The position numbers and the translations under genes are program-made. The notes under the pieces were generated by a model. It was not told the DNA's origin and ran no database searches. It was given only the letters and a program-made list of their open reading frames with translations. A DNA stretch of 64,000 nucleotides from a virus (taxonomy: Duplodnaviria > Heunggongvirae > Uroviricota > Caudoviricetes). Positions 1-64,000 of the stretch are shown piece by piece. How positions within the stretch are numbered: position 1 is the stretch's first letter; each line of letters starts with the position of its first letter. The DNA is taken from IMG/VR virus record IMGVR_UViG_2908567220_000002, positions 1 through 64,000 of that record. One strand, given 5' to 3'.

Positions 1-9614: not shown

Positions 9615-10196
9615 TCACACCGTCCCCGTGGTTGCCTGACTTGTCACCGTGCTGCCGCCGCTCTCCACACCGCTGACCGGGTGGGTGTGGATGTTGTATG
9701 CCTCCCGCAGCGCCTTCAGCGTGGTGCTGTTGGTTTCACAGTTGTCCGTGATATCCCCCGTCACCTTCAGCGACGGCGTTTCAAGGGTGACCCCGTCCGT
9801 CGCCGTCACCTTCAGCGTGGTGGCACTGTTCACCGTCACCGGCTGCCCGGAGGCCTCCACCACAATCCCGTCCTCACCCAGACGGACGAACTGCCCCCAC
9901 TGGTTGTAGACCACCACCTCACCGCTGCTCAGACCGTTAATCCGGTATGACTGATGGCCGGACGCCACCACCACCGCGCTGCTGCGGTTACCGGCAAGAC
10001 TCATCACCACCACATCCGTTCCGTCGGGCAGCACCGAGGAAAAACCAAACTGCTGAAGAACCGGCGTGTCGCTGCGTACCTCTGACGGACTCTGCACCTG
10101 CACGGTCTGCACCACACCGCTGTCATCACCCGCCGTCACGCGCCCCACGCTCAGCAGTGACACCAGACGGCGAAAAAGCACCTGTACAGGATTCAT
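9615..10196 (-). CDS. Baseplate assembly/spike protein (Mu gp45-like, gpV-like)
   Basis: 193 aa; position within the Mu-like baseplate cluster. Confidence 0.6.
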   Translation of the reverse strand: MNPVQVLFRRLVSLLSVGRVTAGDDSGVVQTVQVQSPSEVRSDTPVLQQFGFSSVLPDGTDVVVMSLAGNRSSAVVVASGHQSYRINGLSSGEVVVYNQWGQFVRLGEDGIVVEASGQPVTVNSATTLKVTATDGVTLETPSLKVTGDITDNCETNSTTLKALREAYNIHTHPVSGVESGGSTVTSQATTGTV

Positions 10197-11281
10197 GACG
10201 ACACATCCCTTCCGGCCACGCCGGAATAAAAACGGTACGGCTGCACGCTGAACGCCTCCGGCGGCATCAGGACCAGCGATGCCGTGGTCCCCGTCTCATC
10301 GTCACGGCTGAACGTCACCTCAGAGACCAGCCAGTTCAGACTGTTCGCCCCCAGTGCCGGTATGCTCACCGGCACAAAGGTGTTGGGCTGCCACAGCGTT
10401 CCCGCACTGTCACGCCAGCTGTCCACCGTGACGTTCACTGCCATGGAACGCCCGTAGCGCCGGTTCATTTCCCAGTTCACCGCCTGCTGTGCACACCCCG
10501 TCGTCATCAGCGTGCTCTCCACTATCGTCACGTGACGACGGGTGCGCATACCGGCGGCTTCCGGGTCACGGGCCGTCGCCAGCAGCACGCTGTCATAACC
10601 GGATGCCGGTGACAGCTCGCTGAGGCTGTTCACCGACACCGACAGGCCGGTGTATTCCGAAAACCGTTCATTCATGCTTCGTGTGTACTCCGCCTTCTGC
10701 AGGTTCACCCCCTGCGTCACCCCGCTGGCTGCCGACGCCGTTCCTGCCCGCGTCAGGAACAGGCTGCCATCCGGCAGGTCGTAATACAGCAGCCCCTCAT
10801 ACCGGCAGATGCGGTCGATGATTTGCTGCGACGACTCCCCCCAGTTGATGACAAAATCCGGCACCGTGGTGAAACTGTCGATGTCTGTCGTCACCGTGAT
10901 GCCGTACACCGACGCCAGTTTTCTGATGATGGCCAGCGCATCGCCGCCCTTTATCATGTTGTTCTCCCACCAGGCGGCGCAGTCCACAAGGTCCTGGCAC
11001 ATTCCCCTGCCCGTCACCCGGATATCATGCGACTGCGGCGTCAGGGTGTTCACCCACTGGTCGACATAGCCGGTCATCACCCGGTCATCACCAATGGATA
11101 TCGTGCAGTTGCTCCCCGGCGGGGCCAGCTGAAAGCCCTCCTGCGGATACCAGTCCGTCAGCGAAAGCTCAAAATCCGACGGCAGGCGCTCAATACCCCG
11201 CGTCACCCGGATATGGCTCCATCCCGACATGACGGTGTTGTTCACCTTCAGCGTCAGGGTGTCATCTGTGGTTGTACTCAT
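10193..11281 (-). CDS. Tail/baseplate hub protein (Mu gp44-like, P2 gpD-like)
   Basis: 362 aa; follows the DNA-circulation-like gene as in Mu. Confidence 0.6.
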   Translation of the reverse strand: MSTTTDDTLTLKVNNTVMSGWSHIRVTRGIERLPSDFELSLTDWYPQEGFQLAPPGSNCTISIGDDRVMTGYVDQWVNTLTPQSHDIRVTGRGMCQDLVDCAAWWENNMIKGGDALAIIRKLASVYGITVTTDIDSFTTVPDFVINWGESSQQIIDRICRYEGLLYYDLPDGSLFLTRAGTASAASGVTQGVNLQKAEYTRSMNERFSEYTGLSVSVNSLSELSPASGYDSVLLATARDPEAAGMRTRRHVTIVESTLMTTGCAQQAVNWEMNRRYGRSMAVNVTVDSWRDSAGTLWQPNTFVPVSIPALGANSLNWLVSEVTFSRDDETGTTASLVLMPPEAFSVQPYRFYSGVAGRDVSS

Positions 11282-12702
11282 GTGTTTCTCGCTGTGAAGG
11301 AAAGCGGCATGAACGCCGGATGGACGGGAGAGACCGCCTGTACCAGTTCGTCCGCACGCGAGGCGTCCTGATACAGCCGGTTTGCCAGCGCCAGCGACGG
11401 CTGCGGTGAGCGGCTGGTCACCTTCATCACGTCCTGTTGTGACAGATAATTCGTCTGCCAGTGGGTGACAAACTGCGTGTACTGCGCATTCAGCGCGTCA
11501 TAACTGTCGTCATCCGTACGGTCAGCCAGTAACAGCAGGACGGTTTCCGTCACCGTGCGGGCCTTCCGCATCACCAACACCGCGTCGTCGTGACCACGGG
11601 GGGAATACTGCATCAGCCGCCACAGCATCGCTCCGGCCCCCAGTGTGCGGATAAGGGCCTGCACCGCCGCAGAGATGGCATTTGCCGCCTCCCCTTCGTA
11701 ATACGTCCCGTCTTCCGCCGACGCAATCTCAGCCATGACGCGGATTTTCTCCGTGTCGCTGCCCGTGGCCTCCGCCAGAGTGATAATGACCGCCTGTATC
11801 GCGGACACGGCACCGGACACGGATGTGATATCCTCCAGCACCGCTGTCGCCGACTCCGCCGCCGACCGGTCCTGCACGGAGCAGGCCTGAATGGTTTCCA
11901 GGATACTGTCATCATCCGCATCCGTGGTGGCAAGCCACGTTGCAAGCGACGAGGCCGTGCTGCCCGACGGCGTGTCACTGCCCCGACAGTAACGCCCGTA
12001 ACTGTCAGGCGAATACAGGGATGACACCGTGCTGGTCATGCTGGTCACCGACGTCACCGCCCGCGAAAATATCGTCTTCCACGCGCTCACCGTGCTCTTT
12101 ATCGTTTTTACCGCGCCGGTGACACTGTTCATCTCACCGGTAATCGCCGCCAGCGTCACGGTGGCCGTTGTGGTCAGCGTCTGATACCACGTCTCCGATG
12201 ACGTGGAGGTTGTCCCCGTCACCAGTGAAAACGCTTTTTCCCCTGACTCAATGACGGTCAGCGTGAACGAAAACACACGCCCGGACTCCACGCCCTCTTC
12301 AATACGCAGACCTCCGTCCGGGACATACACCGTCATCTCACCCAGCGTCGGATGGACCAGCAGACCTCCGCCGGATGTTTCACAGGCCGCCACCAGGGCA
12401 TCCCGCTGACTGAACACATCCCCCGCGCTGTACACCAGACTGTCCTGTATCAGGAACCCGCGCAGTGTGAACTTCCGGGCGCTGCGCCCCAGGTCTTCCA
12501 CCCAGACCGTATCGCGGTACGGGTATTCATGCACCGCCACCCGGCGACCATATACCCCCTCTCCGGCAATCACGCCAAACGGCACGCCACAAAATGACGC
12601 CTGGTGAATATGCGACTGCCACTCCCACCCGCCGGAGGAAGACAGCCCCAGGGCGGATGACACCGCGTCTGTGATAATGCCCATCTTCTGCTCCTCACAC
12701 AT
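11278..12702 (-). CDS. Mu gp43-like protein (DNA circulation protein N-terminal domain family)
   Basis: 474 aa; N-terminal pattern FCGVPFGVIAGEG...GRRVAVHEYPYRD...VEDLGR; downstream of tape measure. Confidence 0.6.
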   Translation of the reverse strand: MCEEQKMGIITDAVSSALGLSSSGGWEWQSHIHQASFCGVPFGVIAGEGVYGRRVAVHEYPYRDTVWVEDLGRSARKFTLRGFLIQDSLVYSAGDVFSQRDALVAACETSGGGLLVHPTLGEMTVYVPDGGLRIEEGVESGRVFSFTLTVIESGEKAFSLVTGTTSTSSETWYQTLTTTATVTLAAITGEMNSVTGAVKTIKSTVSAWKTIFSRAVTSVTSMTSTVSSLYSPDSYGRYCRGSDTPSGSTASSLATWLATTDADDDSILETIQACSVQDRSAAESATAVLEDITSVSGAVSAIQAVIITLAEATGSDTEKIRVMAEIASAEDGTYYEGEAANAISAAVQALIRTLGAGAMLWRLMQYSPRGHDDAVLVMRKARTVTETVLLLLADRTDDDSYDALNAQYTQFVTHWQTNYLSQQDVMKVTSRSPQPSLALANRLYQDASRADELVQAVSPVHPAFMPLSFTARNT

Positions 12703-14659
12703 CCATCGCCGTGACCACCGCGCCCCCCTTCACCGTCCGGCGGGTTGTCTGCCCCGTGGCGGTGTTGGTGACGTTAATGTCCAGCCGGATTTTGTTTTCG
12801 CTGAAACCGCGACTAATTTCATCCCGCACGTCAGTCCCTGAACTGCCGGACTGCAGCATGATGATGCTGCCGCCGGATACCTGCGACATGTGCCTGAACA
12901 CCTTCGGCGCGTAGGTCTGTGTCTCCTGTGGCATCCCCTTCTGTCCGCGAAGCCAGGCGCTTATATTGCCTTCGCCCCAGTTGTACGCCTGAAAGACGCG
13001 CTGCATGTCACCACCATACTGCGCCATCAGCCCCGCCAGTTTTCTGGCCGCTGCCTCCGAGGCCCGGTAAGGGTTGAATACATCCATACCGGAAAGGCCA
13101 TACTCCCGGGCCGTCGGGTCAATGAACTGAAACATCCCCTTTGCCGTGCCGTAACGGGTGAGCGGCCCGACAGCATCCGCCCGCCCGGACGACTCCGTCA
13201 TGGCCAGACCGTACAGCGTGTTTTCCGGCAGGTTGTACTGCTTCTCCAGTGCCGCAAAATGCGCCCGCAGTTCAGGGGTGATATCACGACCACCGGCACC
13301 GTTTTTTTGTGGTGACGTGATCTGTGACAGGGCCGGAGACACCATAACTTTCGACAGATCGTCATTCAGCATCGTGGTAAGCGCATTCAGTCTGTCGGAC
13401 CGCTGACCGGACAGACGCGTGTGCATCTCCAGGAGATCTGATGTCGCGATATTGTTATCGAGATTGTATCTTTGCCGGGACGTCAGTGATTTCAGTTGCT
13501 CCGGATGGGCATACAGATAACCGCGCAGCTCTGACAGACGGTCACCCGTTTTCTGCTGACTGCTGCGCTGACCGGTCAGGACATCGGTCGCCCAGTCTAC
13601 GGAGGCGGTGACAGCATCACTGCCCAGTACCTTCGCCTTAATCCTGCCGGTGAAACCATCCCACGCGGCTGACAGACGGTTCAGGTTGCTGTTGGCCTGA
13701 ACCAGCTTCGCATTCAGACTGTCCGGCATCGACAGCCCCAGACGATCGGACTCCGCCAGCGCCGCATTCAGGTTTTTCGTTCCCCGCAGCAGCGCCAGTT
13801 GTGCATCCGACAGCCCCAGCGCGTCCGCCACCACCTTCTGCGACGAACTGTTCAGTCTCCCGAAGGCATCAATCAGGTTCTGCGTGCTCTTTTCCAGGTT
13901 CACCGTGTGGTCGCTGTTCTCCGCCAGCTTCACACCAAACTGGTTAAGAATGCCCGTGACCTCCGGTGAACGGGTGTTCAGCGCATCGTTCAGTGTCGTG
14001 AACAGTGCACCGGTCTCCGCCTGTGCCTGATCTGCCGACAGGCCCATCAGACGGAACACCCCGGCAAAGCGGCTGAACGCACTCACGCGCATTCCGGCGT
14101 TCCTTGCGTTCACATCCAGGCTGTATGCCGCTTTCGAGGCATCATAAAGATTACTGACGACCGCCTTCACCGCCATGCCACCGCCAGCGACCACAAGCCC
14201 CGCAAGACCTCCGCGCCCCAGCGCACTGAACAACTCTGATGACAGTGCCCCGACATTGCGCAGCGGCGGCACAATATCCCCGAAATGCTGTGACGTGTCC
14301 TTCCCCAGCCGGGACAGCCGTTCAAAATATCCGGACATCCTGTCCGCATTCTCCTGACTCTCCCTTCCCAGCGCCCTGTTACCCGCCCTGTCTGTGGCCA
14401 GCAGCGCGTTCATCAGTAGCGTAACCGAATCGTGGATCTGCGTTATCTTCCCGCCCAGCGCATCCGCCGCACCGGATGCCCCGTTCAGGGACGTGTCATT
14501 TACTTCACCCAGCTCCTCAGACAGACCTGACACGCTGGCCGCCGCCTGCTCTGCGTTACCTGCCAGCAGTCCTGCAGCCTCTGAGGCTCTCAGTAAAAGC
14601 GCATCCGCGTTACCCTTTGCATTCAGCTCAAAAACAAAAGCATTACCCGCCATCGCCAC
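12695..14659 (-). CDS. Tail tape measure protein with C-terminal lytic transglycosylase (SLT) domain
   Basis: 654 aa, Ala/Leu-rich helical N-terminal part; C-terminal TESSGRAD...GMFQF...AYNWG motifs typical of SLT. Confidence 0.7.
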   Translation of the reverse strand: MAMAGNAFVFELNAKGNADALLLRASEAAGLLAGNAEQAAASVSGLSEELGEVNDTSLNGASGAADALGGKITQIHDSVTLLMNALLATDRAGNRALGRESQENADRMSGYFERLSRLGKDTSQHFGDIVPPLRNVGALSSELFSALGRGGLAGLVVAGGGMAVKAVVSNLYDASKAAYSLDVNARNAGMRVSAFSRFAGVFRLMGLSADQAQAETGALFTTLNDALNTRSPEVTGILNQFGVKLAENSDHTVNLEKSTQNLIDAFGRLNSSSQKVVADALGLSDAQLALLRGTKNLNAALAESDRLGLSMPDSLNAKLVQANSNLNRLSAAWDGFTGRIKAKVLGSDAVTASVDWATDVLTGQRSSQQKTGDRLSELRGYLYAHPEQLKSLTSRQRYNLDNNIATSDLLEMHTRLSGQRSDRLNALTTMLNDDLSKVMVSPALSQITSPQKNGAGGRDITPELRAHFAALEKQYNLPENTLYGLAMTESSGRADAVGPLTRYGTAKGMFQFIDPTAREYGLSGMDVFNPYRASEAAARKLAGLMAQYGGDMQRVFQAYNWGEGNISAWLRGQKGMPQETQTYAPKVFRHMSQVSGGSIIMLQSGSSGTDVRDEISRGFSENKIRLDINVTNTATGQTTRRTVKGGAVVTAMDV

Positions 14660-14788
14660 TCCTCAGCCTGTTGATCCGCTCTGCCTGTGACGACCACCAG
14701 AGAATTTCCCCTGACGTCAGCCCCCACGCCTCGCGCGGGGACCAGTGAAAGAACCACGTCAGTTCAGCCGCCCTCGCCTGCCACTGGC

Positions 14789-15067
14789 TCAGGCCTCCAG
14801 GAAAAAACCCGTCAGGAACCGCTCACACTTTTTGTAATCGGACACCGCCATGAATTTCAGCGGGGCAGACGGCACGCCCGCCACTGCCGCAATCAGCTCA
14901 CGCATGGCCGCCATTGCGCCCAGTGAGGCGGTATTGCGGTGAAAGTCCTCCGCCTGGAACAGCACCGGCTCTTTCAGTCGCAGCTCACGGAACTCGGTCC
15001 TGGTATCCGGATCCTTCACCGGACGTTTCAGCGTCACCACCAGTTCTTCGGTCTGTTTCTCATTCAT
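14789..15067 (-). CDS. Putative tail assembly chaperone
   Basis: 92-aa ORF between tail tube and tape measure, the usual chaperone position; 129-bp gap to tape measure could hold a frameshift extension. Confidence 0.45.
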   Translation of the reverse strand: MNEKQTEELVVTLKRPVKDPDTRTEFRELRLKEPVLFQAEDFHRNTASLGAMAAMRELIAAVAGVPSAPLKFMAVSDYKKCERFLTGFFLEA

Positions 15068-15069
15068 TG

Positions 15070-15435
15070 TCAGCTCTCCGTCACTTCCCGCCCCTCAAAA
15101 CGGGCCGTAAAGGTTGCATCGTTGTTGTCTGTCTCAATCCGGCCAGTCAGCCACATGTTCTGACCGAGAATGGTCTTGCCGTTCACCAGATAGGCCGCCA
15201 CCGTCACATCCGTATATGCCGCAAAATCCTTCAGTGACAGTGAGCCGGAATCACGCACCGTCATCTCGATAAACGGCGCTTTGTACGACTCCTTAAAGCC
15301 ATGTATGCCGCTCATCCCCGTGAGCGTTTCACGCTCGATTTCACCCACGGAATATCTGAACGTTCCGGCCACATTGACCGACACGCCGTCAATCGTCACG
15401 GTACAGGTGCCCGCTAACGCGTTCTGACTCATCAT
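15070..15435 (-). CDS. Tail tube protein (Mu-like)
   Basis: 121 aa, immediately downstream of the sheath gene. Confidence 0.65.
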   Translation of the reverse strand: MMSQNALAGTCTVTIDGVSVNVAGTFRYSVGEIERETLTGMSGIHGFKESYKAPFIEMTVRDSGSLSLKDFAAYTDVTVAAYLVNGKTILGQNMWLTGRIETDNNDATFTARFEGREVTES

Positions 15436-15474
15436 CGTCTCCCGTAAAAAAGCCGCCCGCAGGCGGCATCATGG

Positions 15475-16977
15475 TTAATCGCTGCGGCTGTTCAGCCTGA
15501 ACTGGTTCAGCACCGCAAAGATGCGTAACTGGTTCATCAGGCGGCCCGGCCACACCACGTTCACGCGGTTCGGGTTGTCACTGTCACGCTCAACCACCAG
15601 TTGCTCCGCAAACGCATCCGCATTCTGCACGTAGCCGTTGCTCGCCAGCGTCCGGAACCGGGCGATCAGCTCAGCACGAATAATCGCAGGTGTGGCTATC
15701 GCAGCCCCTGCCGGAATATTCGCGTCGTCATCTGCCAGCTTCATCCGTCCAAACTTCGAGGTCACCTGTGTGCGCATGTCGCGGCATACATACATCAGCG
15801 TGTACATCGTCTCGATCTGCAGGTAGCTGTCGTCTGTCGCACCGTATCGGTTGGTCTGGTACGTGGTGATGGTATTCTCAAGCGTCACCGTATCGTCGGC
15901 CGACACCGTGAAGGTTGAGATACCGCTGTAGAGAAGCGTGTTCCGCTCCGTCAGGGTGAAACGGCTTGCCAGCGGCGGGGCCAGCACACCGGATACCGGC
16001 AGCGTCTGGGTGGGTCTCGCCGGATCGTTGCGGACCGACTGCGCCAGCGCCCCCACCATCGCGGCGGCATAGTCATATGAGGTGTTCGGACCGTCATACA
16101 CTCCCCAGAGTGTCATGTGCTGGTCGTTGCGGCGCTCTCCCTTGTCTGCCAGCTCGCCATAGCTGCCGTTTACCGCCGTGAAGGCATGGCCGTAAATTTG
16201 TTTGTCCCACGCCCAGCGACCTTCGTCATCCGACAGAAAATCCTTCATGTCGTTGAGCGATGTGGTGTCGGAATACGCCAGGACAATGAAATCAAACGTG
16301 CGGTCGCCCAGAGAGGCGAGCGCATCCGCAAGGTCCGGCGCACCCTCCCCGCCACTCATCGCCGTGATGGTCAGCGTCAGGCCGTCCGGGGTGGACTCGC
16401 CGCCGGATGACCCGAGATAGTTCAGCCGGATATCAATGGTGTTTCCCGTCTCACCGGCATTTCTGGCCGTAAGCTCAACGGTCGTGCCATCACGGGGCAC
16501 GGAGGCCGTCACCGGCAGCCCGGAGGTGGCGTTGATTCTGTCTGCCAGCAGACTGGCAATCTCTGCCCGCGTGTACGCTGGCTTCACCGTCAGGCGAACG
16601 CGGGTGCCTGCGATGTACAGGTAAATGACGCCGGATGCCGTCGGCACACTGTCAACAGATATACTGCCTGTGGCCGTCGTCATGCTGCTGTCATCATCCG
16701 CCAGCGGCAGCAGCCAGGTCTCTCCGTAGCTGTCATTTTTAAGGTAGGCCATCAGCATGGTATGCAGCATGGAGCCTTCCCCGCACAGCCCGGCAGCCAT
16801 GGAGGCCGATGAACAGCGGTATGCCGTCCCTGCCGTGGCCGTTCCCGCAGCCGTCATCTGACCAATCAGCAGCGTGCGCTGCGTCTCCGTGGCGCTGTTC
16901 GCCATTGAGTTGTCCACTTCAACATAGAACAGTGGCACACGGAGATTTGACGGGATATTGCTGAACGATACCGTCAT
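15475..16977 (-). CDS. Contractile tail sheath protein (Mu gpL-like)
   Basis: 500 aa; size and position typical of a myovirus sheath. Confidence 0.75.
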   Translation of the reverse strand: MTVSFSNIPSNLRVPLFYVEVDNSMANSATETQRTLLIGQMTAAGTATAGTAYRCSSASMAAGLCGEGSMLHTMLMAYLKNDSYGETWLLPLADDDSSMTTATGSISVDSVPTASGVIYLYIAGTRVRLTVKPAYTRAEIASLLADRINATSGLPVTASVPRDGTTVELTARNAGETGNTIDIRLNYLGSSGGESTPDGLTLTITAMSGGEGAPDLADALASLGDRTFDFIVLAYSDTTSLNDMKDFLSDDEGRWAWDKQIYGHAFTAVNGSYGELADKGERRNDQHMTLWGVYDGPNTSYDYAAAMVGALAQSVRNDPARPTQTLPVSGVLAPPLASRFTLTERNTLLYSGISTFTVSADDTVTLENTITTYQTNRYGATDDSYLQIETMYTLMYVCRDMRTQVTSKFGRMKLADDDANIPAGAAIATPAIIRAELIARFRTLASNGYVQNADAFAEQLVVERDSDNPNRVNVVWPGRLMNQLRIFAVLNQFRLNSRSD

Positions 16978-17264
16978 GCATCCCCCCCTTTCGCCGTGCT
17001 GGCAGACGTGCTGCCTGTTGCTGTCGTGGACGCGGTCACTTTGCCGGTGGCTGCCGTGGTGGCCCTGTCAGCCAGCACCACATCCCCCTGCTTCAGGCGG
17101 CGTCGCCAGAACAAATCACGATCCGGCACCTCCGCCCCCTCATCAGGCAGCAGACGTGACGGGTCGCCGGGGTAGCGCACCCTGCGCCCCGGTACAGGTT
17201 TCACAAACATGGAATTTCTCCTGTCAGGTTTCACTGCCGGTTTCATCACCGGCAGACAAATCAA
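16974..17264 (-). CDS. Hypothetical tail-associated protein (Mu gp38-like position); start uncertain
   Basis: 96-aa ORF; internal Met candidates at 17246 and 17210. Confidence 0.4.
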   Translation of the reverse strand: MICLPVMKPAVKPDRRNSMFVKPVPGRRVRYPGDPSRLLPDEGAEVPDRDLFWRRRLKQGDVVLADRATTAATGKVTASTTATGSTSASTAKGGDA

Positions 17265-17787
17265 AATGCAGGCGGAATGACGGATACACGCCGCGCACGT
17301 TCACCTCACGCAGCGGGACAATCTCAGACGGGAAGAAATCCTCCGGCCCCTGGTAGTACTCCAGATCCAGCTCCAGCACCACAATACCGGTGTGCGCTTC
17401 ACCGTCGGAATCCACGCCGATATGCGACCGGATCCTGCTGATTTGCTGAAACTTCATGCGGACGTCCGGATTACCGATGACGGCACGCTCTATCGCCTCC
17501 TTCATCGCCTCCGCCTCTTCCCACGCCACGCCTGCTGCGTTTTCCGTCTCGTCCCCGCTGTCATACGCCAGCACGCGACCGTCGATACGCAGGGTCGTGG
17601 TGGTGGTGAACTGCGGCACATGCCGCCCCTGTGACACCTTGTGTTCGGACTGCACGGACACAATGATGAGCGGGTACTGGTCCGGCATCACCGGCAGGGT
17701 GCGCGGGGAATACACCCGACCGCCAAAACCGGAACAGTCGTTCAGTGCCCGGGTGACAATTTTTCTGGCTTCTGCGGTATTCATCAC
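17224..17787 (-). CDS. Putative tail completion/neck protein (Mu gp37-like position)
   Basis: 187 aa; between the head-tail connector-like gene and the sheath. Confidence 0.5.
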   Translation of the reverse strand: MMNTAEARKIVTRALNDCSGFGGRVYSPRTLPVMPDQYPLIIVSVQSEHKVSQGRHVPQFTTTTTLRIDGRVLAYDSGDETENAAGVAWEEAEAMKEAIERAVIGNPDVRMKFQQISRIRSHIGVDSDGEAHTGIVVLELDLEYYQGPEDFFPSEIVPLREVNVRGVYPSFRLHFDLSAGDETGSET

Positions 17788-18119
17788 TTCACCCTGTTCA
17801 GTTCAAGTCGCGTGCCGCCGTGGCTGTCCGGTTGCACATCCCGCACGATATACAGCTCCCCCGTGCGCACGATGAGGAAAATATCGCCCTGCTTCGGCTT
17901 CACGCGACACGCCGCATCCCGCACGCCCAGCACGGGCAGCGTGGAGTTTGATTCCGTGCCCCCGTCCTCGCCGACAAGCTGCTGCGTGTACGCCCGGTCA
18001 AAAATCCCGGTCAGCCGGTACGCCTCACCGCCACGCGGGCGGTGTTCGCATTCCTCACCAAACACCCCGAACAACGGGGACAACAGATTTTTGTCCCAGT
18101 CAACCGGTCCGGCCATCAC
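17784..18119 (-). CDS. Putative head-tail connector protein (Mu gp36-like position)
   Basis: 111 aa; overlapping start/stop with neighbours. Confidence 0.5.
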   Translation of the reverse strand: MMAGPVDWDKNLLSPLFGVFGEECEHRPRGGEAYRLTGIFDRAYTQQLVGEDGGTESNSTLPVLGVRDAACRVKPKQGDIFLIVRTGELYIVRDVQPDSHGGTRLELNRVK

Positions 18120-18285
18120 CCTTCATCTCCGCCAGTGGAACAATCACCCCCAGACGCAGAAGACGCTGCGCCTCGCTTTCGCTCAGGGTGATCACATTAC
18201 CCTGCGCCACCCGTTGTCCGTTGTGCTGCACACAACCGCGCAGCACAACATAGTCAACCGGCGCGCCCTTTTTGCCGGACGCCAT
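18100..18285 (-). CDS. Small hypothetical head-tail region protein
   Basis: ORF 18100-18336; probable start just downstream of the capsid stop. Confidence 0.35.
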   Translation of the reverse strand: MASGKKGAPVDYVVLRGCVQHNGQRVAQGNVITLSESEAQRLLRLGVIVPLAEMKGDGRTG

Positions 18286-18286
18286 C

Positions 18287-19342
18287 TCACACCACCGACG
18301 CGCACAGGCACGCATTGACACGGGACGGGATGACAATCGGTGCCGACTGCATCATCAGGAAACGCTGTGCCGGATCCTGCTGATCCCACATTTTCGGGGC
18401 ATAGGCCATCTGGCCGTAATTAAACGCCGGATCCATGATACAGCCGAACGCGCAGGTCCCCATCAGGGCCGCCCCGGTCAGAATGACGTTGCCGTCATCC
18501 AGCATCGGTTTTTCGGTTCCGTCATCCGGATCGATGAACCAGTCGTTATACAGCCAGAGGTTGAAGTTCCCCCACCTGCCCTTGTACACCGCACCGGTGT
18601 TGATCTGCGTCCCCGGGTTCACCACGTTGCTGGTCGGGTTCAGGGCGGGCATGTTGATGGCGTTCTCACGAATGAAACTGTCGTTCATGAACGCTGTCCA
18701 GGCTGACGGCGTGAAAATCACCTCGGTCGGGTACGCACCGGATTTTTTCAGCATCAGCGTCGCCCACGCCTCAAGGCAGGAGGTCGGGATCGTGCTGCTT
18801 TCCTCAGAAGGCCAGACATCATCCCCGCTCAGTGTCACCGTCAGGTCGCTGTCACGACGAAAATCCACTTCCGTGGTCGGGTAGCCCTCACCGGCGATCG
18901 TCACCTTCGCGTACTGGAGCGCCTGTGCCGCCATCCATTCAAGACGACGGTTCAGCATGTTGATCTGGTCGGCCATCTCGTACTGGAGGTTCAGCATTGC
19001 ACGCTCTGCTGGCGTGTACTCACGCCCGCCCAGGCGTTCGCCGATCATACGGCGCACCGGACGAAGCAAATCGGGAACGCGCTTATCCTTGATGTAGGCC
19101 GGTCTGAAGGTGTTGGTCTGGTACGGCAGGGCCTCAACCATTGGTCCTTCCACCAGAGGGGAGCAGAACGGTGACATACGGCGTGCGCCCACTTCCACAT
19201 CAATGGCCACATACTCCGTATCGCTCAGCACGATATTCGGGAAAAAACTGTCCAGCAGCCAGTTCTGAGCCACAAACAGGTTCGGCACCACCTGCGCCAG
19301 AAACGCGGTGTCGTACAGCAGATTAAAGTCTTTTTCGCTCAT
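18287..19342 (-). CDS. Major capsid protein (lambda gpE family)
   Basis: 351 aa; recalled resemblance to lambda E (FRPAYIKDK vs FTPGYVKPK; C-terminal MMQSAPIVIP vs MIQSAPLMLL). Confidence 0.75.
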   Translation of the reverse strand: MSEKDFNLLYDTAFLAQVVPNLFVAQNWLLDSFFPNIVLSDTEYVAIDVEVGARRMSPFCSPLVEGPMVEALPYQTNTFRPAYIKDKRVPDLLRPVRRMIGERLGGREYTPAERAMLNLQYEMADQINMLNRRLEWMAAQALQYAKVTIAGEGYPTTEVDFRRDSDLTVTLSGDDVWPSEESSTIPTSCLEAWATLMLKKSGAYPTEVIFTPSAWTAFMNDSFIRENAINMPALNPTSNVVNPGTQINTGAVYKGRWGNFNLWLYNDWFIDPDDGTEKPMLDDGNVILTGAALMGTCAFGCIMDPAFNYGQMAYAPKMWDQQDPAQRFLMMQSAPIVIPSRVNACLCASVV

Positions 19343-19397
19343 AAAAATCCCATAAAAAAAGCCGCATCATGCGGCTGTCAGGCTGTCAGAGGGGAGA

Positions 19398-19799
19398 TCA
19401 CGGTACCGTGACCGGATTGCGCAGAAAGATTTTCTCTTTCTCCAGCGCCACGCTCAGATCATCAATGTCCCAGCTTTCATCAAAAATCACCCGGTTTGCG
19501 TTGAACTCACCCATCAGGTAGACACCGGCCAGCACATCACCGGACGAGGCATCCGCCATGTCCGCCAGAATCGCCACCGGCGTTTCGCTGCCGTCCGTCA
19601 CGCCTGCCCCCTGCTTGCAGAGGGTGTACGCCCCACTTTCCGTCATGCGCCCCAGCACCGTACCGCGCTGATACACCTCGCCACCAGTGATGGTCACAGT
19701 TTTTGTGACCACCTGAAGCGGTCCGCACAGCAGCTGGTCCGGCTGGTATGCACCGGACCAGTAACCCGGTACCGACGGGTTGTTTCCGTATGTGCTCAT
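19398..19799 (-). CDS. Head decoration protein (lambda gpD-like)
   Basis: 133 aa, immediately upstream of the major capsid gene as in lambda D-E. Confidence 0.6.
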   Translation of the reverse strand: MSTYGNNPSVPGYWSGAYQPDQLLCGPLQVVTKTVTITGGEVYQRGTVLGRMTESGAYTLCKQGAGVTDGSETPVAILADMADASSGDVLAGVYLMGEFNANRVIFDESWDIDDLSVALEKEKIFLRNPVTVP

Positions 19800-20374
19800 T
19801 GCGCTTTACCTCCCGTCGCCTCGTTGTACAGTTTCATGGCGTGCTGTGCCATCGCGTGCGCCTCCGTCGGTGCAGGGCGGACATCACGTCCGGTTCCCGG
19901 CTGTGGTACATGCTGCATACGGGCAGTCAGTCCGCCTTTCTGGCCTGCGCCCCCTGCCACCGCCGCTTTCATCACGGCTCTGGCCTGTTTCACACTCATG
20001 CGGGTGTTGAAGGCCAGCTCTGCGGCAAGGGCCGGATTTTTCGCTGCATACGGCGTGGCGAAGATGGCTGCGCAGCGATGACGTTCGCTGGCGCGGGCCT
20101 TTTCTTCGTCATCGTCGTCTTCTGCGTTTTCATCGTCGTCGTTATCGTCATCATCCGCACGGGAGCGCGCCTTACGGCTTTCGCGGCGGTCATCGTCGTC
20201 ATCCGCCTGCCCGTCGTCGTTATCGTCGTCATCCGCACGGGAGCGCGCCTTACGGCTTTCGCGACGGTCCTCGTCATCCTCCGCATTCTCCCCGTCGCGT
20301 TTGTCCTCCGGATCGTCATCCATTCGCGAACGACCGCCCATGCCTACCAGGTGCATGAAAGAAAATTTACCCAT
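19796..20374 (-). CDS. Putative capsid scaffolding protein with highly acidic tandem repeats
   Basis: 192 aa between protease and decoration genes; 78-bp unit repeated twice (20151-20306) encoding RRESRKARSRADDDDNDD. Confidence 0.45.
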   Translation of the reverse strand: MGKFSFMHLVGMGGRSRMDDDPEDKRDGENAEDDEDRRESRKARSRADDDDNDDGQADDDDDRRESRKARSRADDDDNDDDENAEDDDDEEKARASERHRCAAIFATPYAAKNPALAAELAFNTRMSVKQARAVMKAAVAGGAGQKGGLTARMQHVPQPGTGRDVRPAPTEAHAMAQHAMKLYNEATGGKAQ

Positions 20375-21227
20375 TGTTTGCTGTCTCCTTTAACAGAAAA
20401 GAAAAGGCCTCATCCGGCGACATCACGTCGTCGGCAAGCCCTGCCTGCACCCCTTCGTCAGCCCGCAACGTCCGGGCCTCAAGTGCACGCACCGCATCCG
20501 CGCTGATGCCACGGTTGCGGGCAACGGTTTCGATAAAAAGCGTGCCTGCAGCGTCAGTGTCCGCCTGAAGTGCCGCCTGTGCCGCCTCACTCAGCGGACG
20601 CAGCGGACTGGTCTCCGCCTTCCGGCTGCCGCAGGTGATGATGGTCACGTTCAGCCCCTCATCCTTCATCTGGCGCGACATGTCACAGTGCACGTAGATG
20701 ACACCGACGGATCCCACGCCGCCCGTGCGGGGGACCAGGATCCGGTCGGCGGCGCTGGCAAGGGCATAGGCCGCCGAGTACGCCGACTCCGAGAGAATGG
20801 CGTGCACCGGTTTCTGCCCGCGACAGGCAAAAATCGTGTCCACCAGGTCAAAACACCCGGCCACTTCTCCGCCGGGTGAATCGATATCAAGACAGATGCC
20901 CTTCACATCAGGGTCGTTAAGCGCCGTCAGAAAATTTCGCCGGATGCCGTCATACCCCGTCATGCCGGAGTAAGGCCGTAGCGTCCCCAGTTTCTGTACC
21001 AGGGTGCCGTGCACGGGAATGATGGCGATCCCCTCCAGAATGTCGTACCCGCTTTCAGGGGCGGGACGGCAGAAATCGTCTTCATCATCGTCATACCAGG
21101 CCCCCGTTTTTATCCGGGTGATCCCGAGTCGTTCTGCCAGTGCCGTAACAATGATTTCCGCTTTTCGCGGATGAATGGCCAGCGGCGTGTTCAGCAGGCG
21201 CTGGCTTAACAGTGCAAGTTGATTCAT
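20367..21227 (-). CDS. Head maturation protease (S49/ClpP-like, lambda gpC family)
   Basis: 286 aa, downstream of portal; S49 peptidase-like motifs. Confidence 0.75.
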   Translation of the reverse strand: MNQLALLSQRLLNTPLAIHPRKAEIIVTALAERLGITRIKTGAWYDDDEDDFCRPAPESGYDILEGIAIIPVHGTLVQKLGTLRPYSGMTGYDGIRRNFLTALNDPDVKGICLDIDSPGGEVAGCFDLVDTIFACRGQKPVHAILSESAYSAAYALASAADRILVPRTGGVGSVGVIYVHCDMSRQMKDEGLNVTIITCGSRKAETSPLRPLSEAAQAALQADTDAAGTLFIETVARNRGISADAVRALEARTLRADEGVQAGLADDVMSPDEAFSFLLKETANNG

Positions 21228-22864
21228 GAAACATCAGGCTCCTTCGGCTCTGCCGGGTCACTGCCCGTCGGTGTGGGGGCAAACTGCTCTGCCTGAAACC
21301 AGGAAGGCGGTGTCAGGCCTCTTTCCTTAAAGGCCCGCTCTTCTCGCGCCCGCTGATCGAGAATGTCCTCGAAATCTTCCCCCACGTTCTCAGCCACTTC
21401 GATTTCCAGCGTGGACATGCCGGCCTCCATCGCCAGAATCGCCCCTTTTTTCTCCGCGACCGGATCCACCCAGCCACGCCCCGGTCCCATCCAGTGGGCA
21501 CGGGTGTAAGCGGCCCGCGCCGCCAGAAAATCCGGTGCGCCTGCAGGCAGCGGCAAATCCTCTTCTTCGTGCAGCTCTTCCAGAAACGCCGTCAGCACCG
21601 GCTGGGCAAAGCCAACCGCAAACTCATCACGACGGCGGGTCAGTGTTTTCCACGCCTCAAGGAGTGCCGCGCGGGCAGAGCTGTAGTTAACGTCCGACCA
21701 GTCCTGTGTCACCTGCTGGGTGGACAGACCCAGTGCAGCGGCAATATTCCTGAGCACCGTGCCCTCGAACTCCTTAAAGTTACTGACCGGGCGGGCGGCG
21801 CTCACGGCTTTTGGCTCTTCGCCGGGGAACGTGATGGGAATACGCACGCCCGACATCGAAATCCGGTTAGTATCGTGATACTTCATGCGCGCATCCTGGT
21901 AGCCATTAATCACCTCCGCGTCACTCATCAGATCTTCTGTCAGTTTCGGGTCATAGGGCGACGTGATGAAAAAACCGAACATGGCATTGATGATGGCGGC
22001 TTCCAGCTCCACCTGGTCGTACTTGATAAGCATTTTCAGACGCTGAACCACGGGATTGAGAATACCGACACCACGATGCTGGCCCGCACGGTCATGATCA
22101 AAGTCATGCACCACCACCGGCCTTCCCCACGACGTTTCACGCGGCACGCGTTCCCAGTGCATCGTGTCACTGCCGCTCCACCAGTCCCCCATGTGTGCGG
22201 ACCGGATGTGATAGGCTACCGGCACCCCGTCCGCGTCAATTTCCACACCGCCACGAATATGCGGCATGTCAAACGCATCGTTCGGGTTACTCAGCCGGTC
22301 GGGGTCAATCACCTGTACCACCGTACCGTAACGCCCGCGACCGGGGGCTATTCTGTCCGGTCGCCAGTGGATGACCGCCAGCGCATCGCCGTCGATCATC
22401 TTGTGGCGGAATGCCAGCCGGAAAAGCTGCGGCAGGGTCTGTCTGCGTTCAAGGTCGCAGTAACACCCGGCATCACTGGCCCAGTTGCGCCAGTGTGCCT
22501 CCACACAGCGCCCGTACTCATCCGCCCAGTCTGCATCAAATGCCCGGTTGCCGGTCATCTCTGCCAGCATCCGGTAGTCAGGCTTCATCCTCGGGCGAAA
22601 AACCACCCCCATGGCATTGTCCAGCAGACGGGTGATACTGCCATTCGCCCAGCCGTCATTGCGGACAAGGTCGCGCATTCTGGCAACCATACGGTTACGC
22701 CAGATATTCACTTCATTGTCCGGTGACCACAGTACCGGGTTCCAGCCCACCACCGAACCGTGCGAGAAACCGGCAGAGTCGTAGGGGATCCGCCCGCTGT
22801 CATTCAGTGCGCGTTTTTTTTCCGTCTGTTGCGGAAAAGGTCTGCCATTTTTATCGACTATCAT
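21224..22864 (-). CDS. Portal protein (lambda gpB family)
   Basis: 546 aa; between gpW-like and protease genes. Confidence 0.8.
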   Translation of the reverse strand: MIVDKNGRPFPQQTEKKRALNDSGRIPYDSAGFSHGSVVGWNPVLWSPDNEVNIWRNRMVARMRDLVRNDGWANGSITRLLDNAMGVVFRPRMKPDYRMLAEMTGNRAFDADWADEYGRCVEAHWRNWASDAGCYCDLERRQTLPQLFRLAFRHKMIDGDALAVIHWRPDRIAPGRGRYGTVVQVIDPDRLSNPNDAFDMPHIRGGVEIDADGVPVAYHIRSAHMGDWWSGSDTMHWERVPRETSWGRPVVVHDFDHDRAGQHRGVGILNPVVQRLKMLIKYDQVELEAAIINAMFGFFITSPYDPKLTEDLMSDAEVINGYQDARMKYHDTNRISMSGVRIPITFPGEEPKAVSAARPVSNFKEFEGTVLRNIAAALGLSTQQVTQDWSDVNYSSARAALLEAWKTLTRRRDEFAVGFAQPVLTAFLEELHEEEDLPLPAGAPDFLAARAAYTRAHWMGPGRGWVDPVAEKKGAILAMEAGMSTLEIEVAENVGEDFEDILDQRAREERAFKERGLTPPSWFQAEQFAPTPTGSDPAEPKEPDVS

Positions 22865-22872
22865 CGCTCACC

Positions 22873-23124
22873 TCAGTAACGCACGCTCAGAGACCTTCTC
22901 GTCCTTATCCCCAGCGCCCGCTGGAGCGTCGCGATCAGCGCCAGCAAATCAGCACTGCTGGCCTGTGAATAAGTCACGGTGCGCGTGCCGTCTCCCTGTG
23001 CATAGGAGAAACTCACGCCACGCCGCCCTGAAAGCAGCTCAATATAGGCCGCCTGAGCTTCATTCAGTGCCGCCTTCAGTTGTTCTTTTGACATTCCGGC
23101 AAACACGCCGGGGGGATTCATCAT
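22873..23124 (-). CDS. Head-tail joining protein (lambda gpW-like)
   Basis: 83 aa between terminase large subunit and portal. Confidence 0.65.
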   Translation of the reverse strand: MMNPPGVFAGMSKEQLKAALNEAQAAYIELLSGRRGVSFSYAQGDGTRTVTYSQASSADLLALIATLQRALGIRTRRSLSVRY

Positions 23125-25100
23125 CGTCTCACTCCTGCAAGCCTCATATGCAGCGGTATTTTCTTACGGGGTGTCTCCGGTGCTTTTGCGCCCGGCATAC
23201 TTAAACTGATTTTTTCTTCCGGCTGCGCGGGAGGCGGCTCCATGAATGACAGATCCTGCGCCGCCCGTTCAGCCAGACGGTTCAGTTTCAGACCGTGATG
23301 CAGCAGCCCCTTCAGGGCCGCGTAACCGTACACCATGCAGTCCAGCGCCTCATTCGCCCGTCCGGCAGACAGCTCCCAGACACGGTACACCTGCCCGCCG
23401 TTCTCCTTACGCACCAGACGCTCAGAGAGCAGCTGACTGAAATAATGCAAATCCAGAAACGACGGAAAATGGATACAGCCTGCGGCAGGCGCGCCTGCCG
23501 GATCCGGCTCAATATGGAGCCGGTGCCTGATGTCGTCCTTCGCGGAGTTCACCCCCAGAATGACGGGGCGAAAGGATTTCCGGTTGCGGGAAGAAACACT
23601 GCGCGTCGGCCAGACGGGATTACGTTTGCCGCCAGCGGCGGACTCACCTTTTGTCGCCCAGATACGACGCCCGATACGCGCCTTCGAGAACTCATACACT
23701 TTGTTGGTGTGATGACCGCCCGAGTCATGGCAGACCGCCGAGAGCGTCAGCCCGAAACCGTCAGCCCGCCGCCAGACCTGCTTCAGATACGCATCAAGGC
23801 GCTCCCACGGCTCTTCTGTTTCAAGGTCACCAAAAATCACGTCATGCGCAATCACCCAGCATTCTTCGTTCATGCCCCAGCCGAGAACGGTGATTTCGAA
23901 GCGGTCATCCTGTGTATCCACCCCGGCGGTGAGCAGGAGCACGCCATACGGCACCTCCGCCCCCCAGACCTCAACGCGGGCGATCAGCCGCTGCTCACTC
24001 ATCGCAAACTCGCCTGCATCCTCGTAAGGCTCGCCCAGCGTGGTATTGATGAATGTCTGGCGCATCAGCGGATCGTCCTTCACCCTCAGCCATTCGGCGA
24101 CCAGATTCGGCCAGGAGGCATTTGAGTGCGGGCTGTAGCCCGTCCAGATATGAAAACCGGCATGCCCCCTGAATGGTGCACCGGCACGCCATTCGCCTTT
24201 TGCCAGCATCCCGGGCAGTTCACTGTGCACAATCACACAGCCGTGGTGACGGCACAGATAGTAAGCGGTCTCCGGCAGCCCGTTACCTTCGCTGTCCTTT
24301 TCCCACTTGATGCCGTAAGGGGTGCTTTTGCTGCCCCACTCCAGCACCTGATATTCACCGCAGTGAGGACAGGGCACGAAGTAGCGGCGCTGATCGCTTT
24401 CCAGCCAGGCTTTTTCAATACGGCTCACGCCTTTCACGGTTGGCGTTGAGCCGAGAACAATCTTGCGGTTCCAGAAGGTTTCGGAACGTTTTGTTCCCAG
24501 CGCAATCTGATCCCCTTCGGACCCTGCGCCCCCTGCCGGATACCCGTCCACCTCATCAAAAAGGATGATGCGGCATGTGATACGGCGAAAACCGCCGGGG
24601 GAGTTGGCCCCGACCAGCGTGAGGTTTGCGCCGTTGGAAAAGGTTTTGCGAAGAATGGTCTGGTTGCTGTTTTTTGCCTTCGGGTCGCCGCTGATGGCTG
24701 CCAGCACCGGCGTGTCGCGCAGCATCGGGGCAATTTCGGTTTTACTGTAGTCTTCGGCATCCTCCACCCTCGGCTGAACCACCAGGATGGGGGACGGATC
24801 ATGTGCCAGGTAATAGCCCACCACATGATCAAGAATTTTCGTGTATCCCACACGGGCTGATTTCATCACCGACACATACGTGACTGACGGGTCGGTGATG
24901 GCATCCATCATGCCGTCCTGATAGGGATAGGAGCGGAATTTCCCCGTCTGGGCACTGGTCTCACGGGACAGTACAGCGAAGGTGTTGGCCCACTGACTTA
25001 AGGATAATGGAGGCGGAGGCGCAAGATAACGCGGACACGAAAGCAGCGCATCCTCAAACTGTATCTCCGTGGGTTTCGCGCCTGTCAAATGCAAGTTCAT
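23121..25100 (-). CDS. Terminase large subunit (lambda gpA family)
   Basis: 659 aa; follows the Nu1-like gene with overlap. Confidence 0.8.
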   Translation of the reverse strand: MNLHLTGAKPTEIQFEDALLSCPRYLAPPPPLSLSQWANTFAVLSRETSAQTGKFRSYPYQDGMMDAITDPSVTYVSVMKSARVGYTKILDHVVGYYLAHDPSPILVVQPRVEDAEDYSKTEIAPMLRDTPVLAAISGDPKAKNSNQTILRKTFSNGANLTLVGANSPGGFRRITCRIILFDEVDGYPAGGAGSEGDQIALGTKRSETFWNRKIVLGSTPTVKGVSRIEKAWLESDQRRYFVPCPHCGEYQVLEWGSKSTPYGIKWEKDSEGNGLPETAYYLCRHHGCVIVHSELPGMLAKGEWRAGAPFRGHAGFHIWTGYSPHSNASWPNLVAEWLRVKDDPLMRQTFINTTLGEPYEDAGEFAMSEQRLIARVEVWGAEVPYGVLLLTAGVDTQDDRFEITVLGWGMNEECWVIAHDVIFGDLETEEPWERLDAYLKQVWRRADGFGLTLSAVCHDSGGHHTNKVYEFSKARIGRRIWATKGESAAGGKRNPVWPTRSVSSRNRKSFRPVILGVNSAKDDIRHRLHIEPDPAGAPAAGCIHFPSFLDLHYFSQLLSERLVRKENGGQVYRVWELSAGRANEALDCMVYGYAALKGLLHHGLKLNRLAERAAQDLSFMEPPPAQPEEKISLSMPGAKAPETPRKKIPLHMRLAGVRR

Positions 25101-25671
25101 TCAGCGCCTCGTAAATCAGTTCCTGCAATGCCGCCGTGAATCCCTGATCGTCTGTCATCCCCGCCAGCGCCCGCAGACGGGGACCATGTTCCGGCGCAAG
25201 GGCAACAAGGCGCGTCCTCACCCGGGTATACTCCGCCCCGACCCGCTCAATGATGGGTTTCCAGGGAAGCAGTGTTCCTTTCTTTTCGTCATACTCGAGT
25301 TTTGCCAGCAGCGCGAAGTAGTTCTCTTTCATGGTTCTGGCTTCATCGAGCGTCATCATGGCTCCGTGGCTGGCAATGAACTGTTCGACCCGTGCTTCTT
25401 TCGATACATCAGAGGAGTCATCGTACAGGGCAATGCTGTTACCTTCGTTGTTACCCGGAGTGTTACCTTCGGATGTTACCCTGTTACCTAAAGTGTTACC
25501 TTTTTGCTCATTTTTTATTCGGGTAACAGTTTTCCGGTAACGCCGGATCCGCTCGTTTGAGGCATCAACATCGATGTCCTCACCGTCCAGAACCAGCCAG
25601 CCACGGGCCTTCCACGCCGTTACCGTCTTGCGACTGACACCGTGAAGTTTTGCGAATTCCGCCTGATTCAT
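25054..25671 (-). CDS. Terminase small subunit (lambda Nu1-like)
   Basis: 205 aa; N-terminal HTH-like MNQAEFAKLHGVSRKTVTAWKARGW resembles the Nu1 N-terminus. Confidence 0.7.
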   Translation of the reverse strand: MNQAEFAKLHGVSRKTVTAWKARGWLVLDGEDIDVDASNERIRRYRKTVTRIKNEQKGNTLGNRVTSEGNTPGNNEGNSIALYDDSSDVSKEARVEQFIASHGAMMTLDEARTMKENYFALLAKLEYDEKKGTLLPWKPIIERVGAEYTRVRTRLVALAPEHGPRLRALAGMTDDQGFTAALQELIYEALNELAFDRRETHGDTV

Positions 25672-25696
25672 CTGTTACCCTCTGTTACCTGTTACC
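25438..25696. promoter_or_regulatory. Array of GTTACC/GGTAAC hexamer repeats at the terminase small-subunit start; candidate terminase recognition (cosB/R-site-like) elements
   Basis: GTTACC at 25438, 25450, 25462, 25475, 25483, 25495; inverted GGTAAC at 25522, 25536; three more at 25674, 25684, 25691 just upstream of the ATG at 25669-25671. Confidence 0.4.
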
Positions 25697-25902
25697 CAAA
25701 TTTCAAAATTTTATAGCTAGCGAAACACCGCGCTCGCGCAATGCCCGTGCAATAAGGTCTCCAGGAAGGACCCGTTACCCTGCCAGGCGACAGTGTCGAC
25801 ACCCGCTTGCGGTTTCAAAAATCTCAAGATAACGATAAATCACAATGCCATCACAAAACCCTGTGATGATTTTTTCACGACTGATGGTTTTCATATATTT
25901 CC

Positions 25903-26106
25903 TCACGTTTCATCAGACAATAACGCAACCAGATGGCAGGTCGCCTCCTTATTAAGAGGGAACACGAGCGTTTCACCTCCTGTGCGGTGGATATACAATG
26001 TCCTGCCCCCGGATTCATCTCTTTCAACATCAAGATATGAAACAACGGGGCGGCATATCGCTATGCCGCGTTCGCTAATGTGAGTTTTGTTTATGAGGTT
26101 ATTCAT
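25903..26106 (-). CDS. Hypothetical protein
   Basis: 67-aa ORF between the cos region and lysis-distal genes. Confidence 0.3.
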   Translation of the reverse strand: MNNLINKTHISERGIAICRPVVSYLDVERDESGGRTLYIHRTGGETLVFPLNKEATCHLVALLSDET

Positions 26107-26191
26107 GGGAATACTCTCCGAATTAAATACACTTCTGGAAAAGATACCACTCTGAAAAAAACTTCAGTCAGTCCCACAGGAAATAGAAGAT

Positions 26192-26383
26192 TTGAAGCGA
26201 AGAGTTGCTGAACTGGAATCGAACCATTGTTCTGCAACCAGCGCACAATTCTGTCCCAAATGCCAAAAAGCGTCTTTTCAGCTCGACAGAACTGAAAATG
26301 ATCCAACGTTTGGAGTATTAGGCCTTCAGCGGGACATTTATGTTTGCAGAGTGTGTGGTGACTCTCGCCATGAATCACGTTAA
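26192..26383 (+). CDS. Small zinc-ribbon-like protein
   Basis: 63-aa ORF with CPKC...CRVCG; opposite strand to the surrounding late operon. Confidence 0.3.
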   Translation: MKRRVAELESNHCSATSAQFCPKCQKASFQLDRTENDPTFGVLGLQRDIYVCRVCGDSRHESR

Positions 26384-26431
26384 TAAAAACGCTGCTGGCA
26401 CGTTCTTTCTTCAGGGCAGCAATGCCCTGCA

Positions 26432-27097
26432 TCACTTCGCCGTCTTTAAAGCCTGTTCAAGCGCCACACTCAGCTCCGTCTTCATGAGACGCGATGCCAT
26501 GTTGTGTGCCAGCGCCTGATAACCCAGTACCGGCGTGACCGGCAGTGCATCACCAAAACGTATCAACAGCTTTGGTGAGCGGCTTTTTTTGCGGGGAGCG
26601 CGTGTGCCATTGGGGGAGCGTTTTCTCCGCTTCCTGGTTTTTGCCACTTTTTTCGCTTTCTTACGCTGCCAGACGCCACCAACATCCTCACCATAGTTGT
26701 TCGTCACCTTACCGATGAACACATCCGGTCTGGCCTTCAGCTGTTGCAGTTTTGCCTTTGGCAGGTTGCCGTATTTGTTCAGCCGGATATTTTTCGGGTT
26801 CAGTACAGCTTTCTGCCCCTCACCGAGATAATGCAGCCCGCCCACCTCAAAGGGTTCAAGGTAAGGCACGGCGGTATCCATGATGAACACCCGACCGGTC
26901 AGATTGTCCCTTGTTGCCCCTTTTGAGCGCACCGAGTTCACGGTGAACGGCGTCGGGTTATCCAGCTTCCGGCGAAGGTTTTCTTTCTCTGCCGCTTCAA
27001 TTTTTCTCACCGTGGCAGTGATGGCGCGCGCAGTGGCAAAACGCACCTGCTTCTGCATTCCCAGAAGCTGTCTGTGAAGGTCGTTAAGGTCAGCCAT
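26432..27097 (-). CDS. Hypothetical basic protein
   Basis: ORF 26432-27112; probable start MADLNDLHRQ; lysine/arginine-rich C-terminal segment. Confidence 0.45.
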   Translation of the reverse strand: MADLNDLHRQLLGMQKQVRFATARAITATVRKIEAAEKENLRRKLDNPTPFTVNSVRSKGATRDNLTGRVFIMDTAVPYLEPFEVGGLHYLGEGQKAVLNPKNIRLNKYGNLPKAKLQQLKARPDVFIGKVTNNYGEDVGGVWQRKKAKKVAKTRKRRKRSPNGTRAPRKKSRSPKLLIRFGDALPVTPVLGYQALAHNMASRLMKTELSVALEQALKTAK

Positions 27098-27156
27098 ATT
27101 CCACCTTCTCATGCTGCATTATCGCAGCCCCTCACTGAAGGGCTGCTGTAATGCTG

Positions 27157-27456
27157 TTACTCAGTAACTACCGCACCTTCCGGTAATTTCATACCGGCAA
27201 ATACCGGACAGCCCGGATGGCGATCATCTTCTGTTGCTTCCAGCATTGACTCACCAAACCACTCCGTTGTGGCGCGACCATCAGCTGCTTTGTAGTGGAT
27301 CAAGTACTGGTTTTCGCCATCCGCATACTGCGCGCGGGCTTTAATCTCACCCCATTCATCACTGATGCGCATCTCCACCAGTTGAGACAACTCAAACTTA
27401 AACGGAGCAGCATCAGCACCAATTACAAACGGTTTGTTTTCTGTTTTTTCCATCAT
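27157..27456 (-). CDS. Hypothetical protein
   Basis: ORF 27157-27504; probable start MMEKTENK. Confidence 0.4.
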   Translation of the reverse strand: MMEKTENKPFVIGADAAPFKFELSQLVEMRISDEWGEIKARAQYADGENQYLIHYKAADGRATTEWFGESMLEATEDDRHPGCPVFAGMKLPEGAVVTE

Positions 27457-27627
27457 CGTCTCCTGATATCTAAGCCCGTCGCCGCACCGGGTACTGATCA
27501 ACATTTGAGTATTCGCGGCGACATAAAGAATTTATTTTATTGAATAACCACAAACACAGAATTTCATGCTTTCCGGTCGCTGACGCACCCTTCATTTTTC
27601 AGCAAAATATTCTGCTCTTACAGGCGA

Positions 27628-27810
27628 TCAGTTCTGCAGACACTGCCGAACATCGTCGACAATTTCACAGACCTGAGAAGCTGTATCGAAAAGCTGGCGC
27701 GCTTTATCCAGGCTGACGCATCCCACCAGGAAAAAAGGCACCAGTATCGCTACCAGTGCCCATTTCACCGCCGCTCGCGGCATTCTGTGTGTCCAGTGTT
27801 TTCTGCTCAT
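27628..27810 (-). CDS. Small lipoprotein (possible outer-membrane spanin-like lysis component)
   Basis: Positively charged N-region, hydrophobic stretch, lipobox LVGC; immediately downstream of the endolysin. Confidence 0.4.
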   Translation of the reverse strand: MSRKHWTHRMPRAAVKWALVAILVPFFLVGCVSLDKARQLFDTASQVCEIVDDVRQCLQN

Positions 27811-27824
27811 AACCCACCTGGTTA

Positions 27825-28208
27825 TCAGCGTTTCAACTGAAAATGAGGTCCGTCTTTCAGTGTTTTCCAGTCGCCGCCCCATTCGATGGCAGTTCCCAGC
27901 TCTGCGGCAGCCTGCTTAAATGCCTGCGCGATTTTCTCGTACAGAGGCCAGTCCCATGACACCTGGCTGCCAATGTAGGCCACAACATCCACCGCATCAC
28001 CGGTCAGGTGGCGGCTGTTCATGGTCTGGCTTTTTCCTTCCGCGACCAGTTGTTTCTGGCGCTCTTTCGTGCGCAGACCTTCCGTAATACCAAAATCAAC
28101 CTCCGTCAGTTCAAGGGCACGGCGAACTACAGCAACCAGCTGTGGTCTGACACACTCCAGATTTTTCTCGCTCCGGCGGCTGAATCTGAATTTACCCGAC
28201 ATATTCAC
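27825..28208 (-). CDS. Endolysin, peptidase M15-like L-alanyl-D-glutamate peptidase
   Basis: 127 aa; motifs SRHLTGDAVDV and WGGDW typical of M15 zinc peptidases. Confidence 0.7.
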   Translation of the reverse strand: MNMSGKFRFSRRSEKNLECVRPQLVAVVRRALELTEVDFGITEGLRTKERQKQLVAEGKSQTMNSRHLTGDAVDVVAYIGSQVSWDWPLYEKIAQAFKQAAAELGTAIEWGGDWKTLKDGPHFQLKR

Positions 28209-28480
28209 CTCAACAATGGAAAGATTCTTGTGACGTTCCCGCGTGCGCGTATCACCAGCACGCAGAACAGCAGATTAAAAAACACCTCCAGCCAGCCCGT
28301 TGCTAACGAGCGACCACACAGATAGCTGAGGGGGGCAAAGGCATACAGCAGCATCAGCAGCCAGGCCAGCCATGACATCAGCGGTTTGTGCCTGGAGTCA
28401 CGACGACGATAAAAAAAGAGCGTCAGCACGATAACCGTGCATAACGCCACATTCAGCAATCCGGGAAGGTTACTTAACAT
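28205..28480 (-). CDS. Holin-like membrane protein
   Basis: 91 aa, two to three hydrophobic segments; between holin and endolysin. Confidence 0.5.
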   Translation of the reverse strand: MLSNLPGLLNVALCTVIVLTLFFYRRRDSRHKPLMSWLAWLLMLLYAFAPLSYLCGRSLATGWLEVFFNLLFCVLVIRARGNVTRIFPLLR

Positions 28481-28862
28481 TGCCGCCTCCTCCGCCCCGC
28501 AGGCGCGAGAACAGACCAGACACCAGTGATGCGATATCCTGCTGGTGGATGAATGACATAATCTTTACCGACACCAGCGATACCAGCACCGCACACAATG
28601 CATCTGCAGACGTGCCGTCATAACCAGTTTTTGATGCCACCCAGGCTGAAAGCAAACGCGCACCCAGTACGCCGACGATAAATGACACAAGAAAATGTGC
28701 CGCCACCCGCCATGCTGAAAGCGCCTGCGGTATCGTTGCAACAAACAACGCCCCCGCAAATGCGCCAAACACAATCCCGAAATCCGTTCCGGTAAACAGC
28801 CCGAAAACAGTCGCCCCACCGAGCGCAGCAGCTGTGCCGGAACCGGATAAGGGTTCAGACAT
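28470..28862 (-). CDS. Putative holin
   Basis: ORF 28470-28916; probable start MSEPLSGS; several hydrophobic helices; first gene of the lysis cassette. Confidence 0.5.
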   Translation of the reverse strand: MSEPLSGSGTAAALGGATVFGLFTGTDFGIVFGAFAGALFVATIPQALSAWRVAAHFLVSFIVGVLGARLLSAWVASKTGYDGTSADALCAVLVSLVSVKIMSFIHQQDIASLVSGLFSRLRGGGGGNVK

Positions 28863-28902
28863 ACTTTTTCTCCTGTAAATTAAAAAAGGCCACCAGCGGA
28901 CC

Positions 28903-28949
28903 AAAAAAAACACCACACCAAAGACATCCGCAGATGCCTTTGTGTGGTG
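28903..28949 (-). terminator. Rho-independent terminator immediately upstream of the lysis cassette (tR'-like position)
   Basis: 13-bp imperfect inverted repeat CACCACACCAAAG / CCTTTGTGTGGTG with 13-nt loop, followed on the - strand by a T8 run. Confidence 0.55.
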
Positions 28950-29661
28950 TTATTCAGATTTGATATGTATGGGACGTGGAGCGAATACAAAAAAGCCCGT
29001 CAGAACAGGCCTCAAAAAAAAGCCAGCTCTGGGGAGGCTGGCAGGAATGAAAAATGACTCTCGAGATTATTCATCACAAAACGGATTACTTTGCGCTGAA
29101 CAGAATGCTCCTTCATCGTATATTTCTCAACTGGAGAGACTCATTTTCAGATTTTGTTATCTGTCATATTGACAGTCCCCACTTCTCCGGGGTAGTGAAG
29201 TAAGTAGCGTTTGCTTCCTGTAAATGCCCGAGGGTTATCCATGATCTCTTGTATAAGGCATTCCTCAGTGGACTAATTTCGGAGTTATCATCCCGTTCAA
29301 TTTCATCCAGGATCCCCTACTAAATAAGTTCACCATTCTTCAGGTGGCAGTTTCTTTCAGCCAACCGTGCACTCAACAGCACATTCTTGTCGGACTCAGA
29401 ATAACTCCTGCAAATGCAACAATGATGGCCGTCGCCCCAATAACCTTGTGCTGCCCGCATCCGTAAAAAGCGAAGGCCCCAAATTACCAGAATAAAACCG
29501 AGCAGATATCCGACCTTCGTTACCGCATGGACTTCATTGTCTCATACACCAGGATCAGCGAATTGCAAAGGATGAAGCACGCCCCATGAAGATTCTCCCA
29601 AAAACTATAATTGTAAAAACCAAAGTAGTGGAAGCGAGCACTTGTAACCCCGAACTTTGAA

Positions 29662-29688
29662 TAAAAAAAAACCGCCTGGAGCGGCGGT
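29662..29688 (-). terminator. Rho-independent terminator downstream of the tRNA genes
   Basis: Stem ACCGCC/GGCGGT with 6-nt loop followed on the - strand by T9. Confidence 0.6.
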
Positions 29689-30041
29689 TAATGGCATATA
29701 AAAACGCATGATTTAATTGTATTCAGAAGTGTCGGGTGCCTCCCGAAGCATCCAGCCCCACAAGGATACTGTGGTTTCCCGCTAAACCGACTCTTTAAAC
29801 CACCCTCGCACTGAGGAACACCTCTGTAGTGTTTTTACAACACCGGGATAGTGCATCATCAGCCCTGCCAGGAAATACTAAATCTCCACCGATAATGCAC
29901 CATTCCATTGGTGTAAAAAATCAGCACTGAGGCTATAACCGATCTTAAACCATAGCCTGAGGACCAAAGATGTCTTAAAACAACCTGCCCCCACGTAAAA
30001 AAACACGCCAGTGCTGTATAATTCGTGTTGCCAGAATAATG

Positions 30042-30116
<75 letters not shown>

Positions 30117-30119
30117 CAT

Positions 30120-30195
<76 letters not shown>

Positions 30196-30362
30196 CATTG
30201 GTTCCTCAGGTGTGGATGAGATGCCCGGATACATAAATTACCCTCCCTTGGAACCGACGAAGAATAATAATGAATTCCGCTCCTGTTTCAATACAAACAA
30301 TGTCAGGTATTTAAAACATAATTATACAATATTATAAAAATTAAAAAGTTCGCAAAAAAAAG

Positions 30363-31409
30363 CTAACTATTGTTTCTTATTTCATCAAACGTTTGATTAA
30401 ACCTGTCCGTTTCCAGCTCTACACCAATAGCTCTACGTTCCAGAGAGAGCGCAGCCTTTATAGTCGCCCCCGATCCCATAAAAAAGTCTGCAACCAGTTC
30501 CCCCGGACGACTGCTGGCTGTAATTATCTGCCGCAACATATCTGCTGGCTTCTCACACGGATGTTTACCCGGATAATACTGCACAGGTTTGTGCGTCCAG
30601 ACATCCGTATAAGGAACGGCAGCCGATACGGAAAAATAACGCCGCAAAGATTTATACTCTTCCAGCAGGCTGACATATTGCCGGTTCAGTTCGCTGTATG
30701 TGCTGACCAGATGGTGGTGTGGCTTTTCCAGTTCTCCGCGTTGATGTTTTTCTGCTGCAACACGCGCAAACAACGCCTGCAGCTTTCTGTAATCAGCTTC
30801 GTTCGGTAACTGCCACTGGCTGGCACCAAACCAGTGCGAAGCCATGTTTTTCTTTCCGGTGGCTTCCGCTATCTGTTTCGGCGTAATCCCCAGTGATTCA
30901 CGCGCATCACGAAAGTAAGAAATCAGCGGAGCCATGACATGCTGTTTAAGCTCGCGCCCCTTTGCCACATAGCCATCATTTTTTGGCCGATATGGCCCCT
31001 GGTAATGTTCAGCAAACAGTATGTGCTCTGTTGCCGGGAAATATGCCCTCAGGCTTTCCTTCCTGCACCCGTTCCAGCGTCCGGACGGCTTCGCCCAGAT
31101 GATATGGTTAAGCACGTTGAAACGTTCACGCAACATGATCTCGATATCAGATGCCAGACGATGCCCACAGAACAGGTAAAGACTTCCGGCGGGCTTCAGT
31201 ACCCGCCAGAACTGCGCCAGACACTGGTCCAGCCATTTCAGGTAATCATCGTCGCCCTCCCACTGGTTATCCCAGCCCTCGGGCTTCACTTTAAAGTATG
31301 GCGGGTCTGTGACTATCAGATCGACAGAATTTTCCGGTAAGGTCTGGATAAATTCCAGGCAATCAGCGTTGATTAACTCACAACTGGATATTTTTACAGT
31401 ATTGGCCAT
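30363..31409 (-). CDS. DNA N6-adenine methyltransferase (orphan, phage-borne)
   Basis: 348 aa; DPPY motif (VTDPPYFK) and C-terminal AdoMet-binding FMGSGAT motif. Confidence 0.75.
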   Translation of the reverse strand: MANTVKISSCELINADCLEFIQTLPENSVDLIVTDPPYFKVKPEGWDNQWEGDDDYLKWLDQCLAQFWRVLKPAGSLYLFCGHRLASDIEIMLRERFNVLNHIIWAKPSGRWNGCRKESLRAYFPATEHILFAEHYQGPYRPKNDGYVAKGRELKQHVMAPLISYFRDARESLGITPKQIAEATGKKNMASHWFGASQWQLPNEADYRKLQALFARVAAEKHQRGELEKPHHHLVSTYSELNRQYVSLLEEYKSLRRYFSVSAAVPYTDVWTHKPVQYYPGKHPCEKPADMLRQIITASSRPGELVADFFMGSGATIKAALSLERRAIGVELETDRFNQTFDEIRNNS

Positions 31410-31559
31410 AGATCAATAAGCACTTCTCTGATAGGCTCATACCGCTTTTGCGCAAAGCAGATGGGCCTGAGGTTTGCTTGTGACCCCAACGCATGAGCAG
31501 ATGGCTGGCAGGTGCCGCTAACACCCACCAGCCGCCCATTACCACAAATTAAAAAACCT

Positions 31560-31757
31560 TCACTGAGGAAGGCGTCTGTAACAACCGAACTGATAATCTG
31601 CCAGACCCGCCATAACAAGCTGAGTCAGTATTAACTGGCAGCGTTCGCGTGAAAGGTAAGTATTCTGCGCAATTTCCCCGACGGTCGCCGGTTCGGTGAC
31701 GCTTAATTCATTAAACACCACTCTGGCGGTTTCGGTCATATCCTGCTGTTTTAGCAT
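31560..31757 (-). CDS. Small hypothetical protein, possibly winged-helix DNA binding
   Basis: ORF 31560-31880; probable start MLKQQDMTETARV. Confidence 0.35.
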   Translation of the reverse strand: MLKQQDMTETARVVFNELSVTEPATVGEIAQNTYLSRERCQLILTQLVMAGLADYQFGCYRRLPQ

Positions 31758-31880
31758 GCCTTTTTCCCTTTTCTGGTTAACGTGACATACCAATACCTCT
31801 TGTCGAAAAAGCCAGCAAGCTGAAAGACCAGTATTCACAACTACCAGCGAGTTTAATGTTCTGTGCCGTTTTTCAGGCAT

Positions 31881-31910
31881 AAAAAAACCCGCATAAAGCG
31901 GGTTCTTTCA
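31881..31910 (-). terminator. Rho-independent (bidirectional-looking) terminator ending the ATPase/Toprim cassette
   Basis: AAAAAAACCCGC-ATAAA-GCGGGTTCTTTC; on the - strand the stem is followed by T7. Confidence 0.6.
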
Positions 31911-32039
31911 GGTGTCCATGTCTGCTATTCGCCTCGCGGTACAGCTTTGCGAAGCGTAGCTGGATTGAAACAGTTTATTGGCAAAAAATCAAGACATTTT
32001 ACAAACAAAAACAATCAACTGAACAAAAAAGAAAATAAA

Positions 32040-32573
32040 TCATCTTGTTAACCTGAAATGTTTAGAAAAAGATGACTTAAAACTTGCAACAGGCTCCAAT
32101 ACAGCATGTAAATCTCTTGTAAACCACTTAGTTTCCTGCATGCCCATTTTCAGTAACTTTGAAAGTTGATTGTTACAAGCAATAAAATCTCTCTTGAAAT
32201 CATTTATACCCGATGTTTTTTTTGCACAGAACCCAGCAATTAGTTTTTTTACAGGAATTCCGCAACACCAGGCCAACTCCTCCTCAAAATTTCTTTTCTG
32301 CTGCAAAAGATAAACTTTATGCCCTCTGTTTTTAAGGAACTTTACATTTTCAATGAATCTTGCAGATTGCTCCACTTCATCACTATCAAAGACAATTAGT
32401 ATATCACTTCCCTTCGGAATAGTAATCGCATAATTTCTTATGCTCTCTTGCCAAAAGTTTCTTTTTACAATTGATTTGGCATCAATAACTCTCTGTTGTT
32501 TCATCTTCTGAAAAAGAGAGTTTTCTGTTTCACCTTCGACAAAAATTATTCTTATTTTAGACAACCCCGCCAT
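32040..32573 (-). CDS. Small Toprim-like protein (RloB/AbiLii-like or DUF4276/DUF4435-like), predicted nuclease partner of the upstream ATPase
   Basis: 177 aa; N-terminal IIFVEGETE and downstream IVFDSDE resemble the Toprim Glu and DxD motifs; start overlaps the ATPase stop (TGATG); AT-rich. Confidence 0.6.
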   Translation of the reverse strand: MAGLSKIRIIFVEGETENSLFQKMKQQRVIDAKSIVKRNFWQESIRNYAITIPKGSDILIVFDSDEVEQSARFIENVKFLKNRGHKVYLLQQKRNFEEELAWCCGIPVKKLIAGFCAKKTSGINDFKRDFIACNNQLSKLLKMGMQETKWFTRDLHAVLEPVASFKSSFSKHFRLTR

Positions 32574-33763
32574 CAGAGTAGCTCCGATACTAATGATGTG
32601 TCAGGTAAGACACCAAAGACATCTCTCTCAACAGCGTTTCGCATGCTACGGTCATTTTTTTTAACAACTGAATTTGCTTCAACAAACTCCGAATAGTCTT
32701 TCGTTTTTTTAATAAAAATGAACGAGTGAACAGGCAGATCCAACTCAAAAATATCCATGTTATGTGTTGTATAGAAAAACTGAGTATTTTCTTTCAAATT
32801 AGATATAATCAGCGCCACAATCATACGCTCTAACTCTGAATGTGTATAAGCCAATTTCTCGTCAAGAAAATAAGTCATTGATGGTATTAGAGATTGCTTA
32901 CCTAGTCTTTCACAATCAGAGATAATAGCGCTTATAAAATGCGCTACCGTCACTGCCTCGTATGTTCCTCGAGAAAGACGGTCTGAGTTAATTATTTCAC
33001 CTTTACTGGTAACGACAAGAGAATCAGAGTTTTTAAATTTAATCAGATAAACCGCAGATGATTTATTTTCATCCCCGTCACTTTCAGACTCCAGCATCTC
33101 GGTAACTCCTATAATACTTGAATCGAAAGTGCGAATTATCCTTTCAAGAATATTTTTATTCATTCCTGAAATTGCAGTGGTACTCTCTTTAGTTTCAGAC
33201 AACAAATAGTACCATCCACCAAAAAACTTAAGTTGCTTGAAAAACTCCAATACAACTGGTTCGCTATCAGTAGCTAGTTCCTGAAAAAAATATTCTGTAT
33301 CTCCTGGGGCCCTTCCAGAAAAGAGTTGATTCAGTTTTTCTGTGGTTTTATAGCAAGAATCATTTAATGCTATTTGAACAAAACCATATTTAATTTCTTT
33401 GATTATGTGCGCTCCGCCTTCACTGGTAGCAAAGCGTACATACAAACGATGATGAAAATGTTCCTCCGTAGCAAAGTCCACTTCAAACGAAGCATCATTA
33501 TTTTTATTATTCACTCGCAGATTACTCCGCAACTCTTTGGTTCTTAGAAACACCTGAATTCCACAAAGAATTCGCCCTAGTGACGTCTTACCTGAAGCAT
33601 TCCCCCCCGTTATGATACAGACTTTTTTATAGTAAAATTTAGGCCGTCCAGCCAAAAACTCCCCATCAAGAGGCATGTTTACAGGTTTCCTTGGATAGGA
33701 CAGGTTAAGCTCTGCATCCTCAAAAGCGTACAAATTGATAAATCTCAATCGTGTAAATATCAT
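32573..33763 (-). CDS. ABC-type/AAA ATPase (AAA_15/AAA_21-like; RloA/AbiLi/AriA/OLD-like)
   Basis: ORF 32573-33853; probable start MIFTRLRFINLYAFEDAELNL at 33763 with GGAAG RBS; Walker A GGNASGKTS, Walker B-like TYFLDE, H-loop-like YTTHN. Confidence 0.7.
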   Translation of the reverse strand: MIFTRLRFINLYAFEDAELNLSYPRKPVNMPLDGEFLAGRPKFYYKKVCIITGGNASGKTSLGRILCGIQVFLRTKELRSNLRVNNKNNDASFEVDFATEEHFHHRLYVRFATSEGGAHIIKEIKYGFVQIALNDSCYKTTEKLNQLFSGRAPGDTEYFFQELATDSEPVVLEFFKQLKFFGGWYYLLSETKESTTAISGMNKNILERIIRTFDSSIIGVTEMLESESDGDENKSSAVYLIKFKNSDSLVVTSKGEIINSDRLSRGTYEAVTVAHFISAIISDCERLGKQSLIPSMTYFLDEKLAYTHSELERMIVALIISNLKENTQFFYTTHNMDIFELDLPVHSFIFIKKTKDYSEFVEANSVVKKNDRSMRNAVERDVFGVLPDTSLVSELL

Positions 33764-33852
33764 TCTTATCTTCCATATGTTGGAACTTAACGTAAGTATT
33801 GTCCAGACCTTGATGAACGTCAACAAGATTGATAGCTGATGCACTTCTATCA

Positions 33853-34410
33853 TCAGTTATCAGAAAAGCACCGAAGTGCCACGCACATTGGAAGGAAAAG
33901 CATGGTTTCAGCCATCGCCAACCAAACATCAATGCGATTTCTACAAGTTTTCAGGCTCCAGTCAGGGTGATTCTTTTTTAACTGTTCTGCCATTTTCAGC
34001 TTGCTCATTCCCAGCCCTTCATATCTTTGTCGGAGGATACAAATCAATCCCGGATGCTCTGCCAACACTTCACTAATTACCCGATCGATACATAACGCCT
34101 CGGCATCAGTACAATAAGCCAGCCCGCTCTTTTGCTTGCTGTTGATCATCTCACGCAAAAACGCTTCCAGCTCAGTTTTATCAATCCCTGATTTTTTTAT
34201 TCTGCGCAGAGCTTCATTGATCGCAGTTTTTGTAAGTGTTTTGGATGCCAGCAACTGATTGAACATATTTCCTGGTTTGCCACCACCTATGTACGACCAA
34301 CGCCCCCACATCCGTAATTTCCCCTGGATCCAGACGGCTTCCAGCGTTTTTAGACGTAAATGCTCGCCGCTTTTGCCTGTAATTTCCGGGTATATCATAT
34401 TTACGATCAC
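33853..34410 (-). CDS. Putative late-gene antiterminator Q-like protein (phage 21/82-type); identification tentative
   Basis: 185 aa directly downstream of rusA (canonical Q position); RMWGRW motif resembles the WGxW motif recalled for 21-type Q. Confidence 0.45.
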   Translation of the reverse strand: MIVNMIYPEITGKSGEHLRLKTLEAVWIQGKLRMWGRWSYIGGGKPGNMFNQLLASKTLTKTAINEALRRIKKSGIDKTELEAFLREMINSKQKSGLAYCTDAEALCIDRVISEVLAEHPGLICILRQRYEGLGMSKLKMAEQLKKNHPDWSLKTCRNRIDVWLAMAETMLFLPMCVALRCFSDN

Positions 34411-34416
34411 TCACTC

Positions 34417-34767
34417 TCAATTTTGTAAATCTTCACGCCCAGCCGCCCCCCCAGGAACGCGCTGACCGCGCACAATATTGATTTCATCAAACTGCTCGTC
34501 GTCTATGAGAAGTCCGGCATGCGTCAGCGCATCCAGTGGTGCTTTCAGAATATTGTCCAGGTCACAACGGCGCTTATCCGGTGGCTCTGCAATAATCTTT
34601 ATCGCCAGCCTTCCGGACAGGTTTAATTTCAGTCGCTGCTGGCGAACAATTAGCGCCACATCACGGCGATAACGCTCACCGGCTTTTGAAACAAAATATG
34701 TGCTGCCACGACGTCGCCAGTAGGTATTCACCGTCGGCGGGTAAGGCAAAACAAACTCTATACGCAT
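34417..34767 (-). CDS. rusA: Holliday junction resolvase RusA
   Basis: 116 aa; motifs LPYPPTVNTYW, RRCDLDN and DALTHAGLLIDD match the RusA signature as recalled. Confidence 0.8.
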   Translation of the reverse strand: MRIEFVLPYPPTVNTYWRRRGSTYFVSKAGERYRRDVALIVRQQRLKLNLSGRLAIKIIAEPPDKRRCDLDNILKAPLDALTHAGLLIDDEQFDEINIVRGQRVPGGAAGREDLQN

Positions 34768-34779
34768 CAGTAACCTCTT

Positions 34780-35829
34780 TTACCCGAGCACGCCGGTTGC
34801 AAAGGCGTGATCAAGAAAACGAAAAATTAAATCAACCTGAGAACCATGCTTTTCTTCGAACGCCAGCGGATCCGCATGAAGTTCGTTGTGATGCTCCCGG
34901 CACAGCGGTAGCGTGAAAATATCGTGAGCTTTTGTCCCCATTCCGCCCTGAGCATGACCAATCAGGTGATGGGGATCATCAGCTGGCTTACCACAGCACG
35001 AACACGGCTGTGTCTTTACCCAGCGTGTGTATTTCTCATTGACCCAACGGCGACGTTTAGGTCGTTTCATGAAAGATTCTGGAGACTCCGGATCAACAGT
35101 GATGCTGACCACCGTCTTTTTGTGAGGCGGGTTTTGTTGCTGGTAGGCGTGGCGCAGCGGCACAATATTTTTTGTGCGCTGCTTCAGTATGCTGGTGGCG
35201 CTCTGCTCTCCCGGTACGATGTCACTTTCGCGATACACCGAGTGGATTTTTTCCGCACGTAACCCCAGAGAACGACGTAATACTGCTTCCGGTAGCGCGT
35301 CCGCCACCTGATTGCAGACCGCCCACCAGGATAATTCAGCCAAAGATAATTCACGCTCCTGCGTACCGCTTATTGCGTGACCGATGACGTCAATCATCCA
35401 TGCTGACAGGTTTTGATGAGCAAGTTGCTCGAGTGATTCGGATGTCTGGTCACGCAGCTGGTTGTCGCAGTGCCAGCACAACACCATTGCGCCGGTACCA
35501 TAACGGTGAATGACGGTTTCGCTGTGATGATAATCGCCGTGTGGCCACTGGCAGGATTTAATATGGCGCAACAGCCAGTCAGACAATGCACCAGCACCAC
35601 CAGCAGCACGAATCACCCGTGCGTTACTGAAAAACGGCAGCAATGTTTTGTCTTCCACCAGCGGCTGGCGAGCGGCGGGAACAACCCCGGACGGCAGATT
35701 ACGCATGCTTTTCGGTTCCGGCTCCACCAGTACCCGGGTATTGTGGAATACCGGCATGGATTCACGGCCCGGCTTAACGATCACCAGCCCGAGTTCCGGT
35801 ACCAGAACAGGTCGAAGTAATACCCGCAC
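34780..35829 (-). CDS. ydfU: DUF968-family protein (YdfU-like) with C-terminal HNH-like Cys/His motifs
   Basis: 349 aa; C-terminal CSCCGKPADDPHHL...CREHHNELH; same position as ydfU in Qin as recalled. Confidence 0.65.
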   Translation of the reverse strand: MRVLLRPVLVPELGLVIVKPGRESMPVFHNTRVLVEPEPKSMRNLPSGVVPAARQPLVEDKTLLPFFSNARVIRAAGGAGALSDWLLRHIKSCQWPHGDYHHSETVIHRYGTGAMVLCWHCDNQLRDQTSESLEQLAHQNLSAWMIDVIGHAISGTQERELSLAELSWWAVCNQVADALPEAVLRRSLGLRAEKIHSVYRESDIVPGEQSATSILKQRTKNIVPLRHAYQQQNPPHKKTVVSITVDPESPESFMKRPKRRRWVNEKYTRWVKTQPCSCCGKPADDPHHLIGHAQGGMGTKAHDIFTLPLCREHHNELHADPLAFEEKHGSQVDLIFRFLDHAFATGVLG

Positions 35830-35830
35830 G

Positions 35831-36103
35831 TTACCTCCAGATGCGTTGCTGGAATGTGCGGGACGGACGCGGTGGGCGTTCGGAGTAAGGAAGCCTGACG
35901 GAGATTATCCAGTGACGATAATCGAGGCTGAGGGCTTTCTTAATCTCGTATCCGTGTCTGCGGTAGCACTGAATTAGCCACTCGACCTGTTCTTCAGTAC
36001 ATGGTGGGTGTTGGTACCAGTCGGTTTTAAATGCGTGTGAACGCCGCCCATGCCGGATGGCAAGGTCGGTATCAGAATTGTGAAATTTGGTTTTGTGCGC
36101 CAT
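35831..36103 (-). CDS. Hypothetical phage protein
   Basis: 90-aa ORF between the hok locus and the ydfU-like gene. Confidence 0.4.
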   Translation of the reverse strand: MAHKTKFHNSDTDLAIRHGRRSHAFKTDWYQHPPCTEEQVEWLIQCYRRHGYEIKKALSLDYRHWIISVRLPYSERPPRPSRTFQQRIWR

Positions 36104-36270
36104 CTGTTTTCTCTGCTGGCGCAGCAGGTGTCAGGTGTTCAGGCTGACGTGCGAATTGTAAACCAGAATGCCAGGAAAAAACAAAACCCGCCGAAGCGGG
36201 TTAAGTGCGGGTGCGTTGAGGATGCCTGACTCATCAGAGGTGGCGAGGGATTTCTCCCTCGCCTGGTCTC

Positions 36271-36426
36271 TTACTCCTCAGGTTCGTAAGCTGTGAAGAC
36301 AGCGACCTCCGTCTGGCCGGTTCGGATTCGTACCTCGCAGAGGTCTTTCCTCGTTACCAGTGCCGTCATTATGACGGTTAAACAGATGACGATCAGGGCG
36401 ATTAACATCGCCTTTTGCTGCTTCAT
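36271..36426 (-). CDS. hokD: Hok-family type I toxin (HokD/RelF-like)
   Basis: MKQQKAMLIALIVICLTVIMTALVTRKDLCEVRIRTGQTEVAVFTAYEPEE, near-identical to HokD as recalled; the longer in-frame ORF to 36483 may be the mok-like frame. Confidence 0.8.
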   Translation of the reverse strand: MKQQKAMLIALIVICLTVIMTALVTRKDLCEVRIRTGQTEVAVFTAYEPEE

Positions 36427-36836
36427 AGCCTGCTTCTCCTTGCCTTTCGGCACGTAAGAGGCTAACCTAGATTTGCCGTTCATAGATTGAGCCTCAGATT
36501 AATGTATAAGCGTCTTGCAGGACGCATAATGTTAACTGGGGCTTTTCTCTATCTGCCTTTGGTGTTCATGCTTGAGGCAGATAGCCTCAAGCACCCGCAG
36601 CAATTTTACTTAACTCCCCTTTTCCCACAAATCGTTTTTATCCCTACTGGTAATGTTCTCCCGATGTGGGATTCCCACATTGGAACGAATTCAATCAGTT
36701 AAAGACTCATCAGAATCTCACCTTTCTAAGTGCCCACAGGTGAGGCATTGCAATAAAAATAGCAAACGTGTATAAAAGGAGGTAATGCATGTTTTTCCAG
36801 TCTTATCAATCCATTACTGAGAGTTAAGGGGGCGCC

Positions 36837-37631
36837 GTGGATCGGTGCGGTAATTATTTACTTAAAGATGGTCGCAGTTTAGGACAAGGGAGTTTTGGCG
36901 AAGTATTTAAGGTTGATGTCTATAACTTAACCCAGACCCACATGACCACATATGCTCGCAAATACTTTTCACCTTGCCCGGACTTTGACAAGACCGCTAT
37001 AAAAGAGTTGACTGATTTAAGACAGCGTTTTTTAGTTGAGATCAAAACACAATGCACTCTCAATAGAATAAACTATGATTCAATAGCGCCAATAGTTTTA
37101 TTTAATACAAATGGTGATAAACCTTATTTTGTTATGGAATTGGCAGAGTGTAACTTATATGAAGCCATCCGCAATGGTATGAATTACGCGGAGAGGAAGT
37201 CTGCTGTTACTCAGATTTTAAAAGGAATTATCACCATACATGAAAACAACTATATACATCGTGATTTAAAACCAGGAAACATACTTTATTATGCCGATGG
37301 AAAGTATAAAATATCTGATTTTGGTCTAGTAAAAGACAGAGATACCTTACGGGCCGAAATCAAAACAAAATTTAAGCCTAATCACATGGGCACAGATGGA
37401 TATCGAGCGCCCGAAATACATGATAGCGGTCTTTTTTCTTTTCAAAGCGACATATTTGCAGCAGGTAAAATTATCACTGATATATATCCCACAGAAAGAA
37501 GTGAAAAATTAAAAAGATTGATTGCAAAATGTTGCGCACATTGGCCTGAAGAACGATATCAAAGCACACGGGAGTTACTGGAAGATTTTTTAAAAGTGAC
37601 GGGGGAGGTAAATCATGAAGAACATAATTGA
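36837..37631 (+). CDS. Hanks-type (eukaryotic-like) serine/threonine protein kinase, kinase domain only
   Basis: GTG start with RBS TAAGGGGG; glycine loop GQGSFGEV, lysine YARK, catalytic loop HRDLKPGN, DFG, APE; AT-rich versus flanks. Confidence 0.85.
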   Translation: MDRCGNYLLKDGRSLGQGSFGEVFKVDVYNLTQTHMTTYARKYFSPCPDFDKTAIKELTDLRQRFLVEIKTQCTLNRINYDSIAPIVLFNTNGDKPYFVMELAECNLYEAIRNGMNYAERKSAVTQILKGIITIHENNYIHRDLKPGNILYYADGKYKISDFGLVKDRDTLRAEIKTKFKPNHMGTDGYRAPEIHDSGLFSFQSDIFAAGKIITDIYPTERSEKLKRLIAKCCAHWPEERYQSTRELLEDFLKVTGEVNHEEHN

Positions 37632-38331
37632 AATGGCATGTTTTAGCCTAAAACAACCCCAAAAAAAAGAAAATGAAGACTTTTATTTACCGCCATCTTT
37701 TGATAGCGATTTTAACATTGTCTTTGCAGTAGCTGATGGGGTTGGTTCCTCTGAACATTCAATGCTTGCATCTCATGCAGCCATTCGTGGCATTAGACAC
37801 ACGCTAGGCACTTCCTTTTTCTCAATTGAAAGTGCATTTCATTCAGCTAAAAAAGAAATTGACAATTTAGATATTAGCACTGCCACAACCTTAACAATTG
37901 TTCAGATCAAAAAAAATGAAGTGTTAATTGGTCATTCCGGTGATTGCCGAGTATACTTCAATAAAAACAACAAACTAAATCAGTTAACCACTGATCAAAC
38001 GAGATATCAAGAACTCCTTGATTCTGGTGAACATAAATTACGTAATTTAAGAAATCATAAAGAACGGCTATCTTCAGTCCTAACGAATGCTTTATCAAAT
38101 ACAACGGATTTGAATTTTGAGTTAATGTCTTTTCCGATTAGCCAGCTAATTTATAATGGCTATCTTCAACTCTATGCAATGACTGATGGTGCCTATAAGC
38201 ATTGGGATGTCAGACCAAGGTTTTCTGAGAAGACAATGCTCTCACCAACAGCTTTTGCGAGTAGTTTAAGAAAAAGGATTGAGAAAAACATAATGGATGA
38301 TTACACTTTTATAGGCGTAAAAGTAACCTAA
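37615..38331 (+). CDS. PP2C-family serine/threonine phosphatase
   Basis: ATG with RBS GGGGGAGG; overlaps the kinase gene by 17 nt; motifs FAVADGVGS, GHSGDCR, TDG. Confidence 0.75.
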   Translation: MKNIIEMACFSLKQPQKKENEDFYLPPSFDSDFNIVFAVADGVGSSEHSMLASHAAIRGIRHTLGTSFFSIESAFHSAKKEIDNLDISTATTLTIVQIKKNEVLIGHSGDCRVYFNKNNKLNQLTTDQTRYQELLDSGEHKLRNLRNHKERLSSVLTNALSNTTDLNFELMSFPISQLIYNGYLQLYAMTDGAYKHWDVRPRFSEKTMLSPTAFASSLRKRIEKNIMDDYTFIGVKVT

Positions 38332-38485
38332 TTTTAGATATCCAAGATATTTACTCTAATTTAACCATAGTATTCCCAACCTCTTTTTATTGGGGGTTGG
38401 GTTCATTAAAGTCACCATTTTCTATTTCTTTCCCGTTAGAGGATATATTATTTCCAGATAAAGAAAGCAACTTCTTATGCAACTT

Positions 38486-38590
38486 CATATCACGCCATGC
38501 TTCCACCGCGGTAACTCTACATAGTCCATTAACAGTTCATGCCATTCTTCAAAACTGGCGTTATATTTAGTTGAAGCAAAATCAGCCATT
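38486..38590 (-). CDS. Tiny hypothetical ORF (34 aa), coupled to the upstream acidic ORF
   Basis: MADFASTKYNASFEEWHELLMDYVELPRWKHGVI; RBS GAGGAAG; start 1 nt after the stop of the 38592-38765 ORF; below the six-frame track threshold. Confidence 0.3.
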
Positions 38591-38591
38591 T

Positions 38592-38765
38592 TATTCTTCC
38601 TCTTCGTCTTTTATTTCGTGATATGAGTAATTGCAGTAGTTAAAGAAAATATCTTTTGCTTCGTCATGTATTTCATCAGGCGTCGCATCATCATCCACTT
38701 CGAATTCATCCTCGAAATCTCCACCGGCTATTCCCGTTTCAATAATTATTTTGAACTTTCGCATT
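38592..38765 (-). CDS. Small highly acidic protein (57 aa)
   Basis: MRKFKIIIETGIAGGDFEDEFEVDDDATPDEIHDEAKDIFFNYCNYSYHEIKDEEE; below the six-frame track threshold. Confidence 0.3.
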
Positions 38766-38853
38766 TAACTACCGCCCTGCCGGACAGCCTCCTGATGTTC
38801 TGAGGGCGCCCCCCTCCGGTTAAGGATTAAATTTTTAACAGTGCTAAATTTAA

Positions 38854-39210
38854 TTATTCAGTTCTTGATTTTGTCGCCCTGCGTATCCGCGCTTTCGCGT
38901 TACGCTCAATCTGAATTAGCTTTTCTATATTTTTCCGCCTTTCCTGTTCCTCCTGGAGCAATAACCTTACATCATCTGCCAGTCTGGTTTCTCTTTTCGC
39001 CACAGAGAGCATCCAGTCAAATGGCTCCACAACTGCACCGCAGATTTTACAGCGGACCTGACGCTCTTTTTCGTCAACCCGGACAGAGGCGTGATGGCAA
39101 TATGGTCTTTCCGATGGCTCATAAAGAAAATTAACCTGATTACGAGGGTCATCCTCTTTTGCCGGAAATAAAACGATATTGCTTAACTCATCTTCTGGTT
39201 TTATTTCCAT
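38854..39210 (-). CDS. Hypothetical protein with zinc-ribbon-like Cys motif
   Basis: ORF 38854-39291; probable start MEIKPEDE; CHH...CKICG. Confidence 0.45.
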   Translation of the reverse strand: MEIKPEDELSNIVLFPAKEDDPRNQVNFLYEPSERPYCHHASVRVDEKERQVRCKICGAVVEPFDWMLSVAKRETRLADDVRLLLQEEQERRKNIEKLIQIERNAKARIRRATKSRTE

Positions 39211-39907
39211 GCTCCTCTCCTTTGATGCGAATGCCAGCGGCGCGTGGCACATTAACTTCCACGATGCGCACAGTTGGTTTGTACATCTCAATCGCTGTCA
39301 GCCAGTCAGCTCCTGTCATGCGTTTTTCCGCATCGCCATTAGTCCACTGAACCGGCACACCAATAGCCTTCATCGCGATTTCTATTTCCCCGGCAATGGC
39401 GCTTTTTCCGCAACCAGTAAAACCAGATACAACGACAAGAACTTCGCCTTTGGCTGGTTTTATTTCCCGTGCTTCCAGTTCTGCTATGCGCTTACTTCCA
39501 TCCGCGATTACTCCCTCGTAATACTCACGCTGCTCGTTGAGTTTTGATTTTGCTGCTTCAAGCTCAACGCGCAGCTTCCCTACCGTTAGCGCAATCTCCT
39601 CGTTCTCCTGGTCGCGGCGTTTTATGTATTGCTGGTTTCTTTCCCGTTCATCCAGCAGTGCCAGTACGGTAGCCGGGTTAGCCTCTGCTATAAATGCTGC
39701 GTTTGCATAAGCCTGAGCATCTGTTTCAACCAGGCAGTTAGCATGACATTCTGCAATCACGCCACCGGGTTCTCCTTTCCATTTTTGACAAACAAAAACT
39801 CCTGTTAAATTGCCGTACTGGTTAACAGATGTATGCCCTACGATGTAGCTTCCTTTAGTTGCTTTTTCTGCCTTGGCACGCAGTACCTGATAGTCAATCT
39901 TGCTCAC
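39188..39907 (-). CDS. ead/Ea22-like protein
   Basis: 239 aa; N-terminal MSKIDYQVLRAKAEKATKG and central coiled-coil segment, as in lambdoid Ea22-like proteins. Confidence 0.55.
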   Translation of the reverse strand: MSKIDYQVLRAKAEKATKGSYIVGHTSVNQYGNLTGVFVCQKWKGEPGGVIAECHANCLVETDAQAYANAAFIAEANPATVLALLDERERNQQYIKRRDQENEEIALTVGKLRVELEAAKSKLNEQREYYEGVIADGSKRIAELEAREIKPAKGEVLVVVSGFTGCGKSAIAGEIEIAMKAIGVPVQWTNGDAEKRMTGADWLTAIEMYKPTVRIVEVNVPRAAGIRIKGEEHGNKTRR

Positions 39908-40388
39908 TGGTTGCCTCCTTCACAAAAATAATCCAATGTGTTTTATCGTTCTTGCCGGTGCGCTGGCTGATGATTGGTTTCGCGTCGGTTAGTGCCAATA
40001 TCTGGCGGACAGGCACTTGCGTTTCATTCCATTTAAAAATCAGAATGCCGTGTGGCCACAACACACGAAAGGCTTCTTTAAATCCCTGCCTCAAATCATC
40101 ACGCCAGGTATCTTTATTCAGCCGCCCATATTTCTTTCCCATCCAGGCGTTATCACCAACACGCTCAAGATGCGGAGGGTCGAATACAACAACCGGAAAC
40201 GATGCGTCTGCAAATGGTAATGCACGAAAATCTGCTATCAGGTCAGGGCTAATTATCAGTCGTCGTCCATCACATAATGTGTGCTCTTCCTTTCTGATAT
40301 CGCTAAATATCGCCCGGTCGTCATTCTTATCGAACCAGAACATGCGGCTGCCACAGCACATATCAAGAATGGTTGCCGGTGCACTCAC
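39894..40388 (-). CDS. Small DNA methyltransferase (DPPH motif; N6-adenine or N4-cytosine type)
   Basis: 164 aa; motif I-like ILDMCCGS and catalytic VVFDPPH. Confidence 0.6.
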   Translation of the reverse strand: MSAPATILDMCCGSRMFWFDKNDDRAIFSDIRKEEHTLCDGRRLIISPDLIADFRALPFADASFPVVVFDPPHLERVGDNAWMGKKYGRLNKDTWRDDLRQGFKEAFRVLWPHGILIFKWNETQVPVRQILALTDAKPIISQRTGKNDKTHWIIFVKEATSEQD

Positions 40389-40807
40389 TGCGCTACCTCC
40401 TGAAAATTACCCTGATAAAACGACAATATGCGCTGCATAACTTCGCTCTTCCGGCACTCACAGCAAATTATATTTTGGTGCCTGTCATAACGACGTATTT
40501 CTCCGTCTGGTAATGACCAGATAAGATCCGGATCAGCCACAGATGCTTTCTTCACTTTCGCCCTCGAGAGTTTTTTGCGGGCGTTTTGCCAGTCCTTACG
40601 CGCCTGCTCAGACGGGAATAACCCGTAACCAGAGTTGTATACATCGCCGCTGGCAACCAGCTCTCTTGCGAGAACGCTCATCAGATATCTTGTCGCACCT
40701 GTCTTGACTTCCAGTTGCCGTAACGTCTCACGCCCACTCTGGCGTACGAGTTCAACAACCTGTCCTTTAATTTTTTCCCGCTCTTCTTGTGTAAAAACTT
40801 TTGCCAC
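40385..40807 (-). CDS. Hypothetical phage protein downstream of the replication gene
   Basis: 140-aa ORF; occupies the position where a helicase loader would normally be. Confidence 0.4.
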   Translation of the reverse strand: MAKVFTQEEREKIKGQVVELVRQSGRETLRQLEVKTGATRYLMSVLARELVASGDVYNSGYGLFPSEQARKDWQNARKKLSRAKVKKASVADPDLIWSLPDGEIRRYDRHQNIICCECRKSEVMQRILSFYQGNFQEVAQ

Positions 40808-40847
40808 AAGCCCTCCTGAAAATTACCTCATGACCAGAAATTAACAC

Positions 40848-41924
40848 TTACCCCCTGAAGCCCGGCGGAATTTCGTTATCCGGTTCAGAAATATGATTCA
40901 CACAACGCTGGTTGTTCGTGCCGCTTACCGGGAGCAACCAGGGGTTCTCAAAATTCCGGTCCGGTCCAAAAAACGTCGTCGCTCGCTGAACAAATTCCGT
41001 TCCCGTTTTCCCGGTAGCCGCCAAGTATCTTGCGTAACGCCTCACGCCATCCAGCATGGCCTCTGGTGGCACCCCCTCGCGTAATCTGGCCTTCCAGGCA
41101 CTGAAAGCGGATTTCTTCGGGTTTGCCCCAGCACGCAACGGGTACTCCCGCCAGACCTGTTCGAACACATCCGGATAATCCACTCGTCCCACAGACTGCC
41201 CGGTGTTTTCCGGGACTACCCGATCGGCTTCCCGCTGAATGGCGGAATCGGCTTCGGGCTGCTGCAGTTGGTGTGATTGCTCCGGCCTTGCGGTCATCAC
41301 CTGCTGCACAGCGCCCGAATCGGCTTTCAGCGCATACGCTGAATCGGCTTCCGGTGTCGTGCCTGCTAGCTGACCAAGATTGACGGTCTGAACATCCCCT
41401 GCCTGGTTCGTGGCGTTTTTTACGCCATGGACCATAGTGTTTTGATCTTCTTGATCTGTATCTTTATCTGTATCTTTATCTGTCGTGACTCGTCGTGACA
41501 TGTGCGTGACATTTCGTGACGCGCCGTGACAATCGCCATTTTGTTCCCGCTTTCTTTCCCTCTCTCGCTGCGCCCTCTTGCGCTCTGCCGGAGATTTTGC
41601 GGTTTGCGAAATATTGCCGTTGTCCTCTTTAAGCACCTGGCGTTTTTCCCATCCAGTGATTAAATCACCATCAAGTACCCGCCCCTGCATCGTCTGCAAA
41701 ATTGAATCAATTACCTCTTCTGTCACGTCGAGCGCACTTGCCAAATCTTCTGTCGTGACATCAATGTGACCTCGCGTGACATTTCGTGACGCGCTCACCA
41801 GGAGGTGGATATACACTGCCATCACTGTTGCAATTGGCTGCCCTGACACCCTGGCAATTGTTCGCCACTTAGGGTCATTTGGCATGTCATGCCATAATCT
41901 GAGCCAGGCGTTAGCCATACTCAC
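40848..41924 (-). CDS. Replication initiation protein (lambda O-like functional analogue) containing the probable origin iterons
   Basis: 358 aa downstream of cro/cII-like genes; two CGTGAC iteron clusters inside the coding sequence. Confidence 0.55.
   Translation of the reverse strand: MSMANAWLRLWHDMPNDPKWRTIARVSGQPIATVMAVYIHLLVSASRNVTRGHIDVTTEDLASALDVTEEVIDSILQTMQGRVLDGDLITGWEKRQVLKEDNGNISQTAKSPAERKRAQRERERKREQNGDCHGASRNVTHMSRRVTTDKDTDKDTDQEDQNTMVHGVKNATNQAGDVQTVNLGQLAGTTPEADSAYALKADSGAVQQVMTARPEQSHQLQQPEADSAIQREADRVVPENTGQSVGRVDYPDVFEQVWREYPLRAGANPKKSAFSAWKARLREGVPPEAMLDGVRRYARYLAATGKTGTEFVQRATTFFGPDRNFENPWLLPVSGTNNQRCVNHISEPDNEIPPGFRG
41453..41790. repeat. Putative replication origin: two clusters of CGTGAC(A) iterons plus TATCTTTATCTG direct repeats
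   Basis: CGTGAC at 41484, 41494, 41505, 41515, 41525 (about 10-bp spacing); second cluster at 41722-41790; 12-bp unit twice at 41453-41482. Confidence 0.55.
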
Positions 41925-41989
41925 CTCTTCTGATACCGAATCTTTTTACTCACGAGTTGCCGGAAGCGATTCGATATGGCTATTGTCAG

Positions 41990-42415
41990 TCAATGTACTG
42001 CCACAGCATTTCCTGCCGGGCCACCACGGTTCATCTGATTGAAACCGGCGATTGCCACTGCGACAAAATCATCAGCGTCTCTCACCAGTCGCTCCCGCGT
42101 CTCCACCAGCTCCCGAAAATAAGCTGAACTGTGGCTGCGCATTCGGGCCACCAGCAGAGGTGGCATTGCTTTTTCGATAGCTGGTAACAACGCCTGAATT
42201 TTTTTAACCGCATCAGGGGTGTCTTTCTCCACCCAGCGGAAAATTTTCTGAGTATTGCGAGCCAGGGCTTCCGGATGGCTGTCGTCATACAGTTCCGGGA
42301 ACGTCATTCCCAGCTCGAAATACGCTTTGGTAATTTTCGCAGCCGGTACTTTTTCGCCGTCCGGATGCGCCCAGGCATTCATCGCCATGCGGATGTGTTC
42401 ATGCTTGATTTTCAT
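41990..42415 (-). CDS. YdaT-like protein (CII position)
   Basis: 141 aa immediately downstream of the cro-like gene, mirroring ydaS-ydaT in Rac. Confidence 0.45.
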   Translation of the reverse strand: MKIKHEHIRMAMNAWAHPDGEKVPAAKITKAYFELGMTFPELYDDSHPEALARNTQKIFRWVEKDTPDAVKKIQALLPAIEKAMPPLLVARMRSHSSAYFRELVETRERLVRDADDFVAVAIAGFNQMNRGGPAGNAVAVH

Positions 42416-42666
42416 GAATCAACTCCCATCAGCTTTTTCGTAGTAGTTTTATTCCTGCCAATAGTTAAAATTGCATCGGCAGAAAATAATCCGTTTGATG
42501 CAAGAGCGATTTTTTCAGCGTAATTTGTTTCGCCGGTATATTCTGTGCGAGGCAATTTTCCGTTATCCATCCATTTATAGATTGCTCTTTGGCTGACACC
42601 ACAAACGTCGGCCACAACAGCAACGCGAACAGTTTTGATTACATCTTCAAGTGTTTTCTGGTTCAT
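42412..42666 (-). CDS. Cro-like HTH regulator (YdaS-like)
   Basis: ORF 42412-42738; probable start MNQKTLED at 42666; HTH segment VSQRAIYKWMDNG; divergent from the repressor gene. Confidence 0.6.
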   Translation of the reverse strand: MNQKTLEDVIKTVRVAVVADVCGVSQRAIYKWMDNGKLPRTEYTGETNYAEKIALASNGLFSADAILTIGRNKTTTKKLMGVDS

Positions 42667-42745
42667 ATCACCCTCACAATGTGAACTTTGAGTACATGCT
42701 ATAACAGAACTGACAGTACATTCAAGAGCGAATATCATTGAACTT

Positions 42746-43165
42746 ATGGTTCATGAAGATAAAGCGCGTAAAGAGTTCGCCAGTAGGCTTGCGCTAGCCT
42801 GTGAAAACGCTGGTTATGAACAACATGGAAGGCAGGCAGAAATTGCCCGTCGAATGAAATTAACACCAAAAGCGGTTAGCAAATGGTTTAATGGCGAAAC
42901 AATTCCTCGCCGGGAGAAATTAAGGGAATTAGCAACACTAATAGGAACAACACCAACCTATCTTTTGGGAGAGGATACAGAAGAAAGTGGACAGGTACGT
43001 TTCTATCAGGAGTTAAATCCAAGACAAAAAATCATCATTGACCTTCTGGACGAGCTCCCTGACAGTGAGACAGATGAACTTTTAAAAACTCTTGAAGAGA
43101 AAAAACAGAAGTACAATGCAATTTACGAAGAGTTAGCACGAAAGAAAAAACAAAAAGCCTCTTAA
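42746..43165 (+). CDS. Prophage repressor, HTH-XRE type without peptidase domain (DicA/RacR-like)
   Basis: 139 aa; HTH segment QAEIARRMKLTPKAVSKWFNG; divergent from the cro-like gene; followed by ydfA/ydfB-like ORFs as in Qin. Confidence 0.65.
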   Translation: MVHEDKARKEFASRLALACENAGYEQHGRQAEIARRMKLTPKAVSKWFNGETIPRREKLRELATLIGTTPTYLLGEDTEESGQVRFYQELNPRQKIIIDLLDELPDSETDELLKTLEEKKQKYNAIYEELARKKKQKAS

Positions 43166-43459
43166 ACCAGCATAAATCCGGTAGCGCCTTCCTCCGGGTT
43201 TGTGCTTCACTTTATCCCATCTCATTTTTTTACACACAAAATGTACTAAAAGTACTTTACAACAATGAACGCAAAGTACATTATATGCCTGCCACCCACC
43301 CCGCCCCACAGAATGCAGGGCAATACTTCGAGTTACCAGGCAGTGGTCAGGGGGTAAGTAGCCAGCCCGAGGCGTAAGAACATGACGGCAGGGTTCAACT
43401 TTAACTATGCAGCAGGTTTTTGTTCCGCTACCCCGGCGTTAAGGGGAAATGAGGTCAAC

Positions 43460-43615
43460 ATGGATACTATCGATCTTGGCAACAACGAATCTCTGGTATA
43501 CGGCGTGTTTCCCAACCAGGACGGAACGTTCACCGCGATGACGTATGCCAAAAGCAAAACGTTTAAAACCGAATCTGGCGCGCGTCGTTGGTTGGTAAGA
43601 CATTCAGGTGAATAA
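43460..43615 (+). CDS. ydfA: YdfA-like small protein (DUF1391)
   Basis: MDTIDLGNNESLVYGVFPNQDGTFTAMTYAKSKTFKTESGARRWLVRHSGE, near-identical to Qin YdfA as recalled; RBS AAGGGGAAA. Confidence 0.65.
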   Translation: MDTIDLGNNESLVYGVFPNQDGTFTAMTYAKSKTFKTESGARRWLVRHSGE

Positions 43616-43616
43616 A

Positions 43617-43763
43617 ATGAACGAAACAGAATTAAAACACGTTATCGCTCTGCTTCTGGAGGATGCAAAACGCCTCCAGCAACTGGAACCAAATGCAGGC
43701 ACTGAAGCCCGCATCTGGCTGGCATTGTACGCTATTGAGTCAGGTCGTGATGATGAAGGTTAA
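43617..43763 (+). CDS. YdfB-like small protein
   Basis: 48-aa ORF starting 1 nt after the ydfA-like stop (TAAAATG); below track threshold. Confidence 0.4.
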   Translation: MNETELKHVIALLLEDAKRLQQLEPNAGTEARIWLALYAIESGRDDEG

Positions 43764-44044
43764 GCATCATCTAAGTTTTTTACATAGCGCCCATTAGATT
43801 CGGTAACAAGAACACCGGGATTTTTCTTAACTTTTGAGGCCACTGATTCAGCAAGGTCAGCAACAGATTCTTTGTCTTCATTCTTGCTTGAATATATATA
43901 TTCGGCATTAGGAAGACGGTAGGTGTTCCCTAAAGAGGTTGTAATCGTTCTGGAGAATCCCTTTGCTTCCATTCGTTCATGAAGCTTATCGTAATCAGCG
44001 GAACTGGAATCGCGAAGTTCGATCCTGACTGTAAATTTTGCCAT
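43760..44044 (-). CDS. Hypothetical protein
   Basis: ORF 43760-44056; probable start MAKFTVRIELRD. Confidence 0.4.
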   Translation of the reverse strand: MAKFTVRIELRDSSSADYDKLHERMEAKGFSRTITTSLGNTYRLPNAEYIYSSKNEDKESVADLAESVASKVKKNPGVLVTESNGRYVKNLDDA

Positions 44045-44404
44045 TTTATCCTCCATTTAGGTTCTGGGTTAGAAATGGAGACCAATACGGGGCTACGTGT
44101 GGTCGTGCGCCGGACACGGATAAGAATCCGGCACTGACAGTTTACTGAAAGGATATTTCCCTGAAAAGTCAGGGCATAACACGAAAGCGTACGGCGAAGG
44201 CCTTCACCTATGAGGCTTGTCGTTAATTTCTTCGACCGTGCGCTTCCGGTTGTGGCACTCCGCGAAATGGCGCGGCGGTAAGTATGGCGGGGTTATTCCT
44301 TCCCCCGTTGAGGACACCGGGTTGTCAGGTTGACCATACGCTTAAGTGACAACCCCGCCATAACTCATACTGCTATAGATATATGGGGACTAACCGGAGG
44401 AAAA

Positions 44405-44626
44405 ATGATAGTTCAATGCACAGACGGGAATAATAAGCTGCTCTGGTCATACGATACCGTCAGCCAGAAACACATAATGAATATGACTTTTATAAAGGAC
44501 GGTACTCAACAAAAAATCATTACCGCCCTTGCAAGTGCATTAACTCAGGCGACAAGCCAAATTCTGCTATCTGATAACGTTAATGGAGTATCTGATATTG
44601 GCTCGATGACCGGGAGGGAGTGCTAA
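44405..44626 (+). CDS. Hypothetical protein
   Basis: ORF 44330-44626; probable start MIVQCTDG at 44405 with strong RBS GGAGG. Confidence 0.4.
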   Translation: MIVQCTDGNNKLLWSYDTVSQKHIMNMTFIKDGTQQKIITALASALTQATSQILLSDNVNGVSDIGSMTGREC

Positions 44627-44836
44627 TACAACATTCCAGTAACCCGAGTGGGGCACGGTAATATTGGCAGGGAATCGTTCATAGAAACCGCCGTAATAGG
44701 TAAAACGCCCGCCCCGCTTGAAAGCCTGGTAATTTGAATCATCCATTAATAAAACATTAATCTGGTGTGAACATTGAACCCTGACAAGGTCACCATCATT
44801 CATGTGTTCACGACTATGTATATGGGACATAAACAC
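44567..44836 (-). CDS. Hypothetical protein
   Basis: 89-aa ORF convergent with and overlapping the 44405-44626 ORF. Confidence 0.35.
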   Translation of the reverse strand: MFMSHIHSREHMNDGDLVRVQCSHQINVLLMDDSNYQAFKRGGRFTYYGGFYERFPANITVPHSGYWNVVLALPPGHRANIRYSINVIR

Positions 44837-45155
44837 TCCTTTTTACTGTGGAAAGCTAAATCATATCACGGTCTATGAAGTAAAAAGTGAATTTCGTGAT
44901 GCGGTGAATGCGGCTCAGCGCACGCAGAACAGTTAAAAACACAAGTGTTATGGGTGAATCATCCGGCGTTAATTGCTAACTGGTTAACGTCACCTGGAGG
45001 CACCAGGCACCGCATCACAAAGTTCACTTAGGTGATGAAAGGTAGAGAAAATGTTGAATGTAGCTATTGAAAACCAGAACGGGTGGAATTATAGTGCACC
45101 TGCACCTCATAAAACGGGTGCCGGGCGTGGAAACCCGATGTTCACTAACGCGCAT

Positions 45156-45178
45156 AACCGCGCTCAGGCGGTTTTTTT
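45156..45178 (+). terminator. Rho-independent terminator within the leader upstream of the rha-like gene
   Basis: Stem AACCGC/GCGGTT, loop GCTCAG, followed by T7. Confidence 0.55.
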
Positions 45179-45347
45179 ATGCGTAATGCACAGCCACATT
45201 CAGATTATGGTGGGACGTGCAGGGCAGCCGCAAGGCTGGCCGGGTTCGTTAGTGACCGGTATTTCCACCCCTGTACGTCTCACCACCCTTATGGTCGTGG
45301 AAAACCTTGGTGGTGAGTTAATCAAATTCACTAACGAGGCTGCTATC

Positions 45348-45902
45348 ATGGCTACTATCCCTACCCTTTCTCAACCTGACGTAACCATCGAAAATGGTCG
45401 CGCTGTCACTACGTCTGTTGCGATCGCCGAGTTCTTTGGCAAACGCCACGACAATGTTATTCAAAAAATAAAATTACTGGATTGCTCCCCTGAATTCACT
45501 GCCCTTAATTTTAAGGTGAGCGAATACACCGACTCAACCGGGCGCAAACTCCCTATGTACCAAATCACCAAAAACGGCTTCGTTTTCCTGGTGATGGGCT
45601 TCACGGGCAAAAAAGCCGCAGCTTTCAAGGAAGCCTACATCGCTGAATTCGATCGCATGGAGGCAGAGTTGTACCAGCTTAATACCACTACCACAGACAA
45701 AATAATTCCTGGTGATGGTCGCACTCTCGTTGTTCACTTCGACGAACGCGGCAATATCAAATTCACCGAAACCGTTCCTGACGGCGCTCTCGTCTGTACT
45801 CTGGATACTTTCCGCTTTTATCTGGAGAAGCAGGGGTGGACTCTTGTAAACAGGAGCGCAATTAAAAATATGACCGTCGAGCAGTTGCTGAGTATTAAAT
45901 AG
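45348..45902 (+). CDS. Rha-family phage regulatory protein / antirepressor
   Basis: ORF 45051-45902; probable start MATIPTLSQ at 45348 with GAGG RBS; upstream in-frame region contains a terminator so is probably non-coding. Confidence 0.65.
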   Translation: MATIPTLSQPDVTIENGRAVTTSVAIAEFFGKRHDNVIQKIKLLDCSPEFTALNFKVSEYTDSTGRKLPMYQITKNGFVFLVMGFTGKKAAAFKEAYIAEFDRMEAELYQLNTTTTDKIIPGDGRTLVVHFDERGNIKFTETVPDGALVCTLDTFRFYLEKQGWTLVNRSAIKNMTVEQLLSIK

Positions 45903-45948
45903 TTTTCTGGAATTTTCTTAATGCGACAAATTTATTAAGGAGATAATT

Positions 45949-46170
45949 ATGATTGCTCATCACTTCGGAACTGATGATATTCCTCGTCAGTGCGTGACTC
46001 CCGGTGATTATGTTATTCATAAAGGAAGAACATATATTGCTTCGGTAAACAATATAAAAAAACACCGGCTCTATATTCGTGATTTTTCCACACAACACTG
46101 TATTAATGAAACCATGATTAAAGTCTTCCTTGATCGTGATGGTTTACCTGTAAAGGCGGAGTCGTGGTGA
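45949..46170 (+). CDS. Hypothetical protein
   Basis: 73-aa ORF between the rha-like and exonuclease genes. Confidence 0.4.
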
Positions 46171-46287
46171 GCTGTAATAAAATAACTACCCCAATACGAC
46201 ATTCAGTTTAATAAATACATCAGATTCGATTCTTATATGCCAGCAATGGCAGTGACTTGTTCACCCCTAAATCTGTAATGAGGTTTA

Positions 46288-48726
46288 TTGATGAGCACGA
46301 ATAAAGAAGTGTTTGCGCTATATTGCGAAGCTAAAAATGACAAGGTCAGAAAGCGTCTCGGTATTAAAGGTGGCTTTTTCTGGATCGAAGCCAAAAAACT
46401 TTCCGTTGCAGTTTCCCGCTGTATTGCCGCTATGGACGATGCTGGCTACGACGAAGATGATTTCAAAAAAACAGTTCGCGTCCATTTGCCTGTTCTAAAT
46501 GACCTGCCACCTGAAGGCGTATTTGATACTGATTTCTGTAACCGTTACGAAAAAGGTGGAGAAGATGGCATCACAATGATGCCGGTACCGTCCAGCAACA
46601 GCGATGAAAACAGTAACGCCGCTAATACTAACGTCAACGGCGAAGACATGATTGAGATTGAGGAGAATATTCTTCTGCCGGTTTCAGGTCAGCTTCTGCC
46701 TGTTAGATGGCTGGCACAGCACGGCAGCGAAAAACCTGTCACGCATGTTTCACGGGATGAACTGCGGGCATTACATAACGCACAGGAAGAAAAACTTCCC
46801 GCCGTTACCGCTCTGGCCATCTCAAATAAAGCAGTGCAACTCGAACCGCTGGAGATTCGGGATTTGTACAAACTGGTGCGGGACACTGACAAAGTTTTTC
46901 CCGCCCCCGTAAATTCAGACCTGGGACTGATGACTTCCTTCATCGAAGCATACCTGGACGCTGACTACACCAATCGCGATCTGCTTACAAAAGAGTGGAT
47001 GAAAGGAAATCATGTTTCGCGAATCAGCCGCACACCATCCGGCGCTAACGCTGGCGGCGGTATTCTTACCGATCGCGGCGAAGGTTTTGTACACGATGAT
47101 GCATCACTGGCGCGCGACGTAGCCACTGGCGTGCTGGCCCGTTCAATGGACGTGGACATTTATAACCTTCATCCGGCACACGCTAAACGCGTCGAGGAAA
47201 TTATCGCTGAAAATAAACCGCCCTTTTCTGTTTTCTTCAGCAAATTCATCACCATGCCGGGCCACAAGGATTTCTCCCGTGCCATCGTGGTTGCCTCCGT
47301 GAAAGAATCACCAGTTGGTATAGAGGCTATGCCCCACCGTGTCACCGAATACCTGAATAAAGTGCTGACTGAAACCGATCATGCCAACCCTGATCCGGAA
47401 ATCGTGGATATTGCCTGCGGTCGCTCCTCTGCCCCGATGCCGCAGCGTGTAACTGAAAAAGAAAAACATGATGAAGAAAAACCGCAACCATCTGGCGCAA
47501 TGGCAGATGAACAGGCAACGGCTGAAACAGTGGAACCGGATGCAACTGAACATCATCCGGACACGCAGCCGGTGGATGCTCAGCCACAGGTGAATTCTGT
47601 TGATGCGAAATATCAGAAACTGCGGGCAGAACTCCATGAAGCTAGGAAAAACATTTCGCCTAAAAATCCTGTCGACGCAAACAAATTACTGGCAGCCTCT
47701 CGCGGAGAATTTGTTGAAGGGATTAGTGACCCGAATGATCCGAAATGGGTTAAGGGGCTCCAGACTCGCGAGTCTTCGAACCAGAATCAACCAGAAGTGG
47801 AACAAACCAAGCCAGAATCGGGACAAAATAGCCAGGATGCACACCAAAATGAACCAAAAACGATACATCCGGAGCCAGCAGCGCAACATGCACAGAAAAA
47901 TCCCTGTAATGTTTGTGGGGAAACTGGCGGGGGCACATGCCCTGACTGTGCCTCAGTAATGGGTGACGCAACTTACCATGAGACATTCTGCGAGGAAGAT
48001 TCAGATGAATCTCAGGAAAAAGCTCCGGAGGAGATGGAAAACCCTGAACATCCGCATCCGGAAAATACTGACAGCAATCAGCATAACAATAGCGGTGATA
48101 AAACTGACAGGACGACAAATTCCTTAATTAATATGCACGGTCATCAGAAAAGAACATCCACCAGCAGAATGTGTCACCATCTGATGATCGACCTTGAAAC
48201 AATGGGAAAAAATCCTGATTCCCCGATTATCTCAATAGGTGCAATATTTTTCGATCCGCAAACCGGAGAGATGGGACCAGAATTTAATAAAACCATCGAT
48301 CTGGAAACTGCTGGCGGAGTCATTGATCGGGACGCGATCAAGTGGTGGCTGAAGCAATCACGCGAAGCGCAATCTGCCATTCTGACCGATGAAATCCCGT
48401 TAGATGATGCACTGCTGCAATTGCGGGAATTTATCGCCGAAAACTCCGGTGAATTGTTTGTTCAGGTCTGGGGAAATGGAGCCAACTTCGACAACGTGAT
48501 TTTGCGCCGTTCATATGAACGGCAGGGTATCCCCTGCCCGTGGCGCTACTACAACGATCGCGATGTACGCACAATCATTGAACTGGGAAAATCCATAGAC
48601 TTCGATGCCAGGACGCCTATTCAATTCGAAGGCATACGCCACAATGCGCTGGATGATGCCCGTCACCAGGCGAAATACGTTTCAGCAATCTGGCAAAAAC
48701 TGATCCCGAATCAGTCTGATTTTTAA
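46288..48726 (+). CDS. Exonuclease annotated in lambdoid prophages as exodeoxyribonuclease VIII-like; C-terminal DEDD-type 3'-5' exonuclease domain
   Basis: 812 aa; C-terminal [23 protein letters not shown]...[10 protein letters not shown]; upstream of xis-int as exo is in lambda. Confidence 0.65.
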
Positions 48727-48789
48727 TGTTCAACCCCAGTCGTCGCCCCCAGCTATAGTGGCGGCGACCATGATTAGCGAACGATACTC

Positions 48790-49038
48790 ATGGCAAGACT
48801 TATTCTGCTCACTGAGTGGGCAAAAGAGGAATTCAGCGATCCGGTCCCTACTCCGGGCACGTTAAGTAAATACGCTAAAGCCGGAATGATATTTCCTCTC
48901 CCCAAAAAAGTTGGAAGACACTGGCGAGTGGATCCGCGAGCTCGCTTTGTCGGAATGGTAAACAAGCCGGAGGTGATCGCCACAGATCACCCTGCTTTAA
49001 AGAGGATACTGGAAGATGGCACGCCCGCGAAAATATAA
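48790..49038 (+). CDS. xis: Excisionase
   Basis: 82 aa immediately upstream of and overlapping the integrase gene. Confidence 0.65.
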   Translation: MARLILLTEWAKEEFSDPVPTPGTLSKYAKAGMIFPLPKKVGRHWRVDPRARFVGMVNKPEVIATDHPALKRILEDGTPAKI

Positions 49039-50146
49039 AACCGCTGTTCCGGGATTATCTCCGTATTTTGACAAAAGAAATAACAAAGTTTACTGGCGTT
49101 ACAGGCATCCCATCACAGGTAAAAATCATGGACTCGGCAGTATTGACCAGAAACTGGCGGAAACCATTGCAGCAGAAGCGAACAGCCGTCTTGCCAGACA
49201 ACAAATGGAGCAAATGCTCAGTCTGCAGGAGAAAATTATTAGTGATACCGGCGGCGCATCAACCGTTTCCATTTTTCTGAATAATTACAGAAAAATTCAA
49301 CAGGAAAGATATGAGAACGGAGAGATCAAACTCAGCACGCTGAAGCAAAAAGCGGCTCCTCTCAGGGTGTTTGATGAACGTTTTGGAGCCAGGCCGCTAG
49401 ATGCCATAACAGTAAAAGATGTGGTATCGGTGCTGGAAGAATACAAGGCAAAGGGACATAACAGAATGGGACAAATTTTCAGGAAGGTATTGATCGATGT
49501 TTTCCGGGAGGCTCAACAAACGGGTGATGTCCCGCCAGGCTTTAACCCGGCTGAATCGGCAAAAAAACCGCAAGTGCGGATATCAAGACAGCGACTGACT
49601 TTTGATGAGTGGATGATGATTTATAACGCAGCGGAAAAGGATGGTTACTTTTTACAGCGCGGCATGCTGCTGGCACTGATGACGGGCCAGCGTCTTTCGG
49701 ATATTTGCAAAATGCAGTTTTCGGATATCCGGGATGGTTACCTTCATGTCGAACAGCAAAAAACAGGAGCCCGGATAGCCATTCCTCTGGCTCTGCGTTG
49801 CGACAAATTAAATCTTACCCTGGGTGACGTGGTGTCATCCTGTCGTGATTACATCCTTAGTCCGTGGTTATTGCACCATCATCACGCTAAGGGGATGGGT
49901 AAGCGCGGCGGGATGGTTAAACCAGCAACGTTAACAGTCGCATTTAAAAAAGCCCGGGATTCTGTGGATTACAACTGGCGTGCTAATGGCACGCCACCCT
50001 CTTTCCATGAGCAAAGATCTTTATCAGAACGATTGTTCAGAGAACAGGGAATTGATACCAAAATTTTGCTGGGCCATTCGAATCAAAAAATGACCGATGT
50101 TTACAACGATGCACGCGGTAAGGAGTGGAAAAAACTGGTCATTTGA
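49016..50146 (+). CDS. int: Tyrosine integrase (lambda Int family)
   Basis: 376 aa; N-terminal arm-binding-like region; C-terminal catalytic region LLGHSNQKMTDVY. Confidence 0.85.
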   Translation: MARPRKYKTAVPGLSPYFDKRNNKVYWRYRHPITGKNHGLGSIDQKLAETIAAEANSRLARQQMEQMLSLQEKIISDTGGASTVSIFLNNYRKIQQERYENGEIKLSTLKQKAAPLRVFDERFGARPLDAITVKDVVSVLEEYKAKGHNRMGQIFRKVLIDVFREAQQTGDVPPGFNPAESAKKPQVRISRQRLTFDEWMMIYNAAEKDGYFLQRGMLLALMTGQRLSDICKMQFSDIRDGYLHVEQQKTGARIAIPLALRCDKLNLTLGDVVSSCRDYILSPWLLHHHHAKGMGKRGGMVKPATLTVAFKKARDSVDYNWRANGTPPSFHEQRSLSERLFREQGIDTKILLGHSNQKMTDVYNDARGKEWKKLVI

Positions 50147-50157
50147 TGACCAGTTTT
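50131..50157 (+). promoter_or_regulatory. Perfect 12-bp inverted repeat spanning the int stop codon (terminator or sib-like retroregulatory hairpin)
   Basis: AAAACTGGTCAT-TTG-ATGACCAGTTTT. Confidence 0.45.
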
Positions 50158-50187
50158 GCAGAAGAGTTTTGCAGAGATTTTGCAGAG
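50154..50187. promoter_or_regulatory. Three direct integrase arm-type repeats (P'-arm-like)
   Basis: TTTTGCAGA(A/G) at 50154-50163, 50167-50176, 50178-50187, immediately after int. Confidence 0.6.
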
Positions 50188-50430
50188 AAAATTAGAAGCG
50201 GTATCCGGCAGAGAACATAAACACCCACGGATCCAGTCGTACCGCGTCTTTCACGGGGGTTCCATTAAATTTATAGCTGGCGGTTGTGTCGATATCCATG
50301 TACCACACTGGTAGGTTTCAAAAAACACAATAACCAATTGTATTTGAAGCAAAAAAACAAGACTTTGAGATGTTTTTTTGTACCTTTTTTTATGCTTTTA
50401 ACTGTCTGATTTTATTGAAATCTTTTTTAG

Positions 50431-50440
50431 TTTTGCAGAA
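50431..50440. promoter_or_regulatory. Fourth arm-type repeat (P-arm-like) on the other side of the presumed core
   Basis: TTTTGCAGAA in an AT-rich stretch about 270 bp from the first cluster. Confidence 0.4.
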
Positions 50441-50620
50441 GGAATTTTTTACTTGATTGTAACTTTTTCGTTTTTTTGGGGCTAATTGACGCGCAATGCT
50501 GGGCGGGGAGCGCACAGCCAAAAAAACCGAAATTGACCGCTAATTACTGCCAATCATCATCGCTCTGATTGAGCGTAAATCATTCAGGTTATTCAGTTCT
50601 TCCTTCTGCTCTCGCTGACG

Positions 50621-50902
50621 TCAATAAATCCCATCATTGCGATCAACCTCATCCTTAACCATTGATGCGAGCAGTTCTTCCAGTTTCTGCGCTGACAGCT
50701 TTACCTGGTGATCTTCAGCATCTTCCCGGGCTATTGTGGTTCGCGCAGTGGCTGATTTTGCTGACATCACCACAGGGGGCAGACGGACCATTGAACCATG
50801 GCCTCCGGAACAAATAAGGGCAAAAATAACAACCACTATCGAAAGCTCACAAACTAACCGCAGCACGTTCCTGCATACGACGTGTCTGCGGCATAATCCC
50901 AA
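50621..50902 (-). CDS. Hypothetical protein in the b-region of prophage B
   Basis: 93-aa ORF; its 5' end lies inside the tfa-derived repeat, so it may be non-functional. Confidence 0.3.
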   Translation of the reverse strand: MGLCRRHVVCRNVLRLVCELSIVVVIFALICSGGHGSMVRLPPVVMSAKSATARTTIAREDAEDHQVKLSAQKLEELLASMVKDEVDRNDGIY

Positions 50903-50905
50903 TGA

Positions 50906-51175
50906 TTACTCCCTGACAGGATTTGCAGGCCACTCAATATCAGGTACAGTTGATGTATCAACACGATTCAACAATACCCGATATTTATTCCATGCCTCCA
51001 GCAACGATCTTTCTTCCTCCGTTGCGATTTCCAGATCTACAGCATCCTGCAGTGGCGCAATATACTCACTGAATTCCTGGATGTAGAACTGTGTGGTGAC
51101 GGTCTTCCAGCCATTCGGCTCCTGCTGTATCGAAGCATACCAGGCTATTTCAATATCGCTATGCTGCGGCAGCAT
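50906..51175 (-). pseudogene. Tail fibre assembly protein (tfa) C-terminal fragment
   Basis: 89-aa ORF ending [22 protein letters not shown]; far shorter than an intact Tfa. Confidence 0.55.
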
Positions 51176-51231
51176 TTAACCCCTTGTAATTCATCGCCAT
51201 AATTGATTTAATTCACAAATAAAACTATAAC

Positions 51232-51900
51232 ATGGTGAAATCAATGAAAAAAAACACAGATGATGGGGCTAAAATTTACACACCACTTACCCTAAAGCTT
51301 TATGACTGGTGGGTTTTGGGAGTATCAAATCGGCTTGCATGGGGATGTCCTACAAAGGAACACCTTCTTCCACACTTTCTGGAACATGTAGGTAACAACC
51401 ATCTGGATATTGGTGTTGGAACTGGGTTTTACCTTACTCACGTACCTGAGAGTAGTCTGATATCTTTAATGGATTTGAACGAAGCTAGCCTGAACGCGGC
51501 ATCTACAAGGGCTGGGGAATCAAAAATTAAACATAAAATTAGCCATGATGTTTTTGAACCTTATCCCGCGGCGTTACATGGTCAATTTGATTCCATTTCC
51601 ATGTTTTACCTTCTTCACTGCCTGCCTGGAAATATATCTACAAAAAGCTGTGTAATACGCAATGCGGCGCAGGCCTTAACTGACGATGGAACTCTATACG
51701 GAGCCACAATTCTTGGCGATGGAGTTGTGCACAATAGCTTCGGTCAAAAACTGATGCGCATTTACAATCAGAAAGGCATCTTTTCAAACACAAAAGATTC
51801 CGAAGAAGGCTTAACACATATACTCTCAGAGCATTTCGAGAATGTTAAAACCAAGGTTCAAGGTACTGTAGTAATGTTTTCCGCTTCAGGGAAAAAATAG
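51232..51900 (+). CDS. Class I SAM-dependent methyltransferase (no DNA-MTase motif IV; substrate unknown); AT-rich cargo gene
   Basis: 222 aa; Rossmann motif I-like LDIGVGTGFY; flanked by the two tfa-derived repeats. Confidence 0.65.
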   Translation: MVKSMKKNTDDGAKIYTPLTLKLYDWWVLGVSNRLAWGCPTKEHLLPHFLEHVGNNHLDIGVGTGFYLTHVPESSLISLMDLNEASLNAASTRAGESKIKHKISHDVFEPYPAALHGQFDSISMFYLLHCLPGNISTKSCVIRNAAQALTDDGTLYGATILGDGVVHNSFGQKLMRIYNQKGIFSNTKDSEEGLTHILSEHFENVKTKVQGTVVMFSASGKK

Positions 51901-51949
51901 CATCCAACCGCAGCACGTTCTTGCTTAAGACGTGCTGCGGCATAATCCC

Positions 51950-52137
51950 AATGATTACTCCCTGACAGGATTTGCAGGCCACTCAATATCAGGTGCAGTT
52001 GATGTATCAACACGGTTCAGCAACACCCGATACTTTTTCCAGGCTTCCAGCAATGAGGTTTCTTCCTCCGTTGCGATTTCCAGCTCAACAACAGTCTGAA
52101 CGTACCGGGAACAGCCTCCTTCAGAGCTTGAAGGATA
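51950..52137 (-). pseudogene. Second tfa C-terminal remnant, in frame directly after the stf stop codon, no start codon
   Basis: Reverse-strand translation after the stf stop reads [26 protein letters not shown]..., continuing into the Tfa-like C-terminus; about 85 percent identical by eye to 50858-51060. Confidence 0.45.
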
Positions 52138-55100
52138 TCAATGTTCGCTTCCTGTTAACTGCCGGACAAGTGCAACCAGTTCGCTTACCTGATTTTCCAG
52201 AGTGCTGATCCGGGTGTCTGCTGTTGCCAGATTTTCACGTAGCGTTGTGTTTTCCTCTTCCAGCGCGGTAACGCGATCATCTGTTTCACGGGCGACCTGA
52301 ACAAGTAAACCCGTCACGGCGGCGTAGTCAACATTAAGATAGCGCGTTTCTTCGCGTAGCTCGTTGCCGTCAACGGTCGGGCCTTGCAACTCTTCACCAT
52401 AATGAGTAAACGATCCCACAGCTTCTGGTATCGCCTCCATTACTTCCTGTGCAATAACGCCAGCATAAGGCATCCCGTTTTCCCTGAGCGTGTAGGTGTA
52501 TCCGTTCATTTTACGGATTGCTTTCGTCGCGTCGCTGATAACGAGAATATCGTCTTTAAGGTCGCGGTCTGATGACTGATTCAGCGTTGTGCAATTAATA
52601 GCGCCATTTACATCAAACAACTGGCCTGCTGACGTTTTTTGCGCATAAAACAGATACGCAGCAGACGTTCCAACCTCAAAAACGTTTTGTCGAGTACTGG
52701 AACCCCACACCCTGACAGAAAACGGCAGTTCTGCATTGCCTGAGTTCTGTAAAACAAAACGATTACCAGTCCCTGATTGCTTTGTAAGGGTTAAATCAAC
52801 GGTTGAGTTAACCTCATTCTTGTTGATAGTGAGCGCCTGCGCTGTAGCCCCGTTAACAGCACCTGTTTTGAGTTGAACCGCGCCGTCATTACCATTTAAC
52901 AGTATCTCAGCTCCGCTAAAGAAATTTTTTAGCGACAGCATCTTACTTACGCCGACTGATGAACCCAACGCCCACGCGAGAGAATTACCGGTGCTATCAA
53001 ACCCACGTACAAAGCAATCCATTTTGCTATAGTCTGACGTGCTTCCAAGGACATCAATTCGCCCTCCGCCAGATTTTACCGGACTAGATGTGGTTAACGA
53101 CCTGACAGTTATATCCTGATTCCATCCGGAAACAACAACCTGACTCCACGCTGTCCAGTTTCCATTAACAACAAAGCGAACGTATATACGTTTTGTGTCG
53201 CTGTTAATCAGCGTTTGCATGTTCGCATAATCTGAATCCCTAACCTTACGAGTCGACTCTACACGGAGCAAAAAGTTACCGGTTACACCGTCAGGCTTGT
53301 TGGTGATATTTGCACCACCTCCAGAGGATGGACAACTATAGTATTTAACCGCCCCGGCATCTGACCTGATGGTCAGGTTGTTAAGATCAACCTTCTGGCC
53401 GCCAATGTTTTCAGGCTCGATGGCTCCTGCTATCCCGGCACTGAACGTAGCAGCGGCTGAAAACGCTGTCGTACCTTTGAAAGCCAGTTGACCACCAATC
53501 GTTAATCCCTTGTCGAGTTTCGCTTGCGTGATCAATTTGCTGTTTTGTTTCTGATCAGGACTCTCGCCAAAAGCCAGATCCCCATTAGTATCAATTCCAA
53601 GATACTTTTGGTTCACGTTGTCTAACTTAAACCCAATGGACACATTTTCAGAAGAACCGGAACGCGTTAAAACCAACGGCGTGTGCTGTACTCCATAGAT
53701 GCTGAGCGTAGTTGCCGATGAGTCAGTGTCGGTATTTGCAATCTCAATCGTTCTGCTTTTAATTTTATACGCTACTGTGAGATCACGGACTTCAACCCTC
53801 CCGTCGTGACGAACAACAAGATCCCCTCCTGATGTCCCCCCTGCTGTCTTTGCCCTGATGCGAACTTCGCCAAGCGAATCAGTGTTAGGACCAGCATAGA
53901 TTATGCCGCGCTCTGTGTTATCGCCAGTATAAAACCGCAAAGCGGTGACTCCACTGTCTGCCCGCAGGAAGACTGACGGTGTACCTTTTTTGATTGTCAA
54001 GTCACCGGTCATTGTATCGCCGGTTTTTTTTACCTGCGCATCGTTCGTTACGTTGCCAAGTCCAACATCCGATTTCGACGGCTTGTTTGCCGAGCCGTAT
54101 AGCTCATTGACGCTAAAAGTCCCGTTGTTAAGCCGGGCATCGGTGCCGGCATAGATCTTAATCTTCGCGGTTGAGTAGTCGATATTGATCGCTGACCACG
54201 TATCGCCGCACCGCGAGAATATACCAGAACCGTGGCTATAAATGGTCGCCGTGCTTCCGGTCGGCTTATCACCGCGCCAGAAATGACCACCTTTGTCACG
54301 CAGAGCTTTTAAGATCTCTACATCGCTCATCTTGCCGTTTGTTGATATCCCGCTACCGCCAAGACCGAAAGCGCCTGTAAGCATAGCATTAGAAAGACCC
54401 AAATCTGCTTTAGTCGGCTTGTTTAACTGGTCGTAAATCCTTACAACGGGGCTTTCAACATATCCAGAAGGCGCGGCGGTTTGCTTAACAAATCCGTCTG
54501 GAATGTATAATTCCGTGCGTGCCGTCTGCGCCAGTACCGCAACCTTTGCGCCGTTGATAAATGCGCGCTGGAAGGCCCAAACCTCAATAAAGCCATCACC
54601 TTTAACCAGGCCGTAACGCATCTGGTTGTTATCGGTCAGCCCGGTTGACCCTAAGCGGCGTATACTCAGATGACGAGAAACATTATCCGCACTAAGCAAA
54701 GAAGGCATACCGCGCGCCGAGATCTCGATAAAGTCAATGTTTCCGTAAGGGGAGCCGTAGTTACCAGCGTTAGTAACCATTAGCGTTACATGGCAATTGC
54801 CGCTTCCGGGATCGGAAAGTTTCGCGATCTTTATGTAAAAAGACTCATTACCAGTAACAACGGGCCAATCGTATTGCGTCATCGGGCTGACGAGTCCCCC
54901 GACCTTGTCGAGATATTCTTTCGCCTTGTTCTCTGACGCTTTAGCGTTGGTTTCGCTGACCTTTGCTGCTGCCTCACTATTTTTCGCGTTGGTTTCTGAT
55001 TTTTTGGCTGCTGTCGCGGAGTTTGCCGATGCAGTTTGTGAGTCTGCTGCCGCCTGTGCGCTGTTATCCGCATTCGTCTCAGACGTTTTTGCGGCCTTCG

Positions 55101-55917
55101 CGGAATTTCCTGCCGCCGTTGCCGAGGAAGCTGCACTACTGGCACTTGATGATGCGTTCGTTTCTGATGATTTCGCTGCCTCTTTTGAGGCCGCCGCATC
55201 CCGGGATGAGGTGGCAGCTTCTGACGCTTTCGTGGTCGCGGTGGATGCAGAAGTGGCTGCAGATTTTTGTGACGCTGCAGCATTCGTTTCTGACGTTTTC
55301 GCCGCACCGGCACTGGTGGCTGCCGCGCTTTTTGAAGACTCTGCGGCGGCAGCACTTTTTAATGCTTCAGTGGCCTTTGTTGATGCCGTTCCTGCGCTGG
55401 AAAAAGCCTCCTGAGCCGACGTCGCGGCCTGTCCGGCTGACGTTCTGGCTGCGCGTGCTGAGTCTGCAGCATCAGTCGCATGGGTTGCCGCCTCACGGGC
55501 TGATGTGCCGGCATCGCTGGCTGACTTCTTCGCGGCTGCCGTGTTCTGTGCCACTGCGGACGCGTTACGCGCCACCTCTGCCACCATCAGTTCAAAGCGG
55601 CGCAGTGCCTCCGGACGGGCATCATCCTCCGTCATGGCACCGAGAAAATCATTCAGCGTACCCGGTTGTGAGTCTTCATACACGGTGATGGTCCCGGCAT
55701 GCGATGGCGGGAAGCCTTCCACCAACAGAATAACGCTGTACTGACCGTACTCAACGTCCATGCTGTAACGCCCTGCTTCATCCGGATTTTCAGATGCCAC
55801 CGTGTTCACCACCACCGTGGTGCTGTTACGTTTTGCTTTCAGCTGGATTGTGCAGTTCTGTACCGGTTTACCTGCACCGTCTTTCAGTACACCTGAAATC
55901 TTTACTGCCATATTCAC
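52138..55917 (-). CDS. stf: Side tail fibre protein (lambda Stf-like) with C-terminal intramolecular chaperone (peptidase S74-like) domain
   Basis: 1259 aa; N-terminus matches lambda Stf as recalled; Ala-rich repeat region; C-terminal DRDLKDDI...YLNVDYAAVTGLL plus coiled-coil tail. Confidence 0.75.
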   Translation of the reverse strand: MNMAVKISGVLKDGAGKPVQNCTIQLKAKRNSTTVVVNTVASENPDEAGRYSMDVEYGQYSVILLVEGFPPSHAGTITVYEDSQPGTLNDFLGAMTEDDARPEALRRFELMVAEVARNASAVAQNTAAAKKSASDAGTSAREAATHATDAADSARAARTSAGQAATSAQEAFSSAGTASTKATEALKSAAAAESSKSAAATSAGAAKTSETNAAASQKSAATSASTATTKASEAATSSRDAAASKEAAKSSETNASSSASSAASSATAAGNSAKAAKTSETNADNSAQAAADSQTASANSATAAKKSETNAKNSEAAAKVSETNAKASENKAKEYLDKVGGLVSPMTQYDWPVVTGNESFYIKIAKLSDPGSGNCHVTLMVTNAGNYGSPYGNIDFIEISARGMPSLLSADNVSRHLSIRRLGSTGLTDNNQMRYGLVKGDGFIEVWAFQRAFINGAKVAVLAQTARTELYIPDGFVKQTAAPSGYVESPVVRIYDQLNKPTKADLGLSNAMLTGAFGLGGSGISTNGKMSDVEILKALRDKGGHFWRGDKPTGSTATIYSHGSGIFSRCGDTWSAINIDYSTAKIKIYAGTDARLNNGTFSVNELYGSANKPSKSDVGLGNVTNDAQVKKTGDTMTGDLTIKKGTPSVFLRADSGVTALRFYTGDNTERGIIYAGPNTDSLGEVRIRAKTAGGTSGGDLVVRHDGRVEVRDLTVAYKIKSRTIEIANTDTDSSATTLSIYGVQHTPLVLTRSGSSENVSIGFKLDNVNQKYLGIDTNGDLAFGESPDQKQNSKLITQAKLDKGLTIGGQLAFKGTTAFSAAATFSAGIAGAIEPENIGGQKVDLNNLTIRSDAGAVKYYSCPSSGGGANITNKPDGVTGNFLLRVESTRKVRDSDYANMQTLINSDTKRIYVRFVVNGNWTAWSQVVVSGWNQDITVRSLTTSSPVKSGGGRIDVLGSTSDYSKMDCFVRGFDSTGNSLAWALGSSVGVSKMLSLKNFFSGAEILLNGNDGAVQLKTGAVNGATAQALTINKNEVNSTVDLTLTKQSGTGNRFVLQNSGNAELPFSVRVWGSSTRQNVFEVGTSAAYLFYAQKTSAGQLFDVNGAINCTTLNQSSDRDLKDDILVISDATKAIRKMNGYTYTLRENGMPYAGVIAQEVMEAIPEAVGSFTHYGEELQGPTVDGNELREETRYLNVDYAAVTGLLVQVARETDDRVTALEEENTTLRENLATADTRISTLENQVSELVALVRQLTGSEH

Positions 55918-55975
55918 CCCACAAAAAAGCCCGCCTGAACCGGCGGGCTGTCATAACACTGTGTTACCTGGCTAA

Positions 55976-56575
55976 TCAGAACTTATAACCAACACCCACG
56001 ATGAACCCGTCAGTGCGCCAGTCGCCACTGCCGGAGCCTTCATAAGCGACATCAACGGCCACGGATTCGGTCGGGTTAAACTGCACGCCAGCCCCCCACG
56101 CCAGAGACATGTTGCTGTGGCGACCGTCATCACTTCCGGTCAGCACATCGTGCGTTTTCCCCTTGTTGTCAGTTACGCGGAGATAATCCCCGGAGAAAGT
56201 CGACACACGGCTGTAAGCCATACCCGCCATCGCATACGCGCTGAACCATTCATTCACGCGCACAGACGGCCCCGCCATCACGCTGAACCAGCGGTTACGC
56301 ACGGAATCTTCATGCCAGCGGGTATCGCTGTAACGGGTCAGCTGGCGATTCTTGTCTCCTGCATAGCTGAATGACGTCACCAGCCCCAGCGTATCCGTAA
56401 ACTCATAACGGTATTTCACGTTAATCCCGTTCAGATTATCGCTGCCGGGAGCGTTCGTACGGGCATGAAGATACCCTGCGCTCAGTGTGGCCTGCTGCTC
56501 AGACGCCCATGCAGGCGCACCGGATACGGCCAGACAGATGGCTGCGGACAAAATGGCTGCACAAACTTTACGCAT
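55976..56575 (-). CDS. lom: Lom-like outer membrane protein (Ail/Lom/PagC family)
   Basis: 199 aa with signal peptide and beta-barrel-like alternating pattern ending GYKF; between J and stf as in lambda. Confidence 0.8.
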   Translation of the reverse strand: MRKVCAAILSAAICLAVSGAPAWASEQQATLSAGYLHARTNAPGSDNLNGINVKYRYEFTDTLGLVTSFSYAGDKNRQLTRYSDTRWHEDSVRNRWFSVMAGPSVRVNEWFSAYAMAGMAYSRVSTFSGDYLRVTDNKGKTHDVLTGSDDGRHSNMSLAWGAGVQFNPTESVAVDVAYEGSGSGDWRTDGFIVGVGYKF

Positions 56576-56643
56576 AATTACCTCTCGCTTTTCTGCAATA
56601 AAAAAGGCGCCAGAAATGGCGCCCGCATATGGGTTATGAAAAT

Positions 56644-59600
56644 TCAGCTAATCGTGATACCTGCTGTGGATTTCTTCATCACCACAACCAGCAAATCACT
56701 GATACTGGCTGTGGGATACCAGTCATTTACCAGCCACGCTGATACCGAAAACTCCAGCGTCATGTGACCGCGACCAGCAGGCATATCAATAACACCTGTA
56801 TAAACCAGCGTATTATCCAGCGCGGTACGGTTATAAATTTCAGCACCGTTTTTCTTCACTATCAGGCGGCATGACGAATAAATATCGTTATTCTCCCGCT
56901 CATGTTTAGCGCCACGAAACGCCACCGCGGGAATAACAATCTGCCGGTCAAACGGCTGATCGTCATAAACCCTGACGGTAATGGTCCCTGATGGCCACCG
57001 CTCCGGTGCACGGGAGTCCCGGGGGAAAGCTTTGCCCACTGTTTTAACGAGATCGCCTTCAATCTGGTTCGCAGACAGTTTTCCCAGAACCCGACAGTTT
57101 TCATTTATCGTGACATTGTTGAGCGTCCCGGCGTTCGCATTCACACTGCCACTGATATCCGCATTTTTCGCCGTCAGTCGCCCGTCCGGTGTCAGGGAAA
57201 ATGCCGGTGGATTTCCACCGCTGGTAATGGTGGGGGCCGTCAGGCGTTTCAGGAACACGTCGTTCATGAATATCTGATCGCCCTGACCAACAAACATCGG
57301 TTTTGTGTTGCCATTCGCAGGATTAACCATCGCAATCCTGTCCGCCGCCAGCAGCACCTGACTCTGCATGCCGTCAGGGGTGTTCTCAATACCGGCACCA
57401 ATACCCGCGATATAAAGGCGTCCGTCCTGCATCTGCTGCAGCTTCACAGCCCACATGCTGTTCAGGTTATTATTTGTATCAACCTGAACCTTCTGTATCT
57501 GCTGAATTGCCGCACTCTGGTCTTCCAGTTTCTTATTGACGGTCTGCGTGATTTCATTGCTGACATCCGTAATGGACGTCCTGATTTCAGCCAGGTCAGG
57601 CGCAAGCTGACCGTTATCAATCTGCGTCCACAGCTCCTGAGCCAGATGGGTTTTCCCTATCTCGCCTTTGAAAAAATCCAGATAGCCGGATGCGTCATCA
57701 CTCGGCTGACCAACAGCCTCCACGAATGCCGATTTGCCAACGGTGTTCACACTGCGAACGTAAAAATAATAATTATGGCCCGGTTTGATATTGATACTGG
57801 CGGCTATCCAGTACAACGCCGTACCAAGATAGCGTGCTGTGGTTTCAACCTGCCTGATATCCGCAATCCGCTTTTCCGAGAACCAGAACTCAAACTGTAC
57901 CGTCGGATCATAAACCGCAAGATGCGGCGTGGCGGTTATCTGAAAATAGCCCGGCGTCAGCTCAATCCGCGACGGCGCTGCCGGTGCGGCAATCCGGAAC
58001 GATACCGACGCCGGATCGCCCTGCTGCCCCCACGCATTTACTGCCCGGACTGTCAGCCTGTAGTTCCCCAGAGCCAGTTGTGTGAAGCGGTAAGTGGTTT
58101 CCGTCGTCCGGGCCGTGCTGACCAGCCGCTCACTGCCGTCATCCGCTGCCACGGTCAGGCGAAGCAGGAAGCTCACGCCCTTCACCACCTTCGGCGTGTC
58201 CCAGCGGGCCAGCACCTGGTATTCCCCGCTGTCTGCGGTGACTTCTGCGGTCAGATGCTGCACTGCTGGCGGCGTGACACCATTCACCGTGCCGCTCTGG
58301 TCGCCGTCAAAGTGCGCCCCGTTATCCACGATGGCCTCTTTTTCCGGTACATGCTGCACGGCGGTGATGGCATACGTGCCGTCATCGTTCTCACGGATAC
58401 TCACGCAGCGGAACAGGCGCTGGCGCAGCGTCGGCAGCTTCAGCCCCCATACGCTGTATCCGGCAACGCCGTCAGGAACACGGCTCACTTTTACCTTCAC
58501 GCCGTCGGTGACGGACTGGACCTCCACGCCGACCGGATTGCCACTTCCGTCAACCAGGCTTATCAGCGTGGTACCGGAGGATGGCAGCGTGATTTCACGG
58601 TCGAGCGTCAGCGTCCGGGTCTGGCTGTTCACCGCCAGCACGCGCCCGCCGGTGCTGATACCGGCATAGTCATCATCGCAGATTTCAATGACATCGCCCG
58701 GTACATGGCGAAGCCCTTCAGCACCCACGCTGAAGTCCACGGTCTGCGTTTCCAGCAGCTCCGTTTTAATCAGCCACAGCCCGGCGCGGTGTGCCTGCCC
58801 CCGGCTGGTACAGCCAAAGGCATCCATCTTCGTGACGTTACGACCGTAACGGGCAATGGCCTGCGAGTCCTCCACAAGCTCTGTTGCCGTCTCCCAGCCG
58901 TTATCCGGGTCAATCCAGTTCACTTCAACGGCATTATGGCGGTCTTTCAGGGCGCTGAAGCTGTAGCGGAATGGTGCGCCATCATCCGGCATCACCACAT
59001 TACTGCGGTTATAGGTCCACACCTTATCCGATGGTCGGTCCTGCACGAACGTCAGCGTCTGCCCGTTCCATACCGGCATACAGCGCATCGCCGAGCAGAA
59101 ATCACTGAGCACATCCCACGCCTTACGTTGTGTGGTCAGGTACGCATTACAGGTGATGCGCGGCTCCGTACCGCCAAAGCCGTCCGGCACCGACTGGTCA
59201 CAATGCTGGCCGATGACATACAGCGCCCATTTGTCCACATCCGCCGCACCAAGACGTTTCCCCATGCCGTAGCGCGGATGGGTCAGCATATCCCACAGAC
59301 ACCAGGCCATGTTGTTGCTGTATGCTGGCTTAAACGTTCCGTCCCAGATACCGCTGTATTGCCGCGTCTGCGGGTTATAGTTCGACGGCACCTGCAGAAT
59401 GCGCCCGTGCAGATGATAATTACGGCTCACCTGCTGGCTGCCGAACTGCTCCGAATCCACCTGCACGCCGACCAGTGCCGTGTTCGGGTAGCACTGTTTC
59501 ACATCGATGATTTCGGTGTATGACGACCAGAGCGTTTTGTTCTGCAGCTGGTCTGTGGTGCTGTCCGGCGTCATCCTGCGCATCCGGATATTAAACGGGC

Positions 59601-60123
59601 GCGGCGGCAGGTTACCCACCACCACCGAGGCCAGATACTGCGAGGTGGTTTTGCCCTTAATGGTGATGTCTTTTTCCGTCACCCAGCCACCATTACGCTG
59701 GATCTGAACCAGCAGGCGGACTTCCGACGGATTCCTGTCCCCCTTTGAGGTGGTTTCCACCAGTGCCTGCACGCCGAAGGTAAAACGCAGTCGGTCAATG
59801 TTTGCCGACGTGATGGTCCGGGTGATCGGCGTGTCGTATTTCACTTCCGTACCCAGCACCGTCTCGGAGCCGGAGGATTCAAATCCCTCCGGCGGTGTCT
59901 GCTCCTGCTCACCGGCCCGGAACACCACCGTGACGCCGGAGATGTTGGTATTCCCCTCACTGTCCAGCACCGGCGTACTGTTCAGCAGCACGCTTTTTAA
60001 TCCATCCACCGGACCTTCAATCGGCCCTTCGCTGATGGCATCGATCACACTCAGCAACTGCGTGGACTTCAGGTTGTCCTTCGCTTCGCGCGGAGTATGC
60101 CCCTTACTGCTGCCTTTACCCAT
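56644..60123 (-). CDS. J: Host specificity protein J (central tail fibre/tip)
   Basis: 1159 aa; position after I; recalled similarity to lambda J. Confidence 0.85.
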
Positions 60124-60182
60124 TCGTCACGCTCCATAAACGACAAAACCGCCCGCAGGCGGTTTCACATAAACGTTTTTCA

Positions 60183-60830
60183 TCAGCGACCAATCACCAC
60201 AACCTGACCACCATCCCCTTCGTCTGCCGTGCTGATCTCCTGAGAGACCACCTGCGACCCCACGCGCATTTCACCGTACAGAACGGGCAGAACATTGCCC
60301 TGGGCAACCATGTTATCCAGTGAGGAGAAATAGGTGTTCTGTTTGCCGTTATCTGTACTTGCTGCCGTGGGCGTCCTGGCTTTCGGTGCCAGCATCTGCG
60401 CCACTCCGCCAAGGATCATACTGGCCCCCGCAGCATACATGCCCGATAAAGCCGCAGCTCCCAGCCAGCCTGCAGGGTTCCACCACGCCACTGCAATCAG
60501 CGCCGCACCCAGCACCGCCTGAAACACACCGCCACTTTTTGCTCCCGCCAGACGCGGCACGATGTGGATCACGGCACCATTTGCCAGCGGCTCATTAAGA
60601 CGGGCAGACAATTCGGTTTCACCTGCATCACGCCCGGCAATCCGTATCTGATACCAGCCCTCATTCAGTTTCTGACGAAACACCGGGAGCTGTGTGGCCA
60701 GTGCGCGGATGGCTTCAGCCCCCGTTTTCACACGAAGGTCGATGCGGCGGCCAAATCGTTGCAAATCCCCGTAAAGGCAGATGCGTGCCATTCCCGGTGA
60801 CGCCAGAGGGAGTGTGTGCGTCGCTGCCAT
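60183..60830 (-). CDS. I: Tail assembly protein I
   Basis: 215 aa; N-terminus MAATHTLPLASPGMARICLYGDLQRFGRRIDL as recalled for lambda I; overlaps the end of K. Confidence 0.8.
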   Translation of the reverse strand: MAATHTLPLASPGMARICLYGDLQRFGRRIDLRVKTGAEAIRALATQLPVFRQKLNEGWYQIRIAGRDAGETELSARLNEPLANGAVIHIVPRLAGAKSGGVFQAVLGAALIAVAWWNPAGWLGAAALSGMYAAGASMILGGVAQMLAPKARTPTAASTDNGKQNTYFSSLDNMVAQGNVLPVLYGEMRVGSQVVSQEISTADEGDGGQVVVIGR

Positions 60831-61471
60831 TTGTCGGTGTACCTCTCTCGTTTGCTCAGTTGTTCAGGAATATGGTGCAGCAGCTCGCCGTCACCACAGT
60901 AAATGGCGGCATGATTCGGCACCGATGAACCAAAGCAGCACAGCAGCACATCGCCCGGTTGTGCTGATGACAACGGCACCTGATACAGCCCTGTGGCCTC
61001 CAGATTATCCAGATAGAGATTCTGACCGTGACGCCACCAGTCATCCCCGCGATGAAAATCCGGCATCTCAATCCCCGCCAGATGATAAGCATCCCGGAAC
61101 AGCGTGTAACAGTCCGTCACTCCGTGCTCAAAGCGCCGCCCGGTGAGATGCGGCACACAGCGGAACTTATGAATCGTCCCCCGGCAAACCAGCCACCACG
61201 GCAAATCACTCTGCACCTGCAGCCGCCGGTCGGCCTCACTCAGCCAGGGCAGACCACCGGGGTGGCTGTGGACCAGCGCCACAATCTCACCCTGCATTTC
61301 TGCCCGCAGCCAGTCCTCCGGCGACATCCGGAAATACGCCTCCGGCTCACCGGAGATATTCACGCAGGGAAAATATCTTTCCCCTTCCGGCGTTCTCACC
61401 ACGAAGCCGCACGACTCCGCTGGCGCACATCGCCGGGCGTGCGCCAGAATCGCTGATTCTGTCTGTGTCAT
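60728..61471 (-). CDS. K: Tail assembly protein K (NlpC/P60 plus JAB/MPN-like domains)
   Basis: 247 aa; lambda K-like order. Confidence 0.8.
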   Translation of the reverse strand: MTQTESAILAHARRCAPAESCGFVVRTPEGERYFPCVNISGEPEAYFRMSPEDWLRAEMQGEIVALVHSHPGGLPWLSEADRRLQVQSDLPWWLVCRGTIHKFRCVPHLTGRRFEHGVTDCYTLFRDAYHLAGIEMPDFHRGDDWWRHGQNLYLDNLEATGLYQVPLSSAQPGDVLLCCFGSSVPNHAAIYCGDGELLHHIPEQLSKRERYTDKWQRRTHSLWRHREWHASAFTGICNDLAAASTFV

Positions 61472-61476
61472 GGGAT

Positions 61477-62175
61477 TTACTGCGAAAGTTTGTTAATGGA
61501 AAGGAAGCCGCCAAAGTTGCCGACGTTATTGCGAAACTTACAGCCGCTCAGGCATTTGCTGCATTTATCCTTCGTGATATCGGACGTCGGCTGGTCATAT
61601 TCATCCGCGACAGCCGGACCGCTATAACCGCACTCGTCACCGCGATAGGTCCAGGTGCAGGTGTTGGCCAGCATGATACGTCCCGGAAAAACAGCGCCAT
61701 CCGTTTCCGTCGGCGTGGACAGTACAAAGGAGGCACTCACCGCGCTCAGTTCGCTGCACTGCTCAATGCGCCAGCGGCTGATCACCTCCTGCTCCGGATC
61801 GGCGTAACTGTTTCCGTTGACGAAGTTCACCGCATCCAGAAAACGGGCGTAAACCTTACGCCGGACCACCGTTCCGCCGACCAGACTCTGCATATCTTCC
61901 GCCATCCCGGTGACCATACCGTACAGGTTAGAAACCGTCAGCGTGGGGCGCGTACTGGTGCCTTTGCCATTCAGTTCAAAACCGCTCCCCTGAATGGGAT
62001 ACGGCTGATACTGTCGCCCCTGCCAGGTGACCGGCTCACCTTTTTCGTTCTGCTCATTACAGAAAAAATAACGTTCTCCACCGACCTCTGTCAGGTCGAT
62101 TTCCCAGAGCACCACGCTGGCCGACTGCTCCGCACGGGTGCATTCATTCAGTGTTTCCTGCCGGATATCCTGCAT
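61477..62175 (-). CDS. L: Minor tail protein L
   Basis: 232 aa; essentially identical to lambda L as recalled. Confidence 0.85.
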   Translation of the reverse strand: MQDIRQETLNECTRAEQSASVVLWEIDLTEVGGERYFFCNEQNEKGEPVTWQGRQYQPYPIQGSGFELNGKGTSTRPTLTVSNLYGMVTGMAEDMQSLVGGTVVRRKVYARFLDAVNFVNGNSYADPEQEVISRWRIEQCSELSAVSASFVLSTPTETDGAVFPGRIMLANTCTWTYRGDECGYSGPAVADEYDQPTSDITKDKCSKCLSGCKFRNNVGNFGGFLSINKLSQ

Positions 62176-62504
62176 CAGTTCACCACCTGTTTAAACTCTG
62201 CGCTGAACCCAACACGCAACATACTGACCTGCGACGACCATTTTGCGCAGGTCACCTTTATCTGCCTGTAACCATAAGGCGGCGTCCACAGAAAGGCCTT
62301 CCAGCCCCCGTGCTCAGCCAGAAACGACTCCAGCGCCGTGGCCTCCTCACGGGAGACAGACAGCGTCACGCTGTACGTTTTCAGGTCAGCGTTCAGCCCG
62401 GCAGGCGCACGCTGGGAATAGCCATCACCAAAGCGCACCTCCCTGACGGAAGGAGCCGATGTCACATCCATCCCGGGTTTCACTTTCCAGCGGAAGGTTT
62501 TCAT
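62175..62504 (-). CDS. M: Minor tail protein M
   Basis: 109 aa; MKTFRWKVKPGMDV...FSAEFKQVVN, near-identical to lambda M as recalled. Confidence 0.85.
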   Translation of the reverse strand: MKTFRWKVKPGMDVTSAPSVREVRFGDGYSQRAPAGLNADLKTYSVTLSVSREEATALESFLAEHGGWKAFLWTPPYGYRQIKVTCAKWSSQVSMLRVGFSAEFKQVVN

Positions 62505-64000
62505 CGTCCACCTCCGGAGAACAGACCACCATCGCGCATCTGTGCCTGGATTTCATCACGGGCACCCTTGCGGGCCATGTCATACACCGCCTTCATCATC
62601 TGTGGACCTGGCAGACCATTCGTACCGTCGTTCTGAATCACCACGTTGTTGTTCTGCTCAAACCTGATACCCTCTGAACGCCGCATTTGCGCCGGACTTC
62701 CGGTGCCACCGACATAACCGCCGGTGGCATAGCCGCGCATCAGCCGGTAGAGATTTCCCACGCCAATCCGGCTGGTTGCCTCCTTCGTGAAGACAAATTC
62801 ACCACGGTGAACAATCCCCGCTGGCTCATATTTGCCGCCGGTTCCCGTAAATCCTCCGGTTGCAAAATGGAGTTTCGCCGCAGCGGCCTGAATGGCTGTA
62901 CCGCCTGACGCGGATGCGCCGCCACCAACAGCCCCGCCAATAGCGCTGCCGATACTCCCGACAATCCCCACCATTGCCTGCTTAAGCAGAATTTCTGTCA
63001 TCATGGACAGCACGGAACGGGTGAAGCTGCGCCAGTTCTGTTCACTGCCGGTCAGCATCGCCGCCATATTCTGCGCAATACCATCAAAGGTCTGCGTGGC
63101 AGCACTTTTAACCTGCGACATACTGTCCGTGGCACTCTCTTCCCACTCACTCCAGCCTGACCTGAGGCCTGCCATCCAGCTCCCGCGAAGCTGGTCTTCA
63201 GCCGCCCAGGTCTTTTTCTGCTCTGACATGACGCTATTCAGCGCCAGCGGATTATCGCCATACTGTTCCTTCAGGCGCTGTTCCGTGGCGTCCCGCGCTG
63301 CCTGCCGGTCAGTCAGCCCCCGGTTTTTCGCCTCAATGGCTGCCCGTTTTGCCCGTTGCTGCTGTGCGAATTTATCCGCCTGCTGCGCCAGCGCGTTCAG
63401 GTGCTCCTGATACGTGACCTTATCGCCAAGTGCAGCCAGCTGGCGTTTGTACTCCAGCGTCTCATCTTTATGCGCCAGCAGGGATTTCTCCTGTGCGGAC
63501 AGCTGGCGACGTTGCGCCGCCTCCTCCAGTACCGCGAACTGACTTTCTGCCTTCCACAAATCCCGGCGCTGCTGGCTGATTTTCTCATTCGCTCCGGCAT
63601 GCTTCTCCAGCGTCCGGAGTTCTGCCTGAAGCGTCAGCAGGGCAGCATGAGCACTGTCTTCCTGACGATCGCCCGCAGACACCTTCACGCCGGACTGTTT
63701 CGGCTTTTTCAGCGTCGCTTCATAATCCTTTTTCGCCGCCGCCATCAGCGTGTTGTAATCCGCCTGCAGGATTTTCCCGTCTTTCAGTGCCTTGTTCAGT
63801 TCTTCCTGACGGGCGGTATATTTCTCCAGCGGCGTCTGCAGCCGTTCGTAAGCCTTCTGCGCCTCTTCGGTATATTTCAGCCGTGACGCTTCGGTATCGC
63901 TCTGCTGCTGCGCATTTTTGTCCTGTTGAGTCTGCTGCTCAGCCTTCTTTCGGGCGGCTTCAAGCGCAAGACGGGCCTTTTCACGATCATCCCAGTAACG
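62501..64000 (-). CDS. H: Tail tape measure protein H (3' portion; continues upstream beyond the window end)
   Basis: ORF 62501-63745 called from an internal Met; coding signal continues to 64000; Ala/Gln-rich coiled-coil sequence typical of tape measure proteins. Confidence 0.75.
   Translation of the reverse strand, partial: RYWDDREKARLALEAARKKAEQQTQQDKNAQQQSDTEASRLKYTEEAQKAYERLQTPLEKYTARQEELNKALKDGKILQADYNTLMAAAKKDYEATLKKPKQSGVKVSAGDRQEDSAHAALLTLQAELRTLEKHAGANEKISQQRRDLWKAESQFAVLEEAAQRRQLSAQEKSLLAHKDETLEYKRQLAALGDKVTYQEHLNALAQQADKFAQQQRAKRAAIEAKNRGLTDRQAARDATEQRLKEQYGDNPLALNSVMSEQKKTWAAEDQLRGSWMAGLRSGWSEWEESATDSMSQVKSAATQTFDGIAQNMAAMLTGSEQNWRSFTRSVLSMMTEILLKQAMVGIVGSIGSAIGGAVGGGASASGGTAIQAAAAKLHFATGGFTGTGGKYEPAGIVHRGEFVFTKEATSRIGVGNLYRLMRGYATGGYVGGTGSPAQMRRSEGIRFEQNNNVVIQNDGTNGLPGPQMMKAVYDMARKGARDEIQAQMRDGGLFSGGGR

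Follow-up and report, generated by a model that had tools for sequence, protein, structure and literature searches.

What kind of protein is encoded by a gene that carries a 78-bp tandem repeat in a strongly acidic first half and lies among the head genes of an E. coli prophage? The gene is located in a 64,000-nucleotide stretch of a Caudoviricetes record (positions 1 to 64,000 of IMGVR_UViG_2908567220_000002, hereafter the window), and its product, WP_063079840.1, is labelled 'hypothetical protein' in RefSeq. The initial annotation left several identities side by side, ranging from a scaffold-like protein to a DNA-mimicking internal protein. Based on the analysis described below, the product is most likely a head-assembly scaffolding protein of the prophage and a free-standing relative of lambda Nu3. 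The features of the locus are listed in Table 1.

Table 1. Features of the scaffold candidate gene and of its head-module neighbours, in coordinates of the window.
Feature	Position	Strand	Basis
Whole gene, 192-aa stand-alone Nu3-type scaffolding protein candidate	19796..20374	-	ORF list
Conserved N-terminal peptide MGKFSFMHLVGMGGRSR, family motif S/K-F-x-F/A-H-L-x-G	20324..20374	-	Homologue conservation
Acidic, predicted-disordered region, aa 18-84, with two basic islands	20123..20323	-	Composition, AlphaFold
78-bp tandem duplication, both units	20129-20284	-	
Repeat unit 1, aa 31-56, AEDDEDRRESRKARSRADDDDNDDGQ	20207..20284	-	
Repeat unit 2, aa 57-82, ADDDDDRRESRKARSRADDDDNDDDE	20129..20206	-	
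Basic island 1, RRESRKARSRA	20234..20266	-	
Basic island 2, RRESRKARSRA	20156..20188	-	
Three-helix core (predicted), aa 85-141, ...EEKARASERHRCAAIF...LAAELAFNT...KQARAVMKAA	19952..20122	-	pLDDT, PHROG, hhalign, Foldseek
C-terminal linker with GLxARM motif and terminal amphipathic helix (predicted)	19799..19951	-	AlphaFold, hhalign
Terminal amphipathic helix (predicted), aa 171-187	19814-19864	-	AlphaFold pLDDT about 80
Lambda-family portal protein	21224..22864	-	Phage_portal_2 E 5e-99
Short S49 prohead protease (286 aa), upstream of the scaffold ORF	20367..21227	-	Peptidase_S49 E 7e-26
gpD-type head decoration protein, downstream of the scaffold ORF	19398..19799	-	HDPD E 1.6e-17
gpE-type major capsid protein, presumed scaffold binding partner	18287..19342	-	Phage_cap_E E 7.6e-58

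The presence of two tandem units, as claimed in the initial annotation, was confirmed using Tandem Repeats Finder, which placed the repeat at 20134..20284 with a period of 78 bp, 1.9 copies, 93% matches and a score of 267. The peptide RRESRKARSRADDDDNDD is identical in both units (aa 37-54 and aa 63-80), two synonymous changes being the sole differences between the copies of the 18-codon stretch that encodes it, and the remaining unit-to-unit differences are E-to-D, G-to-D and Q-to-E. A run of 35 nt is identical in unit 1 and unit 2. The best 73-nt self-match of the repeat was 68/73, at offset 78, while codon shuffles of the acidic region (n=500) gave a mean of 43.4 (sd 2.0) and a maximum of 53, with none reaching 68, suggesting that the GAC/GAT-rich composition does not explain the repeat. 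An overlapping plus-strand ORF (19748..20506, 252 aa, Val/Ile-rich) was set aside, since it mirrors the GAC/GAT codons on the opposite strand. Among 5,426 complete E. coli genomes, 8 contain the two-unit gene, with identities of 95.6-100%, and in all eight the two units vary only by single Asp codons. The repeat is therefore no assembly artefact, and the gene is not common either.

The share of Asp and Glu in the N-terminal half, previously given as about 40 percent, was found to be 41.7% over residues 1-96, reaching 54% over residues 18-91, in comparison with 5% over residues 97-192. The two halves have opposite net charges (-21 for residues 1-96 vs +8 for residues 97-192), and Lys/Arg residues make up 19% of the acidic half.

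The same-strand gene order is GpA-type large terminase, gpW, lambda-family portal, S49 peptidase, scaffold ORF, gpD-type and gpE-type genes, and Mu-type contractile tail genes come after this lambda-type head module in the prophage. The scaffold ATG, preceded by AAGGAG, overlaps the protease stop at ATGGGTAA (8-nt overlap, different frame), and the scaffold stop overlaps the start of the decoration gene (ATGA). As read from the sequence, the scaffold ORF is translationally coupled between the S49 protease and the gpD/gpE homologues. The window protease carries no Nu3-type C-terminal extension, its alignment to lambda gpC ending where the lambda linker begins. This gene order, with short proteases of 284-291 aa, is repeated around four distant homologues, found in a Serratia phage, in sequences named Paraburkholderia atlantica and Providencia rettgeri and in a metagenomic contig, in which the gap between the protease and scaffold genes is 2 to 74 nt. 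A protease-scaffold fusion by programmed frameshifting at ATGGGTAA was considered and rejected, given that no slippery site is evident and that the overlap is unconserved, as evidenced by these gaps. A motif seemingly common to the protease C-terminus (AFSFLL) and the scaffold N-terminus (KFSFMHL) was also discarded, because the protease of Serratia phage BZS1 has AFRKLF at this position.

Pairwise BLAST against lambda Nu3 was not significant (E 7.6), and profile methods were therefore relied on. The product matches phrog_6382 ('unknown function') over its full length, residues 4-190 aligning with positions 6-200 of the 201-position profile (E 2.4e-34), and residues 85-144 match phrog_17040 ('head maturation protease', E 1.7e-8). 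Lambda Nu3 matches the same two profiles, through residues 107-194 for phrog_17040 (E 1.6e-11) and residues 101-192 for phrog_6382 (E 3.8e-4). In addition, the C-terminal half matches positions 348-465 of phrog_53, the gpC-type protease family (E 1.3e-4), in which the S49 protease domain occupies positions 5-293, upstream of the scaffold-matching part. An hhalign comparison of the family core with Nu3 C-termini gave E 1e-4 and a probability of 58% over 71 columns with 30% identity, spanning the first core helix to the GLxARM/ALDRLM motif ('ALDRLM' on the Nu3 side); the Nu3-side profile came from a cleaner second alignment, the first having been discarded for its many frameshifted fragments. 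No Pfam or NCBIfam model was found for the family. The hits to Pfam CDC45 and Nop14 and to NCBIfam cobaltochelatase, RNase E and others were far below cut-offs, covered the acidic stretch only and were rejected as compositional. In these profile comparisons the C-terminal half is a remote but consistent homologue of the C-terminal scaffold domain of Nu3/gpC, which, along with the conserved gene position, bears out the scaffold-like, Nu3-like character initially proposed.

Structural modelling in AlphaFold2, using a 37-sequence family alignment from which the BZS1 sequence was left out, predicted no secondary structure for residues 1-84 (pLDDT 45-58), three helices within residues 85-141 (85-105, 114-123 and 128-141; pLDDT 92-96), and a short helix (149-153) and a terminal helix (171-187) with pLDDT of about 80. 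The top Foldseek match among predicted viral structures was a 119-aa 'prohead protease' from Salmonella phage 37 (E 3.8e-3, prob 1.00), an entry that is probably a Nu3-like fragment, and the best five include two proteins annotated as Peptidase S49, one of them matching over 54 columns with 1.1 Å rmsd. Searches for a solved structure of the candidate gave no PDB sequence match and no Foldseek PDB match below E 7, and the PDB search for lambda Nu3 was likewise empty. Across 38 diverse homologues, H8 and L9 of the N-terminal peptide are invariant and F6 and G11 nearly so, while the invariant residues of the core are E97, R100, C101, A102, I104, F105, A117, A118, L120, A121 and F122, together with R152 further downstream.

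Full-length megablast and tblastn searches against phage records returned nothing, probably owing to the low-complexity filter, and a search of 50,697 phage records with the C-terminal half alone gave Serratia phage BZS1 as the sole match (E 0.8). The protein concerned, p06 of vB_SspM_BZS1 (QNO00900.1, hypothetical protein, 199 aa), belongs to the same family as the candidate, as evidenced by its full-length match to phrog_6382 (E 3e-58), but is only about 39% identical to it in the C-terminal half. It is likewise encoded between a short S49 protease gene and a decoration gene, in a phage with a lambda-type head and a Mu-type tail, and has an acidic N-region with two basic islands (KEKGKKAKSRRAEE twice).

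A core-only query (residues 89-192, with almost no acidic residues) was then used against 1.84 billion cluster representatives, yielding 374 representatives at E ≤ 1e-3, the best 150 of which are all 81-276 aa in length. Among these best 150 of 374, 134 possess a recognisable core preceded by 40 residues or more; their N-regions span 52-181 aa, with medians of 35% Asp/Glu and -17 net charge, and 124 of the 134 display a FAHL-like motif within the first 30 aa. In a set of 119 homologues, the part preceding the core spans 65-146 aa and has a net charge of -11 to -30 (median -22), and the remainder of the protein has +5 to +13 (median +10); the candidate itself has -23 before the core and +10 in the rest. 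The family layout, as aligned, is thus an N-terminal peptide, a variable acidic array, an invariant core and a C-terminal helix. The initial view that the protein is atypical for a Nu3-like scaffold holds in comparison with lambda Nu3, but not within its own family, where an acidic N-region is the rule. Given that an acidic, repeat-bearing and length-variable N-region is normal across the family, the finding is real and fairly ordinary.

Whether the repeat is copy-number-variable, another suggestion of the initial annotation, was addressed by comparison of homologues, which are not uniform in having two copies. Of the close alleles from E. coli and E. marmotae, P0001-P0005 contain two units, as does the gene in the window. 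P0007-P0016 contain a single RRESRKARSRA island and differ in their linkers, several of these sequences coming from NCBI assemblies with contigs of up to 471 kb, and P0017 and P0018 carry a different short repeat. An exact 26-aa deletion, equal to one unit, is known in P0006 from one 1587-bp Logan contig (SRR31617781), and this one-unit allele was not relied on because that short contig is its only source and because of the 35-nt run common to both units. At the family level, the number of basic islands per protein varies between 0 and 6, two being the most frequent (67 of 119 homologues), and by a strict anchor the island is absent in 135 of 254 members. Independent tandem repeats were also detected at the DNA level, one of 96/48 bp with 96% matches in a metagenomic phage homologue and others of 45 and 27 bp in a homologue from a Paraburkholderia-derived contig, while P0377 has five consecutive G-K-K/R-G/S-R-R-A-D/E modules. 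In the BZS1 p06 gene, no DNA-level tandem repeat was detected and the islands are about 47 residues apart, so that they did not arise by the recent duplication in the candidate. At the sequence level, therefore, copy number is variable both across the family and among close alleles. The island consensus K-x-K-K-A-K-S-R-R-A-E/D-D-D-D is similar to the beginning of the core helix, K-K-G/A-R-R-A-E-R-x-R-C-A-A-I-F, so that the arrays seem to have arisen by repeated duplication of the boundary between an acidic run and the first helix.

Taken together, a Nu3 counterpart with an acidic arm and a freely drifting repeat is, as a whole, the explanation we regard as probable. It is carried by the profile-level homology to the Nu3 domain, the strict synteny, and the predicted division into a helical basic half and a disordered acidic half. 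It is likely that the basic (+10) helical C-terminal half would bind the inner face of the gpE-type shell and self-associate, nucleating and sizing the procapsid, while the acidic (-23) disordered N-terminal half would project into the cavity, as in the P22 scaffold. The P22 protein combines a disordered, highly acidic N-terminus with a basic domain for coat binding at its C-terminus, and its N-terminal 40 residues are disordered inside procapsids and needed for scaffold exit (bioRxiv 10.1101/539965). By the same reasoning, the acidic arm of the candidate may fill the interior, keep the scaffold soluble and favour release after the cut by the S49 protease and the entry of DNA. These roles of the acidic half, like that of the N-terminal peptide, are proposed by analogy only. 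The 78-bp repeat itself may be a fairly recent duplication, by slippage or unequal recombination, of one module consisting of an acidic run and a basic island. Since both the number of modules and the length of the array drift freely from one family member to another, the protein probably does not depend on a precise copy number.

A second reading, which we consider unlikely, keeps the protein as a scaffold and assigns specific work to the modules of the N-terminal half, which would then be more than a neutral spacer. In one form of it, the islands (K-K-A-K-S-R-R-A-E/D) would be recognition and cleavage sites of the S49 protease, allowing small acidic peptides to exit the shell; we know of no cleavage specificity for lambda-type S49 prohead proteases. 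In another, the blocks of basic island and acidic run would provide multivalent electrostatic self-association of the scaffold core. The pattern of conservation is what speaks for such work, since the island sequence is conserved while the surrounding acidic linkers vary: RRESRKARSRA is identical not only in both copies, which differ in synonymous positions only, but also across alleles of 87-98% identity, and the island consensus is recognisable across Enterobacterales and Burkholderiales. Furthermore, two islands are the commonest state, and a one-island E. coli lineage regained its second island by duplication. A consensus still recognisable in the basic islands hints at something beyond neutral drift. 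However, the family needs no fixed number of islands, as evidenced by the range of 0 to 6 and their absence from more than half of the members by the strict anchor, and the likeness of the islands to the first turns of the core helix suggests that they are perhaps by-products of duplication at the junction. In a third form, the FAHL N-peptide would tether the short protease, which is without a scaffold domain of its own, into the procapsid, in line with the absence from the prophage protease of the Nu3-type extension that gpC has in lambda and with the near universality of the peptide in the family. The combined claim of a distinct scaffold design, in which a variable array of acidic runs and K-K-x-R-R-A-E islands does specific work as cleavage sites or charge stickers and the FAHL peptide recruits the protease, appears slightly less likely again.

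The extreme negative charge of the first half could also suit a DNA-mimicking or protective internal protein of the Ocr, ArdA or T4 IP type, packaged and injected with the genome, for example to block restriction or DNA-binding defences, as the initial annotation had entertained. This we judge very improbable, as the acidic half is predicted to be disordered, with no folded phosphate-mimicking surface, and contains the basic islands, the C-terminal half is homologous to the Nu3 scaffold domain, and the gene is translationally coupled in a late head-assembly operon. Mass spectrometry of BZS1 virions identified 13 proteins, including p07 (decoration) and p08 (capsid), and p06 was not among them, although the gel-band method missed the portal and the protease too (PMC7556043). 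The absence of p06 from this list is weak evidence, in keeping with a scaffold rather than with a DNA mimic carried in the virion.

Hardly credible at all is the reading in which the repeat or the one-unit variant arose during assembly and the low-complexity ORF is not a real gene: the clean deletion of P0006 exists only on its one short contig, which, if Logan assembles with k=31, could be a collapsed repeat given the 35-nt run shared by the units, but the two-unit gene in eight complete chromosomes, the different linker sequences of P0007-P0016, which are thus not simple collapses, and the end-to-end conservation of the ORF, with its N- and C-terminal motifs, in hundreds of homologues have largely refuted it.

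The scaffold reading thus provides a reasoned function for a family that RefSeq calls 'hypothetical' and PHROGs list under 'unknown function', and that is found in the head module of many Enterobacterales and Burkholderiales prophages, with at least 374 cluster representatives. The protein is of a known kind, here in a split version with an acidic arm, and comes from a large unannotated family. It indicates that the lambda protease-scaffold pair exists in split form, which raises the question of how a protease without a scaffold domain enters the procapsid, the conserved N-terminal peptide being a candidate recruiter. Natural alleles with 0 to 6 charged modules also offer material for studying how much a disordered scaffold arm is affected by its length and charge. 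Current views of capsid assembly are not overturned, and the result would not surprise a specialist.

Among known systems, the T4 prohead core protein gp22 is an acidic, highly charged scaffold, cleaved by the prohead protease at numerous positions to give small peptides; its sequence family is unrelated, it is processed by a protease of a different family and it is likened to the candidate by description. P22 gp8 shares with the candidate its functional layout and charge polarity, namely an acidic disordered N-terminus and a basic helical C-terminus, but gives no sequence or fold match (PDB sequence, Foldseek), is longer, its numbering reaching 303, and has a shorter acidic part that is not repetitive. 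To our knowledge, P22 has no prohead protease and its scaffold is recycled, while the module of the candidate includes an S49 protease.

The closest comparison is with lambda. Its gpNu3 (201 aa) is similar in length to the 192-aa candidate and occupies the same slot of the head module (portal B, protease C, Nu3, D, E). Both proteins are largely non-globular, the lambda one being reportedly intrinsically disordered according to the title of one paper, and their C-terminal residues (about 100) are homologous at profile level, with ENSRIMGILNCEEAHGREEQARVLAETPGMTVKTARRILAAAP aligned to ERHRCAAIFATPYAAKNPALAAELAFNTRMSVKQARAVMKAAV. Lambda Nu3 is made from an internal in-frame start in gene C and therefore shares the C-terminal 201 residues of gpC, its N-terminus being the last ~60 residues of the S49 domain. 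The candidate, unlike lambda Nu3, is encoded by a separate gene in another frame and has its own conserved N-terminal peptide. The linkers also differ, since that of lambda is rich in Ser/Thr/Ala/Gln, in a protein with 13% Asp/Glu and a net charge of -10 overall, whereas that of the candidate is an array of 54% Asp/Glu with basic islands and a tandem duplication. Given that the alignment of the window protease to gpC stops at the linker, the lambda arrangement may be written as protease, linker and scaffold core in one frame, and that of the prophage as a protease followed by an N-terminal peptide, acidic array and scaffold core in two coupled genes.

Among the homologues of the 192-aa scaffold candidate, a 126-aa E. 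coli protein in NCBI (P0020) was found to be a frameshifted allele, in which reading passes beyond the second repeat unit into an alternative frame, that of ORF 19996..20319. It is likely that this allele derives either from a decayed prophage copy or from an indel within the GAC/GAT run. The Val/Ile-rich ORF on the opposite strand mirrors the GAC/GAT/GAA codons of the scaffold candidate and is almost certainly not a gene.

The 1474-aa ORF contains long tandem arrays of 81-bp and 243-bp units at 4086-6465 (TRF scores up to 864), encoding Cys/Leu-containing repeats of ~27 aa each with the pattern F..C.gLt.i..g.F..C, which resemble BspA-type leucine-rich repeats. Probably this ORF specifies a tail-fibre or host-range protein whose copy-number dynamics are its own. 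The gene in the small-terminase position carries the RefSeq name 'RNA polymerase subunit sigma-70', which is probably a misleading label for the small terminase. The two tRNA genes lie upstream of the lysis genes.

Coordinates of features in and around the scaffold candidate and elsewhere in the phage-derived sequence
Feature	Position	Strand	Remark
1474-aa ORF	3599..8023	-	downstream of tail genes
Antisense ORF, 252 aa, Val/Ile-rich	19748..20506	+	opposite the scaffold candidate
Cys101 codon of scaffold candidate	20072-20074	-	within core motif ERxRCAAIF
N-terminal peptide, K/S-F-x-F/A-H-L-x-G	20324-20374	-	conserved family-wide
Gene directly upstream of large terminase	approx. 25054..25671	-	from 16055-16672 of L001, a locus annotated in RefSeq
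tRNA-Gly(tcc) and tRNA-Thr(tgt), adjacent	30043-30196	-	inside phage-derived region

Within the scaffold family, His8 and Leu9 of the N-terminal peptide are invariant, and this peptide is a candidate docking element whose partner would be either the short S49 protease or else the portal. The cysteine of the core motif is likewise retained in 247 of the 254 members. Neither feature is shared by the lambda scaffolding protein Nu3, which has no equivalent of the N-terminal peptide and, unlike the family with its near-invariant Cys101, carries Ile at the aligned position.

Follow-up and report, generated by a model that had tools for sequence, protein, structure and literature searches.

The short repeats around the start of the small terminase gene (terS) in the analyzed window, a 64,000-nucleotide stretch of an Escherichia coli prophage, probably form the cosB element of a lambda-type cos, an iteron-style array read by the winged helix-turn-helix (HTH) domain of the TerS protein. 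An earlier note on this DNA had suggested cosB-like terminase recognition sites; this suggestion is supported by the co-variation of the repeat motif with the TerS HTH in approximately 80 loci and by the natural exchange of a cassette containing both. As a whole, the locus is most likely a variant of a known element, namely a lambda-type cos with an iteron-style, partly protein-coding cosB. The principle is established already; the architecture of the site, its overlap with the linker encoded by its own gene, and the natural cassette system are new. From the nucleotide sequence we infer the binding of TerS, the roles of the sub-arrays, any bending of the DNA, and the actual ends of the prophage DNA.

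All the features of the site are listed in Table 1. Since the minus strand encodes both terminase genes, the motif reads GGTAAC in the gene orientation. Along this strand, the order of the elements is a cosQ-like block, the cosN equivalent, an I2-like flank, a proximal triplet of repeats, the terS start, the inverted copies, and six direct copies. Base-pair (bp) positions relative to cos are counted from the first base of the overhang, i.e., from the predicted DNA end.

Table 1. Features of the predicted cos region in the window, its comparison with the L135/L020 relative, and layouts of related loci (bp, counted from the predicted DNA end).
Feature	Position	Strand	Remarks
terL, gpA-type large terminase, 659 aa	23121-25100	-	Pfam GpA_ATPase, E 1.6e-76; GpA_nuclease, E 1.5e-81
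terS, small terminase, 205 aa	25054-25671	-	phrog_57 'terminase small subunit', E 9.5e-28
Specificity cassette (repeats, HTH, and linker)	25332-25693	-	Exchanged as a unit in L135/L020
Six direct GTTACC hexamers	Starts 25438, 25450, 25462, 25475, 25483, 25495	+	Spacings 12, 12, 13, 8, 12 bp
Two hexamers of opposite orientation	25522, 25536		Search of the window sequence
Three hexamers upstream of the terS start	25674, 25684, 25691		At most 25 bp from the start codon (ATG 25671-25669, minus strand)
Candidate distal array, six direct octamers RGGTAACA	25437-25501	-	Spacings 12, 8, 13, 12, 12 bp; bp 244-308
Candidate inverted octamer GGGTAACA	25521-25528	+	terS codons 49-50; bp 217-224
Second inverted copy CGGTAACG, hexamer only	25536-25541	+	terS codons 44-46
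Candidate proximal triplet, three octamers RGGTAACA	25673-25697	-	bp 48-72
I2-like conserved flank and A/T-rich block CGCGGTGTTTCGCTAGCTATAAAATTTTGAAATTT	25698-25732	-	Between cosN and the first repeat
cosN equivalent, predicted 12-nt 5' cohesive end GCATTGCGCGAG	25733-25744	-	Homology to the mapped BZS1 ends
cosQ-like block GGGTCCTTCC	25764-25773	-	Predicted top-strand nick 28-29 nt to its right
L135/L020 identity, upstream part	30000-26385		96-97%
L135/L020 identity, part including cosQ, cosN, and I2	25923-25694		92%
L135/L020, cassette	25693-25332		No similarity
L135/L020 identity, remainder	From 25331 (TerS residue ~114, into TerL)		86-93%
Layout A1 (window, BZS1, phiNP)	Proximal 48, 55, 67; ATG 74-76; inverted ~219; distal 245-310		Distal array inside terS
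Layout A2 (L052, L091, others)	Proximal 47, 54; ATG 196-210; inverted 123, 135; distal 152-201		Distal array non-coding
Tatumella layout (L007, L019)	Triplet 49-68; ATG 302; inverted 210; distal 237-294		Distal array non-coding
Class B layout (L030, others)	Proximal 46, 53; ATG 193; inverted 117, 130; distal 145-187		Distal array non-coding

The earlier note had counted eleven GTTACC/GGTAAC hexamers, and every one of them was found in its place: six direct copies at spacings of 8-13 bp inside the small terminase gene (terS codons 58-78), two inverted copies, and three copies just upstream of the start codon. Two additional hexamers were found at 25619 and 25774. The density, which had been considered unlikely by chance, is indeed far beyond it: a stretch of 347 bp holds 13 hexamers, whereas 0.17 would be predicted from the remainder of the window (Poisson P ~1e-20). 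In the whole window, the hexamer was observed 44 times, compared with 22 ± 4.7 in shuffled sequences. The real repeat unit is the octamer RGGTAACA (minus strand), matched 16 times in the window against 2.2 expected; 10 of these 16 octamers fall within 25437-25697. The repeats have a 12-bp period (Tandem Repeats Finder). The hexamers at 25536, 25619, and 25774 match only as hexamers, being followed by G rather than A, and are not conserved in the relatives. Two of them were excluded from the functional set: the hexamer at 25619 because it is absent from many class A relatives, and that at 25774 because it is kept in class B relatives, which have a different TerS domain.

Thus defined, the candidate cosB of the window consists of ten 8-bp octamers in three groups. 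The proximal triplet has the position equivalent to R3 of lambda; it overlaps the ribosome-binding region of terS, abutting the Shine-Dalgarno region and the ATG. All class A loci have this triplet at one and the same alignment column; in the other classes, a class-specific motif takes its place. Among the class A loci with the in-gene layout, nearly all have the inverted octamer at approximately +219, phiNP being without it; at the equivalent place, the A2 layout and class B have non-coding inverted copies. The second inverted hexamer is restricted to the E. coli lineage. It may be functional, albeit uncertainly, because a pair of inverted copies separated by 12-13 bp is usual in A2 and class B loci. 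Together, both inverted copies span bp 204-224, with the terS start at bp 74. The distal array lies in codons for the peptide GNTLGNRVTSEGNTPGNNEGN.

The large terminase, TerL, is presumed to be the cosN nickase and the packaging ATPase. A lysis cassette is located further upstream of the terminase genes. TerS did not match the Phage_Nu1 profile in a Pfam scan (E up to 0.01), which returned only a weak HTH_28 match, and a sequence search against PDB chains gave no meaningful match. Remote similarity of its N-terminal winged HTH to gpNu1 was detected by BLASTP with the N-terminus of lambda Nu1 (E 6e-4 over 62 columns). In an AlphaFold2 model based on a 33-sequence alignment, residues 1-47 are modelled with confidence (pLDDT ~86) as a helix-turn-helix followed by a beta hairpin and a third helix, i.e., the N-terminal winged HTH fold of gpNu1-type proteins. 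Residues 48-87 are predicted to be a disordered linker (pLDDT ~32), which is followed by a helical C-terminal domain at residues 88-205 (pLDDT 56-74). Since the in-gene sites are located in the codons of this predicted disordered tether, they would be tolerated.

A lambda-type cos core with predicted ends is located 48 bp upstream of the first repeat, in agreement with the expectation of the earlier note that the cos site was probably near. This core, recognized by alignment with phage BZS1 and lambda, comprises the cosQ-like block, the cosN equivalent, and the I2-like flank. The cosQ block matches lambda CGGGTCCTT exactly over its first 9 bp and the C in front of them, and the distance to the nick is 29 nt in lambda and 28 nt in the window. 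The sequence GGGTCCyTCC is invariant among 19 diverse loci covering all the specificity classes. The cosN equivalent was placed at 25744-25733 because the window aligns with the joined ends of BZS1. The BZS1 record has an annotated 12-nt left cohesive end (cosL), which ends 62 bp before the terS ATG. These ends were derived with PhageTerm; the confirmation came from PCR and sequencing, in which the product spanning the joined ends of the prophage was compared with the ends of the virion DNA. The same publication describes these ends and an HTH in TerS but makes no mention of the repeats (PMC7556043). The joined BZS1 ends read ...ATGGGTCCTTCC-N-CACGG/GCATTGCGCGCC/GCG..., and the minus strand of the window reads ...ACGGGTCCTTCC-N-CACGG/GCATTGCGCGAG/CGCGG.... 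Thus, the predicted cohesive end GCATTGCGCGAG aligns with the BZS1 cohesive end GCATTGCGCGCC and is flanked by CACGG (25749-25745) and CGCGG (25732-25728). Its part CACGGGCATTGCGCG is kept in more than 80 loci with matching context.

The right flank of cosN, CGCGG(G/T)(T/G)TTTCGCTA..TAT.AAAATTTT, corresponds to the lambda segment named I2 by the Feiss laboratory. The window sequence CGCGGTGTTTCGCTAGCTATAAAATTTT aligns here with lambda CGCGGGTTTTCGCTATTTATGAAAATTTT (lambda bp 13-45), and this segment is conserved across all the classes. The A/T-rich block might bend DNA or bind IHF; a by-eye comparison of the block with the IHF consensus gave no convincing match, and no claim is made.

In total, four complete E. 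coli genomes are 99.8% identical to the window in this region, and lysogens with this identity include strains DS26-1, ST2350, and C8. The nearest isolated phages are Citrobacter phage phiNP and Serratia phage vB_SspM_BZS1, with TerS proteins 57-59% identical to that of the window. When the region was compared with phage records by megablast, no match was obtained; relatives were found via the protein and the cos core. A search of viral contigs for CACGGGCATTGCGCG returned more than 120 loci, 81 of them with conserved flanks; together with the loci found by TerS, these provided 80 distinct cos-terS regions. The core common to all of them is GGGTCCyTCC - ~19 bp - CACGGGCATTGCGCGCCGCG - ~10 bp - cyAGCTAyaAAxTTTTgAAATTT. 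In every case, the I2 block is followed, from one fixed alignment column on, by a short class-specific repeat. As an octamer logo, this repeat reads RGGTAACA in class A and RTGTCCCA in class B, with TGTCCCA replacing GGTAACA. The comparison of spacing in relatives, proposed in the earlier note, gave a modal pitch of 12 bp for class A and of 12-13 bp for class B; the median numbers of copies per locus are 9 and 8, respectively. Both architecture and pitch are alike in coding and non-coding arrays, and the number of copies per locus ranges from 5 to 13. No class B TerS was found among the cultured phages, and no clear repeat array was seen in the GC-rich class E loci.

The repeat motif follows the DNA-binding domain of TerS. 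This protein is modular, with at least two C-terminal types (type 1 with PEHGPRL and type 2 with WLNWP) and several N-terminal types. N-terminal type A (MNQxxFAKLHGVSRKT...) pairs with GGTAAC in 32 of 32 loci. N-terminal type B (...YAxHxGVDRKTI...) pairs with TGTCCC, also in 32 of 32 loci. The pairing of motif and HTH is therefore seen in all 64 classifiable loci, whichever of the two C-terminal types is attached. Three further loci have other repeats: GTTCGCA in L085, which has another N-terminus and whose in-gene copies are three inverted and four direct ones; TCACAC in L081, also with another N-terminus; and GGTTGTC in L136, where the N-terminus of terS is truncated.

A natural exchange was found in the closest class B relative, L135/L020, which carries TGTCCCA repeats and a different HTH. 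This relative is closely similar to the window on both sides of the cassette and has no similarity to it inside (Table 1). The exchanged cassette has a size of approximately 360-500 bp, and its sole protein-coding content is the N-terminal part of TerS, i.e., the HTH and the linker. The co-variation could partly reflect linkage, the repeats and the HTH segment being adjacent. As the sole cause of the co-variation, linkage is weakened, although not eliminated, by the tight boundaries of the cassette.

The repeats could alternatively be operators, bound by TerS itself (autoregulation at the triplet) or by another phage regulator, that control the late or terminase operon at the level of transcription or translation. 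The position of the proximal triplet against the Shine-Dalgarno region and the ATG would suit such a role, as would the folds nearest to the small domain, which include MerR-, Xis-, and BldC-type regulators, none of them at significant similarity (Foldseek E above 0.3). The register of the repeats, however, is fixed to cosN and not to the ATG: the proximal copies are located at bp 46-68 in nearly all loci, and the ATG is found anywhere between approximately bp 56 and 302. A consensus scan of 25000-27200 for promoter-like sites gave none on the gene strand and only two matches in total, both upstream of cos (25872-25999) and on the other strand. An Rfam scan of 25000-26200 returned no RNA family. 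Moreover, the HTH and linker of TerS are the only class-specific coding sequence in the exchanged cassette. Operators as the main function are thus improbable, and an operator role is possible as a secondary effect compatible with the repeats being cosB.

Short iterons beside an A/T-rich block also superficially resemble an origin, and physical linkage alone could yield the co-variation. The repeats might then be iterons for replication, partition, or recombination, or sites for a host or phage protein other than TerS, hitch-hiking with the HTH segment. This possibility is very improbable, since the column at which the array starts after the cosN-I2 core is constant in every class, phages with 92-97% identity differ only in a 360-500 bp cassette encoding just the N-terminal part of TerS, and the layout parallels the genetically defined cosB of lambda and N15.

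The in-gene copies overlap the codons of a Gly-Asn linker, and the constraint on them acts on the DNA rather than on the peptide, as judged from codon usage and reading frames. Five of the six distal copies read Gly-Asn and one reads Arg-Val-Thr in another frame; the inverted copies read as Arg-Tyr-Arg and Val-Thr. Hence, the hexamer is found in several frames and in both orientations. The 23 distinct in-gene linkers contain 122 Gly-Asn pairs, of which 121 are encoded by GGT-AAC, with A as the next base in 119; these linkers are related sequences, so a binomial figure overstates their independence, but the direction is still unambiguous. Elsewhere in terS and terL, GGT accounts for 21% of the Gly codons and AAC for 71% of the Asn codons. 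The residues and codons between the copies vary freely. Non-coding layouts provide independent support: Tatumella and A2-layout relatives have the same HTH with a wholly non-coding array and a linker without Gly-Asn. The locus L085 has an in-gene array of another motif, which encodes another peptide.

That the in-gene copies are only the DNA image of a flexible Gly-Asn linker (selected as protein, or neutral and homogenized by slippage), with the upstream three being coincidental, is scarcely credible and already largely refuted by these observations: despite the Gly-Asn reading of most distal copies, the growth and shrinkage of the array among E. coli prophages (TerS of 201-251 aa) as in slippage-prone repeats, and the 12 and 15 bp spacings, which are whole codons, the same octamer is also present in non-coding sequence upstream of the ATG, and the non-coding arrays of class B share the 12-13 bp pitch.

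With the repeats taken as cosB, the following course of packaging initiation may be proposed. The DNA-binding domains of TerS would occupy the proximal triplet at the R3-equivalent position, and the triplet would place the gpA-type TerL on cosN across the I2-like A/T-rich segment. Staggered nicks made by TerL at cosN would then produce the 12-nt 5' end GCATTGCGCGAG. The inverted and distal copies would bind further TerS domains and stabilize a looped or wrapped initiation complex. This complex would form on the end that is packaged first, and packaging would proceed in the direction of terS, terL, and then the head genes. As terS starts right after the proximal sites in this lineage, the distal sites would land in the codons of the tether, forcing a Gly-Asn repeat on the protein. 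The distal array may be accessory rather than required because the number of copies varies, phiNP has no inverted copy, and rR2 of N15 is non-essential.

A more specific arrangement is possible, although we regard it as doubtful. The array may be a docking track with one site per subunit: 8-13 octamers at a 12-13 bp pitch would be bound by oligomeric TerS, one octamer per tethered winged HTH, either as a head-to-tail filament or with the DNA wrapped round a ring. In this arrangement, the cis-acting sites and the tether of this lineage would share nucleotides, forming a self-referential overlapping code, and the specificity cassettes, of which several interchangeable versions exist, would be plugged into a conserved cosQ-cosN-I2 chassis. 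If true, it would provide a natural, sequence-defined substrate for the analysis of how small terminases engage DNA, as well as orthogonal packaging signals.

The candidate site has several implications. It would locate the packaging site, and hence the virion DNA ends, for a widespread, almost unstudied group of Enterobacterales prophages. The loci represent a natural experiment on terminase specificity, with one cutting core and two large repeat/domain classes plus three single-locus pairs. The in-gene array is a case in which a constraint for candidate DNA-binding sites would dictate the low-complexity sequence of a protein. Cosmids or phage-delivery vectors could be equipped with matched cassettes as orthogonal packaging signals, and the motif could help to predict the co-packaging of prophages and satellites.

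Among the known systems, lambda cos (cosQ, cosN, I2, and cosB with R3-I1-R2-R1; gpNu1 and gpA) matches the window in the order and spacing of subsites. The cosQ block is shared, the right flank of cosN and I2 are similar, the first TerS-type site is at approximately bp 48, and the large terminase is of the gpA family in both. The lambda terS ATG is at bp 191, compared with bp 190-210 in A2 and class B relatives. The cohesive end itself is unrelated, GCATTGCGCGAG and GGGCGGCGACCT sharing 4 of 12 positions by eye, and everything from approximately bp 48 differs. The window thus lacks the 12-nt overhang close to GGGCGGCGACCT that characterizes lambda-like phages according to Feiss et al. The cosB of lambda comprises three R sequences with the IHF site I1 between R3 and R2, whereas the related loci have 5-13 copies of an 8-bp unit at a pitch of approximately 12 bp. 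These sites are short, many-copy, and regularly spaced, unlike the R sites of lambda. The arrangement of a 'complex' cosB (R3, R2, and R1 with I1) was not found in the window, and no IHF consensus was recognized by eye. Also unlike lambda, the window has most of its candidate cosB inside terS.

The 'simple' cosB of N15 is closer in layout, with R3 at bp 48-59, the terS start at bp 89, and the inverted, non-essential rR2 inside terS at bp 249-260 (PMC4669245). The window has the same layout: its proximal copies occupy bp 48-72, terS begins at bp 74, and the inverted copies span bp 204-224. In both, an inverted site is found inside terS, some 150-200 bp further on. The sites of N15 are single and those described here form arrays; the sequences of the sites and the TerS proteins are unrelated. 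Unlike N15, the window has six more direct copies after the inverted one, which would impose the Gly-Asn repeat on the protein. The pair of the simple N15 cosB and the wholly non-coding cosB of Monarch, described by Feiss et al. in 2015 (PMC4669245), parallels the A1 and A2 layouts. Similarly, lambda and phage 21 share cosQ and cosN and differ in cosB and in the recognition helix of TerS, and the same logic is found here. Unlike the lambda/21 pair, the loci described here comprise two large classes and three single-locus motif-HTH pairs on one core, the cassette is compact, and the specificities are predicted.

Sites of packaging enzymes inside the gene for their own small subunit are known from other phages, namely the pac hexamers within pacA of P1 and the pac sites of P22 and SPP1. 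In P1, multiple hexamer repeats flank the cleavage site. These are headful systems with other terminase families, whereas here the predicted cut is at a defined cos outside the gene. Binding of direct-repeat arrays head to tail is known for small MerR- and Xis-type winged HTH proteins, such as BldC and phage Xis. The likeness consists of a winged HTH of approximately 45-50 residues and of tandem direct repeats about one helical turn apart; BldC and Xis, however, are regulators or recombination directionality factors and not terminases. In the searchable literature, no description of these repeats was found; apart from irrelevant primer matches, the cos sequence and the motif combined with 'terminase' led only to the BZS1 publication.

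A second group of octamers was found in the window at 6145-6744. They belong to the coding sequence of a 1474-aa repeat protein, in which they encode a repeated S-V-T-T-F peptide, and are unrelated to the cos region. In total, 545 homologues of TerS were found, and they are commonly mislabelled as 'RNA polymerase subunit sigma-70'.

The window segment 25924-26384, occupied by two small ORFs on the minus strand, is absent from L135, the closest class B relative (class B loci carry a TGTCCC repeat and a different TerS N-terminal domain), which is elsewhere 92-97% identical to the window. Thus, this segment represents an insertion or moron located just upstream of cos. In several E. coli prophages (H5-H8), the match to the window is limited to positions of about 25780 and lower, which puts a mosaic joint next to the cosQ-like block, on its left side. 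The gene for a phrog_1924 homologue is found directly upstream of cos, apart from the tail genes. For p72 of the Serratia phage BZS1, the same conserved position was remarked by the authors of that study (PMC7556043).

One GGTAAC copy is located left of the cosQ-like block. L020 and L021, two relatives of class B with a different DNA-binding domain in TerS, keep this copy, and it is missing in BZS1 and the Citrobacter phage phiNP. It probably lies outside the set of sites for TerS, although its position recalls that of R4 in lambda, which is also to the left of cosN.

Features of the window discussed in the text
Feature	Product or sequence	Position	Strand
ORF, function unassigned	67 aa	25903-26106	-
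ORF, function unassigned	110 aa	26103-26435	-
phrog_1924 'minor tail protein' homologue	226 aa	26432-27112	-
GGTAAC copy left of cosQ-like block	GGGTAACG	25774-25779	
terS	TerS	25054-25671	-
Repeat protein	1474 aa, many ~23-residue repeats (...FYGCTGLTA.....F.GC..VTTF...)	3599-8023	-

The copy number of the in-gene array differs among E. coli prophages (L001, from E. coli EC12, and L013-L015; TerS proteins P0001, P0007, and P0008), resulting in TerS lengths of 201-251 aa. The variation among these loci and proteins includes a duplicated block, composed of an inverted copy together with direct copies and corresponding to the peptide KKTVTRTKNEQKGN. Another type of variation was found in the Erwinia-type relatives (L009 and L023-L027), all six of which, being mutually divergent, have an A10 run in terS at about +157 from the ATG. 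Past this run, only the -1 frame carries on with the usual TerS sequence, and frame 0 ends at about codon 91. Programmed frameshifting or transcriptional slippage could yield both an HTH-only product and the full-length TerS; the run could also be a recurrent homopolymer error. No A10 run was found in terS of the window. NCBI and UniRef give the window TerS, as well as most of its 545 homologues, the name 'RNA polymerase subunit sigma-70' or 'hypothetical protein', which looks like a propagated misannotation.

At about 11640-12000, the locus L136 has the same cos core as the window together with its own repeat, GGTTGTC, in direct and inverted orientation. Only a remnant of terS, of ~55 aa and HTH-sized, is present in L136, and terL was not found downstream. 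This locus could be a cos-carrying satellite encoding an Rpp-like redirecting protein, or a decayed prophage. The GC-rich class E loci L037 and L146 lack a clear repeat array; at the proximal position, about +47 from cosN, GGTTGTA occurs once. This motif is similar to the GGTTGT core in the R3 and rR2 sites of N15 cosB, a likeness that may be a coincidence.

Within the window, a small second group of GGTAACA octamers is found at 6145-6744, because the codons for S-V-T-T-F recur in the gene for the 1474-aa repeat protein.

Follow-up and report, generated by a model that had tools for sequence, protein, structure and literature searches.

A 60-aa lipoprotein encoded last in a four-gene lysis cassette of a phiP27-like Escherichia coli prophage may be an outer-membrane lysis component that works without a dedicated i-spanin, a reading that, as judged from the sequence, has about an even chance of being correct. 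A lysis role of this lipoprotein is suggested by its position, its coupling, its conservation and its mutual exclusion with Rz/Rz1. The lipoprotein itself is already in the literature, because its phiP27 orthologue is catalogued as a singleton "o-spanin" family (Kongari et al. 2018, PMC6139136). The window refers to the whole stretch of 64,000 nucleotides (64 kb) that was analyzed.

Genes and transcription signals of the cassette

Four close-packed late genes of the prophage are arranged on the minus strand at 27628-28862 in the order holin 1, holin 2, M15 endolysin and lipoprotein, and are best explained as the lysis cassette in the late operon of a temperate phage similar to phiP27. The first gene (28470..28862, minus strand) encodes a 130-aa holin-family protein with several TMDs (PF16931 Phage_holin_8, E=1.1e-22; phrog_198 holin, E=5e-41). 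Its ATG codon, with an AGGAG Shine-Dalgarno sequence 7 nt before it, is the same start as that in the RefSeq annotation of a 99.4% identical genome. The second gene (28205..28480, minus strand) overlaps the first one by 11 nt and encodes a 91-aa holin-family protein with three TMDs (hydropathy segments 5-23, 34-52 and 59-77; PF05449 Phage_holin_3_7, E=4.8e-22; phrog_217 holin, E=9e-38). Both proteins are assigned to holin families, because their Pfam scores of 80.9 and 78.2 bits exceed the cut-offs of 26.4 and 25.4 respectively, they contain multiple TMDs and they are encoded directly upstream of the endolysin; one of the two may be an antiholin.

The third gene (27825..28202, minus strand) encodes the endolysin, an M15 (VanY-like) L-alanyl-D-glutamate endopeptidase of 125 aa from ATG (PF13539 Peptidase_M15_4, E=1.6e-12; phrog_465, E=2e-74). 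The zinc-site motif SxHxxGxAxD, which places the protein among the M15 endopeptidases, is present as SRHLTGDAVD, and its relatives in PDB are L-Ala-D-Glu endopeptidases (8q2g, E=1.4e-42; ChiX, 5opz, 1.7e-41; T5 Lys, 2mxz, 4.4e-24). It is predicted to be soluble, with no signal or SAR domain. Thus, the peptidase endolysin and the two holin-like proteins of the preliminary description are borne out by the Pfam and PHROG matches and, for the endolysin, by the M15 relatives in PDB. The likeness of the cassette to ChiWXYZ of Serratia marcescens and to the lysis system of phage T5 is confined to the endolysin, of which ChiX is a close homologue and T5 Lys a clear one; neither is informative on the lipoprotein of the cassette. 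The chi operon encodes the spanin-like ChiY and ChiZ.

A terminator had been described immediately before the cassette, and two tandem terminator-like hairpins with U-runs are indeed detected by scan and centroid fold at 29042-29022 and 29013-28992 (minus strand), about 130 nt upstream of the holin 1 ATG. A third terminator-like hairpin (29670..29689, minus strand; 7 bp, U9) is located in a spacer without ORFs that separates the tRNA genes from the cassette, and coincides with the 3' end of a weak, STnc100-like match in Rfam. The terminator scan gives 9 terminator-like sites, compared with 4.1 ± 2.2 in shuffles. A Q-like late antiterminator gene (33853..34410, minus strand; DUF1133, E=8e-99; PF06530 Phage_antitermQ, 31.5 bits against a cut-off of 26) is located 5 kb upstream of the cassette on the same strand, with the terminators between them. 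This gene is identified in the window itself, which departs from the 99%-identical genome DS26-1 past 31.86 kb. Transcription may enter the cassette by Q-dependent read-through, with the Q-like gene as the presumed regulator.

Features and conservation of the lipoprotein

The fourth gene (27628..27810, minus strand) begins 14 nt past the endolysin stop codon in the same orientation, has its own Shine-Dalgarno sequence AGGTGG, and encodes a prolipoprotein of 60 aa from ATG. The signal peptide comprises residues 1-30, with five K/R in the n-region and a 13-residue hydrophobic core WALVAILVPFFLV, and the lipobox L-V-G-C, with Val at +2, fits the pattern [LVI][ASTVI][GAS]C; this test, like all TMD and lipobox calls given here, is rule-based (hydropathy windows, consensus lipobox). 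The mature part, CVSLDKARQLFDTASQVCEIVDDVRQCLQN, is 30 residues long and contains two further Cys but no proline. The lipoprotein of about 60 aa with lipobox LVGC, previously noted as not proline-rich, is therefore found as described, and it is the sole credible lipobox ORF across six frames of 64 kb. It matches phrog_7528, a family of unknown function, with E=5e-35 over exactly 60 residues. Apart from this PHROG, no homology to characterized proteins is detected in Pfam, NCBIfam or a PDB profile search, and only small uncharacterized lipoproteins are retrieved from collections of 5.8 billion and 1.84 billion proteins.

A single helix over residues 12-59 is predicted by AF2 with moderate confidence (pLDDT 71.5). 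The mature peptide is amphipathic (muH 0.38, a value reached by 2.6% of shuffles), has an all-hydrophobic a/d heptad register, and is neutral to acidic, with a net charge of -2 here and 0 in the consensus. The protein would be exported by Sec and processed by LspA, and the mature lipoprotein would present a 30-residue amphipathic, heptad-patterned helix, in which the two invariant Cys residues are probably disulfide-bonded within or between subunits.

The lipoprotein gene is under purifying selection, with a dN/dS of 0.16 for the whole gene and 0.12 for the stretch that encodes the mature peptide. The possibility that the lipoprotein is a functionless, decaying o-spanin remnant left after loss of the i-spanin is suggested by phage GER2, which has Rz/Rz1 and retains the lipoprotein gene only as a frameshifted remnant, and by the general abundance of debris in prophages. 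This is very improbable, because the variable sites of the lipoprotein gene are distributed over codon positions 1, 2 and 3 as 15/16/36 at this low dN/dS, no frameshift or internal stop codon is found in 88 loci, the gene is carried by deposited phage genomes, and Cys and lipobox (G30, C31, C48 and C57 are all invariant) are retained down to 35% identity in relatives that include other genera.

The lipoprotein ORF also contains a terminator-like hairpin (27736..27761, minus strand; codons 17-27), which consists of an 11-bp stem, a GCGA loop and a subsequent U6 (fold z = -2.8). Codons 19-26 hardly vary in their third positions among 68 unique CDS, and 25-30 of 30 nt are identical in relatives in which the identity of the rest of the gene is 49-56%. 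This hairpin may limit synthesis of the lipoprotein to Q-antiterminated late transcripts.

Candidate partners and occupants of the slot in relatives

No ORF with an N-terminal TMD and a long periplasmic tail is detected in any frame of 27100-28950 or in the whole window, and no i-spanin, embedded Rz1, unimolecular spanin or second lipobox ORF is detected in 64 kb. These scans agree with the earlier statement that the cassette contains no recognizable inner-membrane spanin, and the Rz/Rz1 pair that closer frame analysis might have uncovered is not found. The other six-frame hits in the window (lipobox, or N-terminal TMD plus tail) are only HokD-like or spurious ORFs. The alternative frames of 27600-27900, in which an embedded or overlapping Rz-like ORF was sought, contain only a 37-aa GTG ORF without a TMD. 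The downstream phrog_1935 gene (27157-27453) is rejected as a partner, because its product is soluble without a TMD and the gene is present only in about half of the loci. Relatives from four contexts were likewise searched beside the lipoprotein gene, and no i-spanin is found there.

If the lipoprotein were an ordinary o-spanin, mediating Rz/Rz1-type fusion with an unrecognized i-spanin, the partner would be the phrog_4493/1115 protein, a "holin" or a 64-aa ORF of phiP27. The last of these has been proposed, because phiP27 is filed as a separated two-component spanin with this 64-aa ORF as the "i-spanin", and with this pairing the periplasmic parts add up to 62 residues, the lowest value among 528 systems (Kongari et al. 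2018, PMC6139136). However, this ORF starts with TTG, has no PHROG match, and is situated in a variable insert that neither the window nor most relatives contain. It is antisense to a conserved phrog_36812 gene, and in one relative (L039) the antisense gene is intact at 45% identity, whereas the "i-spanin" frame is broken. Given the missing insert and the antisense position, the ORF is probably spurious and is rejected as an i-spanin. The minimum periplasmic length of the spanin survey thus rests on the phiP27 system, which probably has no real i-subunit, and the literature record is corrected in this respect.

An unrecognized partner is also suggested by a small TM ORF (phrog_4493/1115, or a 44-aa ORF of phrog_4906), which is located 1-5 nt upstream of the lipoprotein gene in 43 of 88 loci, and by the commonest spanin pattern, with two periplasmic Cys in the o-spanin and none in the i-spanin. 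These ORFs are rejected as i-spanins, because their products have no periplasmic domain and because neither the window nor 40 of 88 loci contain them; the cassettes of Lelliottia and those with Phage_holin_3_1 lack such an ORF as well. In the phrog_4493/1115 protein, a basic N-terminus (inside) is combined with a C-terminal TMD, and its ORF is also located upstream of canonical Rz/Rz1 in GER2, indicating that it is not specific to the lipoprotein. Selection on the lipoprotein is the same whether a small TM ORF precedes it or not (dN/dS 0.156 and 0.177 respectively). Furthermore, the 30 mature residues would extend about 4.5 nm as a helix, leaving most of the periplasm unbridged. An ordinary o-spanin with a hidden partner is therefore distinctly unlikely. 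The small membrane ORF of phrog_4493/1115, directly upstream in about half of the loci, nevertheless encodes a possible partner and as such counts against a lipoprotein that acts without one.

Among about 170 related loci, the lipoprotein is never seen away from a holin-endolysin cassette. It closes this cassette in all 88 loci found via the lipoprotein. Of 80 loci found via holin 2 alone, 72 have the lipoprotein, one has Rz/Rz1, three have neither, four are too short and none has both. The three loci with neither (L106, L117 and L148) extend far enough downstream, indicating that a cassette can have nothing in this slot. As is known from lambda Rz/Rz1 work, phages with defective spanins are still able to lyse shaken cultures, and a missing spanin is therefore no proof of a replacement. 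In L096, whose holin 2 is 100% identical and which shares the downstream minor-tail gene of the window, a canonical Rz (145 aa, N-terminal TMD) with an embedded Rz1 occupies the place of the lipoprotein, and L003 is similar. Phages mEp390 and HK639 have two holins and an overlapped i-/o-spanin pair. Thus, the lipoprotein is never intact alongside Rz/Rz1, which replaces it in near-isogenic cassettes.

The lipoprotein gene of the relatives starts 1-5 nt after the preceding gene or overlaps it (ATGA), whichever gene this is. It is found with M15 or GH108 endolysins, with Phage_holin_8 and 3_7 or Phage_holin_3_1 holins, in Escherichia, Salmonella, Lelliottia and metagenomic contigs, and in 338 of 5426 complete E. 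coli genomes. The deposited genomes of phiP27, phiSTEC1575-Stx2k and vB_Apl-pPE4 carry the lipoprotein and no convincing spanin. The junction 3' of the endolysin is a cargo hotspot, with KilA-N genes, an opposite-strand gene, a 93-aa ORF and LT-II toxin genes in relatives.

A cargo hotspot at this junction is what would be expected if the lipoprotein were, like Bor, Cor and T5 Llp, a moron that benefits the lysogen or keeps out other phages, with no part in lysis and with its gene at the recombination-prone end of the module. The cassettes without both lipoprotein and spanin would fit such a moron, and the internal terminator could mean regulation apart from the late operon. However, the lipoprotein gene is always co-directional with the preceding late gene and tightly or translationally coupled to it, no promoter-like site is found for it, and it stays with the holin-endolysin cassette throughout the related loci. 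Its reciprocal exclusion with Rz/Rz1 in near-isogenic cassettes and the pseudogene beside Rz/Rz1 also argue against a moron. Transcription of bor runs opposite to that of the late operon, and the cor and llp genes are located beside tail or receptor-binding genes, outside lysis cassettes, so that the locations of these genes differ from that of the lipoprotein gene. A moron unrelated to lysis is therefore unlikely.

Comparison with known outer-membrane disruptors and proposed function

The lipoprotein resembles the o-subunit of two-component spanins (lambda Rz1, T4 PseT.2) in that it is predicted to be a small outer-membrane lipoprotein with a consensus lipobox, encoded by the last cassette gene in the Rz/Rz1 slot. 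It also has periplasmic Cys residues (C48 and C57), two being the commonest number in o-spanins, and is predicted to be helical like T4 PseT.2, whereas Rz1 is not. It differs from these o-subunits in that an i-spanin gene, whether embedded, overlapping or adjacent, is missing here, that it has no proline, and that its mature part of 30 residues is the shortest in the survey of Kongari et al. 2018 (PMC6139136). In addition, its periplasmic length is unable to span the envelope, and it has no sequence similarity to any spanin family. Because 30 residues are too short to bridge the periplasm, fusion of the inner and outer membranes of the spanin type would be impossible for the lipoprotein.

The unimolecular spanin gp11 of phage T1 is similar in that it has an N-terminal outer-membrane lipoprotein signal and that a single gene would serve for outer-membrane disruption. 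However, proteins of the gp11 type are anchored in the inner membrane by a C-terminal TMD, and their long periplasmic domain is beta-rich and free of Cys, whereas the lipoprotein has no second TMD (residues 14-32 form the sole hydrophobic segment), and its mature part is amphipathic and polar and is predicted to be helical, with 30 residues and two invariant Cys. Disruptin (gp28 of phage phiKT) is not known to have a signal sequence or lipid anchor. It is similar to the lipoprotein in that it is a short amphipathic helical peptide of a cassette without spanins. It is a cationic, LL-37-like peptide (PMC12819732). In contrast, the lipoprotein is predicted to be exported and lipid-anchored and is neutral to acidic, and does not group with disruptin.

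The colicin lysis proteins or BRPs (e.g. ColE7 Cel; Lysis_col), with a precursor of about 47-60 aa, are similar to the lipoprotein in size and topology. Their mature lipopeptide of about 28-30 residues is sorted to the outer membrane by Lol and permeabilizes it without an inner-membrane partner, via activation of outer-membrane phospholipase A; these proteins kill the cell when overproduced and are under tight control (PMC2896534). The lipoprotein gives no match to this family in Pfam at E<=1 and no BLASTP alignment to a ColE1 Kil query sequence. Colicin lysis proteins are produced from an SOS-driven colicin operon, whereas the lipoprotein gene is located in a phage late operon with holin and endolysin genes.

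Homology shows that one or both holin-family proteins permeabilize the inner membrane and release the M15 endopeptidase, which strips the peptide cross-links of murein as an L-Ala-D-Glu endopeptidase. From the genome comparisons, the lipoprotein would take the Rz/Rz1 slot of sister cassettes as an outer-membrane-acting third component, with no dedicated inner-membrane (Rz-type) partner. It is speculated that the lipoprotein would weaken the outer membrane from within, either because its helix inserts or oligomerizes in the inner leaflet or because it activates outer-membrane phospholipase, by analogy with colicin lysis lipoproteins, and that turgor would rupture this membrane after loss of murein. 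[quoted passage not shown] Such a class would be convergent with colicin lysis proteins, and the embedded terminator would be a fail-safe that allows the toxic peptide to be made only from Q-antiterminated transcripts.

No spanin is identifiable in about 13-15% of the phages of Gram-negative hosts; as of 2026 disruptin is the only known spanin alternative, and the existence of other outer-membrane disruptors is stated as an open question (PMC12819732). The lipoprotein family is a concrete candidate for an outer-membrane disruptor and is cheaply testable. It is carried by Shiga-toxin phages (phiP27, Stx2k), in which the timing and efficiency of lysis bear on toxin release, because stx is located directly upstream of the cassette. 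If the reading of the lipoprotein as i-spanin-independent is true, phages may have a simpler way to breach the outer membrane than the two-protein spanin.

Genes of the cassette and their surroundings

The cassette consists of four minus-strand genes arranged in tandem, 5' to 3', which overlap or are separated by tiny gaps. Gene 1 (28470-28862, minus; 130 aa; AGGAG upstream) matches Pfam Phage_holin_8 (E=1.1e-22) and phrog_198 "holin", and gene 2 (28205-28480, minus; 91 aa), which overlaps gene 1 by 11 nt and encodes three hydrophobic segments, matches Phage_holin_3_7 (E=4.8e-22) and phrog_217. Gene 3 (27825-28202, minus) encodes a 125-aa endolysin from an ATG after GAGGTG and matches Peptidase_M15_4 and phrog_465 "endolysin" (E=2e-74). 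Its relatives of solved structure are L-alanyl-D-glutamate endopeptidases (8q2g, 1e-42; Serratia ChiX 5opz, 2e-41; T5 endolysin 2mxz, 4e-24), and its zinc-site motif, SxHxxGxAxD, is SRHLTGDAVD. This endolysin has no signal or SAR segment, indicating that a hole-forming holin is required. Two tandem terminators, each a hairpin with a U-run (29042-28992, minus), and a third terminator (29689-29670, minus) lie upstream of the cassette. Thus, the M15-peptidase endolysin, the two holin-like proteins and the preceding terminator of the preliminary description are all borne out, as is its lipoprotein of roughly 60 aa with a lipobox LVGC that is not proline-rich.

This lipoprotein gene, LIPO (gene 4; 27628-27810, minus), starts 14 nt past the endolysin stop, after AGGTGG. 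Its 60-aa product, MSRKHWTHRMPRAAVKWALVAILVPFFLVGC followed by VSLDKARQLFDTASQVCEIVDDVRQCLQN, combines a basic n-region with a hydrophobic core and a consensus lipobox, L-V-G-C, and from the Val at +2 it is predicted to be sorted by Lol to the outer membrane. The mature part, 30 residues long, lacks proline and contains two cysteines besides that of the lipobox. LIPO is matched over exactly its 60 residues by phrog_7528 (annotated unknown function), and the same ORF is annotated by RefSeq in a 99.4% identical genome. The AF2 model is a single continuous helix (residues 12-59, pLDDT 71.5). The mature peptide is amphipathic (muH 0.38, reached by 2.6% of shuffles), and one heptad register is all-hydrophobic at a/d (A7, L10, A14, V17, V21, V24, L28), which suggests self-association. 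Among 49 unique coding sequences, dN/dS is 0.16 for the whole gene, 0.12 for the mature part and 0.20 for the signal peptide; it is 0.156 where LIPO directly follows the endolysin versus 0.177 where a TM ORF lies upstream. Variable sites at codon positions 1/2/3 number 15/16/36, and a frameshift or internal stop is found in 0/88 copies. It is very improbable that this gene is a remnant.

The cassette region is 92.7% identical to that of the Stx2e phage phiP27 and 99.4% to prophages in E. coli genomes, and positions 2 to 31859 of the window (contractile tail, head, terminase, lysis genes, tRNAs, methylase) are collinear with E. coli DS26-1. The holins are separated from the phage tRNA-Gly/Thr genes by an ORF-less 1.1-kb spacer (28917-30042), in which three terminators lie on the minus strand and Rfam gives a weak, sub-threshold STnc100-like match (29659-29848, E=0.06). 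The same site carries toxin cargo in relatives: stx2e in phiP27, stx2k, a pertussis-like toxin in Rac-SA53, and a subtilase-like AB5 toxin with an ADP-ribosyltransferase in L003; L004, L005 and L094 carry TerB and DUF3927 there. A 426-aa AAA_15-type ATPase (32040-33853, minus; PADLOC AbiLi model, E=1e-25) and an overlapping 177-aa ORF after it, which has no match, separate the late genes from a Q-like antiterminator (33853-34410). This pair is likely abortive-infection or defence cargo, and the otherwise 99%-identical DS26-1 prophage has no match to the window at 32040-33853.

Search for an inner-membrane partner

All start-to-stop ORFs of the 64 kb were translated in six frames and scanned by rules for lipoboxes and TMDs. 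LIPO is the sole ORF with a credible lipoprotein signal, and a single N-terminal TMD followed by a plausible periplasmic tail occurs in none of the ORFs of 60-260 aa. Besides LIPO, the N-terminal-TMD scan picks up a HokD-like toxin, antisense ORFs that are obviously spurious and, outside the module, an Ail/Lom-like OMP; the HokD-like type I toxin ORF (36271-36483, minus) belongs to the early region of the prophage. An embedded Rz-like ORF was sought in the alternative frames across 27600-27900, which contain nothing but one 37-aa ORF without a TMD. The next gene downstream, phrog_1935 (27157-27453, minus), is rejected as a partner because its product is soluble. Lacking a TMD-plus-tail ORF and followed by a soluble product, the cassette has no Rz/Rz1 pair, and the window has no T1-type unimolecular spanin. 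LIPO itself departs from the two-component and unimolecular spanin families in their defining features. The preliminary description, which recognised no inner-membrane spanin (i-spanin), is therefore accurate; its observation is confirmed and its interpretation supported. The phrog_1935 protein is 98 aa long, trails LIPO in about half of the related loci and is swapped out along with LIPO in L096, a variant with Rz/Rz1.

Kongari et al. 2018 list PhiP27 as a "separated" two-component spanin, with both subunits as singleton families and a combined periplasmic length of 62 residues, the shortest of 528 systems (PMC6139136). Its outer-membrane subunit (o-spanin), placed by the supplementary coordinates at record 20706-20861 (51 aa, 30-residue mature part, 83% helix; PMC6139136), is the LIPO orthologue. 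Its i-spanin (record 20348-20542) is an unannotated 64-aa ORF with a TTG start and no PHROG match, within an endolysin-LIPO segment of ~475 bp that is absent from the window. This ORF is antisense to a 90-aa phrog_36812 ORF (4833-5027 minus versus 4771-5043 plus in L001, the phiP27 locus). In the related locus L039 the 90-aa gene is intact at 45% identity and the "i-spanin" frame is broken, leaving a 36-aa fragment. The published i-spanin is rejected as a probable artefact of seeking any TMD ORF near a lipoprotein, and the 62-residue minimum of the survey probably rests on it, because the ORF is antisense to a conserved gene and is not itself conserved. LIPO is a previously catalogued yet uncharacterised "o-spanin", standing alone, with no known partner.

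LIPO and Rz/Rz1 in related loci

LIPO has close relatives (at least 67% identity) in E. coli, Escherichia and Salmonella, which fall into 131 clusters that are all annotated "hypothetical". More diverged lipoproteins (55-71 aa, 35-62% identity) were recovered when a profile was searched against 1.84 billion representatives, and every one of them keeps G30, C31 (the lipidated Cys), C48 and C57. The endolysin and LIPO unit is present in 338/5426 complete E. coli genomes, most commonly with the direct junction of the window and otherwise with inserts of ~230-590 bp. Among 88 loci retrieved through LIPO, 40 have holin8, holin3_7, M15 and LIPO in direct succession, about 28 have holin8, holin3_7, a GH108 endolysin, small TM ORF(s) and LIPO, about 14 have M15, in some a 93-aa ORF, a small TM ORF and LIPO, three have a phiP27-type insert and one has a KilA-N insert. 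More distant contexts have another holin family, Phage_holin_3_1, with an M15-type endolysin (L177, L178) or GH108 (L179, L180); Lelliottia (L174) has a 117-aa holin-like membrane protein with GH108, and in Salmonella (L175) the start of LIPO shares ATGA with the end of a KilA-N/Ant-like gene. In every locus examined LIPO comes last, is co-directional with and tightly coupled to what precedes it, and has no i-spanin beside it; that LIPO works with an unrecognised partner is rather unlikely.

The small TM ORFs (L005, 2685-2858; L006, 2840-3043 and 2688-2822; L008, 1900-2073; L176, 1630-1782) are absent from the window. Those of phrog_4493/1115 encode tail-anchored membrane proteins of 50-67 aa directly upstream of the outer-membrane disruptor slot, sometimes followed by a second TM ORF of 44 aa (phrog_4906). 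The phrog_4493/1115 protein, whose N-terminus is basic and whose TMD is C-terminal, lacks a periplasmic domain, and its gene lies ahead of LIPO in phiSTEC1575-Stx2k and ahead of Rz in phage GER2, where S, R, the small TM ORF and Rz/Rz1 are followed only by a frameshifted LIPO remnant. It is therefore rejected as the i-spanin of LIPO and is a general cassette accessory, which could be an antiholin or lysis regulator.

A sample independent of LIPO, 80 loci retrieved through holin 2 alone, contains LIPO in 72, Rz/Rz1 in one and neither in three, with four too short to judge; the two never occur together. In the Rz/Rz1 locus, L096, holin 2 is 100% identical to that of the window and the downstream minor-tail gene is shared, and LIPO and phrog_1935 give way to a KilA-N gene and a canonical Rz of 145 aa (N-terminal TMD) in which a lipoprotein Rz1 of 71 aa is embedded. 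L003 resembles L096, and the more distant mEp390 and HK639 carry the two holins and a lysozyme together with an i-spanin (91 aa) and an o-spanin (75 aa) whose genes overlap. Position, coupling, conservation and this reciprocal exclusion argue that LIPO would be the outer-membrane component of the cassette. A moron lipoprotein outside lysis is a less probable reading, though one to be taken seriously; it is kept in play by the three cassettes with neither LIPO nor spanin and by the fact that phages in shaken culture are known to lyse their hosts without spanins. The LT-II prophages SerU-LTIIb and Rac-SA53 (L090, L091) have neither LIPO nor a spanin within the fetched flanks; two holins and a GH108 endolysin are directly followed by LT-II enterotoxin genes.

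An internal terminator-like hairpin and a possible role in lysis

A hairpin with the form of a textbook intrinsic terminator lies within the LIPO ORF at codons 17-27 (GGGCACUGGUA-GCGA-UACUGGUGCCU, then U6; 27761-27730, minus). The hairpin, 11 bp with a GNRA loop in the signal-peptide coding region, has a fold z-score of -2.8. Although mostly four-fold degenerate, codons 19-26 hardly vary at their third positions among 68 unique CDS, and synonymous polymorphism is seen at 3/9 degenerate codons within the hairpin versus 33/47 outside (Fisher p=0.056). Hairpin and U-run keep 25-30/30 nt in relatives whose identity over the rest of the gene is ~50%. In Lelliottia they are identical at 29/30 nt (rest of the gene, 49%), and the single change, GCGA to GCAA, keeps the GNRA loop. 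A-to-G changes in L177 keep wobble pairs, a G.U pair becomes G-C in Stx2k at the cost of a Leu-to-Pro change, and L179 has two mismatches. This conservation suggests that the hairpin may be under selection at the nucleotide level (RNA or DNA). In one reading, the part encoding the mature peptide would be transcribed only by Q-modified, terminator-resistant polymerase, a sensible arrangement if the peptide alone is toxic.

By homology, holin and endolysin act in their usual manner. [quoted passage not shown] Its 30 mature residues (about 4.5 nm as a helix) fall short of the inner membrane, so that fusion of the spanin type is excluded, barring an unknown partner. The nearest functional precedent is, speculatively, the colicin lysis protein, which shares size and topology with LIPO but no sequence similarity. 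Its 47-aa precursor yields a 28-aa mature outer-membrane lipoprotein that permeabilises the outer membrane by activating phospholipase A; its overexpression is lethal and its regulation tight (PMC2896534).

The cassette is of the phiP27 type and can best be regarded as a variant form of the step in phage lysis that disrupts the outer membrane. Phages without spanins are no surprise to specialists. The LIPO family is widespread, Stx phages included, and through it a single plasmid would suffice to test whether there is a third kind of outer-membrane disruptor (PMC12819732).

Follow-up and report, generated by a model that had tools for sequence, protein, structure and literature searches.

The apparently empty stretch that separates the tRNA genes from the lysis genes in the late region of this Caudoviricetes virus is probably a composite of three non-coding parts set in a moron slot. 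The window that we analysed comprises 64,000 nucleotides (positions 1 to 64,000 of IMG/VR record IMGVR_UViG_2908567220_000002), and nearly every base of the gap within it can be assigned to a part. These parts are a unit made of a promoter (pT), two tRNA genes and a structured trailer, which runs to terminator T1; a cargo position that holds the wreck of a gene and terminators T2 and T3; and a holin leader with terminators T4 and T5. This conspicuous stretch of a prophage late region is not empty, since it carries an RNA that is supported by covariation and found in some 8% of the complete E. coli genomes. The finding is largely explained by known kinds of element; what is new is a variant within the STnc100/PasD group of small RNAs that has three modules, is linked to tRNAs and is missed by annotation.

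The sense strand of the phage is the minus strand, on which all features lie unless stated. The late region reads, 5΄ to 3΄, a Q antiterminator of the DUF1133 type (34410-33853; PF06576, E 8e-99), an ATPase (33757-32573; AbiLi match, E 8e-25) with its 177-aa partner (32573-32040), a small phrog_331 ORF, a DNA methyltransferase (31409-30363), the tRNAs, the gap and the lysis genes. A preliminary description of this DNA placed the gap at 28950-30041. The gap is real and slightly larger, because tRNA-Gly ends at 30043 and the holin ATG is at 28862, so that it spans 30042-28863 (1180 bp). The downstream border is a Phage_holin_8 holin (28470-28862; PF16931, E 1.2e-22), preceded by the Shine-Dalgarno sequence AGGAG at 28874-28870, whose start is the equivalent of the RefSeq-annotated one; a second holin, an M15 endolysin and a spanin follow.

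Together with the tRNAs, the gap forms the longest run of the window lacking an ORF of at least 90 aa (1446 bp, the runner-up having 733 bp), and it is poorer in GC than the window (44.6% against 52.3%). The earlier statement that no ORF of 60 aa or more is present was literally wrong, as there is a 76-aa GTG ORF on the plus strand (28942-29172), antisense through four terminators, and a 65-aa ORF on the minus strand (29878-30075) that overlaps tRNA-Gly; the non-coding character that it implied holds, with one ORF of at least 60 aa in the gap compared with 1.7 ± 1.2 in shuffled sequence. The longest sense-strand ORF within the gap has 46 aa. The stretch behaves as non-coding DNA, with no credible ORF. 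Six E. coli genomes, including that of ETEC E24377A, carry the whole gap at 98.6-100% identity, and the RefSeq annotation shows nothing there; in E24377A the identity is 100% over 28950-29740 and 99.7% over the trailer. The middle 790 bp are rare: of 5426 complete E. coli genomes, just 6 contain them in full. A search of 50,697 phage records by megablast and blastn found nothing for them.

Our results show that positions 30016-29663 are a conserved non-coding RNA, highly folded according to structure prediction, which forms the trailer of the tRNA-Thr/tRNA-Gly unit. By BLAST, the first ~310-380 nt past tRNA-Gly are kept at ~80-86% in many prophages, whereas the remainder of the gap is not. The preliminary description, which saw 1.1 kb with no ORF between terminators, had overlooked this structured RNA in the first 380 nt. 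Module 1 (29918-30016) has a predicted closing stem, CAGCACUG/CAGUGCUG, round three hairpins in a cloverleaf-shaped junction, followed by U6 (MFE -36.6 kcal/mol, z -4.4 against shuffled sequence); in the consensus its helices 1-4 are 91-100% paired, with compensatory changes, and in strain 4136CT1 the arms of the closing stem are swapped. The U6 run could end many transcripts before modules 2 and 3. Module 2 (29832-29920) is predicted to be a long, nearly perfect hairpin of ~30 bp (MFE -37.6 kcal/mol, z -5.6), and its helices 5 and 6 comprise 30 pairs that are 99% paired, four of them changed on both sides. Module 3 (29663-29832) has the closing stem GAGGUG/CACUUC round four hairpins, among them UCGGGAGGCACCCGA at 29746-29732, then ~40 nt of AU-rich single strand and the terminator T1 (29689-29663), which was found by terminator scan and consists of a 7-bp GC-rich stem followed by U9 (-12.4 kcal/mol, z -3.4). 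Taken by itself, module 3 folds no better than shuffled sequence (z -0.9); its helices 7-11 are 95-100% paired in the consensus, with compensatory changes. Module 1 gave no match in Rfam, and for modules 1 and 2, as for the 3΄ part of the gap, permissive thresholds returned only chance-level matches to miRNAs and snoRNAs, those of module 2 being miRNA precursors. We also considered module 1 as a tRNA or tRNA-like element and rejected it: ARAGORN finds two tRNAs only, and there is no tRNA-model match in 28850-30050 even at E ≤10.

A scan of IMG/VR with a 19-nt trailer motif returned 50 loci. The three-module consensus structure was predicted by RNAalifold from an alignment of 28 distinct homologues that cover the whole trailer, every one directly 3΄ of tRNA-Gly. 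It contains 83 base pairs in 12 helices, and 97.8% of the cells are standard pairs, against 42-52% when the partners were moved by 1-3 columns. Thirteen pairs are changed on both sides, and none of 500 shuffles matched the observed covariation score, a control that overstates significance because the sequences come from closely related prophages; the slide control is the more informative of the two. The trailer is present in 427 of the 5426 complete E. coli genomes at 71-100% identity (coverage of at least 80% in 219), where it is unannotated or called a hypothetical protein, never an RNA. Modules 2 and 3 also occur without module 1, plasmids included, and in three relatives (L012, L020 and L026) the 3΄ part of the trailer is separate from tRNA-Gly. 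In a scan of one genome per species, the 19-nt motif had a single match, in an oddly labelled MAG.

The tRNAs that precede the trailer, tRNA-Thr (anticodon UGU, 30121-30196) and tRNA-Gly (anticodon UCC, 30043-30117), were identified by ARAGORN and score 69.8 and 65.6 bits, respectively, with the Rfam tRNA model. Upstream of tRNA-Thr lies a putative sigma-70-type promoter, TTGAAA-16-TATTAT (30264-30291), with 10 of 12 positions in the consensus scan. The pair TTGAAA...TA(T/A)TAT recurs at about -90 from tRNA-Thr in L001, L003, L004 and L005, and the counterpart of the window promoter in phage 933W is the annotated tRNA promoter pT. Since the scan showed no convincing promoter directly before module 3, only weak hexamers, co-transcription of the trailer with the tRNAs is assumed. 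We propose that pT, tRNA-Thr, tRNA-Gly and the 380-nt structured trailer form a self-contained unit that would end at T1 and that, as in λ and 933W, may be transcribed in the lysogen.

To which RNAs is the trailer related? The Rfam scan suggested in the preliminary description yields a sub-threshold match in module 3 and no family for modules 1 and 2. Module 3 matches STnc100 (RF02076) at 23.7 bits (E 0.009), where the gathering score for formal membership is 47; the model aligns over its positions 1-206, end to end, with 29848-29659, the elements follow in the same order, with an identical CGGGAGGCACCCG hairpin. The best STnc100 score among the trailer homologues was 30.1 bits (A19), and none of 15 further motif-bearing loci reached the gathering score; the true STnc100 of 933W scores 207.7 bits, and PasD1 and PasD2, at 37.7 and 41.4 bits, are also below the gathering score. 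In the reverse direction, we built a covariance model, R1, from window-type sequences only, calibrated it roughly and searched 105 kb with it. This model found the exact loci of STnc100 in 933W (E 0.0012), PasD2 (E 0.005) and PasD1 (E 0.04), reciprocal matches that are weak (E 0.001 to 0.04) and driven partly by one 13-nt hairpin and the terminator. A further R1 match, at 56598-56767, overlaps the end of a 1159-aa ORF, looks terminator-driven and was rejected. By blastn with word size 7, module 3 and PasD1/PasD2 share chance matches of 13-18 nt only, which falls short of the similarity criterion of Zhu et al. The STnc100 architecture is present in module 3, with a closing stem, internal hairpins including the GGGAGGCACCC hairpin, a linker and an intrinsic terminator, in a consensus backed by covariation; so is the setting, a lambdoid prophage with the Q/tRNA region on one side and the lysis genes on the other, as in 933W and in published prophages (PMC4104026, PMC12370729). 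PasD is itself regarded as sharing an ancestor with STnc100 (Zhu, Shabalina and Storz, doi 10.64898/2026.05.13.724894). We conclude from these comparisons that module 3 appears to be a remote relative of the STnc100/PasD group. Annotation pipelines miss the trailer RNA because it scores below the STnc100 threshold of Rfam.

The second part of the gap is the cargo position. Among relatives with the same tRNA trailer and the same holin, the trailer terminator and the holin ribosome-binding site stand 157 to 1700 bp apart, and at least eight size classes can be told apart; the smallest form (157 bp) has no cargo and is mostly terminator hairpins, while others are filled with TerB and a DUF3927 gene, with two hypothetical genes, with an IS66 element or with an intact 164-aa gene. 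The equivalent region of 933W holds stx2AB. This variation in size and content confirms the earlier suggestion that the slot is a cargo site as in stx-type phages, and the slot downstream of PR' in EHEC prophages has been described as a moron site carrying sRNA genes (Tree et al. 2014, PMC4104026). In the window, the slot shows a variable insert between conserved neighbours, low GC and tandem terminators (T2/T3). No intact small gene was found in the gap, and the region does relate to the cargo regions of its relatives. Apart from one RNA variant that lacks annotation, the gap is a cargo slot of the ordinary kind.

The cargo itself is a pseudogene (29147-29587), detected by tblastn, of a protein with two predicted membrane helices (family of WP_021560133.1, phrog_6315). 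Four collinear protein pieces are found in three frames (aa 24-37, 37-68, 99-141 and 151-164), the best of which, aa 99-141, has 58% identity (E 2e-12). The pseudogene keeps a Shine-Dalgarno sequence and an ATG at 29587, followed by a stop after 10 codons; the six-frame reading reveals at least three frameshifts together with in-frame stops, and the original stop context, ..DNKI*, lies at 29149-29147. The intact 164-aa gene (WP_021560133.1) occupies the equivalent position in strain 2015C-4136CT1, after a shortened trailer, and in L007 the intact gene stands at the pseudogene's own position behind the trailer, with no more than 36 nt between T1 and its ATG. Protein similarity in several frames, the stops and collinearity with an intact gene at the same position together mark this as a pseudogene on sequence criteria. 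E24377A, ST2350 and C8 have the gene broken identically, substitutions being the sole differences, and strain PSS-15 retains only the last five codons of the gene and T2/T3. No promoter of the cargo gene's own was found. The family forms 8 clusters among 5.8 billion proteins, all from E. coli; it is assigned to phrog_6315 (E 2.4e-27), a phrog of unassigned function, and searches of the intact 164-aa homologue in Pfam, NCBIfam, PADLOC and PDB profiles gave no function, the AlphaFold model of this homologue (pLDDT 54) being too poor for a fold search. One family member was seen in another accessory slot, in a Rac-like prophage. The earlier suggestion that the gap may be decayed remains of lost cargo proved right for ~40% of it (~440 bp, 29587-29147) and wrong for the trailer and the holin leader.

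Beyond T1, four further candidate terminators line the way to the holin. T2 (29014-29042) has the sequence GCCAGC-N9-GCUGGC followed by U8 and lies at the 3΄ end of the cargo gene unit; it is kept behind the intact gene of L007 and in the PSS-15 remnant. T3 (28988-29013), GAGGCCUG-uucu-GACGGGCUUU with a U-rich tail, folds weakly alone (z -1.5) and is kept in PSS-15 and in 4136CT1, with changes in both arms that leave pairing possible. T2 and T3 stand in tandem behind the gene in its intact and decayed versions alike. T4 (28903-28951) is a ~19-bp hairpin followed by U8, and T5 (28882-28902), GGUCCGCUGGUGGCC followed by U6, ends ~10 nt before the holin ribosome-binding site; the 89-nt stretch that contains both folds at -33.8 kcal/mol (z -5.0). 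T4 is recognisable in 24 of 25 distinct holin leaders (the exception is L016), with at least one compensatory change, A-U to G-C, and T5 is nearly invariant in all 25. Both are kept with the holin gene whatever lies upstream, be it the DUF3927 gene, IS66 or hypothetical genes. All five, T1 and T3 by scan and T2, T4 and T5 by sequence and fold, have the GC-rich hairpin and U tract on the sense strand of a predicted intrinsic terminator. The two hairpins noted earlier, at 29689-29663 and 28951-28903 (the latter called tR'-like), are confirmed by their fold z-scores as minus-strand structures of this type. The claim that two terminators bound the gap is not exact; T1 lies 350 nt inside the gap, and three more are found at 29042-29014, 29013-28988 and 28902-28882. 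In the lysogen, the five terminators would stop transcripts started at pT or in the cargo short of the holin, T1 ending the pT unit and T2-T5 catching read-through.

Where, then, does late transcription start? A probable late-promoter module is located at 31881-31992, with TTGATT-17-TTCAAT, a short leader (~50-80 nt, according to where it starts) and a strong terminator, AACCCGC-uuuau-GCGGGUU followed by U7 (31904-31881). In L006 and L002, about 120 bp directly after the Q gene, which is of the DUF1133 type, match positions 32000-31881 of the window at 79-86%, and this post-Q DNA matches neither the DNA behind the window's own Q nor the gap; the AbiL-like pair has therefore apparently been inserted between Q and the late module. 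The module folds at -36.9 kcal/mol (z -5.9), and its promoter hexamers score below the scan threshold. An isrK-like match at 31955-31882 (21.6 bits) is weak and was rejected as evidence of family membership. On these sequence grounds, the late promoter, short leader and terminator, the 6S-like module that the preliminary description tentatively placed in the gap, likely lie at 31992-31881, 1.8 kb upstream of it. In phage λ, the Q-modified polymerase passes terminators. By analogy with λ Q, after induction the modified polymerase may start at ~31960, upstream of the methyltransferase and the tRNAs, and read through all the terminators.

Several other explanations of the gap have to be weighed. 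That it is nothing but the decaying junk of lost cargo is very improbable as an account of the whole: low GC, an ORF content as in random sequence, a clear pseudogene and the rarity of the middle 790 bp all speak for decay, and they are set against a trailer with structure-preserving substitutions, kept in 427 genomes, and against holin-leader terminators kept in 25 distinct contexts. The junk reading is contradicted for the trailer and the holin leader and still true for 29587-29147. The idea, raised in the preliminary description, that the gap contains a Q-dependent late promoter and a short 6S-like leader ending at one of its terminators has in its favour that terminators are present, and that in λ pR' and tR' precede the lysis genes. 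The scan of 30042-28863 showed no sense-strand promoter, however, Q is 3.8 kb upstream of the gap and separated from it by tRNAs and genes on the same strand, the Q-adjacent promoter, leader and terminator of relatives map to 32000-31881, and minimal relatives have from trailer to holin leader only the 157 bp of mostly terminator hairpins; we therefore abandon this idea, to which we give hardly any credence. A hidden small protein gene, such as the 76-aa plus-strand ORF or one of 46-49 aa, is the least probable of all. Such ORFs do exist, and in some genomes RefSeq annotates the homologous trailer as hypothetical proteins, but these annotated proteins match the window in shifting frames and on opposite strands only, substitutions keep the RNA pairing and not a reading frame, Pfam-like libraries gave nothing for the gap ORFs, the 76-aa one included, and this ORF is disrupted in relatives by a stop or a frame change.

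STnc100 overlaps the Hfq-bound sRNA EcOnc27/sRNA103, encoded 3΄ of stx2B (PMC12711010, PMC12370729), in the slot downstream of PR' (PMC4104026, PMC12370729, PMC12711010), and STnc100/EcOnc27 and PasD are both Hfq-bound sRNAs (PMC8550237, PMC12711010). By analogy with these relatives and with the sRNAs of tRNA spacers, we infer that RNase P or RNase E would cut module 3 out of the tRNA precursor, with RNase III possibly cleaving the long module-2 hairpin; module 3 may then act with Hfq as a base-pairing sRNA on putative targets, through the AU-rich single strand beside T1. We tentatively put forward, as a possibility with less than even chances, that lambdoid prophages of enterobacteria carry in this trailer a non-coding RNA with three domains that has not been described before. 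In it, an STnc100-type Hfq sRNA would come from a constitutive phage tRNA precursor rather than from a promoter of its own, the 30-bp module-2 hairpin would be an RNase III site, and modules 1 and 2, as new RNA elements, would play parts of their own, be it in processing, in stability or in the binding of proteins. We consider it unlikely that the trailer acts only in cis, as the 3΄ end of the tRNA operon, with processing sites and terminators for tRNA maturation and a likeness to STnc100 due to terminator-region ancestry only. The constant position directly 3΄ of tRNA-Gly in the aligned homologues, the U run after module 1, the lack of a scanned promoter, the weak similarity to STnc100 and PasD and the annotated terminator immediately after the tRNAs in 933W would agree with such a role; but 380 nt with 12 conserved helices exceed the needs of termination or tRNA 3΄ processing, modules 2 and 3 occur without module 1, also on plasmids, the 3΄ part stands apart from tRNA-Gly in the three relatives mentioned, and the relatives of module 3 are Hfq-bound sRNAs. 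If the sRNA proposal is right, the supply of an sRNA would be coupled to tRNA expression in the lysogen.

These results leave current concepts unchanged; they refine annotation and offer one processing hypothesis. The STnc100/PasD group is extended to a tRNA-linked form, processing of a tRNA precursor is suggested as a route to prophage sRNAs, and the chain of terminators before the holin illustrates how constitutively expressed cargo can sit beside lethal lysis genes.

The organization of the region follows that of well-known systems, with some differences. As in the pR'-6S-tR' region of λ and the pR'/qut/tR'/pT region of 933W, the window has Q, a late promoter with a terminated leader, pT with tRNAs, cargo and lysis genes, and terminators that would let only the Q-modified polymerase through; unlike in these phages, the AbiL-like pair splits Q from the late module, and Q is of the DUF1133 type. 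The gap resembles morons (Juhala et al. 2000) in being of low GC, flanked by terminators and variable among similar prophages, with sRNA genes alongside, and differs in that its protein-coding moron is dead and that there is no toxin or virulence gene.

For the trailer, three comparisons can be drawn. STnc100 (EcOnc27, sRNA103), from Stx2 and Salmonella prophages, like module 3 comes after Q and the tRNAs and before the holin, and both are ~170-200 nt long, with a stem round hairpins, a single-stranded stretch, an intrinsic terminator and reciprocal covariance-model matches. The internal hairpin and linker sequences of module 3 are different, however; STnc100 follows stx2B, while module 3 is fused to a tRNA-Gly trailer that adds two structured modules and has no convergent partner of the AsxR/AgvB type beyond T1. 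No counterparts of PasA, PasC, AsxR, AgvB or Esr41 were found before the holin. PasD1 and PasD2 of EPEC E2348/69 (Pearl Mizrahi et al. 2021; Zhu, Shabalina and Storz 2026) are, like module 3, sub-threshold relatives of STnc100 located between Q and the holin. PasD, unlike module 3, has an apparent TTGACT -35-like and an AT-rich -10-like element just upstream; it follows a DUF3927 gene while module 3 follows a tRNA, and its published seed, UGUGAG, is absent from module 3. Finally, 3΄ external transcribed spacers of tRNA operons, of the 3΄ETS-leuZ type, act as sRNAs or sponges. The trailer shares with 3΄ETS-leuZ its observed position, as a structured RNA between the last tRNA of the operon and the operon terminator, and possibly its processing; the two have no sequence relation, and the 380-nt trailer is far longer than the ~50-nt 3΄ETS-leuZ species.

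The late promoter of the window probably lies at 31992-31881 on the minus strand, where homology to the Q-adjacent DNA of relatives points to a promoter followed by a short leader and a strong terminator, and where Rfam gives a weak isrK-like match (21.6 bits). This segment is separated from the Q stop codon by what appears to be an insertion, a pair of genes on the minus strand (33853-32040) coding for an ATPase and a 177-aa partner. The ATPase has a PADLOC AbiLi match (E 7.9e-25) and weak AAA_15/AriA-like matches, and the partner is phrog_10204. Strain 401651 carries a homologous pair at another site of its prophage (L006:1-726), and in E24377A the position of the pair is occupied by a Ser/Thr kinase and a PP2C phosphatase.

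The E24377A prophage is near-identical to the window in the gap between tRNA-Gly and the holin gene (with a 1401-nt query, 99.6% identity at 97% coverage; 100% over 28950-29740). It is nonetheless defective downstream of the gap: in the region L003 7347-9467 its holin is shortened to 351 nt and is directly followed by gpW, then by a short gene for the portal protein and a truncated pseudogene for the capsid. In the window, the holin starts at ATG 28862, as backed by a ribosome-binding site and by the RefSeq annotation; the GTG at 28916 taken by a mechanical ORF list (ORF 28916-28470) would cross the gap terminators T4 and T5, and was rejected.

Beyond the window, a miniature of module 3, the STnc100/PasD-like domain closing the RNA trailer of tRNA-Gly, is found in E. 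coli 2015C-4136CT1 (L007:3589-3670; 40.5 bits with R1, the covariance model of the window-type trailer family). It consists of the closing stem, a 5-nt loop, the linker and the terminator, the four inner hairpins being deleted, and in the module 1 of this strain both closing-stem arms are swapped with respect to the other sequences. R1 also matched the window at 56598-56767 (minus strand, 24.4 bits, E 3e-4), a stretch shared with the 3' end of a 1159-aa ORF and with the terminator beyond it; the terminator and a hairpin, not homology, probably drive the score. When a one-genome-per-species collection was scanned with the 19-nt motif of trailer-type loci, the single match was in a MAG that carries the label of an alphaproteobacterium, Fuscovulum sp. 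(CAYLSD010000006.1); faulty binning or contamination may account for it.

Other RNAs were identified elsewhere in the window. On the plus strand, an isrK RNA (65.9 bits) adjoins a C4 antisense RNA (80.3 bits) at 45102-45290, and a second C4 copy lies 44.6 kb away, at 605-688; the isrK and C4 matches exceed the Rfam gathering scores. These loci are immI-type antirepressor control regions, and the two C4 copies may reflect either a pair of neighbouring prophages or the repetition of a prophage end within the window. A sok antitoxin RNA (36421-36596, minus strand, 110.4 bits), which implies a hok/sok module in the prophage, sits within the second-longest stretch of the window without a long ORF (36104-36836).

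The GGGAGGCACCC hairpin of module 3 and its terminator recur about 320 nt upstream of tRNA-Thr in three IMG/VR contigs (L012:2776, L020:2349 and L026:7491), and L020 carries another copy after tRNA-Gly. This suggests that the unit was duplicated, similarly to the tRNA and holin block duplicated in phage SerU-LTIIb. An AsxR-type convergent partner is absent from the window beyond T1, the hairpin at the end of module 3, which on the plus strand lacks a U tract; in contrast, in 933W the STnc100 RNA has a convergent AsxR (L062:2985-3037, minus strand, 88.1 bits) immediately past its terminator.

Follow-up and report, generated by a model that had tools for sequence, protein, structure and literature searches.

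What do two AT-rich genes do in a Rac-type lambdoid prophage of E. coli, where they lie between a Q-like gene and the lysis/late genes? The locus is part of IMG/VR record IMGVR_UViG_2908567220_000002, of which positions 1 to 64,000 were analysed (the window). An earlier note, made from the letters of the window alone, had read the two genes as a translationally coupled ABC-type ATPase and Toprim-like protein, and thus as an OLD-family defence cassette related to AbiL or PARIS. We asked how much of this reading holds, to which family the pair belongs and which function best explains its presence.

Gene layout and prophage surroundings

The gene order at the locus is in line with the earlier description. 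Two reading frames of 396 and 177 codons overlap in a TGATG on the minus strand, with the Q-like gene on one side and the lysis/late genes on the other. The elements of the locus are:

33853 to 34410, minus strand: Q-like antiterminator-family gene (DUF1133), the upstream neighbour
32573 to 33763, minus strand: ATPase gene, 396 aa plus stop, AbiLi-like and of Rad50/SMC type; proposed sensor and regulator
32571 to 32575, minus strand: TGATG junction of the two genes
32040 to 32573, minus strand: gene of the small stand-alone Toprim-like protein, 177 aa plus stop; proposed nuclease effector
32001 to 33954, no strand assigned: inserted or replaced module
31881 to 31904, minus strand: intrinsic terminator hairpin AACCCGC-TTTAT-GCGGGTT followed by a T-run, downstream of the cassette; backbone element

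The assignment of the Q-like gene relies on Pfam DUF1133 (E 8e-99) and on Phage_antitermQ, which scores 31.5 bits and exceeds its cut-off of 26. The ATPase gene extends from the ATG at 33763-33761 to the TGA at 32575-32573, and the small gene from the ATG at 32573-32571 to a stop at 32040. Stop and start at the junction were read directly and have one base in common; a GGAG is located 8 nt upstream of the second ATG. The pair is more than a chance arrangement of ORFs, since hundreds of homologues of each protein occur in Proteobacteria and Firmicutes. A longer ATPase of 426 aa, starting at an ATG at 33853, was considered and dropped: the homologues all begin with MIFTRL, and RefSeq/PGAP gives 396 aa. 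At this upstream ATG there is another TGATG, formed with the stop codon of the Q-like gene.

Comparison of the window with a cassette-less prophage (L008) by blastn revealed that homology stops at 32000 and restarts at 33955, with 1954 bp present here versus 170 bp in cassette-less prophages. The pair is indeed AT-rich: between 32000 and 33750 the GC content is 0.33-0.39 (about 0.35) as compared to 0.47-0.55 (about 0.50) in the flanks, a drop of approximately 15 points. The full cassette is found in only 7 of 5426 complete E. coli genomes. As part of the best explanation of the locus, the cassette is best read as a self-contained, horizontally acquired two-gene module in a Rac/lambdoid prophage of E. 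coli. An adjacent DNA methyltransferase gene belongs to the cassette-less backbone, and a hok/sok module is present elsewhere in the same prophage.

According to the earlier note the pair should end in a strong terminator of its own. The hairpin at 31904-31881, overlooked by the terminator scan tool, was confirmed by direct folding (-20.6 kcal/mol, z = -5.5). It is real, but it belongs to the prophage backbone and not to the cassette, because the surrounding backbone DNA is 96-97% identical in prophages without the cassette. Upstream of the ATPase start, a promoter-like TTGACG-17-AATACT was detected at 33823-33795. The promoter scan gave 6 such sites versus 7.0 expected from shuffled sequence, which is no excess, and no promoter was called. 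A search of Rfam revealed no RNA family in or beside the cassette.

Sequence families of the two proteins

The ATPase motifs were evaluated in 60 homologues with identity down to 35%, and the key residues of Walker A, Walker B and the previously noticed H-loop-like motif turned out to be invariant:

33581 to 33607, minus strand: Walker A (P-loop) GGNASGKTS, residues 53-61; G58, K59 and T60 invariant
32963 to 32977, minus strand: ABC signature-like motif LSRGT, residues 263-267; R262, S264, G266 and T267 invariant; alignment places it on the corresponding stretch of P2 Old
32858 to 32875, minus strand: Walker B TYFLDE, residues 297-302; D301 and E302 invariant; aligns to IFIDE of P2 Old
32762 to 32764, minus strand: H-loop histidine H334 within YTTHN (residues 331-335); invariant; aligns to STHS of P2 Old

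With Walker A, signature, Walker B and H-loop all intact, the protein is predicted to be a competent ABC ATPase of the Rad50/SMC-like type. Its structural model is closer to Rad50/SMC heads and to defence ATPases (PtuA, retron ATPases, AriA, OLD and GajA) than to transporters, and RecF and RecN are weaker matches than PtuA, retron ATPases and AriA. A function as ABC transporter was rejected, as we did not find ABC_tran above its threshold together with an adjacent permease. Clustering with repair ABC proteins, which the earlier note had proposed to count against defence, does not discriminate here because a Rad50/SMC-like structure is common to all of the AAA_15/OLD group. In the AF2 model the insertion of the ATPase is mostly beta-rich and has no long helices, and thus no coiled coil is predicted. 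For the ATPase, neither sequence nor profile searches of the PDB gave a significant hit, and NCBIfam returned just sub-threshold P-loop matches, recF and ccmA.

Among the PADLOC families, the best match of the ATPase is AbiLi (PDLC02335; 86.4 bits, E 4.3e-25, profile positions 50-288 of 326), which was also matched by all 60 homologues (best E 6e-32). The second-best family is mad3 (E 2e-11; matched by 55 of the 60 relatives), and both mad3 and AriA are weaker matches than AbiLi. This agrees with the proposed OLD-family, AbiL-like character of the pair.

For the small protein, conservation was assessed in 92 relatives with 22-49% identity:

32523 to 32537, minus strand: Toprim glutamate motif E13-G14-E15-T16-E17 (E-x3-E) within IIFVEGETE (residues 9-17); E13 and G14 invariant, E17 at least 90% conserved
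32379 to 32387, minus strand: Toprim DxD motif D63-S64-D65 within IVFDSDE (residues 60-66); D65 invariant, D63 at least 90% conserved
32277 to 32291, minus strand: N95-F-E97-E-E99, proposed second-metal site; N95, E97 and E99 at least 90% conserved
32193 to 32195, minus strand: K127, candidate catalytic lysine; at least 90% conserved

The conserved residues occur in the order E13-x3-E17, D63-x-D65, N95-x-E97 and K127, which is the pattern of OLD-type Toprim domains. The region of the first motif aligns with VEGKTE of P2 Old and VEGKND of PDB 1t6t, and D63-S64-D65 with DCD and DLD, respectively. The E-x3-E spacing is that of E400/E404 in Bp OLD (PMC6755086). Judged from motif order alone, N95-x-E97 would be the counterpart of T506-x-E508 in Bp OLD, and K127 that of K562 (PMC6755086).

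The claim of a Toprim-like partner is borne out: the small protein has a Toprim fold with the conserved glutamate and DxD. Structure prediction yielded a confident alpha/beta model which matches Toprim, OLD and GajA among other alpha/beta folds; the longest structural alignments are those with GajA and the C-terminal region of OLD. The protein is colinear with the Toprim region of P2 Old, with hhalign giving low probabilities (9% and 19%) when P2 Old is taken as a single sequence. In Pfam it stays below the thresholds of RloB (PF13707; 16.2 bits versus 31.5) and OLD-like_TOPRIM (PF20469; 14.7 versus 23.2), the latter being matched by 9 of the 92 relatives at E 0.01 or better. AbiLii (PDLC02337) is matched weakly, with 17 bits, E 0.0018 and 23 of 170 profile positions only; 52 of the 92 relatives also match it weakly at E 0.01 or better (best 5.9e-7). 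This indicates that the small protein may represent a distant sister group of AbiLii and not a clear member. The weak profile matches are thus mostly to Toprim families (RloB, OLD-like_TOPRIM, AbiLii), the exception being Ribosomal_L4 with E 0.1. DUF4435 (PF14491) gave no match at E 1 or better.

Searches of solved structures were also performed. When the family profile was compared with PDB sequences, an RNase M5-like Toprim came out on top. Foldseek comparison of the model with the PDB gave no hit at E 0.001 or better, the top ones being SIS and flavodoxin-like domains with a TM-score of at most 0.37. With phmmer, only AI-designed TIM barrels fell below E 0.001 (1e-4); they were discarded as artefacts of composition or repeats in idealised beta-alpha units. 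The family of the small protein comprises at least 615 clusters at 50% identity and has neither a Pfam family nor a solved structure. Annotation with Pfam, NCBIfam and PHROGs leaves the effector as "hypothetical".

Relatives of the pair and known defence systems

Both genes were found together, in the same order, in all 10 other loci inspected, and the intergenic spacing in the 8 other loci measured is -8 to +4 nt. Across the loci, identity falls roughly in parallel for the ATPase (58 to 28%) and its partner (53 to 29%), which is consistent with co-evolution of the two proteins. The related pairs are mostly located at prophage cargo sites; one occupies the old/tin site of P2, between portal and gpA, others adjoin prophage integrases, and one lies beside a DNA methylase and Vsr. 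Copies at three loci (L005, L006 and L018) are chromosomal, with no obvious mobile element. Megablast against a phage collection revealed no phage with the cassette, the backbone flank alone being matched. Distant copies were detected by tblastn in the Acinetobacter phage Ab105-3phi, in one faecal phage and in one Acinetobacter plasmid.

The closest named relative of the cassette, in our best reading of the profile and motif data, is AbiL of Lactococcus lactis. AbiL has been known since 1999. No mechanism has been established for it (PMC13064643). Like the cassette, AbiL is a two-gene operon with the ABC ATPase first and the Toprim/OLD-like protein second (AbiLi and AbiLii), it is carried on a mobile element, and AbiLi is the strongest PADLOC family of our ATPase, the comparison with AbiL being made through profiles. 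However, the AbiLii match of the partner is marginal and its RloB score lies below the Pfam threshold, and the carrier is an enterobacterial prophage instead of a lactococcal plasmid. Among the Lactococcus plasmids in PLSDB, none gave a tblastn match to the ATPase at E 0.001 or better.

Membership in PARIS was rejected. PARIS is defined by a DUF4435 effector with at least 27 bits and by AAA_15 with 32 bits or AAA_21 with 27 bits in the ATPase (PMC9122126); DUF4435 is missing here, and AAA_15 and AAA_21 reach only 28.8 and 19.2 bits. The proteins of the cassette (396 aa and 177 aa) are also smaller than AriA with approximately 53-55 kDa and AriB with 35 kDa (PMC11464382, PMC10802454), as the earlier note had suspected for the Toprim partner, and the ATPase insertion is predicted to be beta-rich and to lack a coiled coil. 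With RloB below its threshold as well, the caution of that note in leaving the subfamily open was apt.

MADS3-4 was described as an ABC ATPase plus Toprim pair by Burman et al., mad3 is the second PADLOC family of the ATPase, and mad4 has a weak match in a single relative of the partner; however, the cassette is a stand-alone two-gene unit and not embedded in a multi-gene methylation-associated system. WonAB of the V. cholerae WASA-1 prophage and PD-T4-4 are likewise prophage operons in which an ABC ATPase of the short OLD type goes together with a small nuclease that is toxic; neither gene can be omitted, and translation is blocked by the effector (PMC12137116). Their effectors are PD-(D/E)xK (WonB) and HNH (PD-T4-4) proteins, in contrast to the Toprim of the cassette. 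The PADLOC profiles of PD-T4-4 did not match the ATPase at E 1 or better. P2 Old, with 586 aa, is similar in size to the cassette proteins taken together (573 aa) at a sequence identity of only about 16%; the cassette distributes the two domains over two polypeptides, and its small protein scores below the OLD-like_TOPRIM threshold. In contrast to Gabija (GajA), there is no UvrD-like partner, and in contrast to retrons, no reverse transcriptase. Searches of the PDB gave no structure for the subfamily of the cassette, and no phenotype is known for any of its members.

Proposed function and alternative explanations

Based on the gene structure, motif conservation, family relationships, strict pairing and mobile-element cargo location described above, we consider it likely that the cassette is an AbiL-like "split OLD" module for anti-phage abortive infection, in which an ATPase sensor restrains a Toprim nuclease that probably cuts RNA. 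The two genes would be co-translated. The Rad50/SMC-like ATPase of 396 aa would oligomerise and keep the Toprim nuclease of 177 aa inactive. A cue from an infecting phage may be sensed by the variable insertion between Walker A and signature (about residues 76-255), and this cue, together with binding or hydrolysis of ATP, would free or activate the nuclease. Its putative two-metal site (E13/E17, D63/D65, N95/E97, K127) would then cut nucleic acid, the most likely target, purely by analogy, being tRNA or another translation-related RNA. Arrest or death of the infected cell would abort the infection, and the prophage would thereby shield its host from competing phages.

The proposals on complex formation, sensing, substrate and abortive outcome follow the example of PARIS, P2 OLD, WonAB and the AAA/Toprim toxin-antitoxin pairs known as NetFlax. 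AriA sequesters the tRNase AriB and releases it upon sensing of a trigger (PMC11464382, PMC12409363), P2 OLD was reported to be a tRNase (bioRxiv 10.64898/2026.07.10.737580), and Toprim_OLD toxins neutralised by AAA proteins have been validated (PMC10440598). The cassette would accordingly be an uncharacterised compact relative of the AbiL, OLD and PARIS systems, of a kind which is already known: a sound but unsurprising candidate for a defence locus. It would also mean that in Rac-type lambdoid prophages the interval from the Q-like gene to the backbone terminator can hold defence cargo. Since this compact AbiL-like pair is native to E. coli, it is directly open to testing with established coliphage panels and genetics, which could show whether the AbiL branch also follows the logic of PARIS and P2 OLD, in which a sensor sequesters a Toprim RNase, and what cue from the phage is recognised.

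The main alternative concerns the substrate: with the same defence architecture, the Toprim effector could degrade phage or host DNA, as reported in vitro for GajA and the class 1/2 OLD nucleases. The order of E-x3-E, DxD, NxE and K follows the site of Bp OLD, which nicks and degrades DNA in vitro (PMC6755086), and GajA and the OLD C-terminal region gave the longest structural alignments. However, among split systems of known target, the nearest ones interfere with translation, namely the AriB tRNase (PMC11464382, PMC12409363) and the NetFlax Toprim_OLD toxins (PMC10440598). Together with the report of tRNase activity for P2 OLD and the RNase M5-like Toprim as top PDB sequence hit for the family profile, this makes DNA cleavage a possible but rather doubtful outcome.

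Somewhat more speculatively still, the RNA-cutting defence module favoured above may form a minimal, distinct class of split OLD-like immunity, in which an ABC ATPase lacking a coiled coil and equipped with a beta-rich sensor insertion gates a Toprim RNase of approximately half the size of AriB. In this unlikely scenario the trigger would differ from that of PARIS or P2 OLD, and the cassette might be switched on in lysogens, by expression from the late-promoter leader near Q, in front of the backbone terminator.

Alternatively, the pair could be a Toprim toxin with its ATPase antitoxin, selected for the stability of the prophage or mobile element rather than for phage sensing. AAA-ATPase/Toprim_OLD pairs act as toxin-antitoxin systems in neutralisation assays (PMC10440598), the two genes are tightly coupled and move with mobile elements, and the prophage also harbours hok/sok. 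We nevertheless regard addiction as improbable: in PARIS single-gene deletions are non-toxic and both genes are needed for defence (PMC9122126), the three chromosomal copies have no obvious mobile element, and a conserved, catalytically complete ATPase suggests active sensing over simple neutralisation. Moreover, defence and toxin-antitoxin behaviour can coexist.

Finally, the site just after the Q-like gene would equally suit a gene for the lytic growth of the phage itself, which counts against the defence reading, but a role in DNA metabolism, as a RecF/RecR-like recombination mediator (which would likewise combine an ABC ATPase with a Toprim protein) or as a nuclease for processing host or replicating DNA, expressed with the delayed-early nin-Q operon, is highly improbable, because the cassette is dispensable cargo given its rarity among the 5426 genomes and a backbone that is common without it, its GC content is far below that of the backbone, the pair recurs at cargo sites that are unrelated (P2 old/tin, integrase-proximal) and also away from prophages, RecF and RecN are the weaker matches, and a nuclease active site would account for the additional acidic residues and the lysine.

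Gene layout and the ATPase

The two ORFs and the stop/start overlap described in an earlier note on this DNA were borne out. Both genes lie on the minus strand in the same orientation, and at the TGATG junction the stop codon of the first and the start codon of the second have one base in common:

33763 (ATG) to 32575-32573 (TGA), minus strand: ATPase gene, 396 aa
32573-32571 (ATG) to 32040 (stop), minus strand: small gene, 177 aa

A GGAG sequence is located 8 nt 5' of the small-gene ATG. The pair is indeed AT-rich, with a GC content of 0.33-0.39 vs 0.47-0.55 in both flanks, and every protein motif listed previously was found at its implied position.

A second TGATG exists at 33851-33855 (minus strand), where the TGA (33855-33853) of the upstream Q-like DUF1133 gene overlaps an in-frame ATG (33853-33851) that would add 30 hydrophobic residues (MIEVHQLSILLTFIKVWTILTLSSNIWKIR) to the ATPase. 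The corresponding 426-aa reading from 33853 was rejected: homologues uniformly start with MIFTRL..., and the RefSeq protein has 396 aa. Since the homologues do not have the extension, this ATG is probably not the start in use; read-through coupling from the Q-like gene into the ATPase gene is possible.

In Pfam, the AAA_15 match of the ATPase (28.8 bits) is below the cut-off of 32.1, and the SMC_N and AAA_21 matches are also sub-threshold. In PADLOC, AbiLi is clearly the top match (86 bits, E 4.3e-25), ahead of mad3 (2e-11) and AriA (1e-7), and it was matched by all 60 ATPase homologues tested. In these 60 homologues (down to 35% identity), Walker A residues G58, K59 and T60, residues R262, S264, G266 and T267 of the signature LSRGT, Walker B residues D301 and E302 and the H-loop residue H334 are invariant, and thus the protein should bind and hydrolyse ATP. 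Walker A and the signature motif are separated by approximately 200 residues, for which mainly beta structure with short helices, and no long coiled coil, was predicted. With hhalign, the ATPase was aligned to residues 258-344 of P2 Old, the single-polypeptide OLD protein of phage P2 (E 0.0013). The ATPase and its partner fall into the PHROGs families phrog_5836 and phrog_10204, neither of which has an assigned function.

The small protein as a probable Toprim

None of the curated models matched the small protein above threshold: RloB reached 16.2 bits (cut-off 31.5) and OLD-like_TOPRIM 14.7 bits (cut-off 23.2), while AbiLii matched a short stretch with E 0.0018. An exhaustive profile search revealed a uniform family whose members are stand-alone proteins of approximately 160-190 aa, with 615 clusters at E <= 0.001 and 379 at <= 1e-10. 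In 92 relatives (22-49% identity) E13, G14 and D65 are invariant, and conservation is at least 90% at E17, N39, D63, N76, Q92, N95, E97, E99, F126, K127, L140 and W151. The order of these positions agrees with that of the catalytic residues defined for class 2 OLD nucleases, E400, E404, D455-x-D457, T506-x-E508 and K562 (PMC6755086). The structural model is confident (pLDDT 90.6) and combines a beta-alpha-beta-alpha core with a helical tail; a Foldseek search with it was uninformative. Residues 8-153 were aligned by hhalign to P2 Old 394-543 (E 0.0034, probability 9%), which pairs VEGETE with VEGKTE and DSD with DCD. Among PDB sequences, the family profile best matches the RNase M5-like Toprim 1t6t of A. 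aeolicus (E 0.1), with which both Toprim motifs also line up. Although no single test is decisive, these results in combination support well the Toprim assignment made previously.

Pairing, classification and proposed mechanism

The small gene was found directly 3' of the ATPase gene in every other locus inspected. In the eight loci measured, the two genes are -8 to +4 nt apart, and the identity of one protein declines roughly in parallel with that of the other.

Other loci with the pair
Klebsiella P2-like prophages: between portal and gpA, the site of old and tin in P2
E. coli Rac-like prophage: adjoining the integrase
Citrobacter-type prophages: pair present
Acinetobacter phage Ab105-3phi: adjoining the integrase
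Clostridiales contig: adjoining a DNA methylase and Vsr
Pelistega, Bathymodiolus symbiont, Acinetobacter: chromosomal sites

The pair most resembles, and probably works like, AbiL, within the wider group of OLD-like ABC ATPases with a Toprim partner. Of the AbiL/PARIS likeness suggested in the earlier note, the AbiL part is retained, based on the AbiLi match. The PARIS part is not: the pair has no match to DUF4435, which the PARIS definition requires, and its AAA_15 and AAA_21 scores are under the published thresholds. To the AbiLii and RloB profiles the small protein is a distant sister at best. We found no published test of the pair's subfamily, and the AbiL mechanism is still listed as open in a recent review (PMC13064643).

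In PARIS, the Toprim AriB is sequestered by the AriA hexamer until a phage trigger and ATP free it for tRNA cleavage (PMC11464382, PMC12409363). Further, tRNase activity was reported for P2 OLD (bioRxiv 10.64898/2026.07.10.737580), Toprim_OLD toxins are neutralised by AAA ATPases in toxin-antitoxin assays (PMC10440598), and in WonAB the partner of a short OLD-type ABC ATPase is a nuclease that is toxic and blocks translation (PMC12137116). Based on the behaviour of these systems, we propose an ATPase-gated Toprim nuclease. By analogy, the small protein would be kept inactive by the ATPase until a phage cue is sensed; once freed, it would cut RNA, most likely tRNA, and the infection would be aborted. 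The most plausible of three alternatives is a Toprim effector acting on DNA, followed by a pure toxin-antitoxin role of the pair; involvement in the DNA metabolism of the phage itself is the least plausible. The pair is a credible defence candidate; while unsurprising to the specialist, it is easy to test and gives AbiL a useful model in E. coli.

The cassette in its prophage

Upstream of the cassette are DUF968, RusA and then the DUF1133 gene, which is also above the Pfam threshold for Phage_antitermQ; downstream are a small ORF, a DNA methyltransferase, two tRNA genes and a holin. Among 5426 complete E. coli genomes, only 7 carry the cassette (99.6% identity), whereas about 1900 match the flanking backbone, the prophage DNA common to cassette-less relatives. 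According to the alignment with the cassette-less prophage locus L008, window 32001-33954 (1954 bp) stands in place of 170 bp, and homology picks up again at 33955 with 88% identity. The last ~33 codons of the Q-like gene (33856-33954, minus strand) are in the non-aligning segment, and therefore the cassette and a different 3' end of this gene appear to have arrived jointly.

The strong hairpin with a T-run at 31904-31881, previously taken for the cassette's own terminator, is real, but it lies in the backbone shared with the cassette-less prophage. It is therefore the prophage's terminator, possibly tR'. A promoter scan placed no cassette promoter with confidence. By eye and without scan support, weak -35/-10-like hexamers were seen in the conserved backbone just 3' of the insert, about 55-95 nt before the terminator (TTGATT-17-TTCAAT at window 31960-32000, minus strand; TTGTAT-17-TTCAAT at L008 4130-4200). 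These hexamers may mark a late promoter (PR') with a short leader, in which case the cassette would lie after the Q-like gene and before PR'.

Directly after the terminator is a conserved hypothetical ORF of 65 aa (31560-31757, minus strand; WP_000917767 in RefSeq), which has no Pfam or PADLOC matches and is part of the common backbone rather than of the cassette. Downstream of the methyltransferase are tRNA-Gly(tcc) and tRNA-Thr(tgt) (30043-30196, minus strand), replaced by tRNA-Ile/Arg/Arg in the otherwise near-identical prophage of E. coli JNE21-009. A tie between prophage tRNAs and a tRNA-cutting effector is speculation; such tRNAs occur in cassette-less backbones too.

Another AT-rich pair of cargo genes (GC about 0.34-0.37) is present on the opposite strand and is listed here with a neighbouring RNA match:

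36837-38331, plus strand: 264-aa Ser/Thr protein kinase gene overlapping a 238-aa PP2C-type phosphatase gene
36421-36596, minus strand: sok antitoxin RNA match (Rfam, 110 bits, E 5.5e-25)

The kinase matches Pfam Pkinase (1.4e-31) and, in PADLOC, mad6 (1e-37), PD-T4-6 (1.2e-32) and Stk2 (2.6e-25); the phosphatase matches PP2C_2 (1.4e-10). The kinase-phosphatase pair is probably a further module for prophage defence or exclusion. The sok match, just upstream of it, corresponds to the prophage's hok/sok (hokD-type) type I toxin-antitoxin locus.
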